Virus record (IMG/VR): IMGVR_UViG_2648501802_000002
Length of the DNA: 64,000 bases
Direction: 5' to 3' (one strand)
Source of the DNA: a virus
Taxonomy: Duplodnaviria > Heunggongvirae > Uroviricota > Caudoviricetes
Part shown: in pieces, positions 1 to 64,000 of the stretch
Position numbering within the stretch: the first letter of the stretch is position 1
How the letters are laid out: each line of letters starts with the position of its first letter
Program-made: the position numbers and the translations under genes
The notes under the pieces: generated by a model
Told to the model about the DNA's origin: nothing
The model's input: only the letters and a program-made list of their open reading frames with translations
The model's database searches: none

Positions 1-12114: not shown

Positions 12115-12638
12115 CGGTCAATGGGGCCATCGACTGGCTTAACCGCGCTTCTTATTTTTTCACCCTTGATCCATCCCCAGACAATATGCGGCGCGTTGGT
12201 CGTGGCCGCCGTCGCCGTGGTGTTTGTTATTGCATGGCACTACCCGATGTTAAAGAACGTGAAGTCAGAGATGGCGTTCTGTGCTTCCGTCGTGTGGCTG
12301 AACGCGGCATGGAGCCAAAAAATACGAATTCTCCCGAGTGGTGGGCGTGGCGCTGGTCCGCACATTTCGGCCTTTGCGAAGATGAGAATGAAATTGCCAG
12401 CGGCAATAGTGCATATGGTGCTCTGAACCTGGCTTTCCATATCGGATTCAAACATGTAGCTCTGGTGGGCGTTGACGCTACGCAAGAACCACGCGTTCAC
12501 TCCGGCGGCACGCCAAAAAATCTAAGTCACCTGCCTTTGTTATTCCAGTCTGCGCGTGAACAGATTGACGTTGTTTCATGCGGGAAAATGGGAGGTATTC
12601 CGCAGATGACTCTTAAAGAATGGCTGAAGAATACATGA
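12012..12638 (+). CDS. MptE-like (DUF115) protein, paralogue 2
   Basis: [11 protein letters not shown]...IIAVNGA motif, paralogous to the upstream gene. Confidence 0.4.
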
Positions 12639-13312
12639 TGGCACCCACAATTTATCACCGTATCGACGGTACCAAATACAGGAATGTCTGGGTTGTTGGT
12701 GATCTGCATGGTTGCTACACCAGACTGATGTCCGAACTCCATCGTGTGGATTTTGACCCGGCGCAGGATTTACTGATATCGGTCGGCGACCTTATCGATC
12801 GCGGTACTGAAAATGTCGAATGTCTGGAACTATTGCAGATGCCCTGGTTCAGGGCAGTGATGGGGAACCATGAGCGGTTGATGCTCGATGCGTTAAGTCC
12901 TGATGGCAACGTGAATAACTGGCTAATGAATGGCGGACAATGGTTCTTCATGCTGGACACTGATCAGGAAATATTAGCCTGGGCGCTGGTGGAGCTGGTA
13001 AAGCGTCTGCCCTATATCATTGAGTTGAACACCGGGCAAGAAACTATCGTTATAGCCCATGCCGACTATCCGGATAATGAATACCAATTCGGTAAGGAGG
13101 TGCCGCTTTTCAACGTTGTCTGGGCGCGCGAGCGTATCAGTGATTCGATGGATGATATTGGTGGCGAAATTTCGGGCGCAGATCGTTTTATCTTTGGTCA
13201 CACTCCGGTGAAAAACCCGAAGACATTCTGGAATCAGCAGTATATCGACACTGGTGCCGTATTTTGCGGAAACCTGACATTGATGAAAGTGAAAGGTGAT
13301 GGTGCAGCATGA
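12620..13312 (+). CDS. Ser/Thr protein phosphatase (lambda-phosphatase family)
   Basis: GDLHG, GDLIDRG and GNHE metallophosphatase motifs; corresponds to the P1 ppp position. Confidence 0.65.
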
Positions 13313-14011
13313 AGATTGCTTTAGTTTTTCGCTCTGGTGGTGACTATAACGCTTCCGATGTGCAGTGGCTGGTTAATCAACTGCCAAAAGGCTATGAAAT
13401 TATTTGCCTGACAGACCTGAAGCGTTTACATGTACCTGGCGTCAAAGTTGTCCCATTGATCAACCAGTGGCAAAAGTGCCGTGGCTGGTGGGCGAAAATA
13501 GAGTTGTTCCGACCGGATATAACCGATGATCTGTTCTATCTGGATTTGGACACGGTTATTGCCGGTGATATACGCCCAATCCTAGAGCATCCACCAACCA
13601 GCTTCACCATGCTTAGGGATTTTTACCATCCACAATATCGTGGCAGCGGTGCCCTGTGGATACCAAATAGTGTTAAAGCGCATATCTGGAGTTCATTCTG
13701 GCAAGATCCGGAAGGTTGGATTTCTCGTTGTGTCACTACTGAGTGCTGGGGGTGACCAGGGGTTCTTACGAAAGGTTATGGGCGATGATACACCAGCATT
13801 TCAGGATCTGTATCCAGGATGGTTTGTAAGTTACAAGGCCGATGTTGTGGAACCTGGTTCAAAATATGCGAGCGCGCGTTACTCCAGGGGGAATGGGGCA
13901 TTACCAAAGGACTGCCGAATAATCTTTTTCCACGGCAAACCGCGACCTCGCGAAGTGTCAGAGGATTGGCTTCCCCTTATCAGCTCGTTTTTTGAGCGAG
14001 AATCAGAATAA
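13309..14011 (+). pseudogene. glycosyltransferase-like gene split by a +1 frameshift at a G5 tract
   Basis: ORFs 13309..13755 and 13640..14011 overlap in different frames; G-run 13748-13752; removing one G by hand joins ...ECWG to DQGFLRKVMGDD; LDLDTVIAGD is DxD-like. Confidence 0.5.
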
Positions 14012-14032
14012 TATTGCTCTAATAATTCCATA

Positions 14033-14098
14033 TTTTTAAAACGTGATGTACACTCATCAAGTTTTTTATTAGAGCAATCTACAGGGTGCACTATGTGG
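14033..14098. promoter_or_regulatory. pair of C1-operator-like sites in inverted orientation
   Basis: 14033-14049 ATTGCTCTAATAATTCC and 14082-14098 TTTTTTATTAGAGCAAT, each with a perfect 13/14-nt core. Confidence 0.55.
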
Positions 14099-14311
14099 CC
14101 ATTCCGACGGAAATATCACTACTGGCTGATCGCCTTTGTTACGCCGACCGGCAGTATCAGGCATGTCATCACCAGGTATCGCAACAAGAGACTCACCTTA
14201 GCCAGAATTTTACAGGCTGCCATAGGTGAGGGATTGGATACAAATTGCGTAGTCCTTCCTCCTTCATACTTAGGAAAAATGACCGAAGCACAAGCTAATA
14301 CGGAACTTTGA
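14093..14311 (+). CDS. hypothetical small protein
   Basis: 72-aa ORF just after the operator pair; start uncertain. Confidence 0.25.
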   Translation: MWPFRRKYHYWLIAFVTPTGSIRHVITRYRNKRLTLARILQAAIGEGLDTNCVVLPPSYLGKMTEAQANTEL

Positions 14312-14312
14312 A

Positions 14313-15665
14313 ATGAGCACTTCAGCACAAAACCAATCAATCGAAAATGTATCTATCCCTGATGTCCTGAATGCCGGTATCCCGGCCATTATCCAGAACA
14401 TCCGGGCCGCGCAACGCCGCGTTAGTTGTGATGACCTCACAGCACGTTTTTTTGATAATGCGGTTCAGTCAGCGGAGATGCTTCACGCACAGCTTATTGA
14501 TGTTTATAACGCAGAAGCTGATAGCCATAACTCCCTGGTAGATGCAGCTGAAAATATGCAGTTGGATCTCGGTCTGAAGGGTAAAGAAATTGAAGAGCTT
14601 CAGCTGCAAATTGAACATTTGAAACGCCAGCAACAGGACGCGATCGACGATGCGACGCATGACGCCAACCAGCGTGCTGATAATGCCGAACGTATAAGCA
14701 TTGAGCTGGAAACAAAACTCAATGAAATGACCGCGATGGTTGAACTGCGGAACTCACAGATTTCAACGCTAAAATCTCAATATAAAGAGATCATGAAACT
14801 TGATCCTTTTAACCTTGAGAAACGCTATAACAAAGCTAAAAGCGAGCGACAAGAACTGCGTAAGCAGGTCGCCGACCTTAACCAACAGCTCAAAAAAACT
14901 ATTAAAGATGCAAGCGAAGCGCGCGTGGCATTTGCTAATAAAAAAGCAGAGGTTACCGCGCTGGTTAATGAGAATGCCAAATTTGCGACGCTCAAGAAGG
15001 AAATGTATGGCATTACTGAGCGCCGTTTCCCTGCAAGCAAACTTCATCCGACGTTAGGGCAAATCTCCTTCTTCCCGCGCCTCCTGGCTTATGGGATCTC
15101 ATCGCCTAAAGAGTTCAATAACGAGCGTCCTTATATCGTTTCTAAGCTGGACTTTGCTTATCAGTTCTGCTGCGACATGGGCTATGCCATTGATATCCGA
15201 ATCAACGAATGGTTGATGCCAAACTTCCAGCCGTTGGCAATTTTCCGCGAGTTCCAGCCGGAAGGTTGGGTAGAGTTCTTCCATGAATTGATCTGTAAAG
15301 AGATGGAAAGCCGCCGCCCGGAATTGGTCCGTCGAGTTGAGTGGGCGCAAGAGGTTATGTTGGCAGATGCAGAGCTGCCGTTCGAACCGGAATTCATTGA
15401 TGATCTGGCAACTAAAGGGTTGCATACCCTGTTTGATGTGGTTACCCGCCGTCATGAGCAGTTGGTTGTCGAATTGGGTTTAGAGGAAACAGCGGCAAGA
15501 AGACTTCTCGATGTTTGCTATGCACGTAGCGATGCATGGGAAAAAGAGAACGGCGGCACTATTTTACGTTCGCTGATAGTTACAGTGTCACTTTTAATGC
15601 TGGTGGAGTGCGCCCACCAGCATTTTTTTCGTCCAATGAGGAGGGCATTTGAGTATTTTCAATAA
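14313..15665 (+). CDS. coiled-coil hypothetical protein
   Basis: 450-aa ORF with a long Q/E/K-rich heptad-like stretch. Confidence 0.35.
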   Translation: MSTSAQNQSIENVSIPDVLNAGIPAIIQNIRAAQRRVSCDDLTARFFDNAVQSAEMLHAQLIDVYNAEADSHNSLVDAAENMQLDLGLKGKEIEELQLQIEHLKRQQQDAIDDATHDANQRADNAERISIELETKLNEMTAMVELRNSQISTLKSQYKEIMKLDPFNLEKRYNKAKSERQELRKQVADLNQQLKKTIKDASEARVAFANKKAEVTALVNENAKFATLKKEMYGITERRFPASKLHPTLGQISFFPRLLAYGISSPKEFNNERPYIVSKLDFAYQFCCDMGYAIDIRINEWLMPNFQPLAIFREFQPEGWVEFFHELICKEMESRRPELVRRVEWAQEVMLADAELPFEPEFIDDLATKGLHTLFDVVTRRHEQLVVELGLEETAARRLLDVCYARSDAWEKENGGTILRSLIVTVSLLMLVECAHQHFFRPMRRAFEYFQ

Positions 15666-16155
15666 ACACGCACACCAGGAACGTCCGTATATCGTCATAG
15701 TCGATATTGATGGAACAATATCAGAGGCAACTGAAGACAGACTGCATTTGCTTCCGCCACCAGGTAAAGGTGCATTAACAAAGGACTGGAACGAGTTTAA
15801 TCTCGCCTGTGACACTGATACTCCCATAACTCCAGTTATTGATATTGTGCGCCAGTTATTTAACGTTTACACGGTCTGGTTTGTAACCGGGCGCTGTGAG
15901 ATCGCAAGGGATAAAACACGAGCCTGGCTGCGGAAGTACGTAACAAACGGGGCTGAGCCTTTGCTATCTATGCGTCCTGCCACCGATGACAGAAGTGACG
16001 GCCCAGCAAAGATTGATCTCCTTAAGAAAATTGGTCTAAGTAAAATCGCGTTCGCGCTGGAAGATAAGATTGAAGTGGCGCGTGTTTTCAGGAGGCACGG
16101 CGTGCTTACGTTAATGGTCAGGGAGTATGAAAATGCGCTTCTTCATCAGCAATAA
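15649..16155 (+). CDS. HAD-like phosphatase (Pap position)
   Basis: 168-aa ORF with N-terminal IVIVDIDGTI (HAD motif I). Confidence 0.45.
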   Translation: MSIFNKHAHQERPYIVIVDIDGTISEATEDRLHLLPPPGKGALTKDWNEFNLACDTDTPITPVIDIVRQLFNVYTVWFVTGRCEIARDKTRAWLRKYVTNGAEPLLSMRPATDDRSDGPAKIDLLKKIGLSKIAFALEDKIEVARVFRRHGVLTLMVREYENALLHQQ

Positions 16156-16171
16156 TTACTCTAATAAATCT
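16155..16171 (+). promoter_or_regulatory. C1-operator-like site (15/17) overlapping a candidate -35
   Basis: ATTACTCTAATAAATCT followed by TTGATT. Confidence 0.45.
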
Positions 16172-16253
16172 TGATTTTTAAAACAGAGAAAGTGAAAATA
16201 AAAACTTGCCGCAAGGCGCGGCATGTATCCAATCAATCACAGGAGCTGAAAAT

Positions 16254-16340
16254 ATGAACACGGCATTCAAAATCATTATGGCCGCGATCTATTTCTGGCT
16301 GTTCTCTATCACTTTTGGCGGCATCGTCGCGCATGGGTAA
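16254..16340 (+). CDS. 28-aa hydrophobic peptide
   Basis: Hand translation MNTAFKIIMAAIYFWLFSITFGGIVAHG; AGGAG RBS 8 nt upstream of ATG. Confidence 0.4.
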   Translation: MNTAFKIIMAAIYFWLFSITFGGIVAHG

Positions 16341-16375
16341 GGGGAGTATATTAGCCATTTGGAACCCCACGGTCT

Positions 16376-16403
16376 CTTGCGGGTTTAATTAAGAACCCGC
16401 AAG
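16376..16403. repeat. perfect 10-bp hairpin between the small peptide ORF and the hsdR 3' end
   Basis: CTTGCGGGTT-TAATTAAG-AACCCGCAAG; A-run follows on the + strand, so not a canonical terminator. Confidence 0.5.
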
Positions 16404-16419
16404 AAAAACACGAATTGGG

Positions 16420-19400
16420 CTATATTTTTCCGCCTACGCCTTTAAACTTCTCAATAAACGAGACGATTTTCTGGAAAACTGCCTGTTTTTTCGTTTTATA
16501 TTGCGGATTTAACGGACTAAGTTTTGGTAATGTTTCGTTTAATTCTGTGCCATTTTCGGTGGCGTATTCGCGTTTTAAAGACGTGCGAATATAGCGTTTT
16601 GCTGCATCTTCATTGAGATTTTCTTCTTTTATCAATGCTTCTGCTTCACGTTGCTGTTCGCGTTGAGCAAACGTAAAGAATGCGTCAATGATGCTGGCTT
16701 TGTCCGGTAAATCATCCAGGTTCGTTTGCTGAATAAAATCGACCACCAGGCCCTCTTTAGCACGGTTCCCTAGGCTTGAACGAATTAAGCGTTTGACCTC
16801 TTCGATCATTTCGCCCTTGCCTTTATTTTGTCTGTTGTGTTCGAAAATAAGTCCAAGGATATAATCCAGGTTTATTTCCTGAGACTTCAGCAAATCGACC
16901 TCAAAAACTACGTCATCCCAGTCAGTGGTTGATTTCTCTTTTTTCTCAGCTTCTTTCTCACGGCGCTGCCAGTCGCGAATATCGTTATAGGCAGAACGAT
17001 AATCCTGAATCTTGCGATCAGCAGGGAGACGAATTGTTTGCAATTCAGCGAACTTTTCATCATCCACATAATGTTCTGCTTTGAATTTTTCTACCGCAAC
17101 AGGATCGCTAAGATCGATTTGTTGCAGGGCTTTTAGCGTGGCAAATTCATCATAGTTTTGCAGGATGTTCTCGGCACGCAGGTATTCGCCAAACAGTTTA
17201 ACGAAGTCTTTCTTCTCTTTTTCACTTTCAATACTGGTAGGGTCAGGGAACCGTTGTTCCAGTTCTGAAACTACTGTCATGAAGCCGCGTTTAGCTTCAC
17301 CTGTAGCAGCATCAGTAAAGCCTTCCATATACTCTGTATAACTCTTTTCTAACACCACATTTTTGGTGTTTTTGTCACCAAACAGCGTTATGGCATCAAT
17401 AGTTGAGCGTTCCAGATCCCGGAAAGTGACGATATTACCGAAGGTTTTAGTTGCATCATAAATACGGTTGGTGCGGGAAAATGCCTGCATCAGGCCGTGA
17501 AAACGCAAGTTTTTATCGACGAATAGCGTGTTCAATGTTGGAGCATCGAAGCCGGTTAAAAACATCCCCACGACAATTAGCAGATCGATATCCTGATTTT
17601 TAACCCGCTGGGCTAAATCACGATAGTAGTTCTGAAAACCGTTACTGTCGGTGCTAAAGTTAGTTTTAAAATGGCTGTTATATTCACGAATTGCAGCGTC
17701 CAGAAACTCTTTAGCACTGCTGTCCATTGCGCTGGTATCAAAAGTTTCATCGGAAATTTCACCAATGGCATTTTGTTCTTCATTGGCGGCAAAGGAGAAG
17801 ATTGTCGCAATACGCAGCGGTTTATAGGTAGCCGATTTATTAGCGGCTTCTTCTTGTAACCGTTTAAACGTCGCATAATAGGCTTTCGCGGCATCCACGC
17901 TGCTCACTGCCAACATAGCATTAAAACCTTTTGAGCCAGGGAAGGTACGGTGAGTTTTCTGGCGGAAATTATTCAGAATATATTGCGTGATTTCCTGAAT
18001 ACGCATAGGATGAAGAAACGCCTGCTGATTTTCAGCCGCACTTAGTTTTTTCTCGTCAGTTTCTGTCTCTAAAGACTTAAACTGTGGCCGCACATCGTTG
18101 TAGTCCACCTTGAATTTGAGCACTTTTTCGTCACGAATCGCATCGGTAATTACATACGAATGCAATTCACGACCAAATACGCTGGCGGTTGTTTCTGAGC
18201 CTAAGGCGTTTTCCGGGAAAATAGGGGTGCCGGTAAAACCAAACTGATAATAGCGTTTGAATTTCTTCTTCAGGTTTTTCTGCGCTTCTCCAAACTGGCT
18301 GCGGTGGCATTCATCAAATATGAACACTACTTGCTGATTATATACAGGCAGGTCGCTTTCTGCTTTCATCAGGTTATTGAGTTTCTGAATAGTAGTGACG
18401 ATAATTTTGTTATCGTCCTTATCCAGATTTCGTTTAAGGCCTGCGGTATTTTCCGAGCCGTTGACGCTGTCTGGCGAAAAACGCTGATATTCCTTCATGG
18501 TCTGGTAATCGAGGTCTTTTCTGTCGACCACAAAGAAGACTTTATCAATAAAGTCCAGCTCTGTTGCCAGACGCGCGGCTTTAAAGCTGGTAAGGGTTTT
18601 ACCAGAACCGGTAGTGTGCCAGATAAAGCCACCGCTTTCGGGGTTAGACCAGTTTTTCGCTTTATAGGAGCTGTTGATTTTCCATAAGATTCGTTCGGTG
18701 GCGGCAATCTGGTACGGTCGCATCACCAGTAGCGTCTGACTACTGTCAAAAACGCTGTAGTTCACCAGAACATTCAGCAGAGTATGTTTCTGGAAAAAGG
18801 TAGCGGTAAAGTCTTTGAGGTCTTTAATCAGCGTGTTGTCTGATTTCGCCCAGTTCATGGTGAAGTCAAAACTGTTTTTATCGCGCTTTGTCGTGTTGGC
18901 AAAATAACGGGTATCGGTGCCGTTAGAAATGACAAACAGTTGCAGATACTTAAACAGGGAATTTTCGCTGTTAAAACTCTCTTTACTGTAACGATGTATC
19001 TGGTTGAAAGCCTCACGAATCGCCACCCCGCGTTTTTTTAGTTCGATTTGCACCAGCGGTAAACCATTAACCAGGATCGTGACGTCATAACGGTTAGCAT
19101 GAGAACCCGTCTGTTCAAACTGCTGGATAATCTGCACCTTATTGCGCATGAGATTCTTTTTATCTATCAAATAGATGTTCTCAAGACGCTCGTCATCAAA
19201 AATAAAGTCGCAAATATAGTCGATATGGATTTTACGGGTCTTATCCAGAATGCCATCACTCGGGTTGTCCAGATACTGCTCCGTGAAACGCCGCCATTCG
19301 CTGTCATTAAACACCACACCATTGAGGTTCTGAAGCTGTTCCCGAACGTTGGCCAGCATCGCCGACTGTGATTTTACGGGTATAAATTCATAGCCCTGAT

Positions 19401-19536
19401 TTCGCAGGTCCTGAATCAGTTCCCGTTCCAGGTCCGATTCACTCTGATAGCTGTCGCCTGTTTGCTCAGCTTTGATGTACTTATCAAGAACGATAAAGTT
19501 ATTGGATTCAGCAATGGTGTGTGTCTGATGAGTCAT
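16420..19536 (-). CDS. hsdR: Type I restriction enzyme R subunit
   Basis: 1038-aa ORF with helicase motifs [12 protein letters not shown] and FDECHRSQ; downstream of hsdM-hsdS. Confidence 0.9.
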
Positions 19537-19658
19537 AGCGCATCCTTTGTGCCGTCTGGCAAGGGCCGGAAGGGGGTTAAGGGTGACTTCCAGCGTGTAA
19601 AAAAATAGCCTATATACTGACCGGGTGTTAAGGTGGCCCGGTCGGTAGCAATGGTCAA

Positions 19659-20870
19659 TTAATTACTGACAGTTTCAGGTTTCGGGAAACTGAACAGTAA
19701 ATCACGGTAGTACTCGTATTGTTTCTGGCGCAACTCGATTTCACGCGGGAGACCTTCGGTGATGGAGTTGGTCAGGGTGTCGAACTTATCGAGGATAAAG
19801 GCAATTTTTTGTTGCTCATCAATCGATGGTAAAGGAATAGATAAACCATCAATGTTATTTGCTTTAAGATAACCTTGCCCTGAATTGTTTTTTACTGACT
19901 TAAAGTAAAATTTCATTCTTGGTGAGTCGAAGAAATGCAGAAAATATCTAGGGTGAAGTAATTCCTCATTCAACCTGATTAGGTACATGTTTTGACCGTA
20001 AAAATCAGGATCGAGACATTTTACTCGAGCAATCTCACCAATAGTACCAATCATGCTTATAAGAAAGTCACCTTTCAAGATCGGTCTATTTTTGGAGATG
20101 CTCAAAAAATCGTCCCGGGAAATATGCTTAACTCTTTCAAAATCGATGTTCCCACCACTAATATTCTTTGAAGTGACATATGGAATTTCACCATTATCAT
20201 CAAACTTCGGAGTTGCGGGCATAATCCAAAATTTATCTACTAGCACCTCCTCCAAAGTCTTCCACTCAACCTCACCCTCTTTAAAACTCAACAACTGGTC
20301 GCGATAATAGTTGTACTGTTTTTTACGCATGTTAAGCTCAGCGGTAAGCTCAGCGGTAAGTGCAGTAAATTTATCCAGAATCCGAACGATTTCAGACTGG
20401 ATGGCAAGGGATTTTTCCGGATTATCCGGGCAGGGGATTGGGATTTTTTTTTGAGAATAATTACTAATCCATTGGCGTTTATGGTCTCCCTCTGCGAATT
20501 CACTTGGTAATGTATTGAGCCAATAGTAAACATATTTCAGTAAGGTTTTATTATTATCACATGATGTAACCATTTTCATGGCCGATGATTTTGCCTTAAA
20601 GTCAAAATCCACCCATTTATTAGCGGTGGTGAAATCATCAAAAATTATTACAGGTGCCTTTGATGCCTGGTAAATACCATGAGTCTCATTTGTGTATCCA
20701 AGAATAAATGTTTTTCCGGCAGTAAGAACCGGTATGGTATATGTGTCGTGATAATCTTTTGCTTTTACCAAATACTTTGTTGGCTGTTCATATTTGGTTA
20801 TTTCCCCCAATGGCAACCACTCAACTTCAACCCCATCCAGCAATTTTTCCAGATAACTCAACTCGCTCAT
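19659..20870 (-). CDS. hsdS: Type I restriction-modification S subunit, EcoR124-like central region
   Basis: 403-aa ORF; central ...[23 protein letters not shown]; 4-nt overlap with hsdM. Confidence 0.85.
20335..20358 (-). repeat. 12-bp tandem repeat (2 copies) encoding TAEL-TAEL in hsdS
   Basis: AGCTCAGCGGTA twice on the + strand, then a degenerate third unit. Confidence 0.85.
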
Positions 20871-22429
20871 TTCTGCACCTCGCAGCCTTCAATTTCAGCC
20901 ACAATCGCATCAATATCTTTACGCAACTGGTCGATTTTGCTGACCGTGGTTTTCAGCTCAGCATTTAGCTCAGCAATATCGATAGTTTCGCGGTTATCTT
21001 TCACTTCTACATAGCTGCTCACTGACAGGTTATAGTCATTCGCGACAACGGCCTCAAACGCGACAGATTTTGCCAGATGGGCAACATCTTCCTTGCTGGA
21101 AAATACCTGCATAATTTTTTCGATATGGGCATCGGTCAGGATGTTGTTGTTAGTCTCTTTTTTGAACAGTTCGCTGGCGTCAATAAACTGAACTTTGGTA
21201 TCCGTTTTATGTTTAGACAGCACCAGAATATTTACGGCAATGGTGGTGCCAAAGAACAGGTTCGGTGCCAGTGAAATCACGGTTTCGACATAGTTATTGT
21301 CAACCAGATACTGACGGATTTTCTGCTCCGCTCCGCCACGGTAAAAAATGCCCGGGAAGCAGACAATCGCAGCACGACCTTTGGCAGAAAGATAGTTCAG
21401 CGCATGTAATACAAACGCAAAGTCAGCTTTGGATTTGGGGGCCAGAACGCCAGCCGGGGCAAAACGTTCATCGTTAATCAGCGTCGGGTCATCGCTGCCA
21501 ATCCATTTCACCGAATACGGCGGGTTAGAAACGATGGCATCAAACGGTTTTTCATCTCTGAAGTGCGGCTCAGTCAGTGTATTACCCAGCTTGATATCAA
21601 ACTTGTCGTAGTTGATGTTGTGCAAAAACATGTTCATACGCGCCAGGTTATAGGTCGTATGGTTGATCTCCTGACCAAAAAAGCCTTCTTCGATGATATG
21701 GTCATCAAACTGTTTTTTAGCCTGCAACAACAGCGAACCGGAACCTGCTGCCGGGTCGTAGATTTTGTTAACGTGGGTCTGGCCGTGCATTGCCAGTTGT
21801 GCAATCAGCTTAGAGACGTGCTGCGGTGTAAAGAACTCGCCGCCGGACTTACCGGCATTCGCCGCATAGTTAGAAATCAGGAACTCATAGGCATCACCGA
21901 ACAGGTCAATCTGATGTTCGTTGAAGTCACCAAGGTTTAACCCTTCAACCCCTTTCAGAACCGCAGCCAGGCGGGCATTTTTATCCTTAACGGTGTTACC
22001 CAGGCGGTTACTGGTGGTATCGAAATCAGCAAACAAACCTTTGATGTCAGCTTCTGAAGGATAACCGTAAGCAGAACTTTCGATAGCAACGAAGATGCTG
22101 TTTAAATCTGCATTCAGTCTGTCATTGGTATTTGCTTTCGCCGCTACGTTGCAGAAAAGCTGACTTGGGTAGATGAAGTAGCCTTTGGTTTTGATGGCAT
22201 CGTCTTTAATGTCATCAGTAATTACGCTGTCATCCAGTTTCGCATAACAGATACTGCCATCACCGGCTTCAATATAGCTGGAAAAATTTTCGCTGATAAA
22301 ACGGTAGAAAAGTGCGCCCAGAACGTATTGCTTAAAATCCCATCCATCGACCGAACCCCTGACATCGTTAGCAATTTGCCAGATTTGACGATGAAGCTCT
22401 GCACGTTGTTGAATACTTGTCATTTTCAT
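20867..22429 (-). CDS. hsdM: Type I restriction-modification M subunit (N6-adenine methyltransferase)
   Basis: 520-aa ORF with NPPY motif in [14 protein letters not shown]. Confidence 0.9.
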
Positions 22430-22574
22430 CCACTTATTTCAGGCTTATGTAATTGGATGTGATTCTACAACAACTTGGTGGCTTTAACAGTTCGGACATT
22501 AGGCTATGAATGACCTGCCTAGAGTTTTGTTAAGCCGCAAAGTGCTGGCGCTTTATGCCTGTGAAGTTTATAAT

Positions 22575-22597
22575 TGTGTACACATAACGAGTACACG
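22575..22597 (+). promoter_or_regulatory. phd-doc promoter/operator palindromes
   Basis: TGTGTACACA perfect palindrome at 22575-22584 and GAGTACACG half-site just upstream of phd. Confidence 0.55.
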
Positions 22598-22605
22598 AGG
22601 TGTTT

Positions 22606-22827
22606 ATGCAATCCATTAACTTCCGTACCGCGCGCGGCAACCTTTCTGAAGTGCTCAACAATGTTGAGGCCGGGGAAGAGGTTGAAATCACCCGCAGAGG
22701 CCGTGAGCCAGCAGTAATTGTCAGCAAGGCTACTTTCGAAGCCTACAAAAAAGCGGCGCTGGATGCTGAATTTGCATCCCTGTTTGACACCCTGGACTCC
22801 ACCAACAAGGAACTGGTTAACCGATAA
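22606..22827 (+). CDS. phd: antitoxin Phd
   Basis: 73-aa product [20 protein letters not shown]... recognised as P1 Phd; the track ORF starts at an upstream GTG (22600). Confidence 0.9.
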
Positions 22828-23207
22828 TGAGGCATATATCACCGGAAGAACTTATTGCGCTTCATGATGCGAATATAAGCCGCTACGGCGGCCTGCCTGG
22901 CATGTCAGATCCGGGCAGGGCAGAGGCCATTATCGGGAGAGTTCAGGCCAGAGTTGCCTACGAAGAGATCACCGACCTTTTCGAAGTCTCCGCCACCTAC
23001 CTGGTGGCTACAGCGAGAGGGCATATATTCAATGATGCCAATAAGCGTACCGCGCTAAACAGTGCGCTGCTATTTCTACGCCGTAACGGGGTGCAGGTAT
23101 TTGATTCACCTGAACTGGCAGACCTTACCGTAGGCGCTGCGACTGGCGAGATATCTGTATCTTCTGTCGCCGACTCGTTACGTAGATTGTATGGTTCTGC
23201 GGAGTAG
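22827..23207 (+). CDS. doc: toxin Doc (Fic-fold kinase)
   Basis: 126-aa product [22 protein letters not shown]... recognised as P1 Doc; ATGA overlap with phd. Confidence 0.9.
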
Positions 23208-23211
23208 ATTA

Positions 23212-23391
23212 ATGGCACGCAAATACGACAAATTGTCCCGTGAAGCGTTAAAGATGCTTCTTGATGGCGTGAGTCGCCGCAAGGTAAAGCAATACCTGGT
23301 TGGTAAGCAAATTGGAGTCAGGACCGCTATTGCTGTGTTATGCCGTCAGGAAATGGTTGTGCTTAAACAGAGAATGCCGGGCAGCAGATAA
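23212..23391 (+). CDS. small protein downstream of doc (PdcA position)
   Basis: Internal ATG 5 nt after the doc stop; MARKYDKLSREALKMLLDG... Confidence 0.35.
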   Translation: MARKYDKLSREALKMLLDGVSRRKVKQYLVGKQIGVRTAIAVLCRQEMVVLKQRMPGSR

Positions 23392-23418
23392 AGCCCAATC
23401 AGTGATTAAAGGTGTGAT

Positions 23419-24462
23419 GTGAAAGCCATAATTACTCCCTTTGTACAGAAAGAGCTTGGCCTCGCCACGTTCAAAGTGGATCAGGAGGTCAGAAAGCTGG
23501 TGGAGGCTGGCCGTAAATTTATTATGGAGCCGGTGCCGCGTGAGTTAATCGAGCACATGGAAGACGGCCTCGTTGTTACTGAGCAAACCATGGCAACAAA
23601 TGAGGCGTTGCAGCCGTTTTTTAACAGCGATGAACTGTTTCGCCGTATTGGTGGAATTGACGCGCTGGTTGCGTGGTTGCGTAGGAAAGAGGGTCAATGC
23701 CAGGCCGCAGATCGTAGTTGGTGTGACAACCATATTGTCCACGCTGAACGAGACAATAGCGCGGTGTTGTTGTGCTGGCATCACGATAACCATTACCGGA
23801 TGCGTGGTTTTAATGAGCTGAAAGAAACGCTGCACAATAATCGCGTTAACTGGATACTGGATGTCGCCCGTCAGGAAATGGGCCTTTCAAATAGCCATGA
23901 TTTAAGTATTCAGGAGCTGTGCTGGTGGGCTTTCATGCGCAACATGATGCACCTGATGCCGGAAGAAGTCTGCCGCATATCAATAAATAAGATGAAGGCT
24001 ACTCCGCAGGATAGTGGACCTCTGAAAGAGGCGGATATTCGCCCGTATGACGATCGCGCTACAGCATATGTTCAGATGATGGAAGAACGCGCCGCGCCGA
24101 TGCGTGCAAAAGTATGCCCTGTGGATGTTGACTCCGACCCTAGCATGGCGCATTTCAAAATACCAAAACTTCAATCGCTAAAATTGCCTGAGTACATGGA
24201 TTTTGTGGCTTCCCGTCCATGCTGTGGCTGTGGAGCTGCGGGAGCTGGCGCTCACATTACGCCTTATATCGTTCGTCATAGTCGATTATGCGCGCATGAC
24301 ATTTATGCTATTCCTCTGTGCCAGTCATGCCAGCGTGATATTGAGCGTGACCGCGATAATTGGGAGAAGACGCACGGTAGGCTGGCGATGCATCAACGAT
24401 TGTTCTTTGATTACGCGCTTGGAGTCGGCGCTATCACAAGTCATTCGTCGAGCGTTAGATAA
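23419..24462 (+). CDS. hypothetical Cys/His-rich protein (PdcB position)
   Basis: 347-aa ORF with several CxxC/H clusters. Confidence 0.35.
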
Positions 24463-24463
24463 A

Positions 24464-24480
24464 ATTGCTCTAATGCATTG
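24464..24480 (+). promoter_or_regulatory. C1-operator-like site (14/17) upstream of lpa
   Basis: ATTGCTCTAATGCATTG. Confidence 0.45.
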
Positions 24481-24550
24481 CTATTTCTTTAATCGATGGT
24501 ATTATATTCGACGTTGATTAGTTGACATGGGCTAATCAGTAGGTGACAGG

Positions 24551-25003
24551 ATGTTACTTAACTGGCAGGGACGCCACTTCATGGAAATAAATCACTCACG
24601 AATAACATCGTACGAGATTGCGGATTACATGATCCGCACTAAATCTCTTCTATCAGCGAAAGAACTCGCAGCAATTCTTGAAAAGGAATACCCGCATCTG
24701 GATGTCGATAAGCGCGATGTTTATCTGCGCTTAAAGGCTATCGCTGTGTCTAAGTATTCGTCTGTTTTGATTGATGACAGTACACGCCCACGTAGATTTC
24801 AGATCCACTCTCTGAATCCTGAATTCTTTCGCCGCAGCCGCGCTCCGCGCCGGTTTGATGAAAAACTCCAGAACGAACTCTATATGACGCAGGACGAAAA
24901 GGAACGCCGGGAGCACCAGCCTTGGGTAATGGCGCGTCAACTTTTCAATAAGGTGGCCCGTCAGCACCGTCATTACGGTAATGCCACATCCGCACGTATC
25001 TGA
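24551..25003 (+). CDS. lpa: late promoter activator-like protein
   Basis: 150-aa ORF immediately upstream of pacA with an operator-like site in front, as for P1 lpa. Confidence 0.5.
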   Translation: MLLNWQGRHFMEINHSRITSYEIADYMIRTKSLLSAKELAAILEKEYPHLDVDKRDVYLRLKAIAVSKYSSVLIDDSTRPRRFQIHSLNPEFFRRSRAPRRFDEKLQNELYMTQDEKERREHQPWVMARQLFNKVARQHRHYGNATSARI

Positions 25004-25088
25004 TTGATTGCTTGCCCGTTCCGGGCCTTTTGACATGTGACTTTCGTTACCCTCGCGTCAAAAAGAGTTTTTACGAAAGGAAGCATAA

Positions 25089-26282
25089 GTGACCTGGGAC
25101 GATCACAAGAAGAATTTTGCTCGCCTGGCGCGAGATGGTGGTTACACCATCGCACAGTATGCCGCCGAGTTTAATCTTAACCCTAATACCGCACGTCGTT
25201 ATCTCCGTGCCTTCAAAGAAGACACCAGGACTGCGGACAGCCGCAAGCCAAATAAGCCAGTCAGGAAGCCACTAAAAGGCATGATCATTGATCACTCTAA
25301 TGATCAACATGCAGGTGATCATATTGCGGCTGAAATAGCGGAAAAACAGAGAGTTAATGCCGTTGTCAGTGCCGCAGTCGAGAATGCGAAGCGCCAAAAT
25401 AAGCGCATAAATGATCGTTCAGATGATCATGACGTGATCACCCGCGCCCACCGGACCTTACGTGATCGCCTGGAACGCGACACCCTGGATGATGATGGTG
25501 AACGCTTTGAATTCGAAGCTGGCGATTACCTGATAGATAACGTTGAAGCGCGGAAGGCCGCGCGCGCTATGTTGCGTCGGTCCGGGGCCGATGTTCTGGA
25601 AACCACTCTTCTTGAAAAGTCTCTTTCTCATCTCCTTATGCTGGAGAACGCCAGGGATACGTGTATTCGTCTGGTGCAGGAAATGCGCGATCAGCAAAAA
25701 GACGATGATGAAGGGACTCCGCCTGAATATCGTATCGCGAGCATGCTAAACAGCTGTTCCGCGCAGATAAGCAGCCTGATCAACACCATTTACAGCATCC
25801 GGAATAACTATCGAAAAGAAAGCCGGGAGGCGGAAAAGCACGCTTTATCTATGGGGCAAGCTGGCATTGTTAAGCTGGCATACGAACGAAAGCGTGAAAA
25901 TAACTGGTCAGTGCTGGAAGCAGCTGAATTCATCGAGGCGCATGGCGGAAAAGTGCCGCCCCTGATGCTGGAGCAAATCAAAGCCGATCTGCGTGCTCCT
26001 AAGACCAATACCGATGATGAGGAAAGGCAAACAGCCGTCGGTGGCCCTTCTCTTGAAGATCTGGACAAAGTTGCGCGAGAACGGGCTGCCAACCGCCGCG
26101 CCGATGCCGCATTGTGGATTGAGCAGCGTAGGGAAGAAATCGCCGATATCGTTGATACAGGCGGTTATGGAGATGTTGATACTGAAGGTGTATCAAACGA
26201 CCCATGGCTGGAACAAGACCTGGACGAAGACGAGGAGGAAGACGAAGAAGTTACCCGCAAGCTATACGGGGATGATGATTAA
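25089..26282 (+). CDS. pacA: terminase small/pac-recognition subunit PacA
   Basis: 397-aa ORF containing the pac hexamer clusters; followed by pacB with overlapping stop/start. Confidence 0.75.
25282..25440 (+). other. pac site (packaging initiation): 4 + 3 TGATCA/G hexamers
   Basis: TGATCA at 25282, 25289, 25301, 25316; TGATCG/TGATCA at 25412, 25424, 25435; each holds a GATC. Confidence 0.8.
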
Positions 26283-27766
26283 TGGCCAGAAGTTGCGTAA
26301 CGGATCCACGTTGGCGCGAGCTGGTGGCGCTATATCGTTATGACTGGATTGCTGCCGCTGATGTTTTGTTCGGCAAAACACCTACCTGGCAGCAGGATCT
26401 GATTATTGAGTCTGTGCAGGAACAGGGTAGCAAGACATCTGTTTCGTCTGGTCACGGTACCGGGAAATCAGACATGACTTCTATCATGATCATGTTGTTC
26501 ATAATCATGTATCCCGGTGCCCGCGCCATTATCGTTGCGAACAAAATTCAGCAGGTAATGACCGGTATATTCAAGTACATCAAGATAAACTGGGCTACTG
26601 CCACCAGCCGTTTTCCATGGCTTGCTGATTATTTTGTTCTGACAGAAACCGCTTTCTATGAGGTTACTGGTAAAGGTGTATGGACTGTAGTACCGAAGGG
26701 CTTTCGTCTGGGAAGTGAAGAAGCTCTCGCCGGTGAACACGCAGATCATCTTCTGTATATTATCGATGAAGCCTCCGGTGTCAGTGATAGAGCTTTCGGT
26801 ATCATCACTGGTGCTCTTACCGGACAGGATAACCGCATCTTATTACTGTCACAGCCTACACGCCCAAGCGGCTATTTCTACGATACTCACCATAAACTGG
26901 CCAAGCGTCCTGGTAACCCTGATGGCGTTTATACGGCGATCACGCTTAACAGTGAGGAATCACCGCTGGTAACGCCAGCATTTATCAAAATGAAGCTGGC
27001 GGAGTACGGCGGGCGTGATAACCCTATGTACATGATTAAGGTACGCGGACTATTCCCTAAATCACAGGATGGCTTCCTTCTTGGACGTGATGAGGTTGAA
27101 CGTGCGACGCGGCGGAAAGTCAAGATTGCCAAAGGATGGGGCTGGCTTGCATGTGTGGACGTTGCTGGTGGTACAGGACGGGATAAGTCCGTTATCAATA
27201 TCATGATGGTGTCCGGCCAGCGAAATAAACGCCGTGTAATCAACTATCGAATGCTGGAATACACAGACGTTACAGAAACGCAGCTTGCCGCCAAAATTTT
27301 CGCAGAATGTAATCCTGAGCGATTCCCAAATATCACCATAGCGATAGACGGCGATGGGCTGGGTAAAGCAACGGCGGATCTGATGTACGAGTATTATGGT
27401 ATTACCGTACAGCGCATACGCTGGGGTAAAAAGATGCATAGCCGTGAAGATAAGAGCCTGTACTTTGATAAACGTGCTTATGCCAACGTTCAAGCCGCAG
27501 AGGCCGTAAAATCTGGTCGTATGAGACTGGATAAGGGTAATGAAACTATTGAGGAAGCGTCGAAAATCCCTGTAGGGATTAACTCCGCAGGTCAATGGAA
27601 GGTGATGAGTAAGGAGGATATGAAGAAAAAACTCAACCTGCACTCACCAGACCATTGGGATACATATTGTTTCGCTATGCTGGCGGATTATGTTCCCCAG
27701 GACGAAGTGCTTAGCGTCGAAGACGAAGCGCAGGTTGATGAAGCTCTGGCATGGCTTAATGAATGA
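26282..27766 (+). CDS. pacB: terminase large subunit PacB
   Basis: 494-aa ORF with Walker-A-like GHGTGKS. Confidence 0.75.
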
Positions 27767-27769
27767 ATA

Positions 27770-27786
27770 CTTGCTCTAATAAATTG
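27770..27786 (+). promoter_or_regulatory. C1-operator-like site (15/17)
   Basis: CTTGCTCTAATAAATTG, 4 nt after the pacB stop. Confidence 0.55.
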
Positions 27787-27917
27787 TGTTTTTTAACTGC
27801 CGATGTTACATTGAGCCTGACCTCTTGCGCCTTGAGGCATTTTCGGTTTATGCTTATCAGGCACCTCAGTAAAACGGGTGCCGGGATTGAGACCCCGGAT
27901 AATGCAAAAGGCGACAC

Positions 27918-27940
27918 AGACGCCAAAAGCGTCTTTTTTT
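27918..27940 (+). terminator. intrinsic terminator
   Basis: Stem AGACGC/GCGTCT, loop CAAAA, followed by T6. Confidence 0.55.
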
Positions 27941-28125
27941 GTGTCATGCCATCGCACAGCCATACGTAGCGTTTAGCTCAGAGATCAATGGTAGTGCTGG
28001 CTGGGCTGCCGAAAGGCAGGCCGGTTCCCTTTTGCGCCGGTAGTCTCAACCCAGTCAGTGCTACCGCCATTGAGATTGAGACCTCACGCGGTAGCTCCTT
28101 AAATTAGCAAAAGGAGGCTGCCATT

Positions 28126-28347
28126 GTGGCTACTATCCCTACCCCAGCTCATCCTGAATTTATCTGGCGCTTTTACTCCTGCCAAAAACGTCACTATCAC
28201 TTCGTTATTGCACCGACAGAAGATGAGGCACGTTCTCAGCTTCCGGATGCTCCCTGTATTTTCTCTGCCCGCTTTTCTACCGATTCGCGCAATTCTCTCA
28301 GTTACTGGTGCCTCCCTGTTAACGCTTCTGCTCAGGAGGGACTATGA
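28126..28347 (+). CDS. small protein upstream of and overlapping the antirepressor start (Icd-like position)
   Basis: 73-aa ORF with GTG start and AAAGGAGG RBS. Confidence 0.35.
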   Translation: MATIPTPAHPEFIWRFYSCQKRHYHFVIAPTEDEARSQLPDAPCIFSARFSTDSRNSLSYWCLPVNASAQEGL

Positions 28348-29446
28348 GAACGTCATTAGTCACCCGTGAAGAGATGATCGAGGCAATTGAACAGCACACT
28401 GCCTGTATCAGTACCAGGGATATACCGGGCGTTATTGCCAACTACTTCATGATCACCAAACAACTTTACCGGAGAAAGGACAAATACGCGGTTCACCGCA
28501 TTCTGCTAACCGATATCCGTGAATACCTGCTCGAACAGGGTCATCTGAATTACGCAACCGTCGCAGCCGAAGCACGCAAGGAGGCACACAGAATGAAAGC
28601 AACTAACGTTAAATCAGAAAAAATTTATGCACCTTCAGTTCAGGAATCGGAACTGGTGGTTGTTCAGAATCAGCCGGATGAAATTCCCGTTCTGGAATGG
28701 CAGGGAGTACGTGTCGTGACAACCGAAACTCTTGCTAGAGGGTATGGTGTCGATGAAGCCAATATTCGCAACAATTTGTCTCGCAACCTTGACCGCTTTG
28801 AAGAAGGTAAGCATTACTTTCTTCTAACTGGTTTAAAATTAAGAGAATTTAAGAACAGAGTAACCGGAAGTTACTCTGTTGGTAAGAACGCCAGAAGCCT
28901 TACACTCTGGACAGAGCGCGGCGCTGCACGCATGTCTAAGATCGTGGACACAAATGAAGCATGGGCATTCTTTGAAAAACTGGAAGACAGCTACTTCCGG
29001 CAAAAAGAACAGCAACCGGTTGCAATCCCCCAGACGCTTCCAGAAGCTCTGCGCCTGGCTGCCGAACTGGCTGAACAAAAGAACAGAAAGCCCACCAGCT
29101 AAATCAGCAGCTGGTGGCCGCCGCTCCTAAAGTCGATTTTGCCGACCGGGTATCAGTAGCTAAAGGGATCCTGATTGGGAATTTTGCAAAGGTTGTTGGA
29201 CTTAAGCAAAACGCGCTGTTTGCCTGGTTACGGGAGAACGGCATCCTGATAGCGTCCGGTGGACGTAAAAATGTGCCGTTCCAGCAGTACATCAATGCGG
29301 GGTATTTCACGGTGAAAGAAGTGGTGCTGGATGATGAAGATGGCTACCAGATACGGTTGACGCCTCAATTAACGGGTAAAGGCCAGCAGTGGTTGACGCG
29401 TAAACTGCTCGATGCTGGCTTGTTAAAACCGGTGGCGGCTGAATAA
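28344..29446 (+). pseudogene. antirepressor (N-terminal domain + KilA-C-like domain) split by a frameshift
   Basis: ORFs 28344..29102 and 29114..29446 in different frames; one extra A in the A4 run at 29077-29080 fuses them by hand into about 367 aa. Confidence 0.5.
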
Positions 29447-29478
29447 TGGAAGAATGCCCGGTTGATGCCGGGCATAAT

Positions 29479-30330
29479 TTATTGCGCGCTTTCGGGGTTG
29501 TCGTTTACTGGCTGCCCCTTCTTGGTTTTACGGCTGCGCGTAACTGATGCGGCTGACTTAACCTTTTTCTCTTCGCGAGTGATGGCAATTTGTTTTTTTA
29601 CATTTTCAATATCTGCCAGGCGATATATTTTTGCTTGCGGCCAGCGGTCGCAGATGATCGGTTCTATAGAGTCATAAAGGCTAAATTTTGCTTTCTCGAA
29701 TTCACCGTTGATGATGATTCCATCACGGAGAGTTTCATCGCAGATAAACACGCCACACAGCGGTACATGGTAACTAACTGATTTACCATCATTGTAGTTA
29801 GGGCTACTGGAGATGTAGTGGACGCGCAGCATTGTTTCGCTAAAGCCGTGTACACGCATACGGAATTTTTCATCCTCCGGGTACTGCCTCATTAGCTCTT
29901 TTGTTGCTTCCAGGTTCTCTATGTATTTCGCACTGTGCTCATTGATCCCCGCGCTTTTTTGGATGCGAATGTCCTTATCAATCAGATGAATAATGCGGCC
30001 AGCGGTCATGTTGACGCTGTTCACAGCTTCTGTCTGATAAGTTGTAACCTTGCGCACACCGCGAAGGATGTTAGGCACTGGATATAAAATAGTCTTTGGG
30101 ATATTGAGGTCTGGGTACTGTTCCAGTTCCCGCGCCATTAAAGTCCATTTATCAATTTCAGCCTGAATGCTGTCAGTTTCTTTGAACGGTAGAACGACAA
30201 CCGGGCGTACAGGACGACCGTCGCTGGCTGTATCAACGTGTTGGGCGCGTGCAACAGCTTTTTTTAGAAAGAGATCCCTGAAGCTGACGAACTCCTGGTA
30301 CAGTTGTTCGCCGTAGACATAATTTATCAT
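29479..30330 (-). CDS. c1: C1 repressor of lysogeny
   Basis: 283-aa ORF, size and N-terminus as remembered for P1 C1; coi directly upstream; operator-like sites flank the operon. Confidence 0.75.
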   Translation of the reverse strand: MINYVYGEQLYQEFVSFRDLFLKKAVARAQHVDTASDGRPVRPVVVLPFKETDSIQAEIDKWTLMARELEQYPDLNIPKTILYPVPNILRGVRKVTTYQTEAVNSVNMTAGRIIHLIDKDIRIQKSAGINEHSAKYIENLEATKELMRQYPEDEKFRMRVHGFSETMLRVHYISSSPNYNDGKSVSYHVPLCGVFICDETLRDGIIINGEFEKAKFSLYDSIEPIICDRWPQAKIYRLADIENVKKQIAITREEKKVKSAASVTRSRKTKKGQPVNDNPESAQ

Positions 30331-30423
30331 TGATCCTCCTCCAGAATTGACATGGTCAATAACGCCCGGCTGAGAAAACCGGTCATTACTGACCTATATT
30401 ATAGAGGGATCAAACAAAAATAA

Positions 30424-30440
30424 TAGATTTATTAGTGCAT
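30424..30440 (-). promoter_or_regulatory. C1-operator-like site (14/17) between coi and c1
   Basis: AGATTTATTAGTGCATT. Confidence 0.4.
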
Positions 30441-30650
30441 TTATTGTGAGTCCAACTGGTTAGTTGCCATGAGATATTCGATTGTGTCAGTGAGGTCATC
30501 CAGGTCGTCTTGGGTGATGCGGTACTCCTGATTGGATATCTTTGAGTAGTGTTCAGCAATGGCGCGGGCAGCGTCGGTTTCGGCAGGGTCTACAGATAAA
30601 GCGTTAGAGCAATGTCTAACGTCGTCGATGGTTGGTTGAATGAAAGCCAT
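30441..30650 (-). CDS. coi: C1 inactivator Coi
   Basis: 69-aa ORF immediately upstream of c1 on the same strand. Confidence 0.65.
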   Translation of the reverse strand: MAFIQPTIDDVRHCSNALSVDPAETDAARAIAEHYSKISNQEYRITQDDLDDLTDTIEYLMATNQLDSQ

Positions 30651-30888
30651 AATTATGCCTCACTGTATTGACAACACAGAGCCTGAAGCTCTGACCTACT
30701 GTTTCACCCATGATCCATGCTGGGGTAATCTAACAACATTGCGCTGTGTGTAAGATGAGCAATGCATAGCTGTAATGCCGTTGTATAAGGTTTCCCTGTT
30801 TGCTCATTTCCTTCTGAGCCGCTCTACAACGCTGAAGACACATTAAATAGTGAATCCAAAGTCGTATTACGAAACGGCGGCAAAACTA

Positions 30889-30905
30889 TAATTTATTAGA
30901 GCAAT
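30889..30905 (-). promoter_or_regulatory. C1 operator (16/17) upstream of coi-c1
   Basis: TAATTTATTAGAGCAAT. Confidence 0.6.
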
Positions 30906-30959
30906 TGTCAAACAACTATGAAAAACAATCCAGTTTTTGTTTGATATTTATGGTGACAT

Positions 30960-31271
30960 ATGAGAAAGGATTTCAACATCGACGGAAAATATGTAGTGCT
31001 GTCTGTAAGCACTAATATTCAGTCGCCAGCCGTCATTGTCACTGTAAAGCTGAGCGATAGAATGCCTGATATTGACTCAATATCCGTTGCGTTCCCTGTC
31101 AAAAGTATGCGTGGTGCTGAACATTTCGTGATGAATGCCACCGAGGAAGAAGCACGGCGCGGTTTTGCTAAAGTAGTGTCTGACTTTGGCGAACTCTTGG
31201 ATAAGGTTAACAATGTCCTTTCAATCAGTTCAGCAAGGTCCAAAGCGTTAACAGCTTCCATGATGAAATAA
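30960..31271 (+). CDS. hypothetical protein
   Basis: 103-aa ORF. Confidence 0.3.
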   Translation: MRKDFNIDGKYVVLSVSTNIQSPAVIVTVKLSDRMPDIDSISVAFPVKSMRGAEHFVMNATEEEARRGFAKVVSDFGELLDKVNNVLSISSARSKALTASMMK

Positions 31272-31398
31272 AAAAAGCCTGGCAAGGAACCAGGCTGCAC
31301 AAAAGAGCGGGTTTGTGTTCCGCATCCAATCAATCAGAAAGGAGTATAGCACATAGATACTAAAGTGAAAAAATGTGACTGAAGATAAACAATATAAC

Positions 31399-31415
31399 AT
31401 TGCTCTAATTGATTG
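31399..31415 (+). promoter_or_regulatory. C1-operator-like site (14/17)
   Basis: ATTGCTCTAATTGATTG. Confidence 0.4.
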
Positions 31416-31619
31416 TTATAATTGAGCCGTGGCGTTAGTCAACTACGAAGACGTGGCCATTACCTACTTAACCAGTTCCGCCAGGGCAGCAGAGTAGGTT
31501 TCATCTCGGATGTACCATGCCTGCATGTTTTCCAGAGAAGCCCGCGAGGTTCCCGGACAGGACTCTGCCATTGCGATAGATTAAATGCAATAACCTAAAA
31601 GCGATAACGTGGTGGAAAA

Positions 31620-32259
31620 ATGTTCATCAGAGCTTATTTAAGGGCATCAACGGAAGATCAGTTTGCCGATCGGGCAAAAGAGATGCTGGGGCAGTTTGTT
31701 CAGGAGCGGGGACATAAAATAGCCAGTTACTACCGGGAGAACATAAGCGGTACAAAACTCGACCGCCGGAACTGGGACGCTTACTGATGGACAGCCACCG
31801 CAATGATATTTTACTGGTCGAGCAAATTGACCGCCTGACCCGTCTGAGTAACAGTGACTGGATTACGCTGAAAAAGCAGATAGAACAACACGAACTGCGG
31901 ATTGTCGCCTGGATGTATCCACCTCATGGCAGGCGCTGTCAGATAAAGACCCTTCGCAGGCTGACCCAATCACCCGCGCCGTGATAACCGCCATCAATAA
32001 CATGCTTATCGACCTGATGGCCGCGATGTCGCATAAGGACTGGCTGAGCCGTCGCCAACGGCAACAACAGGGAATTGAACGGGCTCATACGCTGGGTAAA
32101 TACCGGGGATAACAGGCCGATCAGGAACGGCATCAGAAAGTCCTGTACTACTGGCAGGTCAAGAAACTAAGTATCCATGAAACGGCAGATGCGACAGGGT
32201 ACAGTCCTTCACAGATATGCCGCATTCAAGCCCTTTATAGAGAGCCTGAATCGGAATAA
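31620..32259 (+). pseudogene. serine recombinase (resolvase/invertase family), decayed
   Basis: Starts MFIRAYLRASTEDQ (catalytic Ser motif); two single-base losses in C-runs (about 31762 and 31908) and an in-frame TAA before the C-terminal HTH. Confidence 0.6.
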
Positions 32260-32365
32260 AAAGTAGCCCAGGCGTTAATGGATTACCTTTCCAGGCTAAG
32301 CTCATTGCTCCTGTCAGATACGCAGCCCTGCCTGTAATAATACAGACTGGGCAATGTGTTGCCAC

Positions 32366-32767
32366 TCAGGCTGACAACTGTCGGAGGATATCCGCTGTAT
32401 TATAATGAGCCCGTTTTTCTATATATTTCCCGTCTTTCAGAGTGATCATAAACATCAGAGAAAAGCGCACTTTCCTGCCGCTGGCAGGATGCCCAAGGAA
32501 TTCACGGGTCTGCACGCCTTCAAAGATAAGATAGCAGGCGACTTTATCGTCTCTGGCAAAGATTTCGTGGATACGCATTGTAAATCCCGGAAAAGCATCC
32601 ATATGGCCTTTTTCCTGTACGATAAACTGCTCACTGTTCAGCGGTGTATCCACCTGAGAATAGAATTTAAAATCCGGATGGCAGAGGTTTTTCACCTCAT
32701 CATATTTATTTTCTTCAATCAGACGATAAAACTTTTTAACCGTTTTGATATTTTCTTAAACAGACAT
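32366..32767 (-). pseudogene. SnoaL-like / NTF2-fold protein with premature stop at codon 4
   Basis: GAGGTG RBS then ATG TCT GTT TAA (stop at 32756-32758), frame stays open into the annotated ORF from GTG at 32695. Confidence 0.5.
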
Positions 32768-32775
32768 ATTGCACC

Positions 32776-33765
32776 TCATTTTTCAGTTTCTTTACCTGCC
32801 GGAATATTGCCTTCCGGCGTTCCGTTAAATGTTTTTCGCCATTCACTGGGACTGACTCCCATCCGCTGCCGGAATATCTGCCGGAAAGTAATGGTGGACT
32901 GAAAGCCTGCCAGTTCGGCAACCCGCTCCACTGCAATATCTGTACTTTCCAGCAGTTCCTGACTCCGCCGGAGACGCTCTGTGGTGATCCACTCCCAGAC
33001 CGTCATTCCTGTGGCCGAATGAAAATGGCGTGTAAGCGTTCTTCGGCTCATGGAGGCTAAATGGGCCAGAGTGTCAATATCATGTGGTAATCCCAGATTT
33101 GCGGACAGGTATTCCAGCAGCTGGTTTATGCGGTTATCGGACGTACTTTTGGGAATAAGCAGTTGCCGGTACTGTGCCTGTCCGCCTTCCCGGTAAGGAG
33201 GAGCAACCATCCGGCGGGCTATTTGATTAGCCGTATATCTGCCCAGGCGTTGCCGGATCACATGGAGACAACAGTCCAGTGCTGCGGCTGTACCGGCTGA
33301 GGTGATAATCCGCTCGTCCTCAACATAAAGCACGTTCACGTCCAGATGAACCGCCGGGAAAAGCATCTGGAAATCCCGTTCAGCCTCCCAGTGCGTGGCC
33401 GCCCGTTTACCATCCAGCAGACCGGTGTAAGCCAGAACAAAACTCCCCAGGCACAGGCCCACCACCTGAGCTCCATTTTTCCAGGCTGCAACCAGGGCAC
33501 TGAGCAGAGTTTCAGAAGGCCTTTCATGGATGTGTTTCCAGAAAGGAATAATAACGATATCGGCCTCTGCCAGTGCATCAAGCCCGTATTCTGCCCTCAT
33601 CGCCGTACCTTCAGCAGACCAGATAAGCCCGGGCTCTTCCGCACATACCCGGCGGCTGAAGAGGGCCTTCCCTTCCAGTATCTCCCCGAACAGGATTAAT
33701 GGAACGGAGACATGAAATGTACTGAACCCTTCGGTGATCACTATAGCGACAGTGATGGTGGACAT
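32776..33765 (-). CDS. GlxA-like transcriptional regulator (DJ-1/PfpI domain + AraC HTH)
   Basis: 329-aa ORF; N-terminal DJ-1-like region and C-terminal AraC-type HTH. Confidence 0.6.
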   Translation of the reverse strand: MSTITVAIVITEGFSTFHVSVPLILFGEILEGKALFSRRVCAEEPGLIWSAEGTAMRAEYGLDALAEADIVIIPFWKHIHERPSETLLSALVAAWKNGAQVVGLCLGSFVLAYTGLLDGKRAATHWEAERDFQMLFPAVHLDVNVLYVEDERIITSAGTAAALDCCLHVIRQRLGRYTANQIARRMVAPPYREGGQAQYRQLLIPKSTSDNRINQLLEYLSANLGLPHDIDTLAHLASMSRRTLTRHFHSATGMTVWEWITTERLRRSQELLESTDIAVERVAELAGFQSTITFRQIFRQRMGVSPSEWRKTFNGTPEGNIPAGKETEK

Positions 33766-33780
33766 GCCATGGCCTCCGGG

Positions 33781-34557
33781 TTAAATCGTAACTGATTCAC
33801 CATCAGCAGGAGCGACAACTGACGCCTGGATCTGGTTATCGCGGGCATATTCCAGCAGTTCCTGACGGGTCAGCAGACAGTGGTTTACGGCCTCCATGTG
33901 CGTTGCCACAATCAGTGCCTCTGGTACGATACGATGGGCTTTCAGGACATCTTCCCTGCCGAAAATAATGGGGCCGAATCCGAGAACATGCGCCCAGCCC
34001 GTATTCATAATAACGACGCCAGGATTGAACCGACGTAAATTATCCTCTACAGCCTTGATCCAGATGGTATCCCCAACCAGATAGAGCGTTTTTTCGGACG
34101 GATGCTGGAAGACCACCCCACAGGCATCCCCAAGAATTGCTGCGAGTTGCGGGTTAGCATAGGCTTCGTCCGAACCATGCTGACAAACGGTTTTAATAAG
34201 TGAAATTTCGCCAAATGTGCTTTTGTCAGACAGAATAACAAGGTTGCTGAAGCCCTGGGAACGCAGGATCTTTTCATCATGTTCATTCTGAACATAAATC
34301 AGTTTATCTTTCGGGATGTGCGCAACAGCCGCTTCATCCCAGTGGTCAGGGTGTGTGTGGGTGACAATAATGGCATCCACATCCAGCAGTACATCAAGGT
34401 CAAAAGGCAGCTCAGTCATCGGGATGCGGATATCTGACCGGGCCGTTCCTTCGAATCCCGGATAGGCTTCTTTTTTCGCAAGCATCGGATCGACAAGAAA
34501 TTTTTTACCAGCGTAAGAAATGAGTTGTGTGGCGTTACGTACCTGGATGATCTTCAT
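33781..34557 (-). CDS. MBL-fold metallo-hydrolase
   Basis: 258-aa ORF with THTHPDHWD (HxHxDH metal-binding motif). Confidence 0.6.
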   Translation of the reverse strand: MKIIQVRNATQLISYAGKKFLVDPMLAKKEAYPGFEGTARSDIRIPMTELPFDLDVLLDVDAIIVTHTHPDHWDEAAVAHIPKDKLIYVQNEHDEKILRSQGFSNLVILSDKSTFGEISLIKTVCQHGSDEAYANPQLAAILGDACGVVFQHPSEKTLYLVGDTIWIKAVEDNLRRFNPGVVIMNTGWAHVLGFGPIIFGREDVLKAHRIVPEALIVATHMEAVNHCLLTRQELLEYARDNQIQASVVAPADGESVTI

Positions 34558-34772
34558 TTTAGCAAGTCCTGTATTGGTTAATAACCATCAGAGCCATATC
34601 ATGATGGCCTAATGTGATAATTATGATTAAATCAGGCCTGCCTGCCACTGAAATAATGCCATATTTGGATGATATCAGGCCATTCTTCTGGCTCTCAGGT
34701 TTCAGGAATATGTCTGCTGAAAGCGGGTACAGATCTGACGCATTGAAGGGAAGTATCGTCCTTTAAGGCTTA

Positions 34773-35162
34773 TTGATGTCAGCCAGTACAAAAAATCATC
34801 TTAACGTACAATATCTTCCGTTTCCCAAACGGAGCCCACCAACGACGGAGGAACGGCGCATCGCCAATGCTCTTGGCGCTCTCCCCTGCATTGCCTGCTA
34901 TATGCCTGGAGTAATATCTAATGAGGTGTCTCTGAACCATATCGCCGGTCGTACCGCGCCGGGTTGTCACAAAAAGCAATTGCCACTTTGTAGATGGCAC
35001 CACCAGCATGCAGCACCGGCTGAAGTAAGAGAAAAATACCCCTGGCTGGTCCCTGTTCATGCCGATGGTGTGGTTGGAGGCAAGAAAGAATTCACCTTGC
35101 TGAACAAGTCAGAGATGGAGTTGCTGGCTGACGCCTATGAAATGGCAAACGTCATGCACTAA
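34773..35162 (+). CDS. HNH-motif protein (Ref-like position)
   Basis: 129-aa ORF with CIAC...NHIAG...CRWHH Cys/His pattern; precedes a Mat-position gene. Confidence 0.35.
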   Translation: MMSASTKNHLNVQYLPFPKRSPPTTEERRIANALGALPCIACYMPGVISNEVSLNHIAGRTAPGCHKKQLPLCRWHHQHAAPAEVREKYPWLVPVHADGVVGGKKEFTLLNKSEMELLADAYEMANVMH

Positions 35163-35240
35163 TAAATATATTATTTTTAATCTTAAATGATTGACAACTG
35201 ACAAGTGACTTGAGTCAGAATCATCACACGCCCGGTACGG

Positions 35241-35996
35241 ATGGATCCCTTTTCAAATATTCCATGGACGGCACAGTCTGAGTACCGGGCGCTACCTTCT
35301 GTTGTATTGCTAAGCCGCCGCTGGTGGCTTTTCTTTTTTATAGGGGGCGATATGGATAAGAAAATATGCGTTGTTTCGATGAGCGTCGGTAAACCGGCGT
35401 CAATGACTGCTGCATGGATCAACAACGAGCTGATAATGGCTGAGCGGACCAGCTACCCTGAACGCCGCCGCGATATGGAACTCCAGCTGCTGCGCGAATT
35501 GCGAGAAAAAGAGGAAAAGGGTTTTATCGTGCTGGTGGAAGAGGAAAACAGCTTTATTACCGGTCGAGTTGGCCAGCGTGTAAGGTTGCGCGATCCCTTC
35601 ATGAACGGCAGGCCGGTACTAATTGAAGCAATGCAGATTTACAAGGAGCTGGAACGCCAGAAAGCGATCAAGTTACCGCGCAAGGAATCCGGCAAATACA
35701 TCCTCCACCAAAGCATCTTCGATTCCGAACACGATAAAAAAGGCGATGAGTTTTTCAACATCAACTGGAGCGAAATAACGACAGAGCATGTTCTGACGTT
35801 GTTATGCTGCTTCGCAACAGAATACAACAACGTGGTAAGCGCAGACTACATCAGGACAATGACAGACACCGTTACTAAACAAGACAACGAATATTCACCA
35901 TATGAGCCATTTGTAAATATGATAAAAGCATTTTATCGGATGGAGCTCGCTAAAGTTCCTCAAGGTAAATTAACAGGTAAGGATAACATCTTTTAA
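35241..35996 (+). CDS. hypothetical protein (Mat-like position)
   Basis: 251-aa ORF, probable start at internal MDKKICVV. Confidence 0.3.
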   Translation: MDPFSNIPWTAQSEYRALPSVVLLSRRWWLFFFIGGDMDKKICVVSMSVGKPASMTAAWINNELIMAERTSYPERRRDMELQLLRELREKEEKGFIVLVEEENSFITGRVGQRVRLRDPFMNGRPVLIEAMQIYKELERQKAIKLPRKESGKYILHQSIFDSEHDKKGDEFFNINWSEITTEHVLTLLCCFATEYNNVVSADYIRTMTDTVTKQDNEYSPYEPFVNMIKAFYRMELAKVPQGKLTGKDNIF

Positions 35997-36049
35997 GCAC
36001 AGTAATGAGGTGCTTAGATGTTAATATCAATATCCTAACTCTCTGCATC

Positions 36050-36739
36050 TCATAAATCTGATAGCCACTTACTATCTATGGACTCAATCTCCGTCAGCGG
36101 AATTGATGGGAAAAAATATCCCTGAGCGCCCCATAGCCCTATTCCTTTTGATAACTTATGACAATCAATGTTTTCGACGCCTTCAGCGATGATATTCGGA
36201 CATAACTTTTTTAAATTGCTAATAATGACATCAAAATGAGGCTTAATCATATGCTCTTGAAAAAATGACTTATCAAGTTTTATTGCATGGTATTTATTTT
36301 TAATTAATGCTTTCATGGTGGCGTTACCACTTCCAAAATCATCAAGCCAAACATAGTCTGTCAAAGTCAGGAGAAAGGGTATAACGTAATCCTCATCGCT
36401 TAAATCAGGGTAGTTTTCTGATATCTCAAGAACTATAAATTTATTGTTTTTAATTAACTCTTGAGTTTGTTTATTACTGTATATATATATACATGTATCA
36501 TAATCTACATTAATAGAACATAGTATATTATGGCGTTCAAAAAAACACTTGTATTTCATTATTGTGTTAAGTTGTGATTTAAGTAAATTAATCTTCATCT
36601 TATTGGTAAACATACCCAATACTCTTTGAGTAGGAAGAGCGACACCATCTTTGGAGCGAAATCTGCTTAACACTTCTACTGCAATCAACTTGTTCGTGCT
36701 CGTAGAAATGATTGGTTCTGCAATGTAGATAACTTCCAT
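36050..36739 (-). CDS. EAL-domain protein (c-di-GMP phosphodiesterase-like)
   Basis: 229-aa ORF with EVLSRF, DDFGSG, KLDKSF and AQGYFF motifs; AT-rich. Confidence 0.6.
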   Translation of the reverse strand: MEVIYIAEPIISTSTNKLIAVEVLSRFRSKDGVALPTQRVLGMFTNKMKINLLKSQLNTIMKYKCFFERHNILCSINVDYDTCIYIYSNKQTQELIKNNKFIVLEISENYPDLSDEDYVIPFLLTLTDYVWLDDFGSGNATMKALIKNKYHAIKLDKSFFQEHMIKPHFDVIISNLKKLCPNIIAEGVENIDCHKLSKGIGLWGAQGYFFPSIPLTEIESIDSKWLSDL

Positions 36740-36975
36740 ATCCCCACCCTCAAGTTTTAAATTGCTTGATTTTGCTCAGATAACGAGCCCCCTATATTTA
36801 CAAGAGTTACACTCTACTTTTGTAGATTAAATGTCAATTTATTTGTTTGTGATAATATTGAAAAATATCAATTAAAACAATCAAAAAATGTGACATAAAT
36901 CAATAATTTTATTTTTACACAACTTCTTGATTTCTGAGCCTAGCTATCTCTATTCTTATTCAAAGCCTCTTTAGA

Positions 36976-37710
36976 ATGGTGGTGGCCATGTCAGCAGTTT
37001 GTTACTTCATACTCATAAAGAAACCTATAAGCTTTCAATTTCTTAAGGATTTCTTAATATTAAATTATGGTGATGTGTTGTTGCTTAAGCATTCTGAGCA
37101 TGAATGCTTAAAAATCTATTCAGACAAATATATAGAATTCGAACTCAATGATAATACCGTAAGAAACTATTTATCATGCAACAACAACCATGGAAACCAA
37201 TCGCTGGATAAGTGTCCGCATTTGCTAAAAAAGTCTTTTGCCTATCCTGATTTATTAATCAGGATGATCGATAATATAAGCGATCAAAATCATATCCATT
37301 CTGATTTTAGGGAGGCAGTAACTTTTTCATTACTCTCAATTTTTAATGATGTTGATAACTTTAGAGCATTTCTTACGTCTGGTATGCCCACTTTCTCAGG
37401 GAAAGTGCGCAGCATATTTCTTTCAGATGTATCTAAACACTGGAAACTAAGAGACCTAACCGATTATCTCTACATGAGTGAAAGCTTAATAAAGAAAAAA
37501 CTATTATTGGAAAACACCTCCTTCAGTAAGTTATTACTTGATACACGGATGGCTTTTGCTATTAAATTACTAAAGCAAAATCATCCAGTCAAACAAGTAT
37601 CAGAAAGCTGTGGCTTTAGTAGTACATCGTACTTTGTGTGCCTGTTCAGGCAATATTATAATTGCACGCCACGTGAATATGCAAAACATCAATTATTATC
37701 TGGAAAATAA
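36976..37710 (+). CDS. AraC-family transcriptional regulator
   Basis: 244-aa ORF with C-terminal AraC HTH; AT-rich, divergent from the EAL gene. Confidence 0.6.
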   Translation: MVVAMSAVCYFILIKKPISFQFLKDFLILNYGDVLLLKHSEHECLKIYSDKYIEFELNDNTVRNYLSCNNNHGNQSLDKCPHLLKKSFAYPDLLIRMIDNISDQNHIHSDFREAVTFSLLSIFNDVDNFRAFLTSGMPTFSGKVRSIFLSDVSKHWKLRDLTDYLYMSESLIKKKLLLENTSFSKLLLDTRMAFAIKLLKQNHPVKQVSESCGFSSTSYFVCLFRQYYNCTPREYAKHQLLSGK

Positions 37711-37748
37711 GATGCATTTATCTCCCAGATAATATTGTAATATTAAAC

Positions 37749-37997
37749 TCAGTCAGCATTTAGTAGCAGAGCATTATCTATGATGATCTGCTCCCATTCT
37801 TCGAATGCCCGGTCACGGACGCCCTGGGGAACACTGTTTGTTTTGAAATCAACGACTGTCCGCCATTTCCCGTCCGGACGGTACATGCGCAGAGCTTTAC
37901 TTCCCCCTTCCCTACGCACCTCAACGTTATGCTTGTCAGCAAACTCTTGTAATGCTCGTAGCGTCCCATGCTTTACTGTGTAGTATCGCTTTTTCAA
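37749..37997 (-). CDS. small protein, last gene of the DarB-like operon (Lxc-like position)
   Basis: 82-aa ORF, 4-nt overlap with the upstream gene. Confidence 0.3.
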   Translation of the reverse strand: MKKRYYTVKHGTLRALQEFADKHNVEVRREGGSKALRMYRPDGKWRTVVDFKTNSVPQGVRDRAFEEWEQIIIDNALLLNAD

Positions 37998-38434
37998 GTT
38001 TTCTCTCCAGCCTGTGCCAAGGCTTCAACTTCCAAATCGTAAGACTCAAACTCATAGTCCTGGTCGTCAACTTCTTCAGGCACTGGCAGTAAATGCCAGG
38101 CTGAGTATATCTGACCATTATCAAAACGCTCCTGGCTGTAGAGCGTCGCAGCTATGAGCGTCAGCGCCGGGCGGTCATAACGGTAAATTTTGCGAACGTC
38201 ACGGTCAACGAGACGACCGAAATTACCATAACCGCGCTCCAGTAATAATTTTTTAATTTCCGGCCAGTATGGGCCATAGCTGCGGTACAGGCGGGGATTT
38301 TTCAGTAATCGCCCGCGTAGCCCTGACAGGAAGAAATCAACGTATTCGTCTTCTGTCTTTCCTAACAACGCTGTACGGAGTACCGCCTCAAGATATGTTT
38401 TATTCGGTTTTATTGTATCAGATAGTGTGGCCAT
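37994..38434 (-). CDS. hypothetical protein downstream of DarB-like gene (Ulx-like position)
   Basis: 146-aa ORF. Confidence 0.3.
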   Translation of the reverse strand: MATLSDTIKPNKTYLEAVLRTALLGKTEDEYVDFFLSGLRGRLLKNPRLYRSYGPYWPEIKKLLLERGYGNFGRLVDRDVRKIYRYDRPALTLIAATLYSQERFDNGQIYSAWHLLPVPEEVDDQDYEFESYDLEVEALAQAGEKT

Positions 38435-38467
38435 ATTATGCGACGCCCGGCGAACCGGGCGCTCCTG

Positions 38468-41400
38468 TTATGCGTATTGTTGGATGACGGCCAGAACGTC
38501 CGCCACGTTGTGTTTTGTCTCGATAATCCACCAGTTACCCGGGAAATCGCTGTTCTTCGCCTTCGCTGGCAGCCAGCGAGCGCCGAATTTCGCCTTGATT
38601 GCGTCTTTCGCACGGAAAAGAACGCCTTTCATGCCTGAGGCTTCCTGAAGCCCAAATACCTCGCCAGCGGCGAATTTTGGTGCGTACATCATCTTCAGGT
38701 CGGCGGTGGATACGCGATAATTCAGACCTAGAGACTGAGCTATGCTGGTGGCATCACCCTGTATTGATGATAACTCTTCTTGTTTCTCGTTTCTGGCGGC
38801 AATCTCTTCCTCCGTGATGTTGCCAAGGGCCAGGTTTATCCGATCAGCGTCGGCCTGTTTCTCTTCATCGGTGCGCCCGGCAAGAACCGTGTTAATTCTC
38901 TGCAATATCTCCACATGATTCTTGCGCATGCTGAGCAATTCCGGCGTAACCTCGTTAAGATCCACCAGCCCAAGGATGGCAAGGTCGGAAAACATTGATA
39001 CCAGGTTGTAGGTCATGCGATAGCTGAGTTGACCATAGGCTGATGGCAACTTCACCGCATCCATTTGATAGGCATCCATAAATTTAGAGCCGTCGTTTAC
39101 GACATCCGCTATTGCAGGTGTGATTTTCCCTGTGGTGGCGGCCTCCCTGATTGCTGTTACCCACGATTGAGTCAGCGCGGCGACTGCATGATTCAGATTG
39201 GCTTCCCGTTCTGCTGCGATGCGCGCGCTTGCTGCGTCCATTGCCTGCTTGATCTCGGCTTTATTGCTGTAAATGCCAATGGTGCCAAACTGTGCTGTGG
39301 TGATCTCATAATCTGACGCCCGGAACTCATTGGTACCGAAAATGGCATTGGTGACTTCAAGTTCAGAATCCCCGTTACGAGTAGCCCCCTGGCTTGTTTT
39401 TTCCGGCATTCTGGCGATCGCATCCGCTATTTTCTCCTGAATTGCTTCAGGGGATAGCGTATCTCCGTATGACGCGATTACATCGCCATAATTGGAGCCA
39501 AACAATTCAACCAGGAATGTTTCTGCCGAACGGATCTGGCGGTTATTCCCTTCCGACATCATACCAAGCACCCATTTTGCAATTGACGACTTCAGCGCGA
39601 CGTCACGGCGATCCGGGTAAACCGCATGCTTCAGTGGGTCCGTATAGGTACCAACAAAATCAATGCTATAGCCTGACTCTGTAGTCTGAACGCCGTATGA
39701 GTCAGTGATTTTGATCATGCCGCGCTGCTGGAAACGGTAGAAATCGTCACAGGAAATGATGTCGTTAATCCCGGCGATGGAGACGCCGCCACTGATTTTC
39801 TGCATAACAGCATCTTCATCGGGAGTTACATCAACCTGTTTATCCAGCGTCTTCACATCCCAGTTACCCGATTTGGTACCTTTGAAGGTAAAGATAATCT
39901 CCACGTCTGCGCGCAGGCTGTCGAAGTCCAGCGACTTAATGCGAACGATATCACCGGCACAATCGTAGTATTGGCCTACACGCCATGAGCGATCGCCGAT
40001 AATAAGGAACTCACTCGCATGGTTAACCAGGTCAGGATCAACATCCAGAATGCCTTTATTTATTGCATCCTCCACCAGCGGGCGCAGGCGTTTGATATCC
40101 GTCGCGGCCTTCTGAGTACGGTTCAATAATTTCTCATAGCGGGAGATGGCTTGAGAGATATTAGCCTTGCGCTGAATGGCGCTTTTCAACGACGCGCGAT
40201 ACTGTGCTAACAACGTACGGTCTGTGTGATGGACGCTACCCCAGCGGGCTTTCCAGTCTGCGTTATCAGCTGCTTTGGCCATTACCGCCTGTTTGAATTT
40301 GGCGACGTCGGCGGTGGTCTTTTCAAGTTCCGCTTTGCTTCGCTCTAATTCAGCGGTAAGCACCTCCACATCCTCACCAGCTGCGTGCTGCGCCTTGATG
40401 TAGTTCTGAAGGTCGATAGTAGCCTGTTCTTTCTGGCGAGCGCGTTGCGCGGCTTTCGCCTTATCCATTTGAACCTGCATCATTGCCAGACGTTCGCCAT
40501 CATCCTTAGCGGTATACATCTGCATTTCGATCATATCGTTGGCGTCGGCGTTCTCCATTTCTGACTTATCTGAACGGAGGATATCGGAGATCCAACCTGC
40601 TTTACGCTTCAGCGTCTTCAGTCGGTATTCATCGAAAGAACCCTTGCCGCAGTAGTAGTGAACGCGAACGCTTGCACGGTTGGAACCAACTCGGGCACCG
40701 CGACCGTTACGCTGTGCGATACTGGCTGGTGTCCATGGCAACGTCAGATGATGGATGTCAGTCGTTCCTCGATGCAGGTTGATACCCACCTCTGCCTTTT
40801 TGTTGCAGATGATGATCGGAGTCCGGCCCTCCTGGAAGTCGGCTGCAATCTTTTCCAGACCGCCCAACGACATTTCATTTTGCTGCGCGATATAGGCGTC
40901 ATACAGAGCTATTTGCTCGTTGTATTTCGCTATCTGTGCATCTGTTGGTTCATCCGGTAACTCTTTCGGCGGTTTAACCGCTTTCAGTTTCTTACCGGTT
41001 TTACCTGCCTCGGCAACCGTCTGAGCATTCAGGATCCCCACCTTTGAAGGTTCAAGGTTAAGAGCATTGCAGATAATGCGCTTGAGCTTCTGGTGTTGCG
41101 TTTTTTTCATCGGTGAAGATGATTTGCTTACCTTCTGGGAAAAACTCCTTCAGCGTGGCAATCAGCTTCGCGTATTTGGGCGTAACGGGGTGAGTTACGG
41201 TCTGTTCGTCAATGCCAAACTTGGCCAGGCGCTTATTCACTTCCTGCTCAAATGCTTCCGGTACCTGCAACTGAATAAACTCGCCCTTATCTATCAGGGA
41301 GTATTGCGATTGCTGCGTGATTGAATCATCACTGTCGTCGTCTTCGCTGGTGGCTTGTTTGGGCAAACTGTCCGCCAGCTGCTGCACCGCATCGGCGTAC

Positions 41401-43287
41401 TCCGGCAGGAAACGATAGGTGATCCGGCGATAGTACAGGTCCATGTCAGTACATACGCGGTCCATATCCCTGATTATTGAGAAGATCGGACGGGCTTTCT
41501 CGTGCTCAATCACGCCGTCTTCATTGACCGAGGTCATTACGCCATTGTTGGCTTTGGCCGCCGCTTCCGCCTGCTGACGCAATTCTTCATACGCCGCCAG
41601 TTGTTCTTCAGTAAGTGGTGCATCCTGCTGGTGTTCGTCCAGCTCCGGGATCTCCACGGTATCCTTAACGTCTTCCGCCGTTTTAAGCGTTACCCAGCGA
41701 TGGAATATACCGCGCAGCGCATCAACCCGACAATTTCGCTATAGGACCGCGACCAGGATTACCAAAGCGGTCAATCTCTGCCTGCAAACGGGATACCAGA
41801 GAAAGGCGCTGCTGTTCGATTTGTTCAGCACTATGCCCGGCGGCCTTCATATCCTGATATTCAATTAACATCCGGCCAATCATCGCCCCGCGATACAAGC
41901 GTTCACGGTATTTTTCAGGCTGGCTGTTAATCCAGTCCACCAGCTGCACCATATCGTCGCTGATTGATGTGGTGTACTTATCGCGGACATTTGCCATCTG
42001 GGTAAATGTCATGCCGAGACGGCCTTCTGTTGTAGTCAGGTTACGCTGAAGAGCCTCCCAGCTATCCGCGCCATAACTGGCAGCATCGATCTTAAGTTCC
42101 TTCCCGGCATCAGCTTCAATCCAGCGACCACCAGCATATTTTTGCCATACGCCATTAATCAGGCGCATTTCCCCTTCACCAACAACGTCTGCGGTCGGTG
42201 ACGGTTCAGCCATATCGAGCAAAGACCAGTCGATACGGCTTTCGAAACGATGAATCAGCTTCGCTTTAAGAGCCTGGTTATCAATCTGACCGTCGGCACG
42301 AACCTCAATACGCCCCTGGAAGCCCTTTTCCTGGGTGCCATGAACAAACCGGCGGCCATCCTTTTCAAACCACTTGCCAGAAATAAACGTTGGCCAAAGC
42401 ACATTTGCCGATTCAAGAGTGCTTTCATCCACCAGGGGGATTTTCTCAGCCATCTCTGCCGGATGTTTGCGCATCAGCACCACATCAACGACTGTACTGG
42501 TCCCGTTTGCGTCAAAAGTACCGGTAGGCAAGCGGTGAGCGCCAAGAAATTCAGCTTTACGGGATAAGCGCAGGCGTAACCGCTTCATGTTTGAACCTGA
42601 AACAATGGACGGCGGCACAATCACGCACATGAATCCGCCTGGCTTTATCTTGTCCAGCATGCGGAGCATGAAGTAAGAACCCATGTCCGTTTCTTCTGCG
42701 TAAGGCTTATCGATGTTGCGTGTGTTATCACGACCGCCGAACGGAACGTTACCCACAACATGGTCGAATGAATCGTTAGGCGTGCTTATAGCCAGCTGTT
42801 CGAACGGGGAAATCTGTACGCTGTCTTCCGGGTGTAACAACTGGTTTATACGACCGGAAACACTGCTGATCTCAGTCGCGGTCATCACCGTACCAACCGG
42901 TTTTGTCTCATTAAAAACGCCGGTTCCCGCCGATGGTTCCAGAGTGTTACCTACGTCCGCGCCGTAGAGCTTCATGATCTCCCAGACACCTTCAGCGATC
43001 GGCTTTGGTGTGTAATATTCGGAGACGGACCCGCCAATGCCGCCTTCACCGGTGTACCCAGCCAGGATCTGGCGCTGTTCATCTGTCAGTGTCGCGCCGT
43101 CCACCAGCGAATTAAGCAAATCTATCGCCTTCTGATTCGCCTCCCGGCGCAGTCGGTCATAGCTTTTGCCTTCCACCTTTTCCACGCCGTATTTAATCGG
43201 CGCTCGGTGAGATGTTATTGCCCTAATGTATTTCAATATTTCGCTGACACTTGAACAGCAAAACACCCCCATAAATAGCTTGTTCAT
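38468..43287 (-). pseudogene. DarB-like N6-adenine methyltransferase + helicase-C fusion gene, in three ORFs
   Basis: ORF 41722..43287 has methyltransferase motifs (EPSAGTGVF, GNVPFG); ORFs 41058..41657 and 38468..41110 carry helicase C-domain motifs (KQIIFTDE; AQRNGRGAR); junctions at an A7 tract (41101-41107) and a 1-nt shift near 41722-41738. Confidence 0.55.
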
Positions 43288-43353
43288 TGGTAATCCTTAA
43301 CAAGTGACTAGTGTTAAATTCCGTTCAAACACGATGCGAATTATTCTAATTAA

Positions 43354-45084
<1,731 letters not shown>

Positions 45085-46359
45085 ACGGCAAACATTCCCA
45101 ATTCACAGAGTCCGACCTAAACCACATGAAGCGGCTTAGGAATTACAGACTCTCCAAGGGCTAACACTGCCAGCCCGGCAGCTTTTATATTACGGGCCGC
45201 GTTAATATCACGATCATGCTCTGCGCCACATTCCGGGCAGTGCCATTTACGAATATTAAGAGGCATTTTTTGCATGGTGAAGCCGCAACTGCTGCAACGT
45301 TTGGAAGAAGGGAAATACTGGTCGATAGCGACAATGCTACGTCCACCCCATTCTCCTTTGTACTGGAGTTGGCGTACAAGTTCGCTCCAGCCTGCGTCAG
45401 CTATTGCTTTAGACAGCTTCGGGTTACGGATCATGTTTTTCACTTTAAGGGATTCGACGCAAACAACTTGGTTTTCGTTAATCAGTTTGCGGGACAACTT
45501 ATGCAGGTTATCCATCCGACAATCGACTATTCTCGCGTGGAGGCGGGCAACCTTTAAACGTGCTTTGGCGCGGTTCTTTGAGCCTTTTTGTTTCTTGCTC
45601 AATCTGCGCTGTAACACTGCTAATCGCTTCGCGTATTTAGCGTTGTGTCGAGGATTGCCAGTTTTAAAACCGGTATCGGTGACGAACAAATCTTTTAAAC
45701 CAATATCAATGCCGACCGTGGAAACGGTGATCGGCAGTGATACAGGCTCAAACTCGCAGAGACAGGATACAAAATATCGTCCGGCAGCATCCCTGGTGAT
45801 AGTGACAGTGGATGGAGCAGACGGCAACGGACGGCTCCAGCGAACATCTAACGGCTCTTTGCTCTTTGCCATGTACAGCTTGCCGTCACGGTATTTAAAT
45901 GCGCTGGCAGTTAGTTCTGCGGCCTGTTTATGCCGCTTGCTCTTAAAAACTGGGTATGCAGCACGCCCGGCGAAAAAGTTAGCAAAAGCCGTTTGTTGGT
46001 GGCGCAGAGACTGCTGGAGGGGGACGCAGGAAACGTCATTCAGCCAAGCGAATTCTGGTTCTTTTTTCAGTGCCGTTAATTTGGCGCTGGCTTGTGCATA
46101 GCCGACCCTCTCATGGCGTGCGTAGTACGCATCGGTGCGCCAGCGAAGGAGGCTGTTATAGACAAAACGCACACACCCAAAAGTCCGGGCTAATAGCTCG
46201 GTTTGTTCGGGAGTTGGATAGAATCGATATTTATAGGCACGCTTCATGTTCTATATAATACATTGAAACTAATGAGTATATAAATGAATACACGGACGAA
46301 AATGTTATCAAAGCCAATATACCAACAGACATTAGGTAAGGTAGCTGGAGGGCAATATA
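45085..46359 (-). mobile_element. tnpB-only IS200/IS605-type element between portal and protease genes (ends not defined)
   Basis: TnpB ORF fills the intergenic space; no tnpA ORF adjacent. Confidence 0.5.
45117..46247 (-). CDS. tnpB: IS200/IS605-family TnpB (RNA-guided endonuclease)
   Basis: 376-aa ORF starting MKRAYKYRFYPTPEQ, with C-terminal zinc finger CSSCG...CPECG. Confidence 0.85.
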   Translation of the reverse strand: MKRAYKYRFYPTPEQTELLARTFGCVRFVYNSLLRWRTDAYYARHERVGYAQASAKLTALKKEPEFAWLNDVSCVPLQQSLRHQQTAFANFFAGRAAYPVFKSKRHKQAAELTASAFKYRDGKLYMAKSKEPLDVRWSRPLPSAPSTVTITRDAAGRYFVSCLCEFEPVSLPITVSTVGIDIGLKDLFVTDTGFKTGNPRHNAKYAKRLAVLQRRLSKKQKGSKNRAKARLKVARLHARIVDCRMDNLHKLSRKLINENQVVCVESLKVKNMIRNPKLSKAIADAGWSELVRQLQYKGEWGGRSIVAIDQYFPSSKRCSSCGFTMQKMPLNIRKWHCPECGAEHDRDINAARNIKAAGLAVLALGESVIPKPLHVV

Positions 46360-47379
46360 ATGACTGATGTTTTGAAAACGGTCACTGACCGCTTTTGTCT
46401 CTATAGCAATGCTCGAAAAGGTCGCCAGAACGGGCGACAGTATGTATTAAGCGCGGTTAAGACCATGCTTGAAAGCAAGGAAACTCAGGAAGGTTTACGC
46501 CTTGGAGAGCTTTTCGGCTATTACGGTCACGGTCGCCGACAGCTGACCGGCAAACTGGAAGTACCAGAAACCAGCGTAATCATGGTGGAAGGTCGCCCGG
46601 TCGTAATCGACAATGTTCCAGCGTGCCGCACAGTGGCTATATCCGTTGACGACAACGGCATCGTTACCCATACACAGGAAATTCTTAACACAGAGCCGGG
46701 TAAAATTGTCGCCGCGATGATCGAAAGCCGAGCTGGTGGCTGGAGCTGGGCCACTGGCGGGCGTGAGTCCGGGAAAATCGCTGTAACCACCAGCTTCCAT
46801 GGTGTGGATTATGTGACAACGCCGAACTATATCAGTCTGGATCATCCTGCCAGCGCCGGAATGTTTGAAAGCGCGGATTCTAAATCTTTACTGGCAGAGT
46901 CCCTGGCGGCGCATGGGTACTCCGACGAGTCAGTGCAGGCCGTTATATCCCATTACGGCAAAATGGCTGAACTGGAAATGATGGTGGAGGCGACAGAGCG
47001 TACGGCAGAACTGGAAACTGCACTACTCGAAAGCCAGGGCCGCCACCTCGAAGCAATGGCCAAGATCGCAGATGCTGAAGCGCGAATCGCTTTGCTGGAG
47101 GAAACAGCGGGTATCCGCGACGATGTGCTGGCAGCAATGCAAGACGAACTGGATAACCTCCCGATCTTCGTCTCCGCCGCCCAAAAAGACGCATTCCGCC
47201 TCAAAGAACCTGGTGATGCAAAAATCGTTGCCACACTTTTCGAATCTCTGATCAAAGTTGGCGCACGCAACTTGCCTGTCACCAAGAAAATTAAGGAGGT
47301 TCCGCAAGCGGCTAACGTCCAGGCACCGCGTGAGACAAGCATCATCACGTTTAATAATTCAATCAATCCGTTTAAATAA
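46360..47379 (+). CDS. head processing protease (Pro-like)
   Basis: 339-aa ORF after the portal gene; coiled-coil C-terminus. Confidence 0.5.
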   Translation: MTDVLKTVTDRFCLYSNARKGRQNGRQYVLSAVKTMLESKETQEGLRLGELFGYYGHGRRQLTGKLEVPETSVIMVEGRPVVIDNVPACRTVAISVDDNGIVTHTQEILNTEPGKIVAAMIESRAGGWSWATGGRESGKIAVTTSFHGVDYVTTPNYISLDHPASAGMFESADSKSLLAESLAAHGYSDESVQAVISHYGKMAELEMMVEATERTAELETALLESQGRHLEAMAKIADAEARIALLEETAGIRDDVLAAMQDELDNLPIFVSAAQKDAFRLKEPGDAKIVATLFESLIKVGARNLPVTKKIKEVPQAANVQAPRETSIITFNNSINPFK

Positions 47380-47392
47380 CCACCAAAAATAA

Positions 47393-47418
47393 CCCCGGCA
47401 GCTGCCGGGGTTCTCGTT
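47393..47418 (+). terminator. intrinsic terminator
   Basis: Perfect palindrome CCCCGGCAGCTGCCGGGG followed by TTCTCGTT. Confidence 0.6.
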
Positions 47419-47423
47419 AACTA

Positions 47424-47678
47424 TTATCGCCTTCGTGCCATATATTTGCGCACCGCGCGGCGTGGACAATCTGAAGCGGTTTCTTTCTGCTGCATCAATC
47501 TCGCAGCCATGCTCAAAAATGTCAGGCACAGCCGAAGCCCGGCATACAATAGCGGTTCCAGTGGCCACGTCTCATTGAGCACATATACCGCCATGAAAAT
47601 CGAGTCAAAAACTATCGCCGCCAGCGATAACTTCATTGTCGAAAGTCGGCGGAGCTGCCGGAGTTTATTCATTGACAA
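47424..47678 (-). CDS. small hydrophobic protein downstream of endolysin
   Basis: 84-aa ORF overlapping the lyz 3' end. Confidence 0.25.
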   Translation of the reverse strand: MSMNKLRQLRRLSTMKLSLAAIVFDSIFMAVYVLNETWPLEPLLYAGLRLCLTFLSMAARLMQQKETASDCPRRAVRKYMARRR

Positions 47679-48222
47679 GCCCCGTCAGGCAAAGCTGGCG
47701 TTCTTTTTCACGGCGAATCTTTAAACCTCGCAGGGGCACGCCGTTACTGTTCACGAAATCAGGGAGATGGTTACACATATTCACCCATTCCCCTTTCTGC
47801 GCCCACTTGTGGATGGACGTTTCTACTCGCATGCCTCGCGCTTTGCTGTAGTAGGTCCGTAAGCTATTGCATCCCATATTGAATGCCGCGCTTGTCATTG
47901 CACTGAAGGCATTATCGGGCATGTCTTTGCCCCGGAAGTGCTGATTAATACAGCGTTCAGCGATCAGGATATTCTTTTCCCAATCAGCGGCGATTTGCTG
48001 GTCGGTTTTTCGCACACCCGGCGTTACCCCGTGTGTATTACCGATCCCGTCAGTCCATACCCCCGCCGGGCACATGTATGGATCACGTCGGCAACCTTCA
48101 GCGTTACCAATCTGCTCAAGCCCCGCCTGGTTGGTTCGCACATTGCCATTACCCATCACGATGGTAATCATCACCGCGATAGCGCAAATTGCACCGCCTC
48201 CTGCGGCTGTTTTTCCCTTCAT
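47665..48222 (-). CDS. lyz: SAR endolysin (T4-lysozyme family)
   Basis: Product from internal start MKGKTAAGGGAICAIAVMITIV (signal-anchor-release segment); 185 aa. Confidence 0.75.
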   Translation of the reverse strand: MKGKTAAGGGAICAIAVMITIVMGNGNVRTNQAGLEQIGNAEGCRRDPYMCPAGVWTDGIGNTHGVTPGVRKTDQQIAADWEKNILIAERCINQHFRGKDMPDNAFSAMTSAAFNMGCNSLRTYYSKARGMRVETSIHKWAQKGEWVNMCNHLPDFVNSNGVPLRGLKIRREKERQLCLTGLVNE

Positions 48223-48355
48223 AAAGACCTCATAAGCGAATTTTTTACGCTCCAGGACAAACACCCATTCACAGCCAATACCGACTGACTCGATCCCTTT
48301 AGAAGGCACAGGATAATGCAAATCACTTGTTAGCTACGTTTCAAAGATATACATT

Positions 48356-48372
48356 ATTGCTCTAATTAATTT
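48356..48372 (+). promoter_or_regulatory. C1 operator (16/17) upstream of ssb
   Basis: ATTGCTCTAATTAATTT. Confidence 0.6.
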
Positions 48373-48391
48373 ATTTTATTAGGTAAGATAA

Positions 48392-48880
48392 GTGGCACAA
48401 CGCGGTGTAAACAAAGTCATCCTGATTGGTACCCTGGGGCAAGACCCGGAGATCAGGTATATACCAAATGGCGGAGCGGTCGGAAGACTCAGCATCGCAA
48501 CGAATGAATCATGGCGCGACAAGCAAACTGGCCAACAGAAAGAGCAAACAGAATGGCATAAAGTCGTTTTGTTCGGAAAACTTGCTGAAATTGCGAGTGA
48601 ATATTTACGAAAAGGTTCTCAGGTCTACATCGAAGGGAAACTTAAAACCCGTAAGTGGACAGATGACGCCGGTGTAGAACGTTACACGACGGAAATTATC
48701 GTCAGCCAGGGCGGCACCATGCAAATGATCGGCGCTCGCCGTGACGATTCACAGTCCTCAAATGGCTGGAGGCAATCAAACCAACCTCAAAACCACCAGC
48801 AATACAGCGGTGGCGGTAAACCTCAGAGCAACGCCAATAACGAACCTCCAATGGACTTTGACGACGATATTCCGTTTTGA
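48392..48880 (+). CDS. ssb: single-stranded DNA-binding protein
   Basis: 162-aa ORF with OB-fold N-terminus, Gly/Gln-rich linker and acidic tail DFDDDIPF. Confidence 0.85.
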
Positions 48881-49077
48881 ATGTGTAAAAAACGACTGAA
48901 AGAAAAGCGGTGGTCCAAACGCCAACAAAAGCACGAACTCGCTAAAAAACGCCAAAGTTGGCAATGGCACGCGCTTTTCACGAAAAGAACACCCCGAGAT
49001 ATTGCTTTCGCTGGTGGGAAAACATTCCTGACCCACCTGAAGGCGCAATACATCAGGTTTTAAGCAGAGGAAAGACT

Positions 49078-49755
49078 ATGAATAACATGACAACGAAAGA
49101 GCTTTTGACGGCACTTCCAAAATACAAAAGCCATAAAACAGTTCGTGCCTCAAAAATCAAAGATATCGAAATTATCGCCCTAATGGATGTGGTCCTTCTT
49201 TGCAACATCGAAGTCGTTGAGCCAGAAGGGGTAAAAGTCCATGTTGATAAAATGTTTTTGCAAAAACACCGACCAGAAATTGGCGGATATCTGGTCGCTT
49301 ACGAGGACGGATCTCTGTCCTATTCACCAGAAAAAACATTTGAAGAAGGCTTTAGTCGGACTAACGACTTCTTCGAAAATGGGGTATCGCTCAGCATTGA
49401 AGGTCACAACGGGGTGACATTCATTACAGCCAAGGACGTAACTATTTCTGCTGGCGGTATCGCTACTCTACAAGAAGAAATCGACCTTGAAGCAGCCGAC
49501 TTTTCTGACGCGCTGATGTGGCTGAAGGATGGCAAGAAAGTTGCTCGACGCGGGTGGAACGGCGAAAACCAATTCTGCTGGCTGGTTCCTGAAGGACAGT
49601 ACCCGGCACGAATGGAAGCCATTAAGGGATATTTCCCCGGCGACCTCGTTCCGTATGGTGCTTATTTCGCCTTAAAAAATGCACAAGGTGTAGTTGTTCC
49701 GTGGGTTCCTTCTGTAGGCGACTTACTGGCATGTGACTGGTTTGTAGTGGAGTGA
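49078..49755 (+). CDS. hypothetical protein (DUF2829-like C-terminus)
   Basis: ATG at 49078 has AGAGGA RBS (track ORF starts 48958); MWLKDGKKVARRGWNG motif. Confidence 0.35.
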   Translation: MNNMTTKELLTALPKYKSHKTVRASKIKDIEIIALMDVVLLCNIEVVEPEGVKVHVDKMFLQKHRPEIGGYLVAYEDGSLSYSPEKTFEEGFSRTNDFFENGVSLSIEGHNGVTFITAKDVTISAGGIATLQEEIDLEAADFSDALMWLKDGKKVARRGWNGENQFCWLVPEGQYPARMEAIKGYFPGDLVPYGAYFALKNAQGVVVPWVPSVGDLLACDWFVVE

Positions 49756-49761
49756 TTTAAC

Positions 49762-50550
49762 GTGGAAAATACTAAAGCAATTCAATACCGCCTGCGTAAT
49801 GGCCAGAGTGTCGAAGTGACCATCAATAATGATGGTGTACCTGGCGAAAAGGTTTCTATCTCTGATCTGGCTATCGAAAAAACCATCATGTGCCACCTTG
49901 GCTTTACTGAAGAAGTGAGCAAAAAGCATGGTGTAGCTATCTGGCGAACAATGGATACTGGCATGCGCAGATTCATTACCGCTCGTACCCCAGGTATGAC
50001 CATGATGGACCTCATGCAGATTGCGCCGCTGTTTGAGTGTGAACCTTTGGATGTATTCAGCAATCCAGCTATCTGCCAGCAGTTATATGGTGAGATGAAA
50101 CTCGCGGTTACCCCCATTGTGCTGCATGAAGGATCGCTTGCTGGCGTATGGAAAGTAGAGCGAATTTCAAGCTATATGCCCTTCCACATCCATGTCAACG
50201 GCGTAATCGCAGGTGAAAATCAACCTGTTTCAGTTACAAAGTCAGACCTCAAGCGCGCAATTCTTGAAGCAAGTTGTCGAGTTATCGGCCTGGGCAAACA
50301 GTCTTATGTTTTCTTCCCGGCTGGCCCTGAAGGCCCGGCAGAAATTCTGATTATGGATGCCGATCTGCTCTGGCAAATACAGTTTCTGATTGGCAAAAGC
50401 ATCATCCGCGCTGAAGAACTCGATCAGTACATTACCTGCACGATGACGGATGAAGTCAAAAGTGTGGCTATAGCCAATGCCCGGAACCTATGTCGTGCTG
50501 CATTAACAGAACTGCAAGAAAACACCACGGAAGAAGTGGAAAGCGATTAA
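49762..50550 (+). CDS. hypothetical protein
   Basis: 262-aa ORF. Confidence 0.3.
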   Translation: MENTKAIQYRLRNGQSVEVTINNDGVPGEKVSISDLAIEKTIMCHLGFTEEVSKKHGVAIWRTMDTGMRRFITARTPGMTMMDLMQIAPLFECEPLDVFSNPAICQQLYGEMKLAVTPIVLHEGSLAGVWKVERISSYMPFHIHVNGVIAGENQPVSVTKSDLKRAILEASCRVIGLGKQSYVFFPAGPEGPAEILIMDADLLWQIQFLIGKSIIRAEELDQYITCTMTDEVKSVAIANARNLCRAALTELQENTTEEVESD

Positions 50551-50552
50551 AA

Positions 50553-50580
50553 AAATCCCGCCGATTGGCGGGATTTCTTC
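50553..50580. terminator. bidirectional intrinsic terminator
   Basis: Stem ATCCCGCC/GGCGGGAT with A7 upstream and T-rich downstream; between convergent genes. Confidence 0.6.
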
Positions 50581-50887
50581 AATATACGATCTGGTCTACA
50601 TGATCACCAAAATCATCGTCGTCGTCCTCATCGCCACCATCTACTGCTGGCCAATCAACAAACCAGCCAGCGTAAAGATGCAGCGTTCGGAGAACATCAC
50701 TTGCGGGAGCATCAAGGGTGTTAACGAATCCCATATAGCTATTGGGATTTGCTCCAGCTATGGCTTCAGCGATCATGTCCTCGGTAATGTCACCGGAGAT
50801 AATGCTTAAACGCCCGGAAACTTCTTCATTATCATCAAATTCGATAATGGCATCTCCGCCTAATGGCGCTGCGATTTTAATCTGCAT
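50579..50887 (-). CDS. hypothetical acidic protein
   Basis: 102-aa ORF, last gene of the dar operon direction. Confidence 0.3.
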   Translation of the reverse strand: MQIKIAAPLGGDAIIEFDDNEEVSGRLSIISGDITEDMIAEAIAGANPNSYMGFVNTLDAPASDVLRTLHLYAGWFVDWPAVDGGDEDDDDDFGDHVDQIVY

Positions 50888-53864
50888 TATTTAGCTCCTT
50901 TGCCACACCTAATAACAGTTCCAGCAATCCGTCACCATTCATCAGTGATGCGGCAGCGGCCTCTTTGTCATGATACAACTGAAGAGCCATAGAGAACACT
51001 TCCGTTGCTGACGTTTTGGAAATTGTCGGAGATTTGTGTCGAAATTTACCAGAATTACTCACTGAGACAGGCGGGTATACCTTCGCCATATAAATATCAC
51101 TCAATCGAGATCTGAAGCACCATTCAGGCTTGCCACGCCCACCGATATTAACGAAAGATGGCTTATCCCCTTCAACATTGGCCTTCAGGAATGACCTGGC
51201 TTTCTCTAACAAACCCGGGTTACTGTACTCAAGATGATGACCCAGCTCGTGCCACAGTGCATTTGCATTTTCATCGTGCAAATCGACAGCAACAACACCA
51301 TTAAGATTTGCATACGCCCTACCCTTGTGGTGAATTACCCTTGATAAGGTTGATATTTTCCCGCCGGTCAGGCGATAAATATCAGCAAGTTCCTTGCGCA
51401 GGTCTATTCCACCATTCTGTCCAGCGCGGGCTTCTTCCACTTCTTCCGTGATAAAAGAGTCGGCCCACTCAAGAGCTTTTTCTTCTGATACGGATGAGTT
51501 GGTGATCGCACTGTTCATGGCAGATAACACTTTCTCGTAGACCGAATCCATACTTCGCTGATTCATTTGCCAGCGTTTCTGCGGGATATATGAAAATCGA
51601 TTGAGTAGCTGGTCAAGCTGCTCAAGTTCTTCTTCACTGACATGCTTTTTAGCCTCACCAATAATGCTGGGGAGAATAATGCCGTTAGGATTAAACGCTC
51701 GCGAAAGGAAGAGTTTCAGCGCCCCCATGCCCTCCGATGCTTCAATATCACCAATAACACGGTTAACAATGGCCGCATTCTTCGGATTAACGTCCTCCAA
51801 CGCCCTAGCTACGATTTGCAGGGACGATACGACCTCACGCTGCATATCCGTCCTGATCTCATCAATTAACTCTGGCGTTATGCCGTGCTCTTTAAGGATA
51901 TCCCGGCCTTCCGCCGTTACCCCATCGATATCACCGACATGTTTATTAACACGACTTTGCAATGCCTTAAATGCCTTCAGAATTCCACGGGCATCATCCG
52001 CTTTACTAACGGCCTTCCTGAATGCTGGCAAGAAGTCTGAGTTAACCTCATTTTGTTGATCGGCCCACTGAATGGAGGCTTCCTTCATCTCGTCCAGAGT
52101 CAGATCACCCAACGCGGTATGGTCTGTGAATATGAGCGATAACCTCTGAACCATTTCTGCCAATGGTGATACTGATTGCGCCGCGCTAAGGAATGCTTTC
52201 ACCCTGGTTGGGCGAATGGAAAACCAGTCAATAGCTGGTGGCATATCTCCGTTTTGTATCGCCTGCGCTATCTCATCAAAGCCGTCGCGCCCAAGGGAGG
52301 ATGCGTGATTTAACAATCCGCGAAGTAACGAATTGCTGATACCGAATAATCGGCACCATTTATTCACGTCGGCAACAGGCATTCGAACAAAATGCGCAAG
52401 CACTTGTACAAGCTGTTCATCCTGGGGATCTCTACGGGAAAGCAGCCTTATCAGATGAATAATGTCTTTGATGCCGGATGACCGATGTAATAGCAAGCTG
52501 GTATATGGAGCAACACCGTTGTAACTACCGCCGGAAACGGACTCGAAAAGACCGCCTGATATCCCTTGCATGCCTTCGTTTTCCAGTTCCTGAGACACCT
52601 GGCGAAGGATATCCTGTAACGACACATCACCACCGCCAAACATATCCCCCAGCGCCTGGCCCTGGTGCTGTAACTCATCATTGATACGTTGAGCCATCAA
52701 TTTAAAGGCGGTGGCCATACGCTTCGCGCTACGGTTATTCGCGACGATGAACAACGCGAGAGCTTTCACTTCCGGGGCTGTTTCGCTGAACATATCCCCC
52801 TGAGCAATGACATCGGTAATATGCTGGCCTGACTCCTTCGATTGCCTTACCAGGTCTACCGCATCTTTCAATGCCGCCAGCGCCTTTTTATCGAGGCTAT
52901 CCGCTGTCTCAATGCCATCAACAATAGTTGTCACAGCCTGCTTGTGCGCTTCTCCTGATAAAGCCTGCATCTGGACAAAATCATTGGCTGCCGCATTAAG
53001 CGCCGTCAGAACATTACGCATATCCGGATCAGGTTCTTCTGCAACCATCCTTACCAGGCGCGCATCCTTATATGCCTTGGCAAAGATCGCGTTTTGTATA
53101 CGGTCTACAAGTTGCCGCGTTGGTCGCCCATCTTCCGTTACAAGGCCAGCAGCCTGTGTGGCACCAACTTGCGTCATGAATCCGCGAATAAACGCGTCAT
53201 TACTGCGGCTAAGCAGATCTCCACTTTCTGACGGGTTAAACAACGCCATCATCGCCGGTGTTATGCTGTCGGCATCAACAAAAGCCTTTTCACTGGCTGC
53301 CATTTCCTGGAGATCAGAAATATTTGAGTCCTTGGCAAACTGAACACGGTCAGCCTTCGTTAACCGGCGGCGCACCAGTACCGGAGCCGTCATTGATTCA
53401 ACCTTTTCAGGCCGTATGCCGAATTCGGTCGCATGTTCAATCAGGTACTCCCGATACCGATCCGCATTACCGTCCTGATAGGCTTTAATGATCCCCATGG
53501 TCCGCCCATTACCTGACTCAACGGCATTGTCCTCACCAATTATTGGCGCGCCATGGCTGGATAAACCGGAATCGGTAAGCTGGGCAGGACGCAAATCCTT
53601 GGATATCTGGTTGACCTGAAGAAGGCTGGATGCGCGGGTCCGGTCGCGCGGCTGAAGTTCCTGGGGATAGTCTGGATTAATTTTCCCATCCAGAGTATTG
53701 GATACCAAAAGAACTGAGGCATCGACGATATCAAACGCTGTTTTTACCTCGTCTCCCTTCGCTGTCACCACATACGAAACCCGCCCGTAATCGGGCAGGT
53801 TTTTTAGCAGCTCGATCAGCGTTTCTATGCTGGTGGCCATCACCACCTGATCGCTTAAGCTCAT
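50877..53864 (-). CDS. DdrB-like capsid internal protein
   Basis: 995-aa ORF downstream of the ddrA/darA positions in a lydA-lydB-hdf-darA-ddrA-ddrB order. Confidence 0.5.
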   Translation of the reverse strand: MSLSDQVVMATSIETLIELLKNLPDYGRVSYVVTAKGDEVKTAFDIVDASVLLVSNTLDGKINPDYPQELQPRDRTRASSLLQVNQISKDLRPAQLTDSGLSSHGAPIIGEDNAVESGNGRTMGIIKAYQDGNADRYREYLIEHATEFGIRPEKVESMTAPVLVRRRLTKADRVQFAKDSNISDLQEMAASEKAFVDADSITPAMMALFNPSESGDLLSRSNDAFIRGFMTQVGATQAAGLVTEDGRPTRQLVDRIQNAIFAKAYKDARLVRMVAEEPDPDMRNVLTALNAAANDFVQMQALSGEAHKQAVTTIVDGIETADSLDKKALAALKDAVDLVRQSKESGQHITDVIAQGDMFSETAPEVKALALFIVANNRSAKRMATAFKLMAQRINDELQHQGQALGDMFGGGDVSLQDILRQVSQELENEGMQGISGGLFESVSGGSYNGVAPYTSLLLHRSSGIKDIIHLIRLLSRRDPQDEQLVQVLAHFVRMPVADVNKWCRLFGISNSLLRGLLNHASSLGRDGFDEIAQAIQNGDMPPAIDWFSIRPTRVKAFLSAAQSVSPLAEMVQRLSLIFTDHTALGDLTLDEMKEASIQWADQQNEVNSDFLPAFRKAVSKADDARGILKAFKALQSRVNKHVGDIDGVTAEGRDILKEHGITPELIDEIRTDMQREVVSSLQIVARALEDVNPKNAAIVNRVIGDIEASEGMGALKLFLSRAFNPNGIILPSIIGEAKKHVSEEELEQLDQLLNRFSYIPQKRWQMNQRSMDSVYEKVLSAMNSAITNSSVSEEKALEWADSFITEEVEEARAGQNGGIDLRKELADIYRLTGGKISTLSRVIHHKGRAYANLNGVVAVDLHDENANALWHELGHHLEYSNPGLLEKARSFLKANVEGDKPSFVNIGGRGKPEWCFRSRLSDIYMAKVYPPVSVSNSGKFRHKSPTISKTSATEVFSMALQLYHDKEAAAASLMNGDGLLELLLGVAKELNNAD

Positions 53865-53876
53865 CCCTGTTACGCC

Positions 53877-54242
53877 TTATGCTGCCTCTTTAATGTTGGC
53901 GGCTATCCATGCCGCCGTGTGCTGTTTAACCTGGTCCAGATCGATGTATGTGCCAACATATTGACTCAAGTCCTGCAACGTACCGATAAATGCATCGGTG
54001 CTCTGATCGACGAATTTATCAGCCAGGAAATCAGCAACCAGTTTTGGCACACCATCATGTACCGAAGGTTGTTTTTCCTCGCCACTACCGCCGCCGGACG
54101 CGCCGTACCCCATCTGTTGCATGATCTGGTCAATTTCATCGCTGATATCCAGCAACTCCATGCCACTCGCGGTAGCCGCTTTGGACATCAGAGCATCCAA
54201 CTTATCGCTGAGATCCATTAACTCAATAGCTGATAGTGTCAT
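53877..54242 (-). CDS. DdrA-like protein
   Basis: 121-aa ORF between the DarA and DdrB positions. Confidence 0.45.
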   Translation of the reverse strand: MTLSAIELMDLSDKLDALMSKAATASGMELLDISDEIDQIMQQMGYGASGGGSGEEKQPSVHDGVPKLVADFLADKFVDQSTDAFIGTLQDLSQYVGTYIDLDQVKQHTAAWIAANIKEAA

Positions 54243-56158
54243 GCCGCTACCCCCGCTTTCTGGATTGCTACCAGCAGATCAGCCAGGTGGCGAGCTGCGC
54301 CGTTAACCAGCTCTTCGTTTTCCTCAAAACGTCCGGCAGCCTGAAGGGCTGCAATCGCTTCCCGGACATTGCCCCGGGCGTTACGGATCTCCGCCATGTC
54401 AGTGCTTTGTATATCCATCACGTTATTGAGATATTCAATGGCTTTATTAGCCTCTGCATCTGCTTCGCTAACCGTTTCATCAGGCTGTGCCGGGGCCGGT
54501 TCTGGCTGAGTAATCTCACCGACTTCGGCCTGCAATGCATTGATCATGCTCTGCACCATTTTCTCGGTGCCAGCGCCCCCAGGAAACGCAATATTGGGGA
54601 AAGTTTTTTGAAACTGAGTTTTCAGCATTACGCGGAACTCGTCTGGTGAGCTGGTGGCCAGCTCCAGAGCTTTTTGTGCATATTTGCCAAACGGACCATT
54701 AGTAAGTGTCTTCGCCAGGAAGTCGAAAGAATCCTCGCGAGGCAATAACTTCAGGTCGTACTCACTCATTTGCTGATCAGAAAGCGGGGTATCGTAAGTA
54801 GCAATGCCGTAGCGTGCATATTCATAATACGGGTCACCTTCATCAGGGCGCGGCAGAATTGCTTTGTTACCTTCAGGTATTGCGCCAGGGGCCGCCGGAC
54901 GCATTTGCAGGGCATATCGATATGCACCTACAGAGACTTCTGGTTCAGGCGAAGAGCTACCGGTATCCTCCGCTGGTTCAGGCTCGACGTTTTCCGGTTT
55001 ATGTTCTTCTGGTTGGACCAGGTATTCCGATACATTACCCGCTTTATAGGCTTTAAACAGCTTGCCGATCGCATCTGCCATGTCCACACCCTGTATGGAT
55101 TTAGCCTTGATCATGTATACGCTGCCATCCGGATCGGTTAACTGGATATACCCTTCGCCGCCCCCAATGAATTGCTTCATTGATGCACCATTACTGAGCG
55201 TCACTTCCCCGTCCATATGCATACGATTTTTGATACTGGCAAGGCGATCCGTCAGCGCGCGAGAGTGCCCACCAGTCATCCCCGCTGGAGCAATGGTATC
55301 GCGCCCACCAGTGCGATTGAGCTGATCAATCTCCGTCTGCAAACGCTCATTCTCTTCATAAAGAGAATCCGCTTCCGATGCAACAGCGTTAATTTTCTGC
55401 TCCAGATCTGCCTTCTGCCCTTCTACCGCTGCCACCTGATCCGCGAGGTCGCTCATGGCATCCTCTTTCTGGTCACTGTCAGCCTGTAGTTGGGTTATTT
55501 CATCAACAAGGGCTTTTTTCTTCTTCTGCGCACGCTGGAATTTTGCCGAGTTTTTCTCTGCAAGGTTGGCAAGTTTCATGGTGACCTGCGCCAGCGTCAT
55601 ATCACGTCCACTCATCGGAGCAACGGTGTGAGTAACGTCTTTTTTATTCAGTAAGAACTGGAAAGCAACCAGCGTATCGCTATTGGTGATCCGGTTTTCC
55701 GCTGTCGGGCTATGAAACAGAATGCTGATAGTCTGACCATCACTGAGCGGAATAATGGCTGGCAGGACTGGCAGCCCGTTAACGTTACGTGCCCGGCCAA
55801 TTTCAGCGCCGCCGATCGCGCGCGCGCCGCTCTGGGCCACATCCCCCGTTTTATCACTCCCCGCAGAGATTCCGGTACCATTCAGCTTCTGGTTCAATGC
55901 CCGGACAAATGCCTGCATGGTCCGGTGTAACTGCAAACGAGTAGAACTAATCGCCTCCAATAAATCCGTAGCACACCAGTGGATCGGCGTGTCATAGAAG
56001 AACGTTGCCTCGATTTCCTCCAGGGTGTTGGATTCCGTCATCAGATAGCGGTCCTGACCAGCCATTAATGCGCGATATTCATCATCAGTCACCGGCGGGG
56101 GAAGCACGTCAAGCCCCGGCTTAATCGTCACCCCTTTATTGATATTGAACTGTTCCAT
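54239..56158 (-). CDS. DarA-like antirestriction capsid protein
   Basis: 639-aa ORF in the conserved operon position. Confidence 0.5.
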   Translation of the reverse strand: MEQFNINKGVTIKPGLDVLPPPVTDDEYRALMAGQDRYLMTESNTLEEIEATFFYDTPIHWCATDLLEAISSTRLQLHRTMQAFVRALNQKLNGTGISAGSDKTGDVAQSGARAIGGAEIGRARNVNGLPVLPAIIPLSDGQTISILFHSPTAENRITNSDTLVAFQFLLNKKDVTHTVAPMSGRDMTLAQVTMKLANLAEKNSAKFQRAQKKKKALVDEITQLQADSDQKEDAMSDLADQVAAVEGQKADLEQKINAVASEADSLYEENERLQTEIDQLNRTGGRDTIAPAGMTGGHSRALTDRLASIKNRMHMDGEVTLSNGASMKQFIGGGEGYIQLTDPDGSVYMIKAKSIQGVDMADAIGKLFKAYKAGNVSEYLVQPEEHKPENVEPEPAEDTGSSSPEPEVSVGAYRYALQMRPAAPGAIPEGNKAILPRPDEGDPYYEYARYGIATYDTPLSDQQMSEYDLKLLPREDSFDFLAKTLTNGPFGKYAQKALELATSSPDEFRVMLKTQFQKTFPNIAFPGGAGTEKMVQSMINALQAEVGEITQPEPAPAQPDETVSEADAEANKAIEYLNNVMDIQSTDMAEIRNARGNVREAIAALQAAGRFEENEELVNGAARHLADLLVAIQKAGVAA

Positions 56159-56159
56159 G

Positions 56160-56771
56160 TTAATTTCCTGCTTTCAGTTGCTTAAGACGGCGTTTGAGTT
56201 CGCCATTCCGTGCCTTTTCGTTATTGAGTCGGCCCGTCTCCTTATCCAACTTCGCCCGCAAATCTGTGATCTGCTGTTGATTGAAAGACACCGAATTCTG
56301 CGCGGACTTATAAGCGGCAACCACCTGAGCATTCCGCTGTTTTGCTTCTTGCAGGCGCTGAAAGTTGGATTTAACTGCCGGTTTCTTGTCTACCGGATTG
56401 GCAACACGCTTCGCTTTGGCGATCAGTGATTTCTGGAATTTCGCAGAGTTTTTGCGGGCCGCTTGCCCCATGACGGTACCAAGCGTCTTGATATCTGGCG
56501 ACTGTGCGTTAGGAATAGATTTTCCATTCAGTTTCACAGCCGATATATCACCAGTATCGTTTACCTGTATGGCAAGAATTTGTCCGTCGTTAAGAACCAG
56601 TTTTGCGGTTTTAACTTTAACGCCATCTTTCGTTGTTGCGCGGTTGCTGGAGTCAACCTCAATTACCGTAACACCGGTTTTATTGATCGCCGCGATAAGG
56701 GATTTCAGCCCCTTTTCATTAACCTGGTCAAAATCGACCGTTGCATACTTATTTTTCGTCATCTGACACAT
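56160..56771 (-). CDS. Hdf-like protein
   Basis: 203-aa ORF immediately upstream of the DarA-like gene. Confidence 0.45.
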   Translation of the reverse strand: MCQMTKNKYATVDFDQVNEKGLKSLIAAINKTGVTVIEVDSSNRATTKDGVKVKTAKLVLNDGQILAIQVNDTGDISAVKLNGKSIPNAQSPDIKTLGTVMGQAARKNSAKFQKSLIAKAKRVANPVDKKPAVKSNFQRLQEAKQRNAQVVAAYKSAQNSVSFNQQQITDLRAKLDKETGRLNNEKARNGELKRRLKQLKAGN

Positions 56772-57192
56772 CCTGTGCGAGATTTATTACGTAACTTCTG
56801 CGGATTTGCTGAGTAACAGGGAAAATCCGATACAACGGGTTAATGAACGAGTCGCCATGCGTAACCATGACGTTGAAATGCCACAGTCGCTCTCCTTTAC
56901 CCATATATTCAGTGGGTATGTACAACCATTCACTGTTTTCGCCCTGTTCAGCCGACGTCAGACAACGTTGTTCGCCTTCAATCACTGTCGTCGGCTTCTG
57001 AACATCGCGGATCCAATATCTGACCGTTGCGCCGCGCAAAAACGGGAATTTAGACCGGTATTTGAACGGCACCCGAATGAAACCCGGTTTAATTTCCACA
57101 TCACCAAGTTCTAAATGCGTGATGTCCTTGCGTTTTAGCAAATAGCGATCGGCTAAGGCTAACGCAAGAACGCATACACCCCAGCCAATCAT
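56749..57192 (-). CDS. LydB-like antiholin
   Basis: 147-aa ORF downstream of the holin gene with overlap. Confidence 0.45.
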   Translation of the reverse strand: MIGWGVCVLALALADRYLLKRKDITHLELGDVEIKPGFIRVPFKYRSKFPFLRGATVRYWIRDVQKPTTVIEGEQRCLTSAEQGENSEWLYIPTEYMGKGERLWHFNVMVTHGDSFINPLYRIFPVTQQIRRSYVINLAQDVSDDEK

Positions 57193-57518
57193 TTCCCACC
57201 TCCCTTTTTCACCAAACTTGTAAGAACATTCAGAATGCTATCGATATTCACTCGTTTCATCCCTGAAATCACCTCATGACCGTTATTGCTGGCTATCGTT
57301 ACCATTAAGTACGTAATTGATAACTCCCAGCCTTCGTGTTGCCCCAATAGGTACGCCACCGCGCCAGCTGTCACTGCAACAAAGATCTCCGTAACCAATC
57401 CCAACAAGTTGCCAGACTGGCGACCATCTCGGACATCCATCAGGAACGTGCCTATCCCACCAATTACTGAAAGCAGGAGCGCAATAGCAACTGGAGCTAA
57501 TTCCTGTGTGTCAAGCAC
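57189..57518 (-). CDS. holin (LydA-like)
   Basis: 109-aa ORF with hydrophobic segments; first gene of the leftward lysis/dar operon. Confidence 0.55.
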   Translation of the reverse strand: MLDTQELAPVAIALLLSVIGGIGTFLMDVRDGRQSGNLLGLVTEIFVAVTAGAVAYLLGQHEGWELSITYLMVTIASNNGHEVISGMKRVNIDSILNVLTSLVKKGGGK

Positions 57519-57586
57519 AAGTTCCCTCCTACGTTGTCAGGAGGTAATGGTATGCAAAGTAACTTCTCAACCGGTCATGTTACTTG

Positions 57587-57620
57587 ACATCCTCCACGTC
57601 CTTTAGAGCGTGGAGGATGT
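57587..57620. other. perfect 12-bp stem-loop immediately 5' of the intron-like sequence
   Basis: ACATCCTCCACG (57587-57598), 10-nt loop, CGTGGAGGATGT (57609-57620). Confidence 0.8.
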
Positions 57621-58455
57621 GTGCGCCCAGCATGGGCGCGATCTTGGAGGTGAAAGCCCTCCCGCGAGCTGACCACAGCGAGCGAAAGGAAGTGCAACTG
57701 CGTGAGGGCGGCTAGGCGTGGGGAGGAAGCACGGAATGAACCCGTGAGCCGATGAACAAGAATCGGATATGAGGCGCGATGGAGCAAGGCGAGCAGGCAC
57801 ATCACTGCGAAGCTTTCGTGACAAAGTCGCGTAGATCCGACGGTTGTGCGGGGAAGGATCGCGTTCTTACCTGGGGAGTTCTCGCCTCATGCCTGAAAGG
57901 GCAACGTCGTAAGACGGAGCGAGAAGTCAGCAGAGGCCGTAGTAGTCAGGACTCCGACGAAGGGCCGAACGAGAAGGAAAGCCAAAAGATATGACTCTTG
58001 ACAGGACATTGCGTCAGAAGCCGGGGAAGCCCGGTACGGACCCGCATGCCGGGTGGTGTGGCAGGGGCGCAGCCTTGTGCTCCCCCCTATGCCGATCAAG
58101 CAGAACATTGTGCTGGGCCTCTGACGCATCTCCTTGATGGTCTTGGCATCGTGCTTAAGTGGATTGGTGTCGTCTCTGATAGGCTCATGGAGGCAGAATG
58201 AAACTCAAAAATCCGGGACAGCACGCAAAACAGGCTGCACAAAAAGCGCAGGTTGCGTAGGAGTGGAATCCCGCTCCCAAAAAATGGTGCAGAAGTTGCG
58301 GCAGTGGTCATCCGACGCACTGGAAAATAACAAACCCGCCGTGACCAGAATCGGAGGCCTGAGGGAGTGACCGTAAAACCGGATAACCCAGGCAGCAAAT
58401 ACCCGCTGGATGAGGCATGGTTCCGGCAGATAATACCGAAAACCGCCAGACACAC
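57621..58455 (+). ncRNA. group II intron 5' segment, ORF-less or 3'-truncated
   Basis: Begins GTGCGCCCAG (GUGYG 5' consensus); GC-rich with no long ORF; ends at an abrupt drop to AT-rich sequence; no domain V identified. Confidence 0.55.
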
Positions 58456-58516
58456 TGGATAATCAGTAGAAATAACCCATTAAAATCATTATAATAATTG
58501 GGCACATTATTATATT

Positions 58517-59080
58517 ATGCTGAATAATAGAGACATGAATATTAATGAACTTAAAGACTGTATTCACTATGAAGTAATCGGTAGCGAGCGTCCTTTCTCC
58601 TGGCGAAAGGCAATTGTTCGCGCAATAAAACATAGAAGAGTTCGTTATTTATTTTGGTGGCGCATAGCCAAATACCTTTTTGATAAAGGCGGATACTGTC
58701 GGAAGATTGCGGGGAAAATGGAACGTTTCATTCTTGATAAATATAGTGTAACAGTCCCTTTAACTGTAAATATAGGGAAAGGCTTTGATATTTCTTATCT
58801 CAACGGTGTTGTTATCGGTCACAAAGTAACCATTGGTGAAAATTGTTCAATAAAACCAGGGGTAACTATTGGGCTACGTGGTGATTTTAATGATATGGAT
58901 ATTGTTATAGGACATAATGTGACCATTGGTTGTAATGCCACCATTCTTGGTGGCAAAGTGCGTATAGGAAACAATGTCACAATAGGTGCTCATGCATTGG
59001 TATTGCATGATATTCCTGATGATTCAACATTCATCACTAAATTTCAGTCTGAAGTTATCTGCTCGTCCTCTTGCACATAA
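58517..59080 (+). CDS. hexapeptide-repeat (left-handed beta-helix) acetyltransferase
   Basis: 187-aa ORF with repeats [14 protein letters not shown] / [15 protein letters not shown] / [15 protein letters not shown]; AT-rich; 3' end overlaps the convergent U gene. Confidence 0.65.
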
Positions 59081-59661
59081 CCCTGATTCATCAGCTCTGG
59101 CCATACGATATCCGGAGCTGTACTGGTGTCAATTCGACTCACTAATACTCTGTATTTTCTCCAGGAATCCAGTTGTGAATTTTCCTCGGTTGTTGCTATT
59201 TCAAGATTAACTGCATCCTGCAGAATTGCGATGTTATCTGTTGCCTCCTGAATCAACCTTGCCTTTTTCTCTTCCGCTTCCCGTATCCGAAACAGTTTTT
59301 CTGCTTCCTCATCCTTCACCCAGGATACGCCGTCCCACTTCTGATACTCCCCTGCTGGCGACAACCAGGTGACATTCTCTGGTAACGGTCCGAGTTCAGA
59401 AATAAACAACGCGTCCCCCGATGCCACGTCATAGACCGTTTTACCACGATGGTCTTCAACAATAATCCATGATTCATTTTCACTGTTAAAAACTGCCACA
59501 AAGCCAGCAGGAATTTCCGGTGGGGCGATATCTGTAGAATTAGCTGGTAGCCCTGTATGAGGTGGAATATATGCGTCACCTTCACCAATAAACTCATTAG
59601 TTCCGGCGAGCAGGTTATAAATTTTTACAGTACGTGATTGTTCACTCATTCTGAATGCCAT
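59044..59661 (-). CDS. tail fibre assembly protein (U/Tfa-like)
   Basis: 205-aa ORF directly downstream of the receptor-binding fibre gene with ATGA overlap. Confidence 0.6.
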
Positions 59662-60552
59662 TATGCAAGCCTCACAATATAATTAAATGCGATGTTTTTA
59701 ACGGTGTTTTCCGAGTTACCAGCAGCGTTAACGGTGATGGTGTGTCCATGTGAACCAATCGCAACAGAGTGCGTATGAGCGCCAATATCAACTGTATGTG
59801 CATGCGCCCCTGCACTTGCAGCGGTGCCTGATACTGAGTGGGTGTGTGCACCAGAAGAAGGCACAGTTCCATTCCCCACCACAGTGCCGCTTGATGAGCC
59901 ATCAAGCCAGTCGAAATTCATACCGCCACCATCTGGTCTCCTTAATGGAACGGTATGAGTATGTGCGCCAGCACTATTTGCAGTACCAGATACATTGTGG
60001 GTATGTGCACCTGTGTTATTCGTTGATTTAGTACCGTAATCAAACGAAGATGTGGTTTTCGTACCCAAATCCGTATTGGATGCGCTGGCGCTGTGGGTGT
60101 GCGATTTAATGCCATCCTGTTCCAGAGACAATACGTCCCGACCACTGGCGGGTTTGCCCTTGATTGTCCAGCCACGCATATCCGGGATCACGCCTGACGG
60201 ATAAGCGGCTGCAAGTTTCGGGTATGCAGATTTGTCAAAAGTCTGTCCCTGCATCAGGGCGTAACCAGACGGCACAGTATCTGATGGCCACGGATGCGGA
60301 ACACCAACAGGAAGGACCTCAATATCCCCGGAACCATCAAACGAAACGTTATTAATTTTACGGGCTGTTTTCAGCTTTGTAGCCGTTGAGGCATTGCCGG
60401 ACAGCTCACCAGAAATGCCACCAACAACTGTTAGATCACCAGTTATTGTGCCGCCTGAACTTTCCAGTTTTTTAGCAACATCACTCTTAATAGAGTCGAT
60501 TTCTTTTTTTCAGATTAGTTATATCTGCTGGTATCGTTGTCACTGTTGCCAT
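59661..60552 (-). pseudogene. receptor-binding tail fibre gene with frameshift at an A7 tract
   Basis: AAGGA RBS + ATG at 60552 gives [16 protein letters not shown] then stop; removing one A from the run at 60504-60510 by hand gives a continuous frame of about 297 aa into ORF 59661..60275 (GAHTH repeats). Confidence 0.55.
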
Positions 60553-60725
60553 ATTAATTCCTTACGCCCATTCCCGCAGCGGTTGTTCTAATTGAACTTC
60601 AAAACCATCAAACATTTGTTGTTTCAAACTGTTGTTTAAAATACGAACATTAACGAAGAAGCCATCATTTTTAATCACTGTTGGTTCTTCGTTCTCGCCG
60701 TTTGGTATTTCGGTATATGTAACAC

Positions 60726-62153
60726 CTACAACATCAAGAAGAATGTTGTTTTGCAGCTCTTCATTATCGTGGTGCCGAGTTCTCTTAAACCAAGGTATTG
60801 GATAACAGCAAGGACGCTTGTTTTGGACAGAATATCGCGACCGACTGACGTTAAGTCAGTCTGAGAAACAGTGTCTGTACCGGTAAAGTACGGCAGTTTA
60901 TTTGCGCCTGTAGCAAGACCAGCAAGCGCGGTTAAAGTTGCATCCAGAGGCTGTTTGCCTGCCAGCGCATTTGTCATTGTTGTCGCAAAGTTCGGGTCAT
61001 TACCAAGTGCTGCGGCAAGCTCATTCAGGGTATCAAGAGCTTCTGGTGATGAACCAACCAATGCGGATATGGCAGCTCTTACATAAGCAGTCGTAGCAAT
61101 CTGCGTATTATTTGTGCCCTGCGCAGCCGTAGGCGCAGTAGGGACTCCCGTTAATGCAGGGCTTGCCAAAGGCGCTTTGAGGGCTAGGGCATTGTTGATA
61201 GTTGTGCTGAAATTCGGGTCGTTATTGATCGCAGCAGCTATTTCTTTAAGCGTATCCAGTGTGCCAGGTGCACCGTTGATAAGTGCCGTTATAGCTGACT
61301 TAACAAAGGCTGTATTTGCGATCTGCGTGCTATTTGTACCTTGCGCTGCCGTCGGCGCGGTTGGCGTTCCTGTCAGACTCGGGCTTTCTATTGGCGCTTT
61401 GGTATCAGCAAGACCTTTTACAGACTTAACGGCTTTAGGGGTAGCCGCCATTGTTTCGCTGTCGCTGTTAGTTTCGCTACTGAGCTGAACTAATCCCTTT
61501 TGCGTTGTGCTTGCATCCTGTGCCGTATACTTGCTTTTCGCCAGATCGTAGGCTTTTTTAGCTGCCAGCGAACTTGCAGCAACATCACTTCTGCTACTGG
61601 TTACAGAGTCTGAAATATCAATGCCGATCGTGCGGTTAATACGCTCGGATGTATCAATCATCTCCTGGGTAATGGCTGATACGCCAGCAGGGATATTCAC
61701 CGTACAAACAAGCAGCTCTCCATCTCCTAACTGATATGAATCGGTATAGGTTCTGGCAACAAATTCAGCCGCATGAATATGTGACGCGGTATTAACCTGA
61801 TAGGTATCCTCTCCAAGGAGGTATCTTCCCTTCAGCACAATTGCATATTTCTTGCCTTCACTAAGTGCAAGAGAAATATCCTTACGGTGCCGAATAGTTA
61901 CCTGGTAGAATTCACCAATATCCACTGACGCAGCGCCAGCAGTTTTATCACCATCCACTGAGGTGATTAACAGGTTCATACCACCGCCAGGCTTCGGCAG
62001 GAAACCGGCATAAAACCCAGGATCAACAATTCCCCTGAATTTTCGGTTTAGCGCGGCTGACAGATATGGTTCGTGGTATTGCACATCAGCCACCAGAGCC
62101 AGTGACTCGGGCGATGGGTAAGTAACTGATGTAACAACTGTAACGTCATTCAT
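60726..62153 (-). CDS. tail fibre protein, constant N-terminal part
   Basis: Start at MNDVTVV (62153, AAGGA RBS); Ala/Thr-rich repeats; ends 16 codons after the cix-like site with ...VIQYLGLRELG. Confidence 0.55.
   Translation of the reverse strand: MNDVTVVTSVTYPSPESLALVADVQYHEPYLSAALNRKFRGIVDPGFYAGFLPKPGGGMNLLITSVDGDKTAGAASVDIGEFYQVTIRHRKDISLALSEGKKYAIVLKGRYLLGEDTYQVNTASHIHAAEFVARTYTDSYQLGDGELLVCTVNIPAGVSAITQEMIDTSERINRTIGIDISDSVTSSRSDVAASSLAAKKAYDLAKSKYTAQDASTTQKGLVQLSSETNSDSETMAATPKAVKSVKGLADTKAPIESPSLTGTPTAPTAAQGTNSTQIANTAFVKSAITALINGAPGTLDTLKEIAAAINNDPNFSTTINNALALKAPLASPALTGVPTAPTAAQGTNNTQIATTAYVRAAISALVGSSPEALDTLNELAAALGNDPNFATTMTNALAGKQPLDATLTALAGLATGANKLPYFTGTDTVSQTDLTSVGRDILSKTSVLAVIQYLGLRELGTTIMKSCKTTFFLML
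60780..60805 (-). other. cix/hix/gix-like recombination site
   Basis: TTCTCTTAAACCAAGGTATTGGATAA: 12-bp inverted half-sites around an AA core, close to hixL TTCTTGAAAACCAAGGTTTTTGATAA. Confidence 0.6.
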
Positions 62154-62164
62154 CAAGCATATCC

Positions 62165-62599
62165 TTATGCTATAGTCGTGTTGATGGCCATAACTGCGGT
62201 ATATGTTTTTCCCACATACAGCGAGTCTTCCTGAACACAAATAATTGCGATGGGCTTATTCTCGTTATCCAGAACAACCAGAGTGTTGAATGGATAGTTT
62301 TTCCCTTCCTGCAACTGGCTTTGATCAAGGTCCATTCGGACAGTAATTATCCCGCCAGAGTAGGTTGGGACGAGGTTGATGGTGCAAAATTGACTGGTCA
62401 GTTCTGCCAACTCGAAAGTCTTTGGCAGTTCTCCAATGTCATAAGTACCATCTTCATTTTTGGTAACCAGCGAACTGGTGCCGAAAACGGCCTTGCTGAT
62501 TAAAAATCGAGAGCCTTTGTTAATGGACGATTCAGCGCGTCGCTGATAGTAATAATCCAACAACTGACTCTTATAGAGATTTGTTGAGACGTCAGACAT
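62165..62599 (-). CDS. tail fibre/baseplate-associated protein (R position)
   Basis: 144-aa ORF immediately upstream of the tail fibre gene. Confidence 0.4.
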   Translation of the reverse strand: MSDVSTNLYKSQLLDYYYQRRAESSINKGSRFLISKAVFGTSSLVTKNEDGTYDIGELPKTFELAELTSQFCTINLVPTYSGGIITVRMDLDQSQLQEGKNYPFNTLVVLDNENKPIAIICVQEDSLYVGKTYTAVMAINTTIA

Positions 62600-62677
62600 G
62601 ATTTTCCCTAATCAATGTTGTGAAGCCTCATTGTAAGAGAAGTAACTTGTCACCCCGCCCTGCGGACGGGGTAATTG

Positions 62678-63517
62678 TCAGGCATCGCTATCCAGCAGCA
62701 AATCATCTGCGCGGGAGCGATCAAACGTAGGCGTTGCTTTCACAATAGTGCCGCCCGGCGTTGCAGTGATCGGGGCACTAATCGACGTAACTCCGGCAAG
62801 CGAAGTTGTATCCGAAGTTTCAAACCAGCAGTACGCTTTTTCGGTATCAGAAATCTCGTTCAAAGTGATCATGTCGGCCTGTTCATTTACAACAACCGAC
62901 AAATAGAGCGTAAGCCCATCAAACACTATATGCAGTGGCAGTAGAGGCTTTACGAACTGATTAAACTTTCTGAGAATTTCTTCTGTAATTGCGGACTGAT
63001 CTATCGTGCCAGTAATACCCATTGTCCTGGCCAGGTCGTTTATGGGAATACTGATCATCCCTCTGGAAGTCAGAAACATCTCGCCGAATGTGCCGCCAGT
63101 AGTCTCCAGTGTGCTTTCTGGTATTAGAACTGTGCCATAGGGATGACGCTCAAGGTCCACCGGTGCATATATCGGATCCCATAAAACAGAAATACCGTTA
63201 AATTCGCGGTAAATTGTCTGGTTTATAGGACGTTCAGTTCCCTTAAAGTGGATCTCATCAAGCCGCTGTTGTAACAACATCGGAACGGAAGATGAGTTCG
63301 AGGTTCTGATAGTAAAGAACTGGCCAAGTTCATTTGTCCTGGTCTCCAGATCCTCCTTGCTCATGGAGAAAATAGACTTCCGGTTGGTAATTCGCTCCAA
63401 CCATGGGTCAACAAAGGTGTCCATCATTGACTGAACCAAATCAGCCAATGATTTATAGAGCAATGACTTTTGCTTAGCTGATGTAAGCCGGTTATTAAAC
63501 CAGGAACGCTGCATCAC
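62678..63517 (-). CDS. baseplate protein (gene 16 position)
   Basis: 279-aa ORF in the same block. Confidence 0.35.
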   Translation of the reverse strand: MMQRSWFNNRLTSAKQKSLLYKSLADLVQSMMDTFVDPWLERITNRKSIFSMSKEDLETRTNELGQFFTIRTSNSSSVPMLLQQRLDEIHFKGTERPINQTIYREFNGISVLWDPIYAPVDLERHPYGTVLIPESTLETTGGTFGEMFLTSRGMISIPINDLARTMGITGTIDQSAITEEILRKFNQFVKPLLPLHIVFDGLTLYLSVVVNEQADMITLNEISDTEKAYCWFETSDTTSLAGVTSISAPITATPGGTIVKATPTFDRSRADDLLLDSDA

Positions 63518-64000
63518 TCCTCCTCATACGAAATATTAAAGGTGGAGCTTTCTGTATCCAGATAAACGAAATCGTAAAAGCCGTTGGACTCATTCCACTC
63601 GACAAATTCCAGATAAAAGTCGCGGAAATAACCCAGCGTTTCGATAAACGCCCAAACGTCTTTTTTCTTAATCAGGATGTACTTTCCGACGCGGTTCGGA
63701 TCAAAGAAAGTTGAGTCGCGCCCAAATTTTGTTTCCAGTGCCGACTTCAGCTCATCGGTCACATTCTCAATGGTCAGGCTTGCCGATATCCGTCCGGTGA
63801 TGGTTATCTTAAATGGTAGTTTTCTGACCTCTTTATAAGAGAATTTCTTGTTCAGTTCATTCGGTACCTTCTTAAAGGCAGTCAGGATCATTTCTTCAAG
63901 CTCTGACTGGCTTTTATTTGGATGCCATCCTGAAATAAATATCTTATTGATATTCTGAACATTATAAGCACCATCTAATTTCTCTTGCTGGCCTTCGCCC
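63514..64000 (-). CDS. baseplate-like protein, 5' end outside window
   Basis: Reading frame of ORF 63514..63891 stays open upstream to the window edge. Confidence 0.35.
   Translation of the reverse strand, partial: GEGQQEKLDGAYNVQNINKIFISGWHPNKSQSELEEMILTAFKKVPNELNKKFSYKEVRKLPFKITITGRISASLTIENVTDELKSALETKFGRDSTFFDPNRVGKYILIKKKDVWAFIETLGYFRDFYLEFVEWNESNGFYDFVYLDTESSTFNISYEEE

What the first reader, a model, noticed from the sequence alone, without database searches (positions are those of the whole stretch)
45085..46359. tnpB-only IS200/IS605 element inserted between portal and protease genes
A 376-aa TnpB with the N-terminus typical of IS609-type insQ and a C-terminal zinc finger fills the portal-protease intergenic region on the opposite strand, with no tnpA partner. 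Such elements produce a guide RNA from the tnpB 3' end, which here abuts the portal gene 3' end, and may affect late-gene expression.
Basis: partly seen in the sequence, partly recalled or inferred. Interest (0 to 1): 0.5.

Follow-up and report, generated by a model that had tools for sequence, protein, structure and literature searches.

The report
Immobilised TnpB element in phage P1
A 1.3-kb tnpB-only insertion sequence sits exactly in front of the start codon of the head-processing gene of a P1-like phage-plasmid; it keeps an intact RNA-guided nuclease and guide RNA aimed at P1 relatives that lack the insertion, and seems to have lost the end it needs to move.

Summary
The window is a P1-like phage-plasmid. 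A 1295-bp IS200/IS605-family, tnpB-only element (45065-46359, minus strand) is inserted precisely in the prt/pro gene overlap, which is uninterrupted in phage P1.

TnpB (376 aa) keeps the RuvC triad D181/E265/D347 and the zinc ribbon. A 3' omega-RNA scaffold is supported by covariation across 39 relatives. No tnpA homologue is in the window.

There was never an intergenic gap: Prt now ends inside the element's right end (ND* becomes IDNCPP*), and the left end supplies the ribosome-binding site of pro.

Beyond the finding:
- The left-end hairpin is decayed, yet tnpB shows purifying selection within the P1 lineage.
- The guide matches the uninterrupted junction (TCAT + 20 nt), which 448 of 490 E. 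coli records with this junction carry.
- About 80% of family insertion sites abut the ATG of an outward-facing gene. There the element supplies a GGAGG and early stop codons.

It is an ordinary member of a known kind in mechanism. The site habit and a possible homing or exclusion role are worth testing.

The parts
45065..46359 (-). Whole tnpB-only IS200/IS605-family element (1295 bp), inserted without target duplication
   Evidence: Break in collinearity with phage P1 NC_005856. The 3-nt ATA ambiguity is resolved by family alignments: the left end follows TCAT and the right end finishes ...GTCAA.
45117..46247 (-). tnpB CDS, 376 aa plus stop; RuvC D181/E265/D347; Zn ribbon C318, C321, C337, C340
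   Evidence: Intact in 9 of 9 P1-lineage copies examined. dN/dS about 0.1 against relatives.
46248..46359 (-). Left end (LE), 112 nt; the subterminal hairpin is decayed. It holds a promoter-like site for tnpB (TTTATA-18-TATTAT, 46284-46255) and an outward promoter-like site on the + strand (46230-46259).
   Evidence: DNA fold -1.2 kcal/mol against -7.3 and -10 in relatives. Not detected by an LE profile built from 20 relatives. Promoter-like sites are consensus matches only.
46347..46352 (+). GGAGGG inside the LE, 7 nt upstream of the pro ATG: replacement Shine-Dalgarno for pro
   Evidence: Read from the sequence. An equivalent GGAG/GAGG/AGGA is present in 25 of 32 family LEs. It is more accessible in this copy than in relatives (P unpaired 0.56 against 0.11-0.44).
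46360..46363 (-). TCAT target/TAM flanking the LE; on the + strand it is ATGA, the pro start codon plus one base
   Evidence: TCAT in 25 of 25 reconstructed family sites (the boundary-refinement step looked for CAT within 3 nt, so this count is partly by construction), with T preferred at -5. First seen.
45065..45116 (-). Right end (RE) after the tnpB stop. It has a conserved terminal hairpin and ends in TCAA. On the + strand it encodes the new Prt tail IDNCPP*.
   Evidence: (fold -6.6 kcal/mol).
45065..45189 (-). Omega-RNA scaffold (at least this 125 nt), overlapping the tnpB 3' end
   Evidence: RNAalifold gives 29 pairs, 16 with compensatory changes. 97% of cells are paired against 36-49% with slid partners, and 0 of 500 shuffles reach the observed values. 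Only sub-threshold Rfam hits were found (RAGATH-18 here; sot0042 and HgcC in relatives).
45045..45064 (-). Predicted guide portion of the omega-RNA (TATCGTTTCCCTCTTTAAAG), antisense to the 3' end of prt and the native pro Shine-Dalgarno
   Evidence: Its position immediately 3' of the RE follows the established TnpB model. The uninterrupted P1 junction reads TCAT plus this 20-mer. The only near-match in the window is the RE junction itself, where TCAA stands in place of TCAT.
43363..45084 (+). prt (portal), 573 aa; the C-terminus is altered from ...GNDND* to ...GNDIDNCPP* by reading into the RE
46360..47379 (+). pro (head processing), 339 aa; now separated from prt by the element
   Evidence: The same Pro protein accession appears in insert-bearing and empty plasmids.

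Best explanation
This is an old single insertion of an IS1341-type (tnpB-only) IS200/IS605 element into the prt/pro overlap of a P1-like phage-plasmid. It inserted 3' of its TCAT target, which on the other strand is the ATGA at the start of pro.

The phage tolerates it for two reasons. On the gene strand, the right end gives prt a stop codon after 6 extra codons. The left end ends in GGAGGG-N7, which replaces the pro ribosome-binding site.

The left-end hairpin that a TnpA transposase would need has since decayed, so the copy is most likely immobile. The nuclease module is kept: an intact TnpB plus an omega-RNA whose guide is the 20 nt beyond the right end. TnpB-omega-RNA should therefore cut any P1-type genome with the uninterrupted junction (TCAT + TATCGTTTCCCTCTTTAAAG). 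The insertion protects the resident copy, because TCAA replaces TCAT next to the guide match.

Shown here: anatomy, boundaries, conserved catalytic residues, RNA covariation, the target match, population frequency and the selection signal. Inferred: expression, cleavage activity, immobility, and any consequence for competition between P1 relatives.
For: - Precise insertion relative to P1.
- TnpB domains and the D181/E265/D347 triad aligned to ISDra2 D191/E278/D361.
- Family LE and RE boundaries, TCAT target and TCAA right-end terminus.
- Omega-RNA covariation.
- LE hairpin lost (-1.2 kcal/mol, no profile hit) while the RE hairpin is kept.
- The listed rows of the 37 E. coli records at 95% identity or more all cover the query with its P1 flanks, so they are at this same site, and no such copy was seen elsewhere among 5,426 genomes. 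25 PLSDB plasmids carry it at 99% or more.
- 448 of 490 junction-bearing E. coli records are uninterrupted, so they are potential targets.
- 9 of 9 copies keep the 376-aa ORF. Polymorphisms are 13 nonsynonymous to 12 synonymous, against about 76% nonsynonymous expected; binomial p = 0.008.
- Self-site protection by a 1-nt TAM mismatch.
Against: - No expression or activity data exist. The tnpB promoter is only a consensus match.
- The within-lineage selection test rests on 25 polymorphic sites from 9 copies.
- A decayed LE hairpin is inferred from folding and profile search, not from a transposition assay.
- The only 'phage' record carrying the insert is an in-silico prophage, so virion production by insert-bearing plasmids is not shown.
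- Five terminator-like hairpins lie on the + strand inside the element. If they act, pro could be poorly expressed from the late promoter.
Confidence: 0.8

Rival explanations
1. It is an ordinary, still-mobile non-autonomous IS copy. A TnpA encoded elsewhere in the host moves it in trans, and TnpB serves only the canonical role of restoring the element after excision.
For: This is the default behaviour of the family (Meers et al., bioRxiv 10.1101/2023.03.14.532601). The RE hairpin, the TCAA terminus and the TCAT flank are intact. Relatives are multi-copy in Serratia and Klebsiella genomes, so the family is mobile somewhere. A twin plasmid carries an IS200C tnpA only 1.2 kb away.
Against: The LE hairpin is lost in this copy, and the LE is identical in all 9 copies examined. 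No copy at 95% identity or more was seen away from this site among 5,426 E. coli genomes. The IS200C ends do not resemble this element's ends, and IS200C is absent from the window.
Confidence: 0.12
2. It is a neutral relic. The element is a dead passenger, the tnpB ORF is intact only because too little time has passed, and it has no present activity.
For: The LE is decayed. Within-lineage dN/dS of about 0.35 is much higher than the family's long-term value of about 0.1. Only about 8% of P1-like plasmids carry it.
Against: The nonsynonymous deficit is significant (p = 0.008). There are no stops or frameshifts in 9 of 9 copies, although tnpB has 2.2% variable sites. All omega-RNA stems are kept, and the one RE stem substitution seen (45078) keeps pairing as G-U.
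Confidence: 0.15
3. It is a domesticated transcriptional regulator of the TldR type. A TnpB-like protein would use its guide to bind DNA and repress phage or host genes without cutting.
For: Phage-borne TnpB relatives with this role exist (TldR; PMC13418256, listed). The guide region overlaps the prt 3' end and the former pro ribosome-binding site.
Against: All three RuvC catalytic residues and the zinc ribbon are intact and the protein is full length. The window holds no TAM-flanked match to the guide that it could bind.
Confidence: 0.03

Closest known systems
ISDra2 TnpB / omega-RNA (Deinococcus radiodurans; PDB 8exa, 8bf8, 8h1j)
   Same: Same domain order, alignable end to end (E 7e-77). 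The catalytic D-E-D and the CxxC...CxxC zinc ribbon are conserved. The omega-RNA is encoded at the tnpB 3' end and RE, with the guide taken from the flank.
   Different: ISDra2 carries tnpA and uses TTGAT as its target (my own knowledge). This element has no tnpA and sits next to TCAT. No activity data exist for this protein.
Gifsy-1 gipA element (Salmonella prophage; GipA recognised as TnpB-like in PMC3627910)
   Same: 84% protein identity. It is also a tnpB-only element of about 1.3 kb, also antisense inside a phage morphogenesis operon (between the gpZ and gpU homologues), and its LE also abuts the ATG of the downstream gene.
   Different: The Gifsy-1 copy keeps a very stable LE hairpin (gene-strand fold -51.8 kcal/mol). 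It is in a lambdoid prophage, not a P1-type plasmid, and was reported as a virulence factor, which was not examined here.
ISEc42-labelled element of phylogroup B2 E. coli (ybhB/bioA locus, e.g. Nissle 1917, CFT073)
   Same: About 81% DNA and 86% protein identity. It is tnpB-only and single copy at a fixed site, and its LE abuts the ybhB ATG and supplies GGAGG. The P1 copy is labelled ISEc42 in record ON470615.2.
   Different: It is chromosomal, with the LE hairpin intact. I could not consult ISfinder, so the name is taken from record annotation only.
Geobacillus IS200/IS605 elements (ISGst; Meers et al., 10.1101/2023.03.14.532601)
   Same: They give the functional model used here: TAM equals the transposon target site, the guide equals the RE flank, and the nuclease cuts the empty site so that recombination restores the element.
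   Different: In those elements TnpA-driven excision creates the empty site in the same cell. Here excision looks disabled, so empty sites would come from other P1-type genomes.
Phage homing endonuclease genes (e.g. T4 seg and I-Tev genes)
   Same: A nuclease gene sits between essential phage genes and has its recognition site in relatives that lack the gene. Flanking haplotypes are shared between insert-bearing and empty genomes.
   Different: The protein family is unrelated and recognition is by protein, not RNA. The analogy is an inference and was not tested.

Membership tests
IS200/IS605 family, tnpB-only (IS1341-type) element | TnpB protein with an N-terminal HTH, a RuvC-like OrfB_IS605 domain and a zinc ribbon | tested here: met
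   Pfam PF12323, PF01385 and PF07282 all above cut-off. NCBIfam guided_TnpB scores 358 bits (cut-off 100). NF038281 IS200_TnpB scores 394 bits, below its strict 425 cut-off.
IS200/IS605 family, tnpB-only (IS1341-type) element | RuvC catalytic triad present | tested here: met
   D181, E265 and D347 align with ISDra2 D191, E278 and D361.
IS200/IS605 family, tnpB-only (IS1341-type) element | No tnpA inside the element | tested here: met
   Only 112 nt lie between the LE boundary and the tnpB ATG. Relatives have 105-175 nt. No TnpA homologue in the window.
IS200/IS605 family, tnpB-only (IS1341-type) element | Insertion 3' of a fixed short target, with no terminal inverted repeats and no target duplication | tested here: met
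   Exact junctions against P1 with no duplication. TCAT in 25 of 25 reconstructed family sites, a count partly set by the CAT-seeking boundary refinement.
IS200/IS605 family, tnpB-only (IS1341-type) element | Subterminal hairpins at both ends (TnpA binding sites) | tested here: inconclusive
   The RE hairpin is present (-6.6 kcal/mol). The LE hairpin is absent in this copy (-1.2 kcal/mol; no LE profile hit) but present in relatives. I read this as decay after insertion, not as non-membership.
IS200/IS605 family, tnpB-only (IS1341-type) element | Structured omega-RNA overlapping the tnpB 3' end and ending at the RE | tested here: met
   29 pairs, 16 with compensatory changes; 97% of cells paired against at most 49% in slid controls. 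No Rfam family reaches its gathering score.
IS200/IS605 family, tnpB-only (IS1341-type) element | RNA-guided, TAM-dependent DNA cleavage | not testable with these tools
   Needs an interference or in vitro cleavage assay.
IS200/IS605 family, tnpB-only (IS1341-type) element | Mobility by a Y1 TnpA supplied in trans | not testable with these tools
   Indirect evidence is negative: one site only among 5,426 E. coli genomes and a decayed LE.
TldR-type nuclease-dead TnpB-like regulators | Loss of RuvC catalytic residues or truncation of the RuvC/zinc-ribbon region | tested here: not met
   Triad and zinc ribbon intact, protein full length.
Homing (drive) nuclease acting between P1-type genomes (considered, not claimed) | The cognate target is present in insert-free relatives and absent from the carrier | tested here: met
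   P1 reads TCAT plus the 20-nt guide match. 448 of 490 E. coli records have an uninterrupted junction. The carrier has only TCAA plus the guide match.
Homing (drive) nuclease acting between P1-type genomes (considered, not claimed) | The insert is found on unrelated flanking haplotypes (spread by conversion) | tested here: inconclusive
   Insert-bearing flanks are not monophyletic, and the insert occurs on plasmids typed IncY and IncHI1B by MOB-suite. Ordinary recombination among P1 relatives explains this equally well.

The most novel reading that the evidence does not exclude
There are two linked readings.

(1) This enterobacterial TnpB family is specialised for docking at translation start sites. 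It inserts, or survives, exactly between the Shine-Dalgarno and the ATG of a gene on the opposite strand. It brings its own GGAGG at the left end and early stop codons at the right end, so it can sit harmlessly inside tightly packed operons, including phage morphogenesis operons.

(2) In P1 the copy has lost mobility but is kept because TnpB-omega-RNA cuts the uninterrupted prt/pro junction of incoming or co-resident P1 relatives. It would then act as an RNA-guided homing or exclusion nuclease between phage-plasmids.
Probability: 0.3. Interest if true: 0.7.

Novelty: new member of a known kind. Interest (0 to 1): 0.45.

Why it matters
As a TnpB element it is ordinary, and public records already annotate it. 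Three things would matter if confirmed.

- It is a natural case of a TnpB and omega-RNA kept under selection after the transposon end has decayed. That bears on how transposon nucleases become host or phage tools.
- The nuclease is pre-programmed against the allele carried by about 90% of related phage-plasmids. This gives a direct test of RNA-guided homing or exclusion between phages.
- The family habit of sitting exactly at start codons while replacing the ribosome-binding site and the upstream stop would explain how 1.3-kb elements persist inside essential operons. I found no description of it in the papers searched.

Tried and rejected
- **Rfam:** no family reaches its gathering score. RAGATH-18 scores 21.8 bits against 44.9 in the window; relatives give weak sot0042 and HgcC hits. 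I use these only as a hint that the RNA lies where TnpB-associated RNAs lie.
- **Repeats:** no terminal inverted or direct repeats of note.
- **tnpA:** none in the window. The IS200C tnpA next to pro in twin plasmid NZ_CP033882.1 is absent from the window, and its ends do not resemble this element's ends, so I rejected it as the partner.
- **Literature:** searches for ISEc42, gipA + TnpB, TnpB + TCAT/TTCAT, start codon/Shine-Dalgarno + TnpB, and TnpB + prophage + homing found nothing on this element, its target or its site habit. Two searches failed on syntax.
- **Virion evidence:** I had hoped phage record vB_EcoM-673R5 showed that insert-bearing genomes make virions. It is an in-silico prophage.
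- **Vertical descent or homing:** the flank phylogeny is polyphyletic but cannot separate the two.
- **TldR-like regulator:** rejected because the catalytic residues are intact.
- **Scripts:** two scripts that relied on exact-match anchors failed and were replaced by blastn.

Full report
**What the window is.** The region matches phage P1 and P1-like plasmids at 98-99% identity. The gene order is darB, prt, pro, lyz, ssb. A 2.9-kb query across the finding matched one phage record in full (vB_EcoM-673R5). It matched 18 P1/P7-type records in two pieces covering 56%, that is, everything except the insert.

**The observation.** An ORF at 45117-46247 on the minus strand encodes 376 aa.
- It has the three Pfam domains of TnpB (HTH_OrfB_IS605, OrfB_IS605, Cas12f1-like_TNB).
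- It passes NCBIfam guided_TnpB at 358 bits against a cut-off of 100.
- It aligns over its whole length with the solved ISDra2 TnpB (E 7e-77). D181, E265 and D347 stand at the positions of the catalytic D191, E278 and D361. C318, C321, C337 and C340 form the zinc ribbon.

**Boundaries.** In P1, prt and pro overlap by 8 nt (...GGAAACGATAATGACTGA).
- The window is collinear with P1 up to 45064 and again from 46360, with a 3-nt ATA ambiguity.
- I aligned the ends of 20 relatives from other genomes. The left end always follows TCAT. The right end always finishes ...GGGAGCAGTCAA, after which the sequences diverge.
- This fixes the element at 45065-46359 (1295 bp), with no target duplication and no terminal inverted repeats.
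In fact the last 20 nt of prt lie inside the right end. Prt now ends ...GNDIDNCPP* instead of ...GNDND*.
- On the gene strand the left end finishes GGAGGGCAATATA directly before the pro ATG. The native Shine-Dalgarno (GAGGG) is now 1.3 kb upstream, and an element-borne one stands 7 nt from the start codon.

**No tnpA.**
- Only 112 nt separate the left end from the tnpB ATG. Relatives have 105-175 nt.
- tblastn with an IS200C TnpA found nothing in the window.
- A near-identical plasmid (NZ_CP033882.1) carries an IS200C copy just after pro. That insertion is absent from the window, and its ends do not resemble this element's ends.

**The RNA.** The last 125 nt of the element from 39 relatives fold into a common structure of 29 pairs, 16 with compensatory changes.
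- On the named structure, 97% of cells pair, against 36-49% when partners are slid.
- No shuffle in 500 reaches any of the five measures.
- The window copy keeps every stem.
- Rfam has no family for it at gathering score. The window gives a weak RAGATH-18 hit. Relatives give weak hits to sot0042 and HgcC, which are RNAs described at tnpB 3' ends (PMC4615843).

By the established TnpB model, the guide is the flank beyond the right end, TATCGTTTCCCTCTTTAAAG (45064-45045, minus strand). The uninterrupted P1 junction reads TCAT followed by exactly these 20 nt. In the window the only near-match is the right-end junction itself, where TCAA replaces TCAT. This is the usual way such elements avoid cutting themselves.

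**Population picture.**
- In 5,426 complete E. coli genomes, 490 records carry the prt-pro junction and 448 have it uninterrupted.
- 37 records carry this element at 95% identity or more. All listed rows include the P1 flanks, so they are at the same site.
- PLSDB holds 25 copies at 99% or more, from E. coli, E. albertii and E. fergusonii.
- No such copy was seen at another locus.
- About 81%-identical relatives are single copy in 343 E. coli chromosomes between ybhB and bioA (Nissle, CFT073). Others are on IncI-type plasmids and in Gifsy-1, where the gene is gipA.

**Signs of immobilisation with a retained nuclease.**
- The left end of relatives forms a GC-rich hairpin (-7.3 and -10 kcal/mol as DNA). 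The window's left end gives -1.2 kcal/mol and is not found by a profile built from 20 left ends. Its 5' arm is still recognisably homologous, and the differences are mostly G/C to A/T.
- The right-end hairpin, which is also the last omega-RNA stem, is kept (-6.6 kcal/mol).
- Eight further P1-lineage copies all keep the 376-aa ORF. They have 0 changes in the left end, 2 in the right end (one keeps the stem as G-U, one is in the loop), and 25 in tnpB: 12 synonymous and 13 nonsynonymous.
- With about 76% of random changes expected to be nonsynonymous, this deficit has p = 0.008.
- Against other family members dN/dS is about 0.1.

The sample is small. It points to continued constraint on TnpB after the left end decayed.

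**A family habit found on the way.** I examined 32 unique insertion sites with a definable left end.
- In 26, the TCAT is the ATG(A) of an outward-facing ORF of at least 80 aa. Only 30% of control ATGA sites in the same flanks meet that test (p = 4e-9).
- The four annotated cases agree exactly: pro, ybhB, trbC and the gpU homologue.
- Rejoining the two flanks reconstructs textbook initiation regions, for example AAAGGAGGGCTC-ATG and CCAGGAGTAACCC-ATG.
- 25 of 32 left ends carry GGAG, GAGG or AGGA within 13 nt of the boundary.
- On the gene strand the right end starts TTGAC. This stops an incoming reading frame after 1 codon in one frame (8 cases, including the Gifsy-1 gpZ homologue) and after 6 codons in another (P1 prt).
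- Prophage contigs add further sites beside the ATG of other long ORFs in prophage regions. Two of these ORFs (L124, L149) look like tail protein L from their N-terminal sequence, which is my reading and was not checked.
- In relatives the GGAGG is paired inside the left-end hairpin (probability unpaired 0.11-0.44). In the P1 copy, where the partner arm has decayed, it is freer (0.56). This fits selection for pro translation as a cause of the decay. That link is an inference.
- I cannot tell whether the start-codon habit reflects targeting or survival of harmless insertions. I found no description of it in the literature searched.

**Homing or vertical descent.** I compared 780 nt of flanks from 9 insert-bearing and 8 empty junctions.
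- The insert-bearing ones are not a clade. One differs from an empty plasmid at 2 sites but from another insert-bearing plasmid at 12. No site separates the two classes.
- Within about 100 bp of the junction the insert-bearing copies are nearly invariant.
- The insert occurs on plasmids that MOB-suite types as IncY and as IncHI1B.

This fits conversion-type spread. It fits ordinary recombination among P1 relatives equally well, so it decides nothing. Two empty plasmids carry a T-to-G change at guide position 2, next to the TAM. This may or may not be an escape allele.

**Effect on late genes.** The effect on late genes is shown only in part.
- Shown: the Prt tail is changed, prt/pro coupling is lost and the pro ribosome-binding site is replaced.
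- Not shown: whether late transcription crosses 1.3 kb of antisense tnpB. The consensus scan lists five terminator-like hairpins on the + strand inside the element and an outward promoter-like site (TTTATA-18-TATAAT, 46230-46259). These are pattern matches only.
- The one phage record with the insert is an in-silico prophage, so virion production is untested.

**Verdict.** The finding is correct and its interpretation is supported, with the coordinate and anatomy corrections above. In kind it is a new member of a well-understood family. The points worth experiments are the retained nuclease aimed at insert-free P1 relatives and the family's start-codon docking.

Noticed in passing
Related loci L005-L083, L101-L157, L003, L004, L084; in the window 46347-46363 and 45065-45084: Members of this TnpB family sit exactly between the Shine-Dalgarno and the ATG of a gene on the opposite strand (26 of 32 unique sites; 4 of 4 annotated cases). 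They bring a GGAGG at the left end and early stop codons at the right end. I found no description of this in the papers searched.
   Followed up: partly
window 41725/41726 (darB, about 36520-43287, minus strand): Compared with the intact 6768-nt darB of plasmid NZ_CP033882.1, the window lacks 1949 nt (gene positions 1563-3511). The reading frame is broken: 521 aa, then out-of-frame remnants of 199 and 880 aa. The defence-against-restriction gene darB looks inactivated here.
   Followed up: partly
window about 47386 (just after the pro stop); L093 7780-8530: The otherwise near-identical plasmid NZ_CP033882.1 has a roughly 0.7-kb IS200C (tnpA-only) insertion right after pro. It is absent from the window. 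Two different IS200/IS605-family elements have therefore landed within 1.2 kb of each other in this lineage.
   Followed up: yes
L097 and L098 (empty prt-pro junctions of NZ_CP130449.1 and NZ_CP060935.1), equivalent to window 45063: Two insert-free P1-like plasmids carry GAGA instead of GATA just before the pro ATG. This is a mismatch at position 2 of the predicted TnpB target, next to the TAM. It changes Prt D to E and could be an escape allele.
   Followed up: no
window 48958-49755 (+) and 49762-50550 (+): Downstream of ssb, where the twin plasmid encodes an anti-phage dGTPase, the window has a 265-aa ORF with a Tad2-like (Thoeris anti-defence 2) domain (Pfam E 2e-22) and a 262-aa ORF with no Pfam match. 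This looks like a variable defence/anti-defence slot.
   Followed up: partly
L084 (Gifsy-1, NC_010392.1 19746-20876): gipA, published as a Peyer's-patch-specific virulence factor, is an 84%-identical TnpB of this family. It lies antisense between the gpZ and gpU homologues, and its left end abuts the gpU ATG. The gpZ homologue reads one codon into the right end before a TGA.
   Followed up: partly
window 45167-45181, 45559-45584, 45919-45936, 46185-46201 (+ strand): Five terminator-like hairpins lie on the strand antisense to tnpB inside the element. The whole scanned region has 9, against 2.0 +/- 1.6 in shuffles. If they act, they would make the insertion polar on pro.
   Followed up: no
L017 2854-2956: A TPP riboswitch (69 bits, above gathering score) lies about 170 nt beyond the right end of a Serratia proteamaculans copy of the element.
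   Followed up: no

Follow-up and report, generated by a model that had tools for sequence, protein, structure and literature searches.

What lies directly behind a hairpin in this phage-plasmid, at the place where P1 carries its cin invertase? The window (the whole stretch of 64,000 nucleotides analysed here) is a P1-like phage-plasmid, in which hdf, lydB and lydA of the darA operon occupy the minus strand as far as 57518. Homology to P1 ends at about 57584 and is directly followed by the hairpin; after the lydA promoter, P1 itself carries lydC, cin and cixL. In the window GTGCGCCCAG begins at 57621, and a preliminary description made from the sequence alone had taken this position for the canonical 5' end of a group II intron. 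The insert that starts there is very probably a dead class C (IIC) group II intron remnant of 476 bp: an internally deleted, ORF-less relic on the plus strand (57621..58096), with GTGCG at its 5' end and GAT at its 3' end. It is an unannotated relic of a known kind, and should be labelled as a class C intron remnant.

The boundaries of the element were obtained from plasmids that lack it. The 869-bp stretch from the hairpin to 58455 was compared by megablast with plasmids and complete E. coli genomes, and the pattern of matches revealed a mosaic. The whole stretch was found on about 35 plasmids and in 31 E. coli genome records; three intron-free P1-like plasmids, pSCU-120-2 (L005), NZ_CP033848.1 (L020) and H132, contained the hairpin and the final 360 bp only, without the 476 bp. 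Across the insertion point (marked here and below by a slash) the first two of these read ...GGAGGATGT/CAAGCAG.... In the alignment of the empty site (...CGTGGAGGATGT/CAAGCAGAACATTG...) the window had exactly 476 extra bases, running from GTGCG to TATGCCGAT, and the edges of the insert were the exact ends of an intron. This alignment therefore places the intron at exactly 57621-58096. Comparison with an intron-free P1-like locus had been proposed beforehand; it provided the empty site and bore out an insertion boundary at 57621.

The extent given in the preliminary description, about 830 bp, was correct in its start at 57621 and incorrect in its end, which is 58096 and not 58455. The same description had regarded the element as either ORF-less or truncated, ending at an abrupt GC-to-AT transition near 58456. 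Truncation of the 3' end at this transition is ruled out by the empty-site alignment: both ends of the intron are intact and the ORF was lost by internal deletion. The sequence from 58097 to 58455 was entirely present in the intron-free plasmids. Most of it (58101..58455, plus strand) is a non-coding fragment akin to an interior stretch of a P2-type tail tape-measure gene (about 80% identity for 58101-58294), and the GC-to-AT transition at 58456 is the edge of this gene fragment. No Pfam domain was detected in the two ORFs of 58096-58455, and the region has no intact ORF. Downstream of 58456 there is a promoter-like site (58467-58495), followed by a hexapeptide acetyltransferase gene.

No homolog of cin or lydC was found anywhere in the window, and a single cix-like site was kept at 60776-60796. 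In place of lydC, cin and half of the C segment, this P1-like sublineage has a different module, in which the palindrome is joined to the tape-measure fragment and the acetyltransferase gene. Since the intron-free relatives share the replacement module, the intron did not cause the loss of cin. The earlier placement of the element where cin is expected is true relative to P1, but the intron did not displace cin.

Two Rfam group II intron families matched the plus strand of the insert above their gathering scores: RF02001 (group-II-D1D4-3) over the domain I core (57702..57866; 95.5 bits, gathering score 32) and RF01998 (group-II-D1D4-1) over the region of domains II-III (57884..57965; 46.8 bits, gathering score 35). 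The covariance-model search for domains I-IV that had been suggested was therefore positive, and these matches, together with GTGCG, confirmed the canonical 5' end at 57621. An AGGAA motif (the epsilon-prime bulge; 57724-57728, plus strand) lies within the RF02001 match and aligns to GAAGGAA of the Rfam consensus. EBS1 (ACATC, 57799..57803, plus strand) was located in a terminal loop of domain I by alignment and covariation statistics, and its complement IBS1 (GATGT, 57616..57620, plus strand), located by alignment and covariation, forms the final 5 nt of the 5' exon; as RNA, ACAUC and GAUGU pair over 5 bp. For the covariation set, 80 relatives of the intron-encoded protein (IEP) were drawn from species-representative genomes, 67 of them with identifiable intron ends. 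EBS1 and IBS1 formed on average 4.07 contiguous pairs in these 67 relatives versus 1.01 ± 0.16 with shuffled partners, and the observed pairing was not reached in any of 2000 partner shuffles. An EBS2 was not found: no stretch of at least 5 nt in domain I was complementary to exon positions -13 to -6, and the matches were at chance level. Likewise, no column of domain I covaried with the 3' exon as an EBS3 partner among 6 sequences.

A full-length reference was available in E. coli. Two chromosomes contain a 1832-nt intron (positions 4029-5860 of locus L006) with an ltrA gene for a 456-aa IEP, WP_000186915.1, and a third contains a frameshifted copy (L014); among 5,426 complete E. coli genomes, only 3 had kept a full-length copy. 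The reference ribozyme is small (the ORF is preceded by 370 nt of intron and followed by 85 nt), and its domain V has 32 nt, a 3-bp distal stem and a CGC triad with a G.U wobble. In the reference IEP, Pfam detected only RVT_1 and GIIM, and no endonuclease domain. Its best PDB match was the GsI-IIC RT (433 bits, full length), followed by the IIC maturases of E. rectale and R. intestinalis, versus 149 bits for the IIB protein T.el4h and 134 bits for the IIA protein LtrA. The hallmarks of IIC ribozymes described by Toor et al. 2006 (PMC1702495) are small size, the AGGAA bulge motif, a 5'-exon stem-loop, a domain V with a distal stem 2 bp shorter than in IIA/IIB and with CGC in place of the AGC triad, and a short EBS1-IBS1 pairing with no EBS2. 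The assignment to class C was upheld by the proximity of the reference IEP to the GsI-IIC RT, the 32-nt domain V with its CGC triad, the AGGAA motif, the EBS1 covariation and the lack of EBS2. An RmInt1-like (class D) origin was also considered and rejected: the 63 matches to Sinorhizobium plasmids covered only positions 443-511 of the query (the conserved domains V and VI), and by its IEP the lineage clearly belongs to class C.

The Rfam model for domains V and VI gave no match at E <= 10, either in the window or in the full-length reference; its silence on the reference makes its silence in the window uninformative for this lineage. No domain V had been recognised by eye in the preliminary description. 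Homology and folding demonstrated that both domains are present, a damaged domain V (58026..58057, plus strand) and a domain VI (58060..58093, plus strand) whose branch point, a bulged A at 58089, lies 7 nt from the 3' splice site. The distal stem of domain VI varied among relatives, and each sequence still folded into a hairpin.

The first 414 nt of the window intron were compared with L006 4029-4448, with 405 of 420 positions identical, and the last 62 nt were collinear with L006 5799-5860. Missing in between are 1350 bp (L006 4449-5798), which start at IEP codon 15 and reach the 5' strand of domain V. The junction (58029..58034, plus strand) is a 6-nt microhomology, GCCCGG, common to IEP codons 13-15, approximately, and to the 5' strand of domain V. 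Of the IEP (RT/maturase) ORF, an ATG plus 14 codons are left (MTLDRTLRQKPGKP...), which occupy 57991..58034 on the plus strand and run into the junction. No ORF of reverse-transcriptase size was present in the stretch; the list of ORFs agreed with the preliminary description on this point, and 14 IEP codons remain. A more divergent P1-like subgroup, represented by pHYEC7-mcr1 (L015; 467 of 483 positions identical, about 97%), showed the same deletion junction. Another P1-like plasmid that carries the relic is pSCEC128. The deletion was thus a single event that preceded the split of the P1-like subgroups.

The deletion also damaged the catalytic part of the ribozyme. Domain V was identical in five full-length relatives (the E. 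coli, Vibrio, Enterobacter, Rhizobium and Halomonas copies); the window reads GAAGCCCGGUACGGACCCGCAUGCCGGGUGGU versus the invariant ACCGCCCGGUGCGGACCCGCAUGCCGGGUGGU, opening with GAAGCCCGGUACGG... where the intact domain of the lineage opens with ACCGCCCGGUGCGG..., and differs from it at 4 positions. The first three bases were replaced by the deletion. In the triad, the leading C has become an unpaired A (an A.G mismatch); another pair at the base of the stem is lost, and the distal stem is weakened by the substitution of A for G at 58036. The canonical fold had an energy of -9.9 kcal/mol in the window versus -22.1 kcal/mol in the reference, and the minimum-energy structure of the window domain no longer formed the basal pairs. 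From these predicted folds, the mismatch in the triad and the weakened domain V are expected to be deleterious. With regard to autonomous mobility, the copy has neither an intact IEP nor an intact domain V. The relic is probably inert, its activity having been lost, as far as can be judged from its sequence.

The best surviving alternative holds that the 476-nt element is a functional non-autonomous ORF-less intron, which splices and is mobilised in trans by the RT/maturase of a full-length relative. ORF-less introns with structurally intact ribozymes, thought to be mobilised in trans, were described in Thermosynechococcus (PMC2882425) and in phages (PMC12350094). Mobilisation in trans is documented elsewhere for ORF-less group II introns and has been proposed for phage introns (PMC12350094). 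The window element resembles them in having kept both ends and lost the domain IV ORF, and it retains, besides both splice-site ends, EBS1, domain VI with its branch A and most of domain V. In contrast to those introns, however, its deletion enters domain V, which departs from the lineage invariant at the triad base, a basal pair and the distal stem, and the deleted form was found at one locus only among the plasmids and complete E. coli genomes searched. A helper IEP was available in only the 3 of 5,426 E. coli genomes mentioned above. Moreover, the relic diverged between the P1-like subgroups by 9 substitutions in 476 positions (1.9%), the same divergence as that of neighbouring junk sequence (7 in 359 for the adjacent gene fragment) and of the lyd genes (26 in 1359). 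The identity of 97-100% of the relic across about 35 plasmids would be expected from recent common descent, and would also be compatible with function. A trans-mobilised intron was, on this evidence, considered improbable. The "intergenic" phage intron of ON470608 (PMC12350094) was examined as possible kin and discarded; it is a different intron in an unrelated lambdoid phage.

The deletion might also have come first, with an already ORF-less RNA from elsewhere being reverse-spliced into the P1-like site with the aid of a helper IEP. Searches of plasmids and E. coli genomes found no P1-like plasmid with a full-length copy at 57620/57621, which speaks for this order of events, and internally deleted copies do arise repeatedly, as illustrated by the F-plasmid locus L003. 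Independently truncated copies of the intron are common in E. coli and its plasmids, including a 3' intron remnant located between ygiV and parC in about 1,358 chromosomes. Nevertheless, one end-point of the window deletion lies inside domain V, the catalytic centre needed for reverse splicing, and no second site with the same junction was found. The internally deleted copy of F-type plasmids (286 nt) has a different junction, and it was therefore attributed to an independent deletion in situ. Deletion before insertion was judged distinctly improbable, and we infer that the insertion took place first and the deletion second.

The remaining question was what the intron had inserted into. The preliminary description had placed a perfect 12-bp stem-loop in the 34 bp upstream of 57621, and the insertion directly 3' of it. 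Both observations were correct: the arms (57587-57598 and 57609-57620) were complementary at 12 of 12 positions around a 10-nt loop, the stem ended at position -1, and the DNA fold (-15.6 kcal/mol, z = -5.7) was not equalled by any of 200 shuffled sequences. An intrinsic terminator was rejected as the identity of this hairpin; it has no T-run and was not called by a terminator scan. The 5' exon (57586..57620, plus strand) supplies the left 35 nt of a palindromic unit of 38 nt (GACATCCTCCACGTCCTTTAGAGCGTGGAGGATGT/CAA) with homology to the right ends of IS609-type IS200/IS605 elements, and the 3' exon starts with CAA (58097..58099, plus strand), the last 3 nt of the unit, so that the intron splits T/CAA.

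By sequence homology, the hairpin is probably a solo copy of the palindrome found at the right end of IS609-type IS200/IS605 (TnpB) elements. The hairpin and its ...GGATGTCAA end were homologous to the ends of insQ/tnpB elements at five loci (L006, L013, L014, L019 and L025). In two of these, L006 and L014, the intron directly follows an insQ/tnpB gene, and the 469 bp upstream of the L006 intron, hairpin included, were present in 4,907 of the 5,426 E. coli genomes as the 3' end of insQ (IS609-type). Strains MFDS1019527 and MFDS1022581 carry the IS609::intron arrangement. An uninterrupted IS609 copy reads ...ATCCACGTCCTTCAGGGCGTGGAGGATGT/CAATATCGG, with GGATGT/CAATATCGG at the junction. In five independent contexts of the E. 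coli intron lineage the 3' exons start with CAA and then diverge, which places the intron 3 nt inside the end of the IS element; the decayed F-plasmid copy has CGA in place of CAA. By analogy with IS608, TnpA was assumed to cleave at TCAA. The 38-nt unit (GACATCC...GGATGTCAA) was also found as a free-standing palindrome on about 2,700 plasmids of enterobacteria, frequently in several copies on one plasmid, and a Klebsiella copy showed compensatory changes in both arms. No tnpB gene lies beside the palindrome of the window, where the sole TnpB-like ORF (45144-46241, 34% identity) is 11 kb away. A second copy of the hairpin and an IS609 copy were sought inside the window, and neither was found.

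Arrival of hairpin and intron as one recombined block, from another replicon such as an IS609::intron or an F-plasmid, in place of retrohoming into a pre-existing hairpin, is extremely improbable: about 90% identity to F-type plasmids extends over the hairpin and 178 nt of the intron's 5' end, and the shared unit starts at the same GACATCC in P1-like and F-type contexts, but intron-free P1-like plasmids hold the complete 38-nt palindrome in the same position and before the same downstream module (uninterrupted in pSCU-120-2), the insertion boundaries are the exact intron ends, and the palindrome is a dispersed repeat independent of the intron.

With insertion into an existing palindrome as the preferred reading, the history of the locus would have begun with a full-length copy of about 1.83 kb, encoding a 456-aa RT/maturase without endonuclease domain. 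This copy may have retrohomed into a free-standing IS609-type right-end palindrome, located between the lydA promoter and the hexapeptide-acetyltransferase gene, in one sublineage of P1-like phage-plasmids. The target would have been read as a DNA stem-loop plus a short IBS1 (GAUGU, paired to the EBS1 ACAUC), as in other IIC introns, and the insertion would have split T from CAA at the palindrome's end. Later, a deletion of 1350 bp across the GCCCGG microhomology would have removed the IEP gene from codon 15 onward and, at the same time, swapped the three leading nucleotides of domain V, whose distal stem would in addition have been hit by a G-to-A change. The relic would now be passively inherited with the plasmid, as part of a non-coding patchwork upstream of the acetyltransferase promoter.

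The choice of target was not restricted to E. coli. Seven of the closest relatives (75-86% amino acid identity; metagenome-assembled genomes, MAGs, of several phyla) also sit at ...GAGGATGT/CAA (L022, L024, L025, L028, L029, L034 and L035), with hairpin stems that differ in sequence yet stay paired, and in three of them (L025, L029 and L035) a TnpB homolog ends 40-80 nt upstream of the intron. Altogether, nine full-length relatives were found at this motif, at least five of them with a TnpB homolog 40-80 nt upstream. In another relative (L023) the exon was GAGTGTT, a variant matched by the EBS1 of that intron (AACAC), and the TnpB lay at a distance. More distant relatives had different targets: 44 of the 67 sit a few nucleotides after GC-rich stems with T-rich terminator tails, and the plasmid copies of about 80% identity in Vibrio, Enterobacter, Rhizobium and Halomonas also follow T-tailed GC-rich stems.

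The chances are about even that these introns form a previously undescribed IIC sublineage whose homing switched from Rho-independent terminators to the IS609-like right-end palindrome, at ...GAGGATGT/CAA and 3 nt inside the transposon end. In the same reading, the sublineage would extend over E. coli and MAGs of Nitrospirota, Verrucomicrobia, Methylotenera, Burkholderiales and Methylacidiphilaceae, and the solo palindromes on plasmids and phage-plasmids would serve as extra landing pads. A search of the literature (open-access papers and bioRxiv) for group II introns at IS609, IS605, IS200 or TnpB right ends retrieved no report.

Compared with the class C introns B.h.I1 (of Bacillus halodurans), O.i.I1 and GsI-IIC, the element is alike in its small ribozyme, the AGGAA motif and the short EBS1-IBS1 pairing with no EBS2, and its lineage is alike in the shortened distal stem and CGC triad of domain V and in an endonuclease-less RT/maturase that is closest to the GsI-IIC RT. 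It differs from them in that the stem-loop is probably an IS200/IS605-type right-end palindrome and not a Rho-independent terminator, in that IBS1 is GAUGU and not U-rich, and in that the window copy has no IEP and a damaged domain V. A IIC lineage that took up a hairpin other than a terminator has its closest precedent in the IIC-attC introns, a class C sublineage inserting at integron attC hairpins (PMC3001079, PMC7923331). In both cases the target is a conserved, non-terminator DNA hairpin of another mobile system acting on single-stranded DNA, but here it is an IS609-type right-end palindrome instead of attC, and there is no integron. In IStrons (bioRxiv 10.1101/2023.11.20.567912) a group I intron is fused to IS605/IS607-type TnpB elements. 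The present lineage shares with them the coupling of a self-splicing intron to a TnpB-type IS, beside the omega-RNA region; however, the group I intron of an IStron is part of the transposon, whereas the group II (IIC) retroelement of the present lineage has invaded the transposon at a point 3 nt from its right terminus, and the window has a solo palindrome with no tnpB beside it.

For the window itself the finding matters little, the relic probably being an inert fossil that had gone unannotated. Group II intron sequence has only recently begun to be listed for phages, and the relic extends that list by a temperate phage-plasmid lineage; relics of this type would be missed by covariance searches that require a match to domains V and VI. 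It also provides a clean and datable case of the death of a bacterial group II intron, in which a deletion between microhomologies took the RT gene and clipped domain V. The relic is ordinary, and the apparent targeting of IS ends by its lineage is a noteworthy by-product of the analysis. If this targeting is true, the insertion point in intact elements would separate the hairpin recognised by TnpA from the cleavage motif and would also be the junction between the scaffold and the guide of the omega-RNA, and both excision of the transposon and its RNA-guided nuclease would depend on splicing of the intron. If confirmed, terminators and attC sites would be joined by the IS609-like right end as a new target class for IIC introns, and one selfish element would here parasitise another at both its single-strand DNA structure and its guide-RNA locus.

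Decayed copies of the same IIC intron as the window relic were found at other loci. One of them, an unannotated 3' remnant in the ygiV-parC intergenic region, was present in about 1,358 of the 5,426 complete E. coli chromosomes; K-12 derivatives and O104:H4 were among the carriers. In E. coli DH5alpha (locus L016, NZ_CP026085.1, approximately 2435-2725), this remnant comprised the end of the ORF for the intron-encoded protein (IEP), domain V and domain VI, and was followed by the 3' exon CAAGTCTAC. A 286-nt internally deleted copy was located in pEB2 (locus L003, CP006000.1, 5001-5320), and also in many F-type plasmids. The pEB2 copy lay between sopA and a gene for a ccdB-like “gyrase inhibitor”, behind a partly decayed hairpin homologous to that of the window. 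This copy and the window relic had different deletion junctions, and the two deleted copies are independent. In the Enterobacter kobei plasmid pIB2020_IncFIB (locus L008, approximately 4333-4340), two group II introns were inserted in tandem: the second, which has an ltrA of its own, began 2 nt past the 3' end of the first (GAT-GC-GTGCGCCAGG, hyphens marking the two boundaries).

For the window region 57587-58455, the sole 100%-identical match was NZ_CP007393.1 (2150180-2151048), a record labelled as the E. coli ST2747 chromosome. The P1-like element may be integrated there, or assembly may have placed it in this record. The remaining full matches were, with one exception, in plasmids of about 90-120 kb.

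The 38-nt palindrome, GACATCCTCC(A/C)CG(T/C)CCTTTAGGGCG(T/G)GGAGGATGTCAA, was a dispersed repeat of enterobacterial plasmids (2501-2538 in the Klebsiella pKPN-e44 locus, L018, and about 2,700 others), with 2-4 copies per plasmid and compensatory changes in its arms; it resembled a solo copy or a miniature form derived from the right end of IS609. The window also carried a gene for a TnpB-like protein (45144-46241, minus strand; 34% identity to IS609 InsQ over 390 aa), which had no positional relation to the 57587 hairpin.

At the place occupied by cin in P1, between the lysis module and the tail-fibre module, the window carried a hexapeptide-repeat acetyltransferase gene (58517-59080, plus strand; “serine acetyltransferase” in the annotation of relatives), the 3' end of which overlapped the convergent tail-fibre assembly gene (59044-59661). 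No cin invertase was encoded anywhere in the window, and a single cix-like site remained (60776-60796, 21 of 21 positions identical to the P1 cixL region), within the region of the tail-fibre S gene (59661-62153, minus strand). Compared with its pSCEC128 homolog, this S gene appears to be broken: 62153-60759 corresponded to homolog residues 1-465 and 60431-59664 to residues 926-1181, some 460 codons were absent between the two parts, and an in-frame stop (60726-60728) was present 13 codons past the cix-like site.

Follow-up and report, generated by a model that had tools for sequence, protein, structure and literature searches.

A left-handed beta-helix gene with replaced active-site residues in a tail-fibre cassette of a P1-like element

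A gene for a left-handed beta-helix protein, here called LbH, was found beside tfa and a tail fibre tip gene in a 64,000-nucleotide stretch of DNA from a virus of the Caudoviricetes (IMG/VR record IMGVR_UViG_2648501802_000002), which we refer to as the window. The sequence of the LbH gene itself is not new and has already been annotated in many P1-like plasmids and E. coli genomes. What appears to be new here is that LbH, tfa and the fibre tip form a cassette, that the tail-to-tail association of LbH genes with tfa is broad, and that the catalytic residues of the protein have been lost under purifying selection.

The gene was contained in an open reading frame of 187 amino acids on the plus strand, from 58517 to 59080, which encodes a hexapeptide-repeat protein. 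The ATG at 58535 is the likelier start (181 amino acids), being the start assigned by PGAP in pSCEC128, and the N-termini of the relatives align to Met7. The original prediction had the gene begin at 58456, which is not a codon boundary in the LbH frame and instead marks the start of an AT-rich leader, with a GC content of 0.23 from 58456 to 58516. The gene had also been described as AT-rich, and the measured GC content of the open reading frame agreed with this, at 0.374 (GC3 0.30) versus 0.479 for the window, which placed it among the lowest 2.8% of 564-nt windows. The part of the window with the lowest GC content was located elsewhere, at about 36300 to 36900 (GC about 0.29 to 0.30), and is presumably other foreign cargo.

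The isolated and convergent placement that had been proposed for the gene was borne out, in that lydB, lydA, tfa, the fibre tip gene and S were all located on the minus strand, leaving LbH as the sole coding gene on the plus strand among them. The predicted 37-nt overlap of its 3' end with a gene of the U type was exact to the nucleotide (Table 1). The overlap exists because the Tfa protein is here 13 amino acids longer at its C-terminus (205 amino acids) than the Tfa proteins of JL22 and phiNP (192 amino acids). A promoter scan identified a sigma-70-like sequence, TAGAAA-17-TATAAT, at 58467 to 58495 upstream of LbH, with matches at 10 of 12 positions, and a scan for terminators on the plus strand found none for LbH, which ends inside tfa. 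The gene probably has a sigma-70-type promoter of its own and would run against the late fibre operon, so that the protein would probably be made in the lysogen and reduced under late read-through.

Table 1. Features at and around the LbH gene, numbered from the first nucleotide of the window.
Feature	Position	Strand	Basis
Group II intron remnant, 475 nt, 5' GTGCG, domains 1-4	57621..58095	+	Rfam RF02001 95.5 bits, RF01998 46.8 bits
Non-coding filler, 350 nt	58096..58446	.	Also in intron-less plasmid; part about 80% similar to tape-measure genes
Cassette left end and AT-rich leader	58447..58534	+	Common homology boundary, promoter scan, GC
LbH CDS, putative SAT/WcaB-fold left-handed beta-helix protein	58535..59080 (alternative start 58517)	+	ORF, profile matches, alignments, dN/dS, model fold
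Thr codon replacing Asp	58751-58753	+	Alignment
Tyr codon replacing catalytic His	58796-58798	+	Alignment
Pro codon replacing Gln	58856-58858	+	Alignment
Overlap of the convergent LbH and tfa 3' ends, 37 nt	59044..59080	.	ORF coordinates
tfa, lambda Tfa / P2 G / P1 U family, 205 aa	59044..59661	-	Pfam Caudo_TAP 2.3e-39; 78% to JL22 Tfa
Distal fibre gene, T4 gp37 / lambda Stf-like tip family	59661..60551	-	Profile matches, comparison with U2501
Constant part of P1 gene S, cut to 504 aa	60726..62240	-	Reading frame runs on for 18 codons past the cix-like site
Only cix-like site in the window (TTATCCAATACCTTGGTTTAAGAGAA)	60780..60805	-	Site scan; P1 M81956 annotates cixR under the matching stretch

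The LbH protein matched the Pfam Hexapep family (PF00132) with an E-value of 6.6e-13 and a score of 48.2 bits versus a cut-off of 27. When all NCBIfam models were scored, none of the cut-offs was reached. The best model was EpsC (85.5 bits; cut-off 150), WcaB was the third best (59.4 bits; cut-off 194.65), and the CysE models TIGR01172 and NF008349 gave 74.2 bits (cut-off 210.65) and 46.1 bits (cut-off 397), respectively. In the PDB, the sequence matches were to serine acetyltransferases (SATs), in their C-terminal beta-helix, with E-values of about 1e-12. The AlphaFold model had a pLDDT of 74.7, with good values for the N-terminal helices and weak ones for the first coils of the beta-helix, where residues 91 to 130 reached only about 50. 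In a Foldseek search with this model, the top matches were all SATs, with a probability of 1.0 and TM values of 0.6 to 0.7. The predicted fold is that of a SAT in which the N-terminal domain is shorter, as in WcaB, and the product would be a cytoplasmic and presumably trimeric protein. The assignment to a subfamily by structure prediction thus gave a SAT fold from a moderate model, whereas the cut-offs of the CysE, EpsC and WcaB models were all missed. The notion of a left-handed beta-helix acetyltransferase holds for the hexapeptide repeats and for the SAT-like fold; it does not hold for the active site, where the catalytic His, Asp and Gln have been replaced.

To describe the active site, we aligned the LbH protein with CysE and WcaB from MG1655 and with 24 to 57 homologues. 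LbH shares with CysE a set of alpha-helices followed by the left-handed beta-helix, the motif IG(K/R)G and, about 30 residues downstream of it, an extended loop. It differs from CysE in that the N-terminal part comprises about 75 residues instead of about 140, and in that the C-terminus (...SSSCT) lacks the Ile tail by which CysE binds CysK. The region of CysE Asp92 was absent, Asp157 was replaced by Ser, and Arg192 and His193 were not conserved in the loop, which reads GDFNDMD in LbH versus KSGGDRH in CysE. Proteins of the WcaB/EpsC type are of the same size class (160 to 190 amino acids) and have the same domain layout, and WcaB could be aligned over the beta-helix. They differ in genomic setting, since LbH is located outside of any polysaccharide cluster, among genes for phage lysis and fibres.

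The window protein and its relatives of at least 52% identity, including the homologue in the Hafnia phage yong2, are here referred to as the Tyr clade (n = 7). In CysE, His158 serves as the general base and Asp143 as its partner (PMC9547175). At the position of His158, all 51 sampled relatives outside the Tyr clade contained His, whereas all 7 members of the clade contained Tyr. The position of Asp143 was occupied by Asp or Glu in 39 of the 51 relatives outside the clade and by Thr, Lys or Val inside it. The third position, Gln178, was Gln in 38 of the 51, and Pro in 6 of the 7 clade members, with Gln retained in one. No other His was invariant within the Tyr clade. WcaB and the distant relatives have kept His and Asp/Glu at the positions of His158 and Asp143, so that WcaB contains Glu and His where the window protein contains Thr and Tyr. 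The same division was seen in IMG/VR, where Thr/Tyr/Pro was present in all 41 close relatives with coverage of the site, and Asp/Glu-His-Gln in all 36 distant relatives, two of them with His in place of Gln. It has been stated in a structural paper on the transferase NeuO from 2011 that all crystallised beta-helix transferases share the catalytic His (PMC3046976), which makes its replacement in the Tyr clade unusual.

The dN/dS values were 0.09 for the window gene compared with the homologue in phage vB_EcoM-613R2, 0.05 for yong2 compared with the homologue P0014, and 0.12 for the window gene compared with yong2, a comparison in which dS was saturated. These values, from 0.05 to 0.12, indicate that the Tyr clade is under purifying selection. 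Furthermore, Tyr has been kept across a dS of more than 2, although the change from His to Tyr requires only a single transition. The ease of the change together with the long retention points to selection for Tyr.

The reading that we favour, tentatively and at somewhat less than even chances, is that LbH is an acyl-CoA-dependent modifier of an envelope sugar or of a lipid-linked precursor, such as those of the LPS core, the O antigen, the enterobacterial common antigen (ECA) or colanic acid. A modification of this kind would change the surface of the lysogen and limit the adsorption of related phages. In colanic acid synthesis, WcaB and WcaF acetylate Und-PP-linked units, to judge by the general picture of this pathway and by the product names of WcaA and WcaE in MG1655, which mention acetylated Und-PP acceptors. 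If LbH is still an enzyme, Tyr might act as the base, or an amine acceptor might make a base unnecessary; if not, the protein would function by binding only. We agree with the original prediction that the sequence does not reveal the substrate. Its suggestion of a surface-modification function is plausible but is weakened by the loss of the His, Asp and Gln residues, and by the finding, described below, that LbH does not track the similarity of the fibre tips.

A phage-encoded beta-helix enzyme is known from prophage CUS-3, in which the O-acetyltransferase NeuO changes the K1 capsule receptor and has been proposed to mediate superinfection exclusion (PMC13001214). Both NeuO and LbH are beta-helix transferase genes of temperate phages located outside of the polysaccharide cluster of the host, and LbH is in addition located near receptor-binding genes. 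NeuO differs in that it belongs to another beta-helix subfamily, contains a catalytic His/Trp pair and has phase-variable heptad repeats. No tandem repeats were found when such repeats were sought in the LbH gene, and NeuO was absent among the PDB sequence matches listed for the protein.

We consider it rather doubtful, yet next in line after the envelope modifier, that the Tyr clade is non-catalytic and has been kept for the binding of acetyl-CoA or CoA, a sugar nucleotide, a beta-helix transferase of the host or some other partner. The replacement of all three active-site positions in the absence of another invariant His would fit such a role, as would the strong purifying selection and the retention of Tyr. 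The Tyr could nevertheless serve as a base, and some sugar N-acetyltransferases, such as QdtC, work without one. Non-catalytic beta-helix proteins do exist, as exemplified by eIF2B and dynactin p25/p27, but we know of none in phages.

The genomic positions of the relatives were informative about the link to the fibre. Genes that converge on tfa with a gap of 15 to 43 nt were identified in yong2 (54% identity to LbH), in the Citrobacter phage phiNP, where the gene is ORF4 (39%), and in the P1-like JL22 (sacF) and Ro157c2YLVW (37% each), and identities among such convergent relatives ranged from 36% to 54% across several phage types. JL22 sacF, Ro157c2YLVW gp23 and phiNP ORF4 belong to the same family as LbH (36% to 40% identity), converge on tfa and adjoin a fibre tip of the T4/lambda type, and differ in having kept the Asp/Glu-His-Gln positions. 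The presence of the LbH homologue was noted in the paper on JL22, with the reason for its presence stated as unknown (PMC9603915), and ORF4 was listed as a 'fitness' cargo gene in the paper on the phiNP prophage (PMC6456863). The phiNP fibre, ORF6, binds GlcII of the LPS core (PMC9659904), and its tip was 66% identical to the fibre tip in the window.

We further surveyed a sample of 80 loci from IMG/VR, comprising 44 close and 36 distant relatives. A convergent Tfa-like gene was located within 100 nt in 43 of the close and 15 of the distant relatives, and several further relatives directly faced a fibre or baseplate gene. Other relatives were located after the integrase gene in ESSI2 phages, at a prophage end beside mntR, and, in IMG/VR, beside genes for a T6SS. 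A check of the context of the homologues P0014, P0009, P0022 and P0015, which included non-phage islands, identified no phage fibre genes near them. The association with tfa thus holds for many members of the family but not for all.

Two further settings were noted. An Enterobacteriaceae chromosome (CP138199.1; L008:6001-7697) contained three tandem hexapeptide-repeat genes in a non-phage region, the first of which encoded a protein with 52% identity to LbH. In virulent phages of S. thermophilus, phage 9874 and its relatives (L024:6010-6489), a gene for a SAT-like protein of 31% identity was located after the tail and receptor-binding genes and before the holin gene, and the association with the host-recognition module may extend to phages of Gram-positive bacteria.

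The idea that each LbH protein is paired with a fibre tip in a receptor-specific manner found no support, since there was no co-variation between the two. The LbH protein of yong2 is 54% identical to that in the window, yet the adjoining fibre tip is unrelated. Conversely, the fibre tip and Tfa of JL22 are 69% and 78% identical to those in the window, but the LbH protein is only 37% identical. This lack of coupling argues against a scheme of one modifier for one receptor. The link to the fibre appears to be one of position and not of alleles, which fits with a general function connected to host recognition or with residence in a hotspot.

Such a hotspot is known from P2, in which the Z/fun site between the tail genes carries defence systems, fibre swaps and invertases (bioRxiv 10.1101/2024.10.15.618418). 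In P2-like elements, the LbH gene was located between the block for the tail tube and tape-measure proteins and the fibre block. Since this position corresponds to the Z/fun hotspot, the location alone may reflect a permissive insertion site. It is conceivable, if unlikely, that LbH is an intracellular gene for anti-phage defence, superinfection exclusion or counter-defence that became a neighbour of tfa through such a cargo hotspot and is functionally independent of the fibre. The richness of the hotspot in defence systems would be in keeping with this, as would the uncoupling of LbH type from fibre type and the presence of relatives at other prophage cargo sites. However, no defence model in PADLOC matched the protein, a search against PHROGs placed it only in phrog_2154, a family with no named function, and we know of no beta-helix transferase that acts as a defence effector.

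A more ambitious combination of these elements, which we regard as speculative and quite unlikely, is that the proteins with a SAT fold that converge on tfa in P1-like, P2-like, phiNP-like and other phages constitute an accessory family dedicated to the host-recognition module. In the clade of E. coli and Hafnia, the loss of Asp, His and Gln would have turned this family into a factor that is non-catalytic or novel in its chemistry, perhaps one that masks or edits the LPS receptor or blocks related phages by a mechanism undescribed for beta-helix proteins.

With regard to its wider surroundings, the region from 55000 to 63900 matched phages and phage-plasmids of the P1 family at 95% to 98% identity, and the P1-matched genes included darA, hdf, lydB, lydA, S, R, gene 16 and bplA. 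The homology to P1 was interrupted from about 57580, after lydA, to the cix site in S at about 60770, and the intervening 3.2 kb stand in the place of lydC-cin-Sv'-U'-U-Sv in P1. Searches of the window by tblastn with the Cin and U' proteins of JL22 identified neither gene, lydC was not found either, and the match to Sv' was limited to 60315 to 60461. No second, inverted cix site was identified anywhere in the 64 kb. The original prediction had assigned LbH to the place that the alternative fibre genes occupy in an invertible segment; with no cin, Sv' or U' gene and a single cix-like site, there is no invertible segment here. A 16-nt inverted repeat with 88% complementarity was noted at 58446 to 58461 and 61253 to 61268. 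Its left arm (CCAGACACACTGGATA) is located exactly at the left boundary of the cassette and includes the sequence TGGATAA, which resembles a cix/gix half-site; the repeat may be due to chance.

Comparison with other P1-like loci placed LbH in the arm that contains tfa and the fibre tip. The comparison did not bear out a replacement of fibre genes by LbH, because the 37%-identical homologue in JL22 was located between U' and tfa, within the segment that cin inverts, and cin and both sets of fibre genes were present. LbH is therefore no substitute for the alternative fibre genes. Separately, it was noted that a P1-like viral contig (L074:3531-4549) contained a cut-down cin gene of 79 amino acids followed by a 42%-identical LbH allele of the His type, which shows that the inversion system has decayed repeatedly around this family.

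The cassette, in the order fibre tip, tfa and LbH, extended from 58447 to about 60313 to 60423 and was found elsewhere at 93% to 95% identity. The carriers were phage vB_EcoM-613R2, a P2-like chromosomal prophage (CP024138) and the 47-kb phage-plasmid p142_C, and the left boundary was at 58447 in all three. In many P1-like plasmids the gene order was the same as in the window, with the holin gene followed by the intron remnant, LbH, tfa and the fibre gene, and LbH was absent from P1 and P7. Among 5,426 complete E. coli genomes, the LbH gene was identified in 182, with 156 chromosomal and 58 plasmid copies, and LbH together with tfa as one piece in 207. It was thus present in about 3% to 4% of the complete genomes, nearly always joined to the type of tfa seen here. 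The 5' half of tfa was common to 2,809 of the 5,426 genomes, and the 3' half went with LbH. In the sister P1-like plasmids NZ_CP033848.1 (L023:6581-7483) and CP056621.1, the same cassette contained a macro-domain gene between the fibre gene and tfa.

These patterns suggest that LbH is a moron, a self-contained piece of cargo at the far end of the tail-fibre cassette. Of the traits of morons, a deviant composition and presence or absence among related phages were observed. As in the cargo genes and morons at the Z/fun site of P2, LbH is located between tail blocks next to a fibre assembly gene, has a deviant GC content and a promoter-like site, and is patchily distributed; it differs from morons in that no terminator was found and that the gene ends within tfa. 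Recombination would have brought the cassette from a P2-like phage to a P1-like phage-plasmid, in which it would have taken the place of lydC, cin and the invertible C segment. The earlier suggestion that the gene is acquired cargo is well supported by its foreign composition, its promoter-like site, its absence from P1 and the occurrence of the same cassette in P2-like phages.

Upstream of the cassette, a remnant of a group II intron was located directly after a perfect 12-bp hairpin (57590 to 57616) and ATGT, a placement adjoining a hairpin that is typical of introns that target terminators. Domains D5 and D6 were not detected in the remnant, even at E = 10 in a search of 600 nt, and no convincing fold was obtained for 57960 to 58100 (z = 0.03). 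Plasmid NZ_CP033848.1 (L023) contained the empty site, in which 57620 was joined directly to 58096. Since both junctions are precise in spite of the lack of D5 and D6, one possibility is an internal deletion that spared the last few bases. An intact group II intron with LbH as its cargo was rejected as an explanation, given the lack of D5 and D6 and the location of the cassette boundary at 58447, 350 nt past the remnant.

S and the distal fibre gene were not intact in the window. In the distal fibre gene, the open reading frame from 59661 to 60275 was intact, and the 5' part, which starts with the ATG at 60551, was out of frame. The frameshift was caused by a run of seven A residues at 60504 to 60510 on the minus strand, where plasmid U2501 has six, which could represent a sequencing error, a pseudogene or a slippage-prone phase variation. 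The sequence past the cix-like site corresponds to the C-terminal two-thirds of a 92-amino acid open reading frame that is intact in U2501, here in another frame, and no PLSDB record shared both junctions. Unless the A-run is an error of sequencing, the element may thus have a defective fibre apparatus. Inside tfa, at 59120 to 59318 on the minus strand, Rfam also gave a match to IS009 below the threshold (79 bits versus a gathering threshold of 117), most likely because tfa is homologous to the prophage segment that served to define this candidate sRNA.

The truncation of S and the frameshift in the distal fibre gene would be compatible with LbH being a passive hitch-hiker in this plasmid, carried along through the overlap with tfa and perhaps irrelevant in the company of damaged fibre genes; the 37-nt overlap forces its co-transfer with tfa. 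We find this improbable to a high degree, because the LbH open reading frame is intact, the protein is identical to the copy in pSCEC128, and the low dN/dS values across the Tyr clade indicate that the gene itself is being preserved.

That LbH is a true serine O-acetyltransferase (EC 2.3.1.30), a CysE paralogue that boosts cysteine synthesis, can practically be dismissed: it is favoured by the names in the databases and by the PDB, where SATs are the best matches in both sequence and fold, and is contradicted by the scores far below the CysE cut-offs and by the want of His158, Asp143, the substrate pocket and the Ile tail. The protein is no equivalent of CysE, and nothing identified it as a housekeeping paralogue with a defined substrate.

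The LbH gene is recorded in databases as "serine acetyltransferase", "transferase" or "LbetaH domain-containing protein". The first of these names, which is attached to the gene in hundreds of phage-plasmids and prophages of E. coli, is wrong for this protein, judging from the residues and scores described above. As a common passenger of host-range cassettes, the gene would spread whenever fibre tips are swapped. If LbH changes the surface of the cell or excludes related phages, as in the envelope-modifier reading that we favour, this would bear on phage therapy, on transduction and on the ecology of P1-like plasmids that carry resistance genes. Furthermore, the clean switch from His to Tyr under purifying selection would provide a simple test case for a beta-helix transferase without the histidine.

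Follow-up and report, generated by a model that had tools for sequence, protein, structure and literature searches.

A solitary cixR site in the tail-fibre operon of a P1-like plasmid prophage: a locked relic of a Cin-invertible segment, with two lesions that most likely stem from sequencing or the laboratory

Why should a tail-fibre operon carry one crossover site of a DNA inversion switch, inside a fibre gene that stops shortly beyond it, followed by a second fibre gene broken by a frameshift? An earlier note on this sequence had read the arrangement either as a locked or decaying invertible segment or as a slippage-prone switch for fibre expression. Here we address the question in the window, by which we mean the whole stretch of DNA analysed (64,000 nucleotides), using P1, related plasmids and phages, and the assembly of the parent strain.

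Organization of the operon

In a P1-like plasmid prophage, this region makes up the late tail-fibre operon (R, S, orf92, the second fibre gene and tfa), with the following features.

62630–62662, minus strand: late promoter region of P1 type (LPs), which lies upstream of R and drives the R-S-...-tfa operon; its direct repeat D3 pairs with the LPdar region at 57547–57579, and the P1 annotation has LPs and LPdar at the corresponding places.
62165–62599, minus strand: gene R, an ORF of 144 aa, tail-fibre structural or assembly protein by P1 annotation; R-S shares 94–96% nucleotide identity with P1/P7.
60726–62153, minus strand: truncated S, an ORF of 475 aa in which P1 Sc (the constant part) runs on for 15 codons into the orf92 remnant, out of frame, before a stop; labelled 'missing C-terminus' by PGAP in CP007393, with S of the parent at 966 aa.
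60780–60805, minus strand: solo cixR crossover site, in codons VIQYLGLRE.
60772–60776, minus strand: GGCAC microhomology at the junction (60772/60771) of a 1,587-bp deletion, identified by comparison with the parent assembly.
60562–60771, minus strand: 3' remnant of orf92 (codons 24–92 and stop), a conserved 92-aa phage protein (phrog_1361) with no assigned function.
59661–60552, minus strand: second tail-fibre gene, with an RBS and an ATG of its own; 296 aa if the A run is A6 and frameshifted in this assembly; Collar domain and HxH Phage_fiber repeats.
60504–60510, minus strand: A7 homopolymer, A6 in the parent and in pPSS-10_3.
59044–59661, minus strand: Tfa tail-fibre assembly chaperone, 205 aa, Caudo_TAP.
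58517–59080, plus strand: hexapeptide-repeat acetyltransferase, convergent with tfa, whose 3' end it overlaps.
57579–58516, no strand: non-coding spacer in place of P1 lydC-cin-cixL, with a 5' group II intron fragment at 57702–57965 (plus strand).

Together with the upstream R, Sc has 94.5–96.4% nucleotide identity over 1,529–1,531 bp to P1, P7 and Ro157c2YLVW, and a Phage_fiber_2 repeat is present in this constant part of S. The acetyltransferase accompanies the same stf-tfa module in other P1-like elements, JL22 having the same arrangement (PMC9603915). Promoter and terminator scans gave counts not above those in shuffled sequence.

A P1-identical cixR site without partner or invertase

The 26-mer TTATCCAATACCTTGGTTTAAGAGAA at 60780–60805 on the minus strand, which the earlier note had singled out as crossover-like, proved identical at 26/26 positions to P1 cixR, as defined by the crossover annotated in AF234172. 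A search allowing ≤3 mismatches gives this single occurrence in the window, where shuffled sequences predict 0, and the site sits at the joint between the constant and variable parts of the tail-fibre gene, in the S codons VIQYLGLRELG.

The claimed absence of a second inverted site and of an invertase gene was borne out. A mismatch search and a half-site scoring scan of the 64-kb window yielded no partner cix site (a single site at ≥16/20); in P1 and two cin-retaining relatives (L008, L009), the same half-site scan did pick up cixL as well as cixR. No Cin homologue was detected, the best tblastn match of P1 Cin to the window having E = 1.4, and blastn of P1 lydB-to-cixR DNA against the window found none of cin, Sv', U' and U. 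Nor did the window match the recombinational enhancer, which P1 annotation places within cin at 31678–31749. Between 57579 and 60780 the plus strand is free of Sv', U' and a second tfa; L008 and L009 do have both an alternative fibre C-terminus and chaperone genes in the opposite orientation. The inverted repeats in 57000–62700 are short chance pairs only. The sole Resolvase-domain sequence in the window is a fragmented non-Cin resolvase-family pseudogene at 31620–32112, ~29 kb away.

Homology to P1 is limited by 57578 (lydA side) and 60770, and its end at 57578 implies that lydC, cin and cixL are gone. Set beside invertible segments of the Cin/Hin/Gin/Pin type, the locus retains only a crossover site at the fibre joint; the invertase, a pair of inverted sites, the opposite arm and the enhancer are missing. 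With lydC, cin, cixL and the opposite arm lost, the operon is frozen in one orientation. The exact cixR and the cin-bearing relatives with the same arm support descent of the locus from a Cin-invertible P1 C segment that is now locked, and this half of the earlier interpretation stands. Given that there is no partner site and no invertase, the surviving cixR probably has no recombination function, and it may be retained only through coding for the conserved Sc/Sv joint VIQYLGLRELG.

Among the relatives, p2022H047-2 and pCUVET19-970.2 have cin and both cix sites, with the same arm inside the invertible segment; the arm common to cin-retaining relatives comprises Sv with a LamG tip, orf92, a second fibre gene that starts at an ATG of its own, and tfa. 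Stumps of cin or U' survive in pPSS-10_3, which retains 79 aa of cin, and in Ro157c2YLVW. The stretch lydC-cin-Sv'-U'-U-S is a hypervariable region of P1-like plasmids, with cin often truncated and no complete C segment (PMC6906374; PMC9603915), and loss of cin and of the complete C segment in P1-like phage-plasmids, fixing the host range, is already documented.

Source assembly and its parent

A comparison over 13.4 kb shows the window to be byte-identical to CP007393 (E. coli ST2747-A). According to the source paper of that record, ST2747-A is a nitrofurantoin-resistant derivative made in vitro, sequencing was by PacBio RS II C2 at ~28× with HGAP assembly, and the 'chromosome' consists of ~14 scaffolds concatenated into one. 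CP007393 is hence an early low-coverage PacBio record, with the plasmid contig stitched into the chromosome. The parent strain assembly, CP007392, served as the reference for strain-level differences, and the lesions were compared at the level of the assemblies. CP007394, the third strain of the set and also a derivative, has no match at ≥99% identity to the tail-fibre locus and provides no corroboration.

Across the ~108 kb compared, CP007392 and CP007393 show 10 homopolymer-length differences and 0 substitutions. Six of these differences fall within the P1-like element (59 kb) and 4 in the adjoining chromosome (48.7 kb), in each case with 0 substitutions, at a rate of ~1 indel per 10–12 kb and in both directions. 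Open reading frames in the window are broken by 4 of the 6 indels in the P1-like element; the darB reading frame runs to 893 codons in the window and 2,258 in the parent. In the compared chromosome stretch, each assembly has its own set of genes that PGAP calls 'frameshifted'. The P1-like element additionally has three deletions of 1.6–1.9 kb relative to the parent, in S/orf92, darB and cre-loxP, and the adjoining 48.7 kb of chromosome has none of that kind. The darB deletion junction lies at ~41711–41725 and that of cre-loxP at 30939/30940.

A microhomology deletion truncates S

The constant part had been described as ending just after the crossover site. This holds for the present copy, in which the S frame past the cixR codons reads TTIMKSCKTTFFLML and then stops, the ORF ending at 60726, but not as a natural design. 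Parent CP007392 has 1,587 bp extra at 60772/60771, which gives an intact 966-aa S and the 92-aa gene between flanks that are 100% identical, and the undeleted arrangement is carried by 19 E. coli genomes. S seems to end 16 codons past the site because the whole of Sv went with the deletion, along with codons 1–23 of orf92.

The deletion runs between two GGCAC pentamers, and its junction falls 3–8 bp beyond the intact 26-bp site. Cin cuts at the central dinucleotide, where serine invertases exchange strands, and the survival of the whole cix site therefore indicates that the deletion is not a Cin product. A Cin-mediated deletion was rejected on two grounds: a junction outside the intact site, and a distal end that shows no resemblance to cix. 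Proximity of the endpoint to the site could still recommend an aberrant reaction of a Cin/Pin-type invertase acting in trans, perhaps from another prophage, on cixR and a direct-orientation pseudo-site. However, exchange would be expected at the central dinucleotide, yet all 26 bp and 3–8 more were kept; moreover, a scan of the parent locus found cixR only, leaving the distal endpoint without a cix-like sequence, and the window contains no invertase. We find such a reaction scarcely credible. The deletion is a microhomology deletion rather than site-specific recombination, and its cause would be either a real lesion from nitrofurantoin selection in the laboratory or an assembly fault.

The A7 run in the second fibre gene

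The frameshift had been described accurately. The ATG at 60552 is preceded by AAGGA, its frame stops after 21 codons, and removal of one A from the run at 60504–60510 yields a 296-aa ORF ending at 59661. In the parent the run is A6, giving an intact 296-aa second-fibre gene. Likewise, pPSS-10_3, at ~90% nucleotide identity, has A6, keeps the ATG and RBS, and has an intact frame; codons 1–50 are read through in frame in 13/13 plasmid tblastn records with the second-fibre N-terminus, and L008 and L014 carry the gene as an annotated, intact CDS. With dN/dS = 0.135 overall and 0.14 over the first 60 codons, the ORF is under purifying selection.

These comparisons leave little of the earlier proposal that the A run acts as a slipped-strand or transcriptional-slippage switch turning the second fibre gene on and off. 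Such a switch could account for sister assemblies that are one A apart at exactly this run, and the tract does lie early in the gene, at codons 15–17. A slipped-strand tract should, however, vary among relatives and toggle the frame beyond what control tracts do, whereas every intact relative has only 6 As, which specify the Lys-Lys conserved in DITNLKK, an invariant N-terminal motif, and 9 further homopolymers, in unrelated genes, differ likewise between the same two assemblies. The frame is also under purifying selection, and the A7 frame needs a +1 shift for restoration where no relative needs any. We regard a slippage switch as highly improbable. A programmed frameshift was rejected on the same ground of intact frames in relatives and a +1 requirement in the A7 copy.

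Homopolymer-only differences without substitutions between the assemblies point instead to a consensus error. Most probably, A7 is an error of the consensus at a homopolymer, of the kind given by early PacBio data at low coverage, and the true second-fibre gene would have A6 and encode a 296-aa fibre protein.

Origin of the locus and of its lesions

Taken together, the locus is best explained in three layers, an account to which we assign a probability of about 0.8 as a whole: the relic of a Cin-invertible segment, a strain-level microhomology deletion and an A7 consensus error. In the evolutionary layer, an ancestor had a Cin-invertible C segment with one arm made up of LamG-tipped Sv, orf92, a separately translated second fibre and Tfa. 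The lineage then lost lydC, cin, cixL and the opposite arm, whose place the acetyltransferase gene and the spacer with the group II intron fragment now fill. In the second layer, the 1,587 bp between two GGCAC pentamers are missing relative to the parent assembly, a difference whose cause is presumably one of the two named above. In the third, A7 would be a probable homopolymer consensus error over a true run of A6. The truncated S and the frameshift are thus most likely sequencing errors or recent laboratory lesions and not a regulatory device.

Several observations weigh against this account. Were its endpoints random, the deletion would hardly be expected to have its left end as close as 3–8 bp to the cix site. 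On the P1-like element the three deletions are clustered, with none in the adjoining 48.7 kb of chromosome, which suggests something specific to the plasmid, be it genuine decay, a mixed population or low coverage of the plasmid. Sister isolates that differ as A6 and A7 would also be expected if the tract were truly prone to slippage.

Nitrofurantoin is a DNA-damaging, mutagenic drug, and both lesions may be genuine: three platings on it could have produced the microhomology deletions in S/orf92, darB and cre-loxP and a +1 slip in the A6 run, leaving the ST2747-A prophage fibre-less and decaying. The history of selection under a mutagen, the clean 5-bp junction typical of in vivo illegitimate recombination, and the distribution of the deletions, three on the plasmid and 0 in 48.7 kb of chromosome, are all in keeping with this. 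On the other hand, A7 fits the assembly-wide homopolymer-only pattern of ~1 per 10–12 kb, there is no evident selective reason to lose the tail fibre, darB or cre under nitrofurantoin, and CP007394, having no ≥99% match to the locus, lends no corroboration. We consider genuine lesions possible if doubtful, and it is unlikely that the fibre tip, part of darB and cre-loxP were really lost by microhomology deletions and the A run shifted within three nitrofurantoin passages. Were that so, it would represent unusually fast reductive plasmid decay or a damage hot spot beside cixR. The value of the locus is mainly cautionary, as both seemingly meaningful gene disruptions vanish against the parent strain assembly.

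A recurrent four-gene fibre cassette

One modestly useful by-product is a cassette of four genes (for a LamG-tipped fibre, a 92-aa protein, a second fibre whose N-terminal motif is almost invariant, and Tfa), which is shared by P1-like plasmids, P2-like phage-plasmids of 48 kb and lytic Warwickvirus phages. The N-terminal 15 residues of the second fibre are almost invariant (13/15) across P1-like plasmids and Warwickvirus phages, and the proteins differ in their C-termini (296, 353, 365, 224 and 235 aa). For the 79-aa N-terminus, a word-indexed protein search gave just 6 fragments, and tblastn against plasmids and phages was more useful. Some P1-like plasmids have the cassette as one of the two arms of a working Cin switch. 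Without the damage, the locus would code for a portable fibre of two proteins (LamG-tipped S, orf92 and a putative docking second fibre) that would be under Cin control in some P1-like phages.

Comparison with known systems

The comparison with P1 proposed in the earlier note places the locus beside the Cin-cix C segment, to which P7, Mu G/Gin, e14 P/Pin and p15B Min also belong in kind. It resembles the P1 segment in Sc (94–96% nucleotide identity to P1/P7), in the identical cixR 26-mer at the same Sc/Sv codons, and in its neighbours, with R upstream and lydA-lydB-hdf-darA beyond; close relatives keep cin, cixL and cixR. It differs in having no cin (and hence no enhancer), no cixL and no inverted Sv'/U' arm, and in place of P1 Sv/U its variable arm carries Sv with a LamG tip, orf92, a second fibre gene that is separate, and a Tfa of lambda type.

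A parallel in fate is offered by P1-like phage-plasmids with degenerate switches (pSvP1, pTZ20_1P, pJIE250-3, JL22, Ro157c2YLVW, pPSS-10_3), in which the cin/C-segment region is likewise truncated or replaced and the fibre fixed (PMC6906374; PMC9603915). JL22 and Ro157c2YLVW share the same stf-type tip, tfa and serine acetyltransferase with this locus. Unlike these relatives, the present copy is also missing Sv together with the 5' portion of orf92, and its second fibre gene carries the +1.

The cassette also recalls two-protein branched lateral fibres (DT57C LtfA/LtfB, phiEco32 gp14/gp15). No sequence similarity to T5-like phages such as DT57C was detected, none of them being among the phage tblastn hits. 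As in those systems, a second fibre gene lies directly downstream, with a short, conserved N-terminal segment and a C-terminal receptor-binding part swapped between phages; in contrast to them, an extra conserved 92-aa gene stands between the two fibre genes here. By sequence, the conserved N-terminal module and variable C-terminal tips are those expected of an LtfA/LtfB-like arrangement.

Source genome and layout of the tail-fibre locus

E. coli ST2747 record CP007393 matches this region at 100% identity; it represents the aerobic nitrofurantoin-resistant derivative ST2747-A (4,998,910 bp), and CP007392 (5,054,509 bp) corresponds to the parent. The ST2747 deposit comprises three genomes, those of the parent and of two derivatives that were rendered nitrofurantoin-resistant in vitro in three stepwise platings, with chromosome sizes given as 5,054,424 bp for the parent and 4,998,910 and 5,090,326 bp for the derivatives (PMC3983296). 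They were sequenced on PacBio RS II (C2 chemistry, ~28×) and assembled with HGAP, and ~14 scaffolds per strain were ordered via an optical map into one 'gapless chromosome' (PMC3983296), a procedure that accounts for the presence of a P1-like plasmid prophage within a chromosome record, beside the Rac prophage. Just outside the window (L003, the CP007393 locus, 1-1091; CP007393 2138735-2139825), the P1-like element adjoins two truncated genes, a Rac-prophage tail-fibre gene and a P1 morphogenetic gene, an arrangement in better agreement with scaffold concatenation than with true integration.

Features of the fibre locus (window coordinates)
From 62662 downward, minus strand: P1-type late promoter region
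62599-62165, minus strand: R
62153 (start) to 60726 (stop), minus strand: tail-fibre gene S, stopping 15 codons past codons VIQYLGLRELG
60805-60780, minus strand: 26-mer TTATCCAATACCTTGGTTTAAGAGAA, inside S codons VIQYLGLRELG
60552 (ATG), minus strand: second fibre gene with AAGGA ribosome-binding site, long frame to 59661
60510-60504, minus strand: A7 run, ending the second-fibre frame after 21 codons
59661-59044, minus strand: Tfa, 205 aa
58517-59080, plus strand: hexapeptide acetyltransferase

The features that the earlier note described at 59661-60805 are all correctly read from the sequence. At their 3' ends the convergent tfa and acetyltransferase genes share 37 bp (59044-59080), and the 205-aa Tfa is 13 residues longer at its C-terminus than its 192-aa counterpart in the P1-like relative pPSS-10_3.

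The A7 frameshift

A sequencing artefact most probably accounts for the frameshift at the A7 run. The parent has A6 at this position, and there the same ATG opens an uninterrupted 296-aa ORF. Over the ~59 kb of the window alignable to the parent we found no substitutions, the only small differences being six single-base changes in homopolymer length (60504-60510, 50555, 41107, 15565, 13752 and 6387), four of which break a longer ORF in the window version; the darB reading frame spans 893 codons in the window versus 2,258 in the parent. In 48.7 kb of the adjacent chromosome, four homopolymer indels are the only differences between the assemblies, and the genes that PGAP labels 'frameshifted' form a separate set in each assembly. 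Homopolymer-only differences of this kind are the hallmark of consensus errors in early PacBio data at low coverage.

Comparison with relatives indicates that the intended gene is the A6 form: pPSS-10_3 has A6 with the same ribosome-binding site and ATG at ~90% nucleotide identity, all 13 plasmid records encoding the second-fibre N-terminus read through codons 1-50, and the parent/pPSS-10_3 pair gives a dN/dS of 0.135 over the whole ORF and 0.14 over the first 60 codons. The slippage-prone switch proposed earlier is not supported, the lesion being absent from the parent assembly, and a true switch at the A run is highly improbable.

A 1,587-bp deletion relative to the parent truncates S

Apart from A7/A6, the two assemblies are identical across the locus but for 1,587 bp, which are present in the parent between 60772 and 60771 (window numbering). 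Including this stretch, the parental S encodes an intact 966-aa protein in which the constant part (Sc) leads into a variable part with a concanavalin/LamG-like domain at its end, and a complete 92-aa gene (orf92) follows. The constant part therefore does not naturally end just after the site, as the earlier note had it; in the window, S continues for 15 codons within the remnant of orf92 before its stop, because the deleted length is divisible by 3 but orf92 is read in a different frame.

Serine invertases exchange strands at the central dinucleotide of their site. The window junction leaves the cix site complete, with 3-8 bp beyond it, which leads us to reject a deletion made by Cin; both ends of the missing stretch read GGCAC in the parent, with one copy kept in the window (60776-60772). 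Judging from this junction, the 1,587-bp loss is a microhomology deletion.

The deletion is either a laboratory lesion or an assembly fault. A real event would fit the clean microhomology, the two further 1.6-1.9 kb deletions in the same element, in darB and in cre plus loxP, and the absence of such deletions from the 48.7 kb of neighbouring chromosome (CP007393 vs parent). An artefact or a mixed population would fit the poor assembly quality, the special handling of the plasmid contig and the lack of an evident selective reason for the loss. Either way, the deletion is confined to this single laboratory derivative and does not belong to the phage's own design. Relative to the parent, the darB deletion (~1.93 kb, window ~41711-41725) lies between imperfect 13-15-bp repeats, and the cre plus loxP deletion removes 1,606 bp at 30939|30940, leaving loxP in the parent only.

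A solo cixR without its inversion switch

The 26-mer is identical at 26/26 positions to P1 cixR (crossover coordinates annotated in P1, AF234172) and occurs once in the window at ≤3 mismatches, with 0 expected by chance, while the S constant part shares 94.5-96.4% nucleotide identity with P1, P7 and other Punavirus records. No Cin homolog was found in the window (best tblastn E for P1 Cin, 1.4), and blastn of the P1 lydB-to-cixR DNA matched only lydB-lydA, where the homology ends at 57578, and the ~40 bp surrounding the site. A half-site scoring scan found one site each in the window, the parent locus, pPSS-10_3, phi456 and Ro157c2YLVW, and two inverted sites in P1 and in two cin-retaining plasmids. 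The window site is thus a solo cixR lacking invertase, enhancer, cixL and the opposite arm. The fossil or locked inversion module of the earlier note accordingly holds as history (exact cixR, no Cin, no partner site), though not as a place where the constant part ends. In the cin-less phage Ro157c2YLVW, the solo cixR core (L001 4496) has changed from TTGGTTT to TTGATTT, replacing Gly with Asp in LGLRE, which shows that the relic site can drift after the switch is lost.

Where P1 has lydC-cin-cixL, the window has a ~940-bp spacer holding a 5' group II intron fragment. This non-coding spacer (57579-58516) carries intron motifs at 57702-57965 (plus strand; group II D1-D4 only; RF02001, 95.5 bits; RF01998, 46.8 bits), has no reverse-transcriptase ORF or D5/D6, and recurs unannotated in ~31 E. 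coli genomes, mostly on P1-like plasmids. A serine-recombinase pseudogene at 31620-32112 (plus strand; Resolvase N-terminal domain, E=3.8e-16), split over three frames, is unrelated to Cin; the parent annotation likewise marks it 'frameshifted; internal stop', and some of its breaks could be homopolymer errors.

Surveys of P1-like phage-plasmids describe lydC-cin-Sv'-U'-U-S as a hypervariable region; there are elements in which cin is truncated, no C segment is complete and the host range is presumably fixed (PMC6906374), and a module of tfa and serine acetyltransferase can take its place (PMC9603915). Such an evolutionary fossil is thus of a known kind.

The undamaged fibre cassette

Plasmids p2022H047-2 and pCUVET19-970.2 retain cin, cixL and cixR, with the invertible segment in opposite orientations. 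One arm in both is the arrangement frozen in ST2747, namely a variable part (Sv) with LamG-like tip, orf92, the second fibre gene (353 or 365 aa, with differing tips) and tfa; the other holds a long Sv' and its own tfa. Between p2022H047-2 (L008 8094-10876) and pCUVET19-970.2 (L009 7176-9958), whose Cin systems work, the whole C segment is inverted at cix sites, and an inner block of two fibre tips and two tfa genes is inverted again at ~250-bp inverted repeats that contain no cix-like site, a second, nested level of fibre-tip shuffling that presumably proceeds by homologous recombination.

A portable cassette of LamG-tipped fibre, 92-aa protein (phrog_1361) and second fibre, with or without Tfa, is common to P1-like plasmids, 48-kb P2-like phage-plasmids and lytic Warwickvirus phages.

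Portable cassette loci
L004 (parent locus) 7414-10727
L014 3755-7990
L012 and L013 1216-4202

The 48-kb elements carry it without any invertase, their second gene annotated as an intact CDS. Warwickvirus phages have a three-gene version with orf92 ~50% identical, and a T5-like Salmonella phage has orf92 alone. The AlphaFold2 model of the 92-aa protein (pLDDT 85.7) gave no informative PDB fold match.

In Ro157c2YLVW, a related tip (~84-93% identical) is instead fused straight to Sc as a single 949-aa S, suggesting that the LamG/orf92/N-terminus block was inserted at a shared GNA(S/D)TATKLKTAR motif. The second-fibre N-terminus (consensus MATVTxIPxDITNLK) is almost invariant over 15 residues (13/15) in the third Warwickvirus protein. 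By analogy with LtfA/LtfB of DT57C, where the first protein is thought to be the docking site for a conserved N-terminal stretch of the second (PMC4728585), we infer that the 296-aa protein is probably a separately translated second fibre component; the Tfa encoded downstream would fold its HxH-repeat tip.
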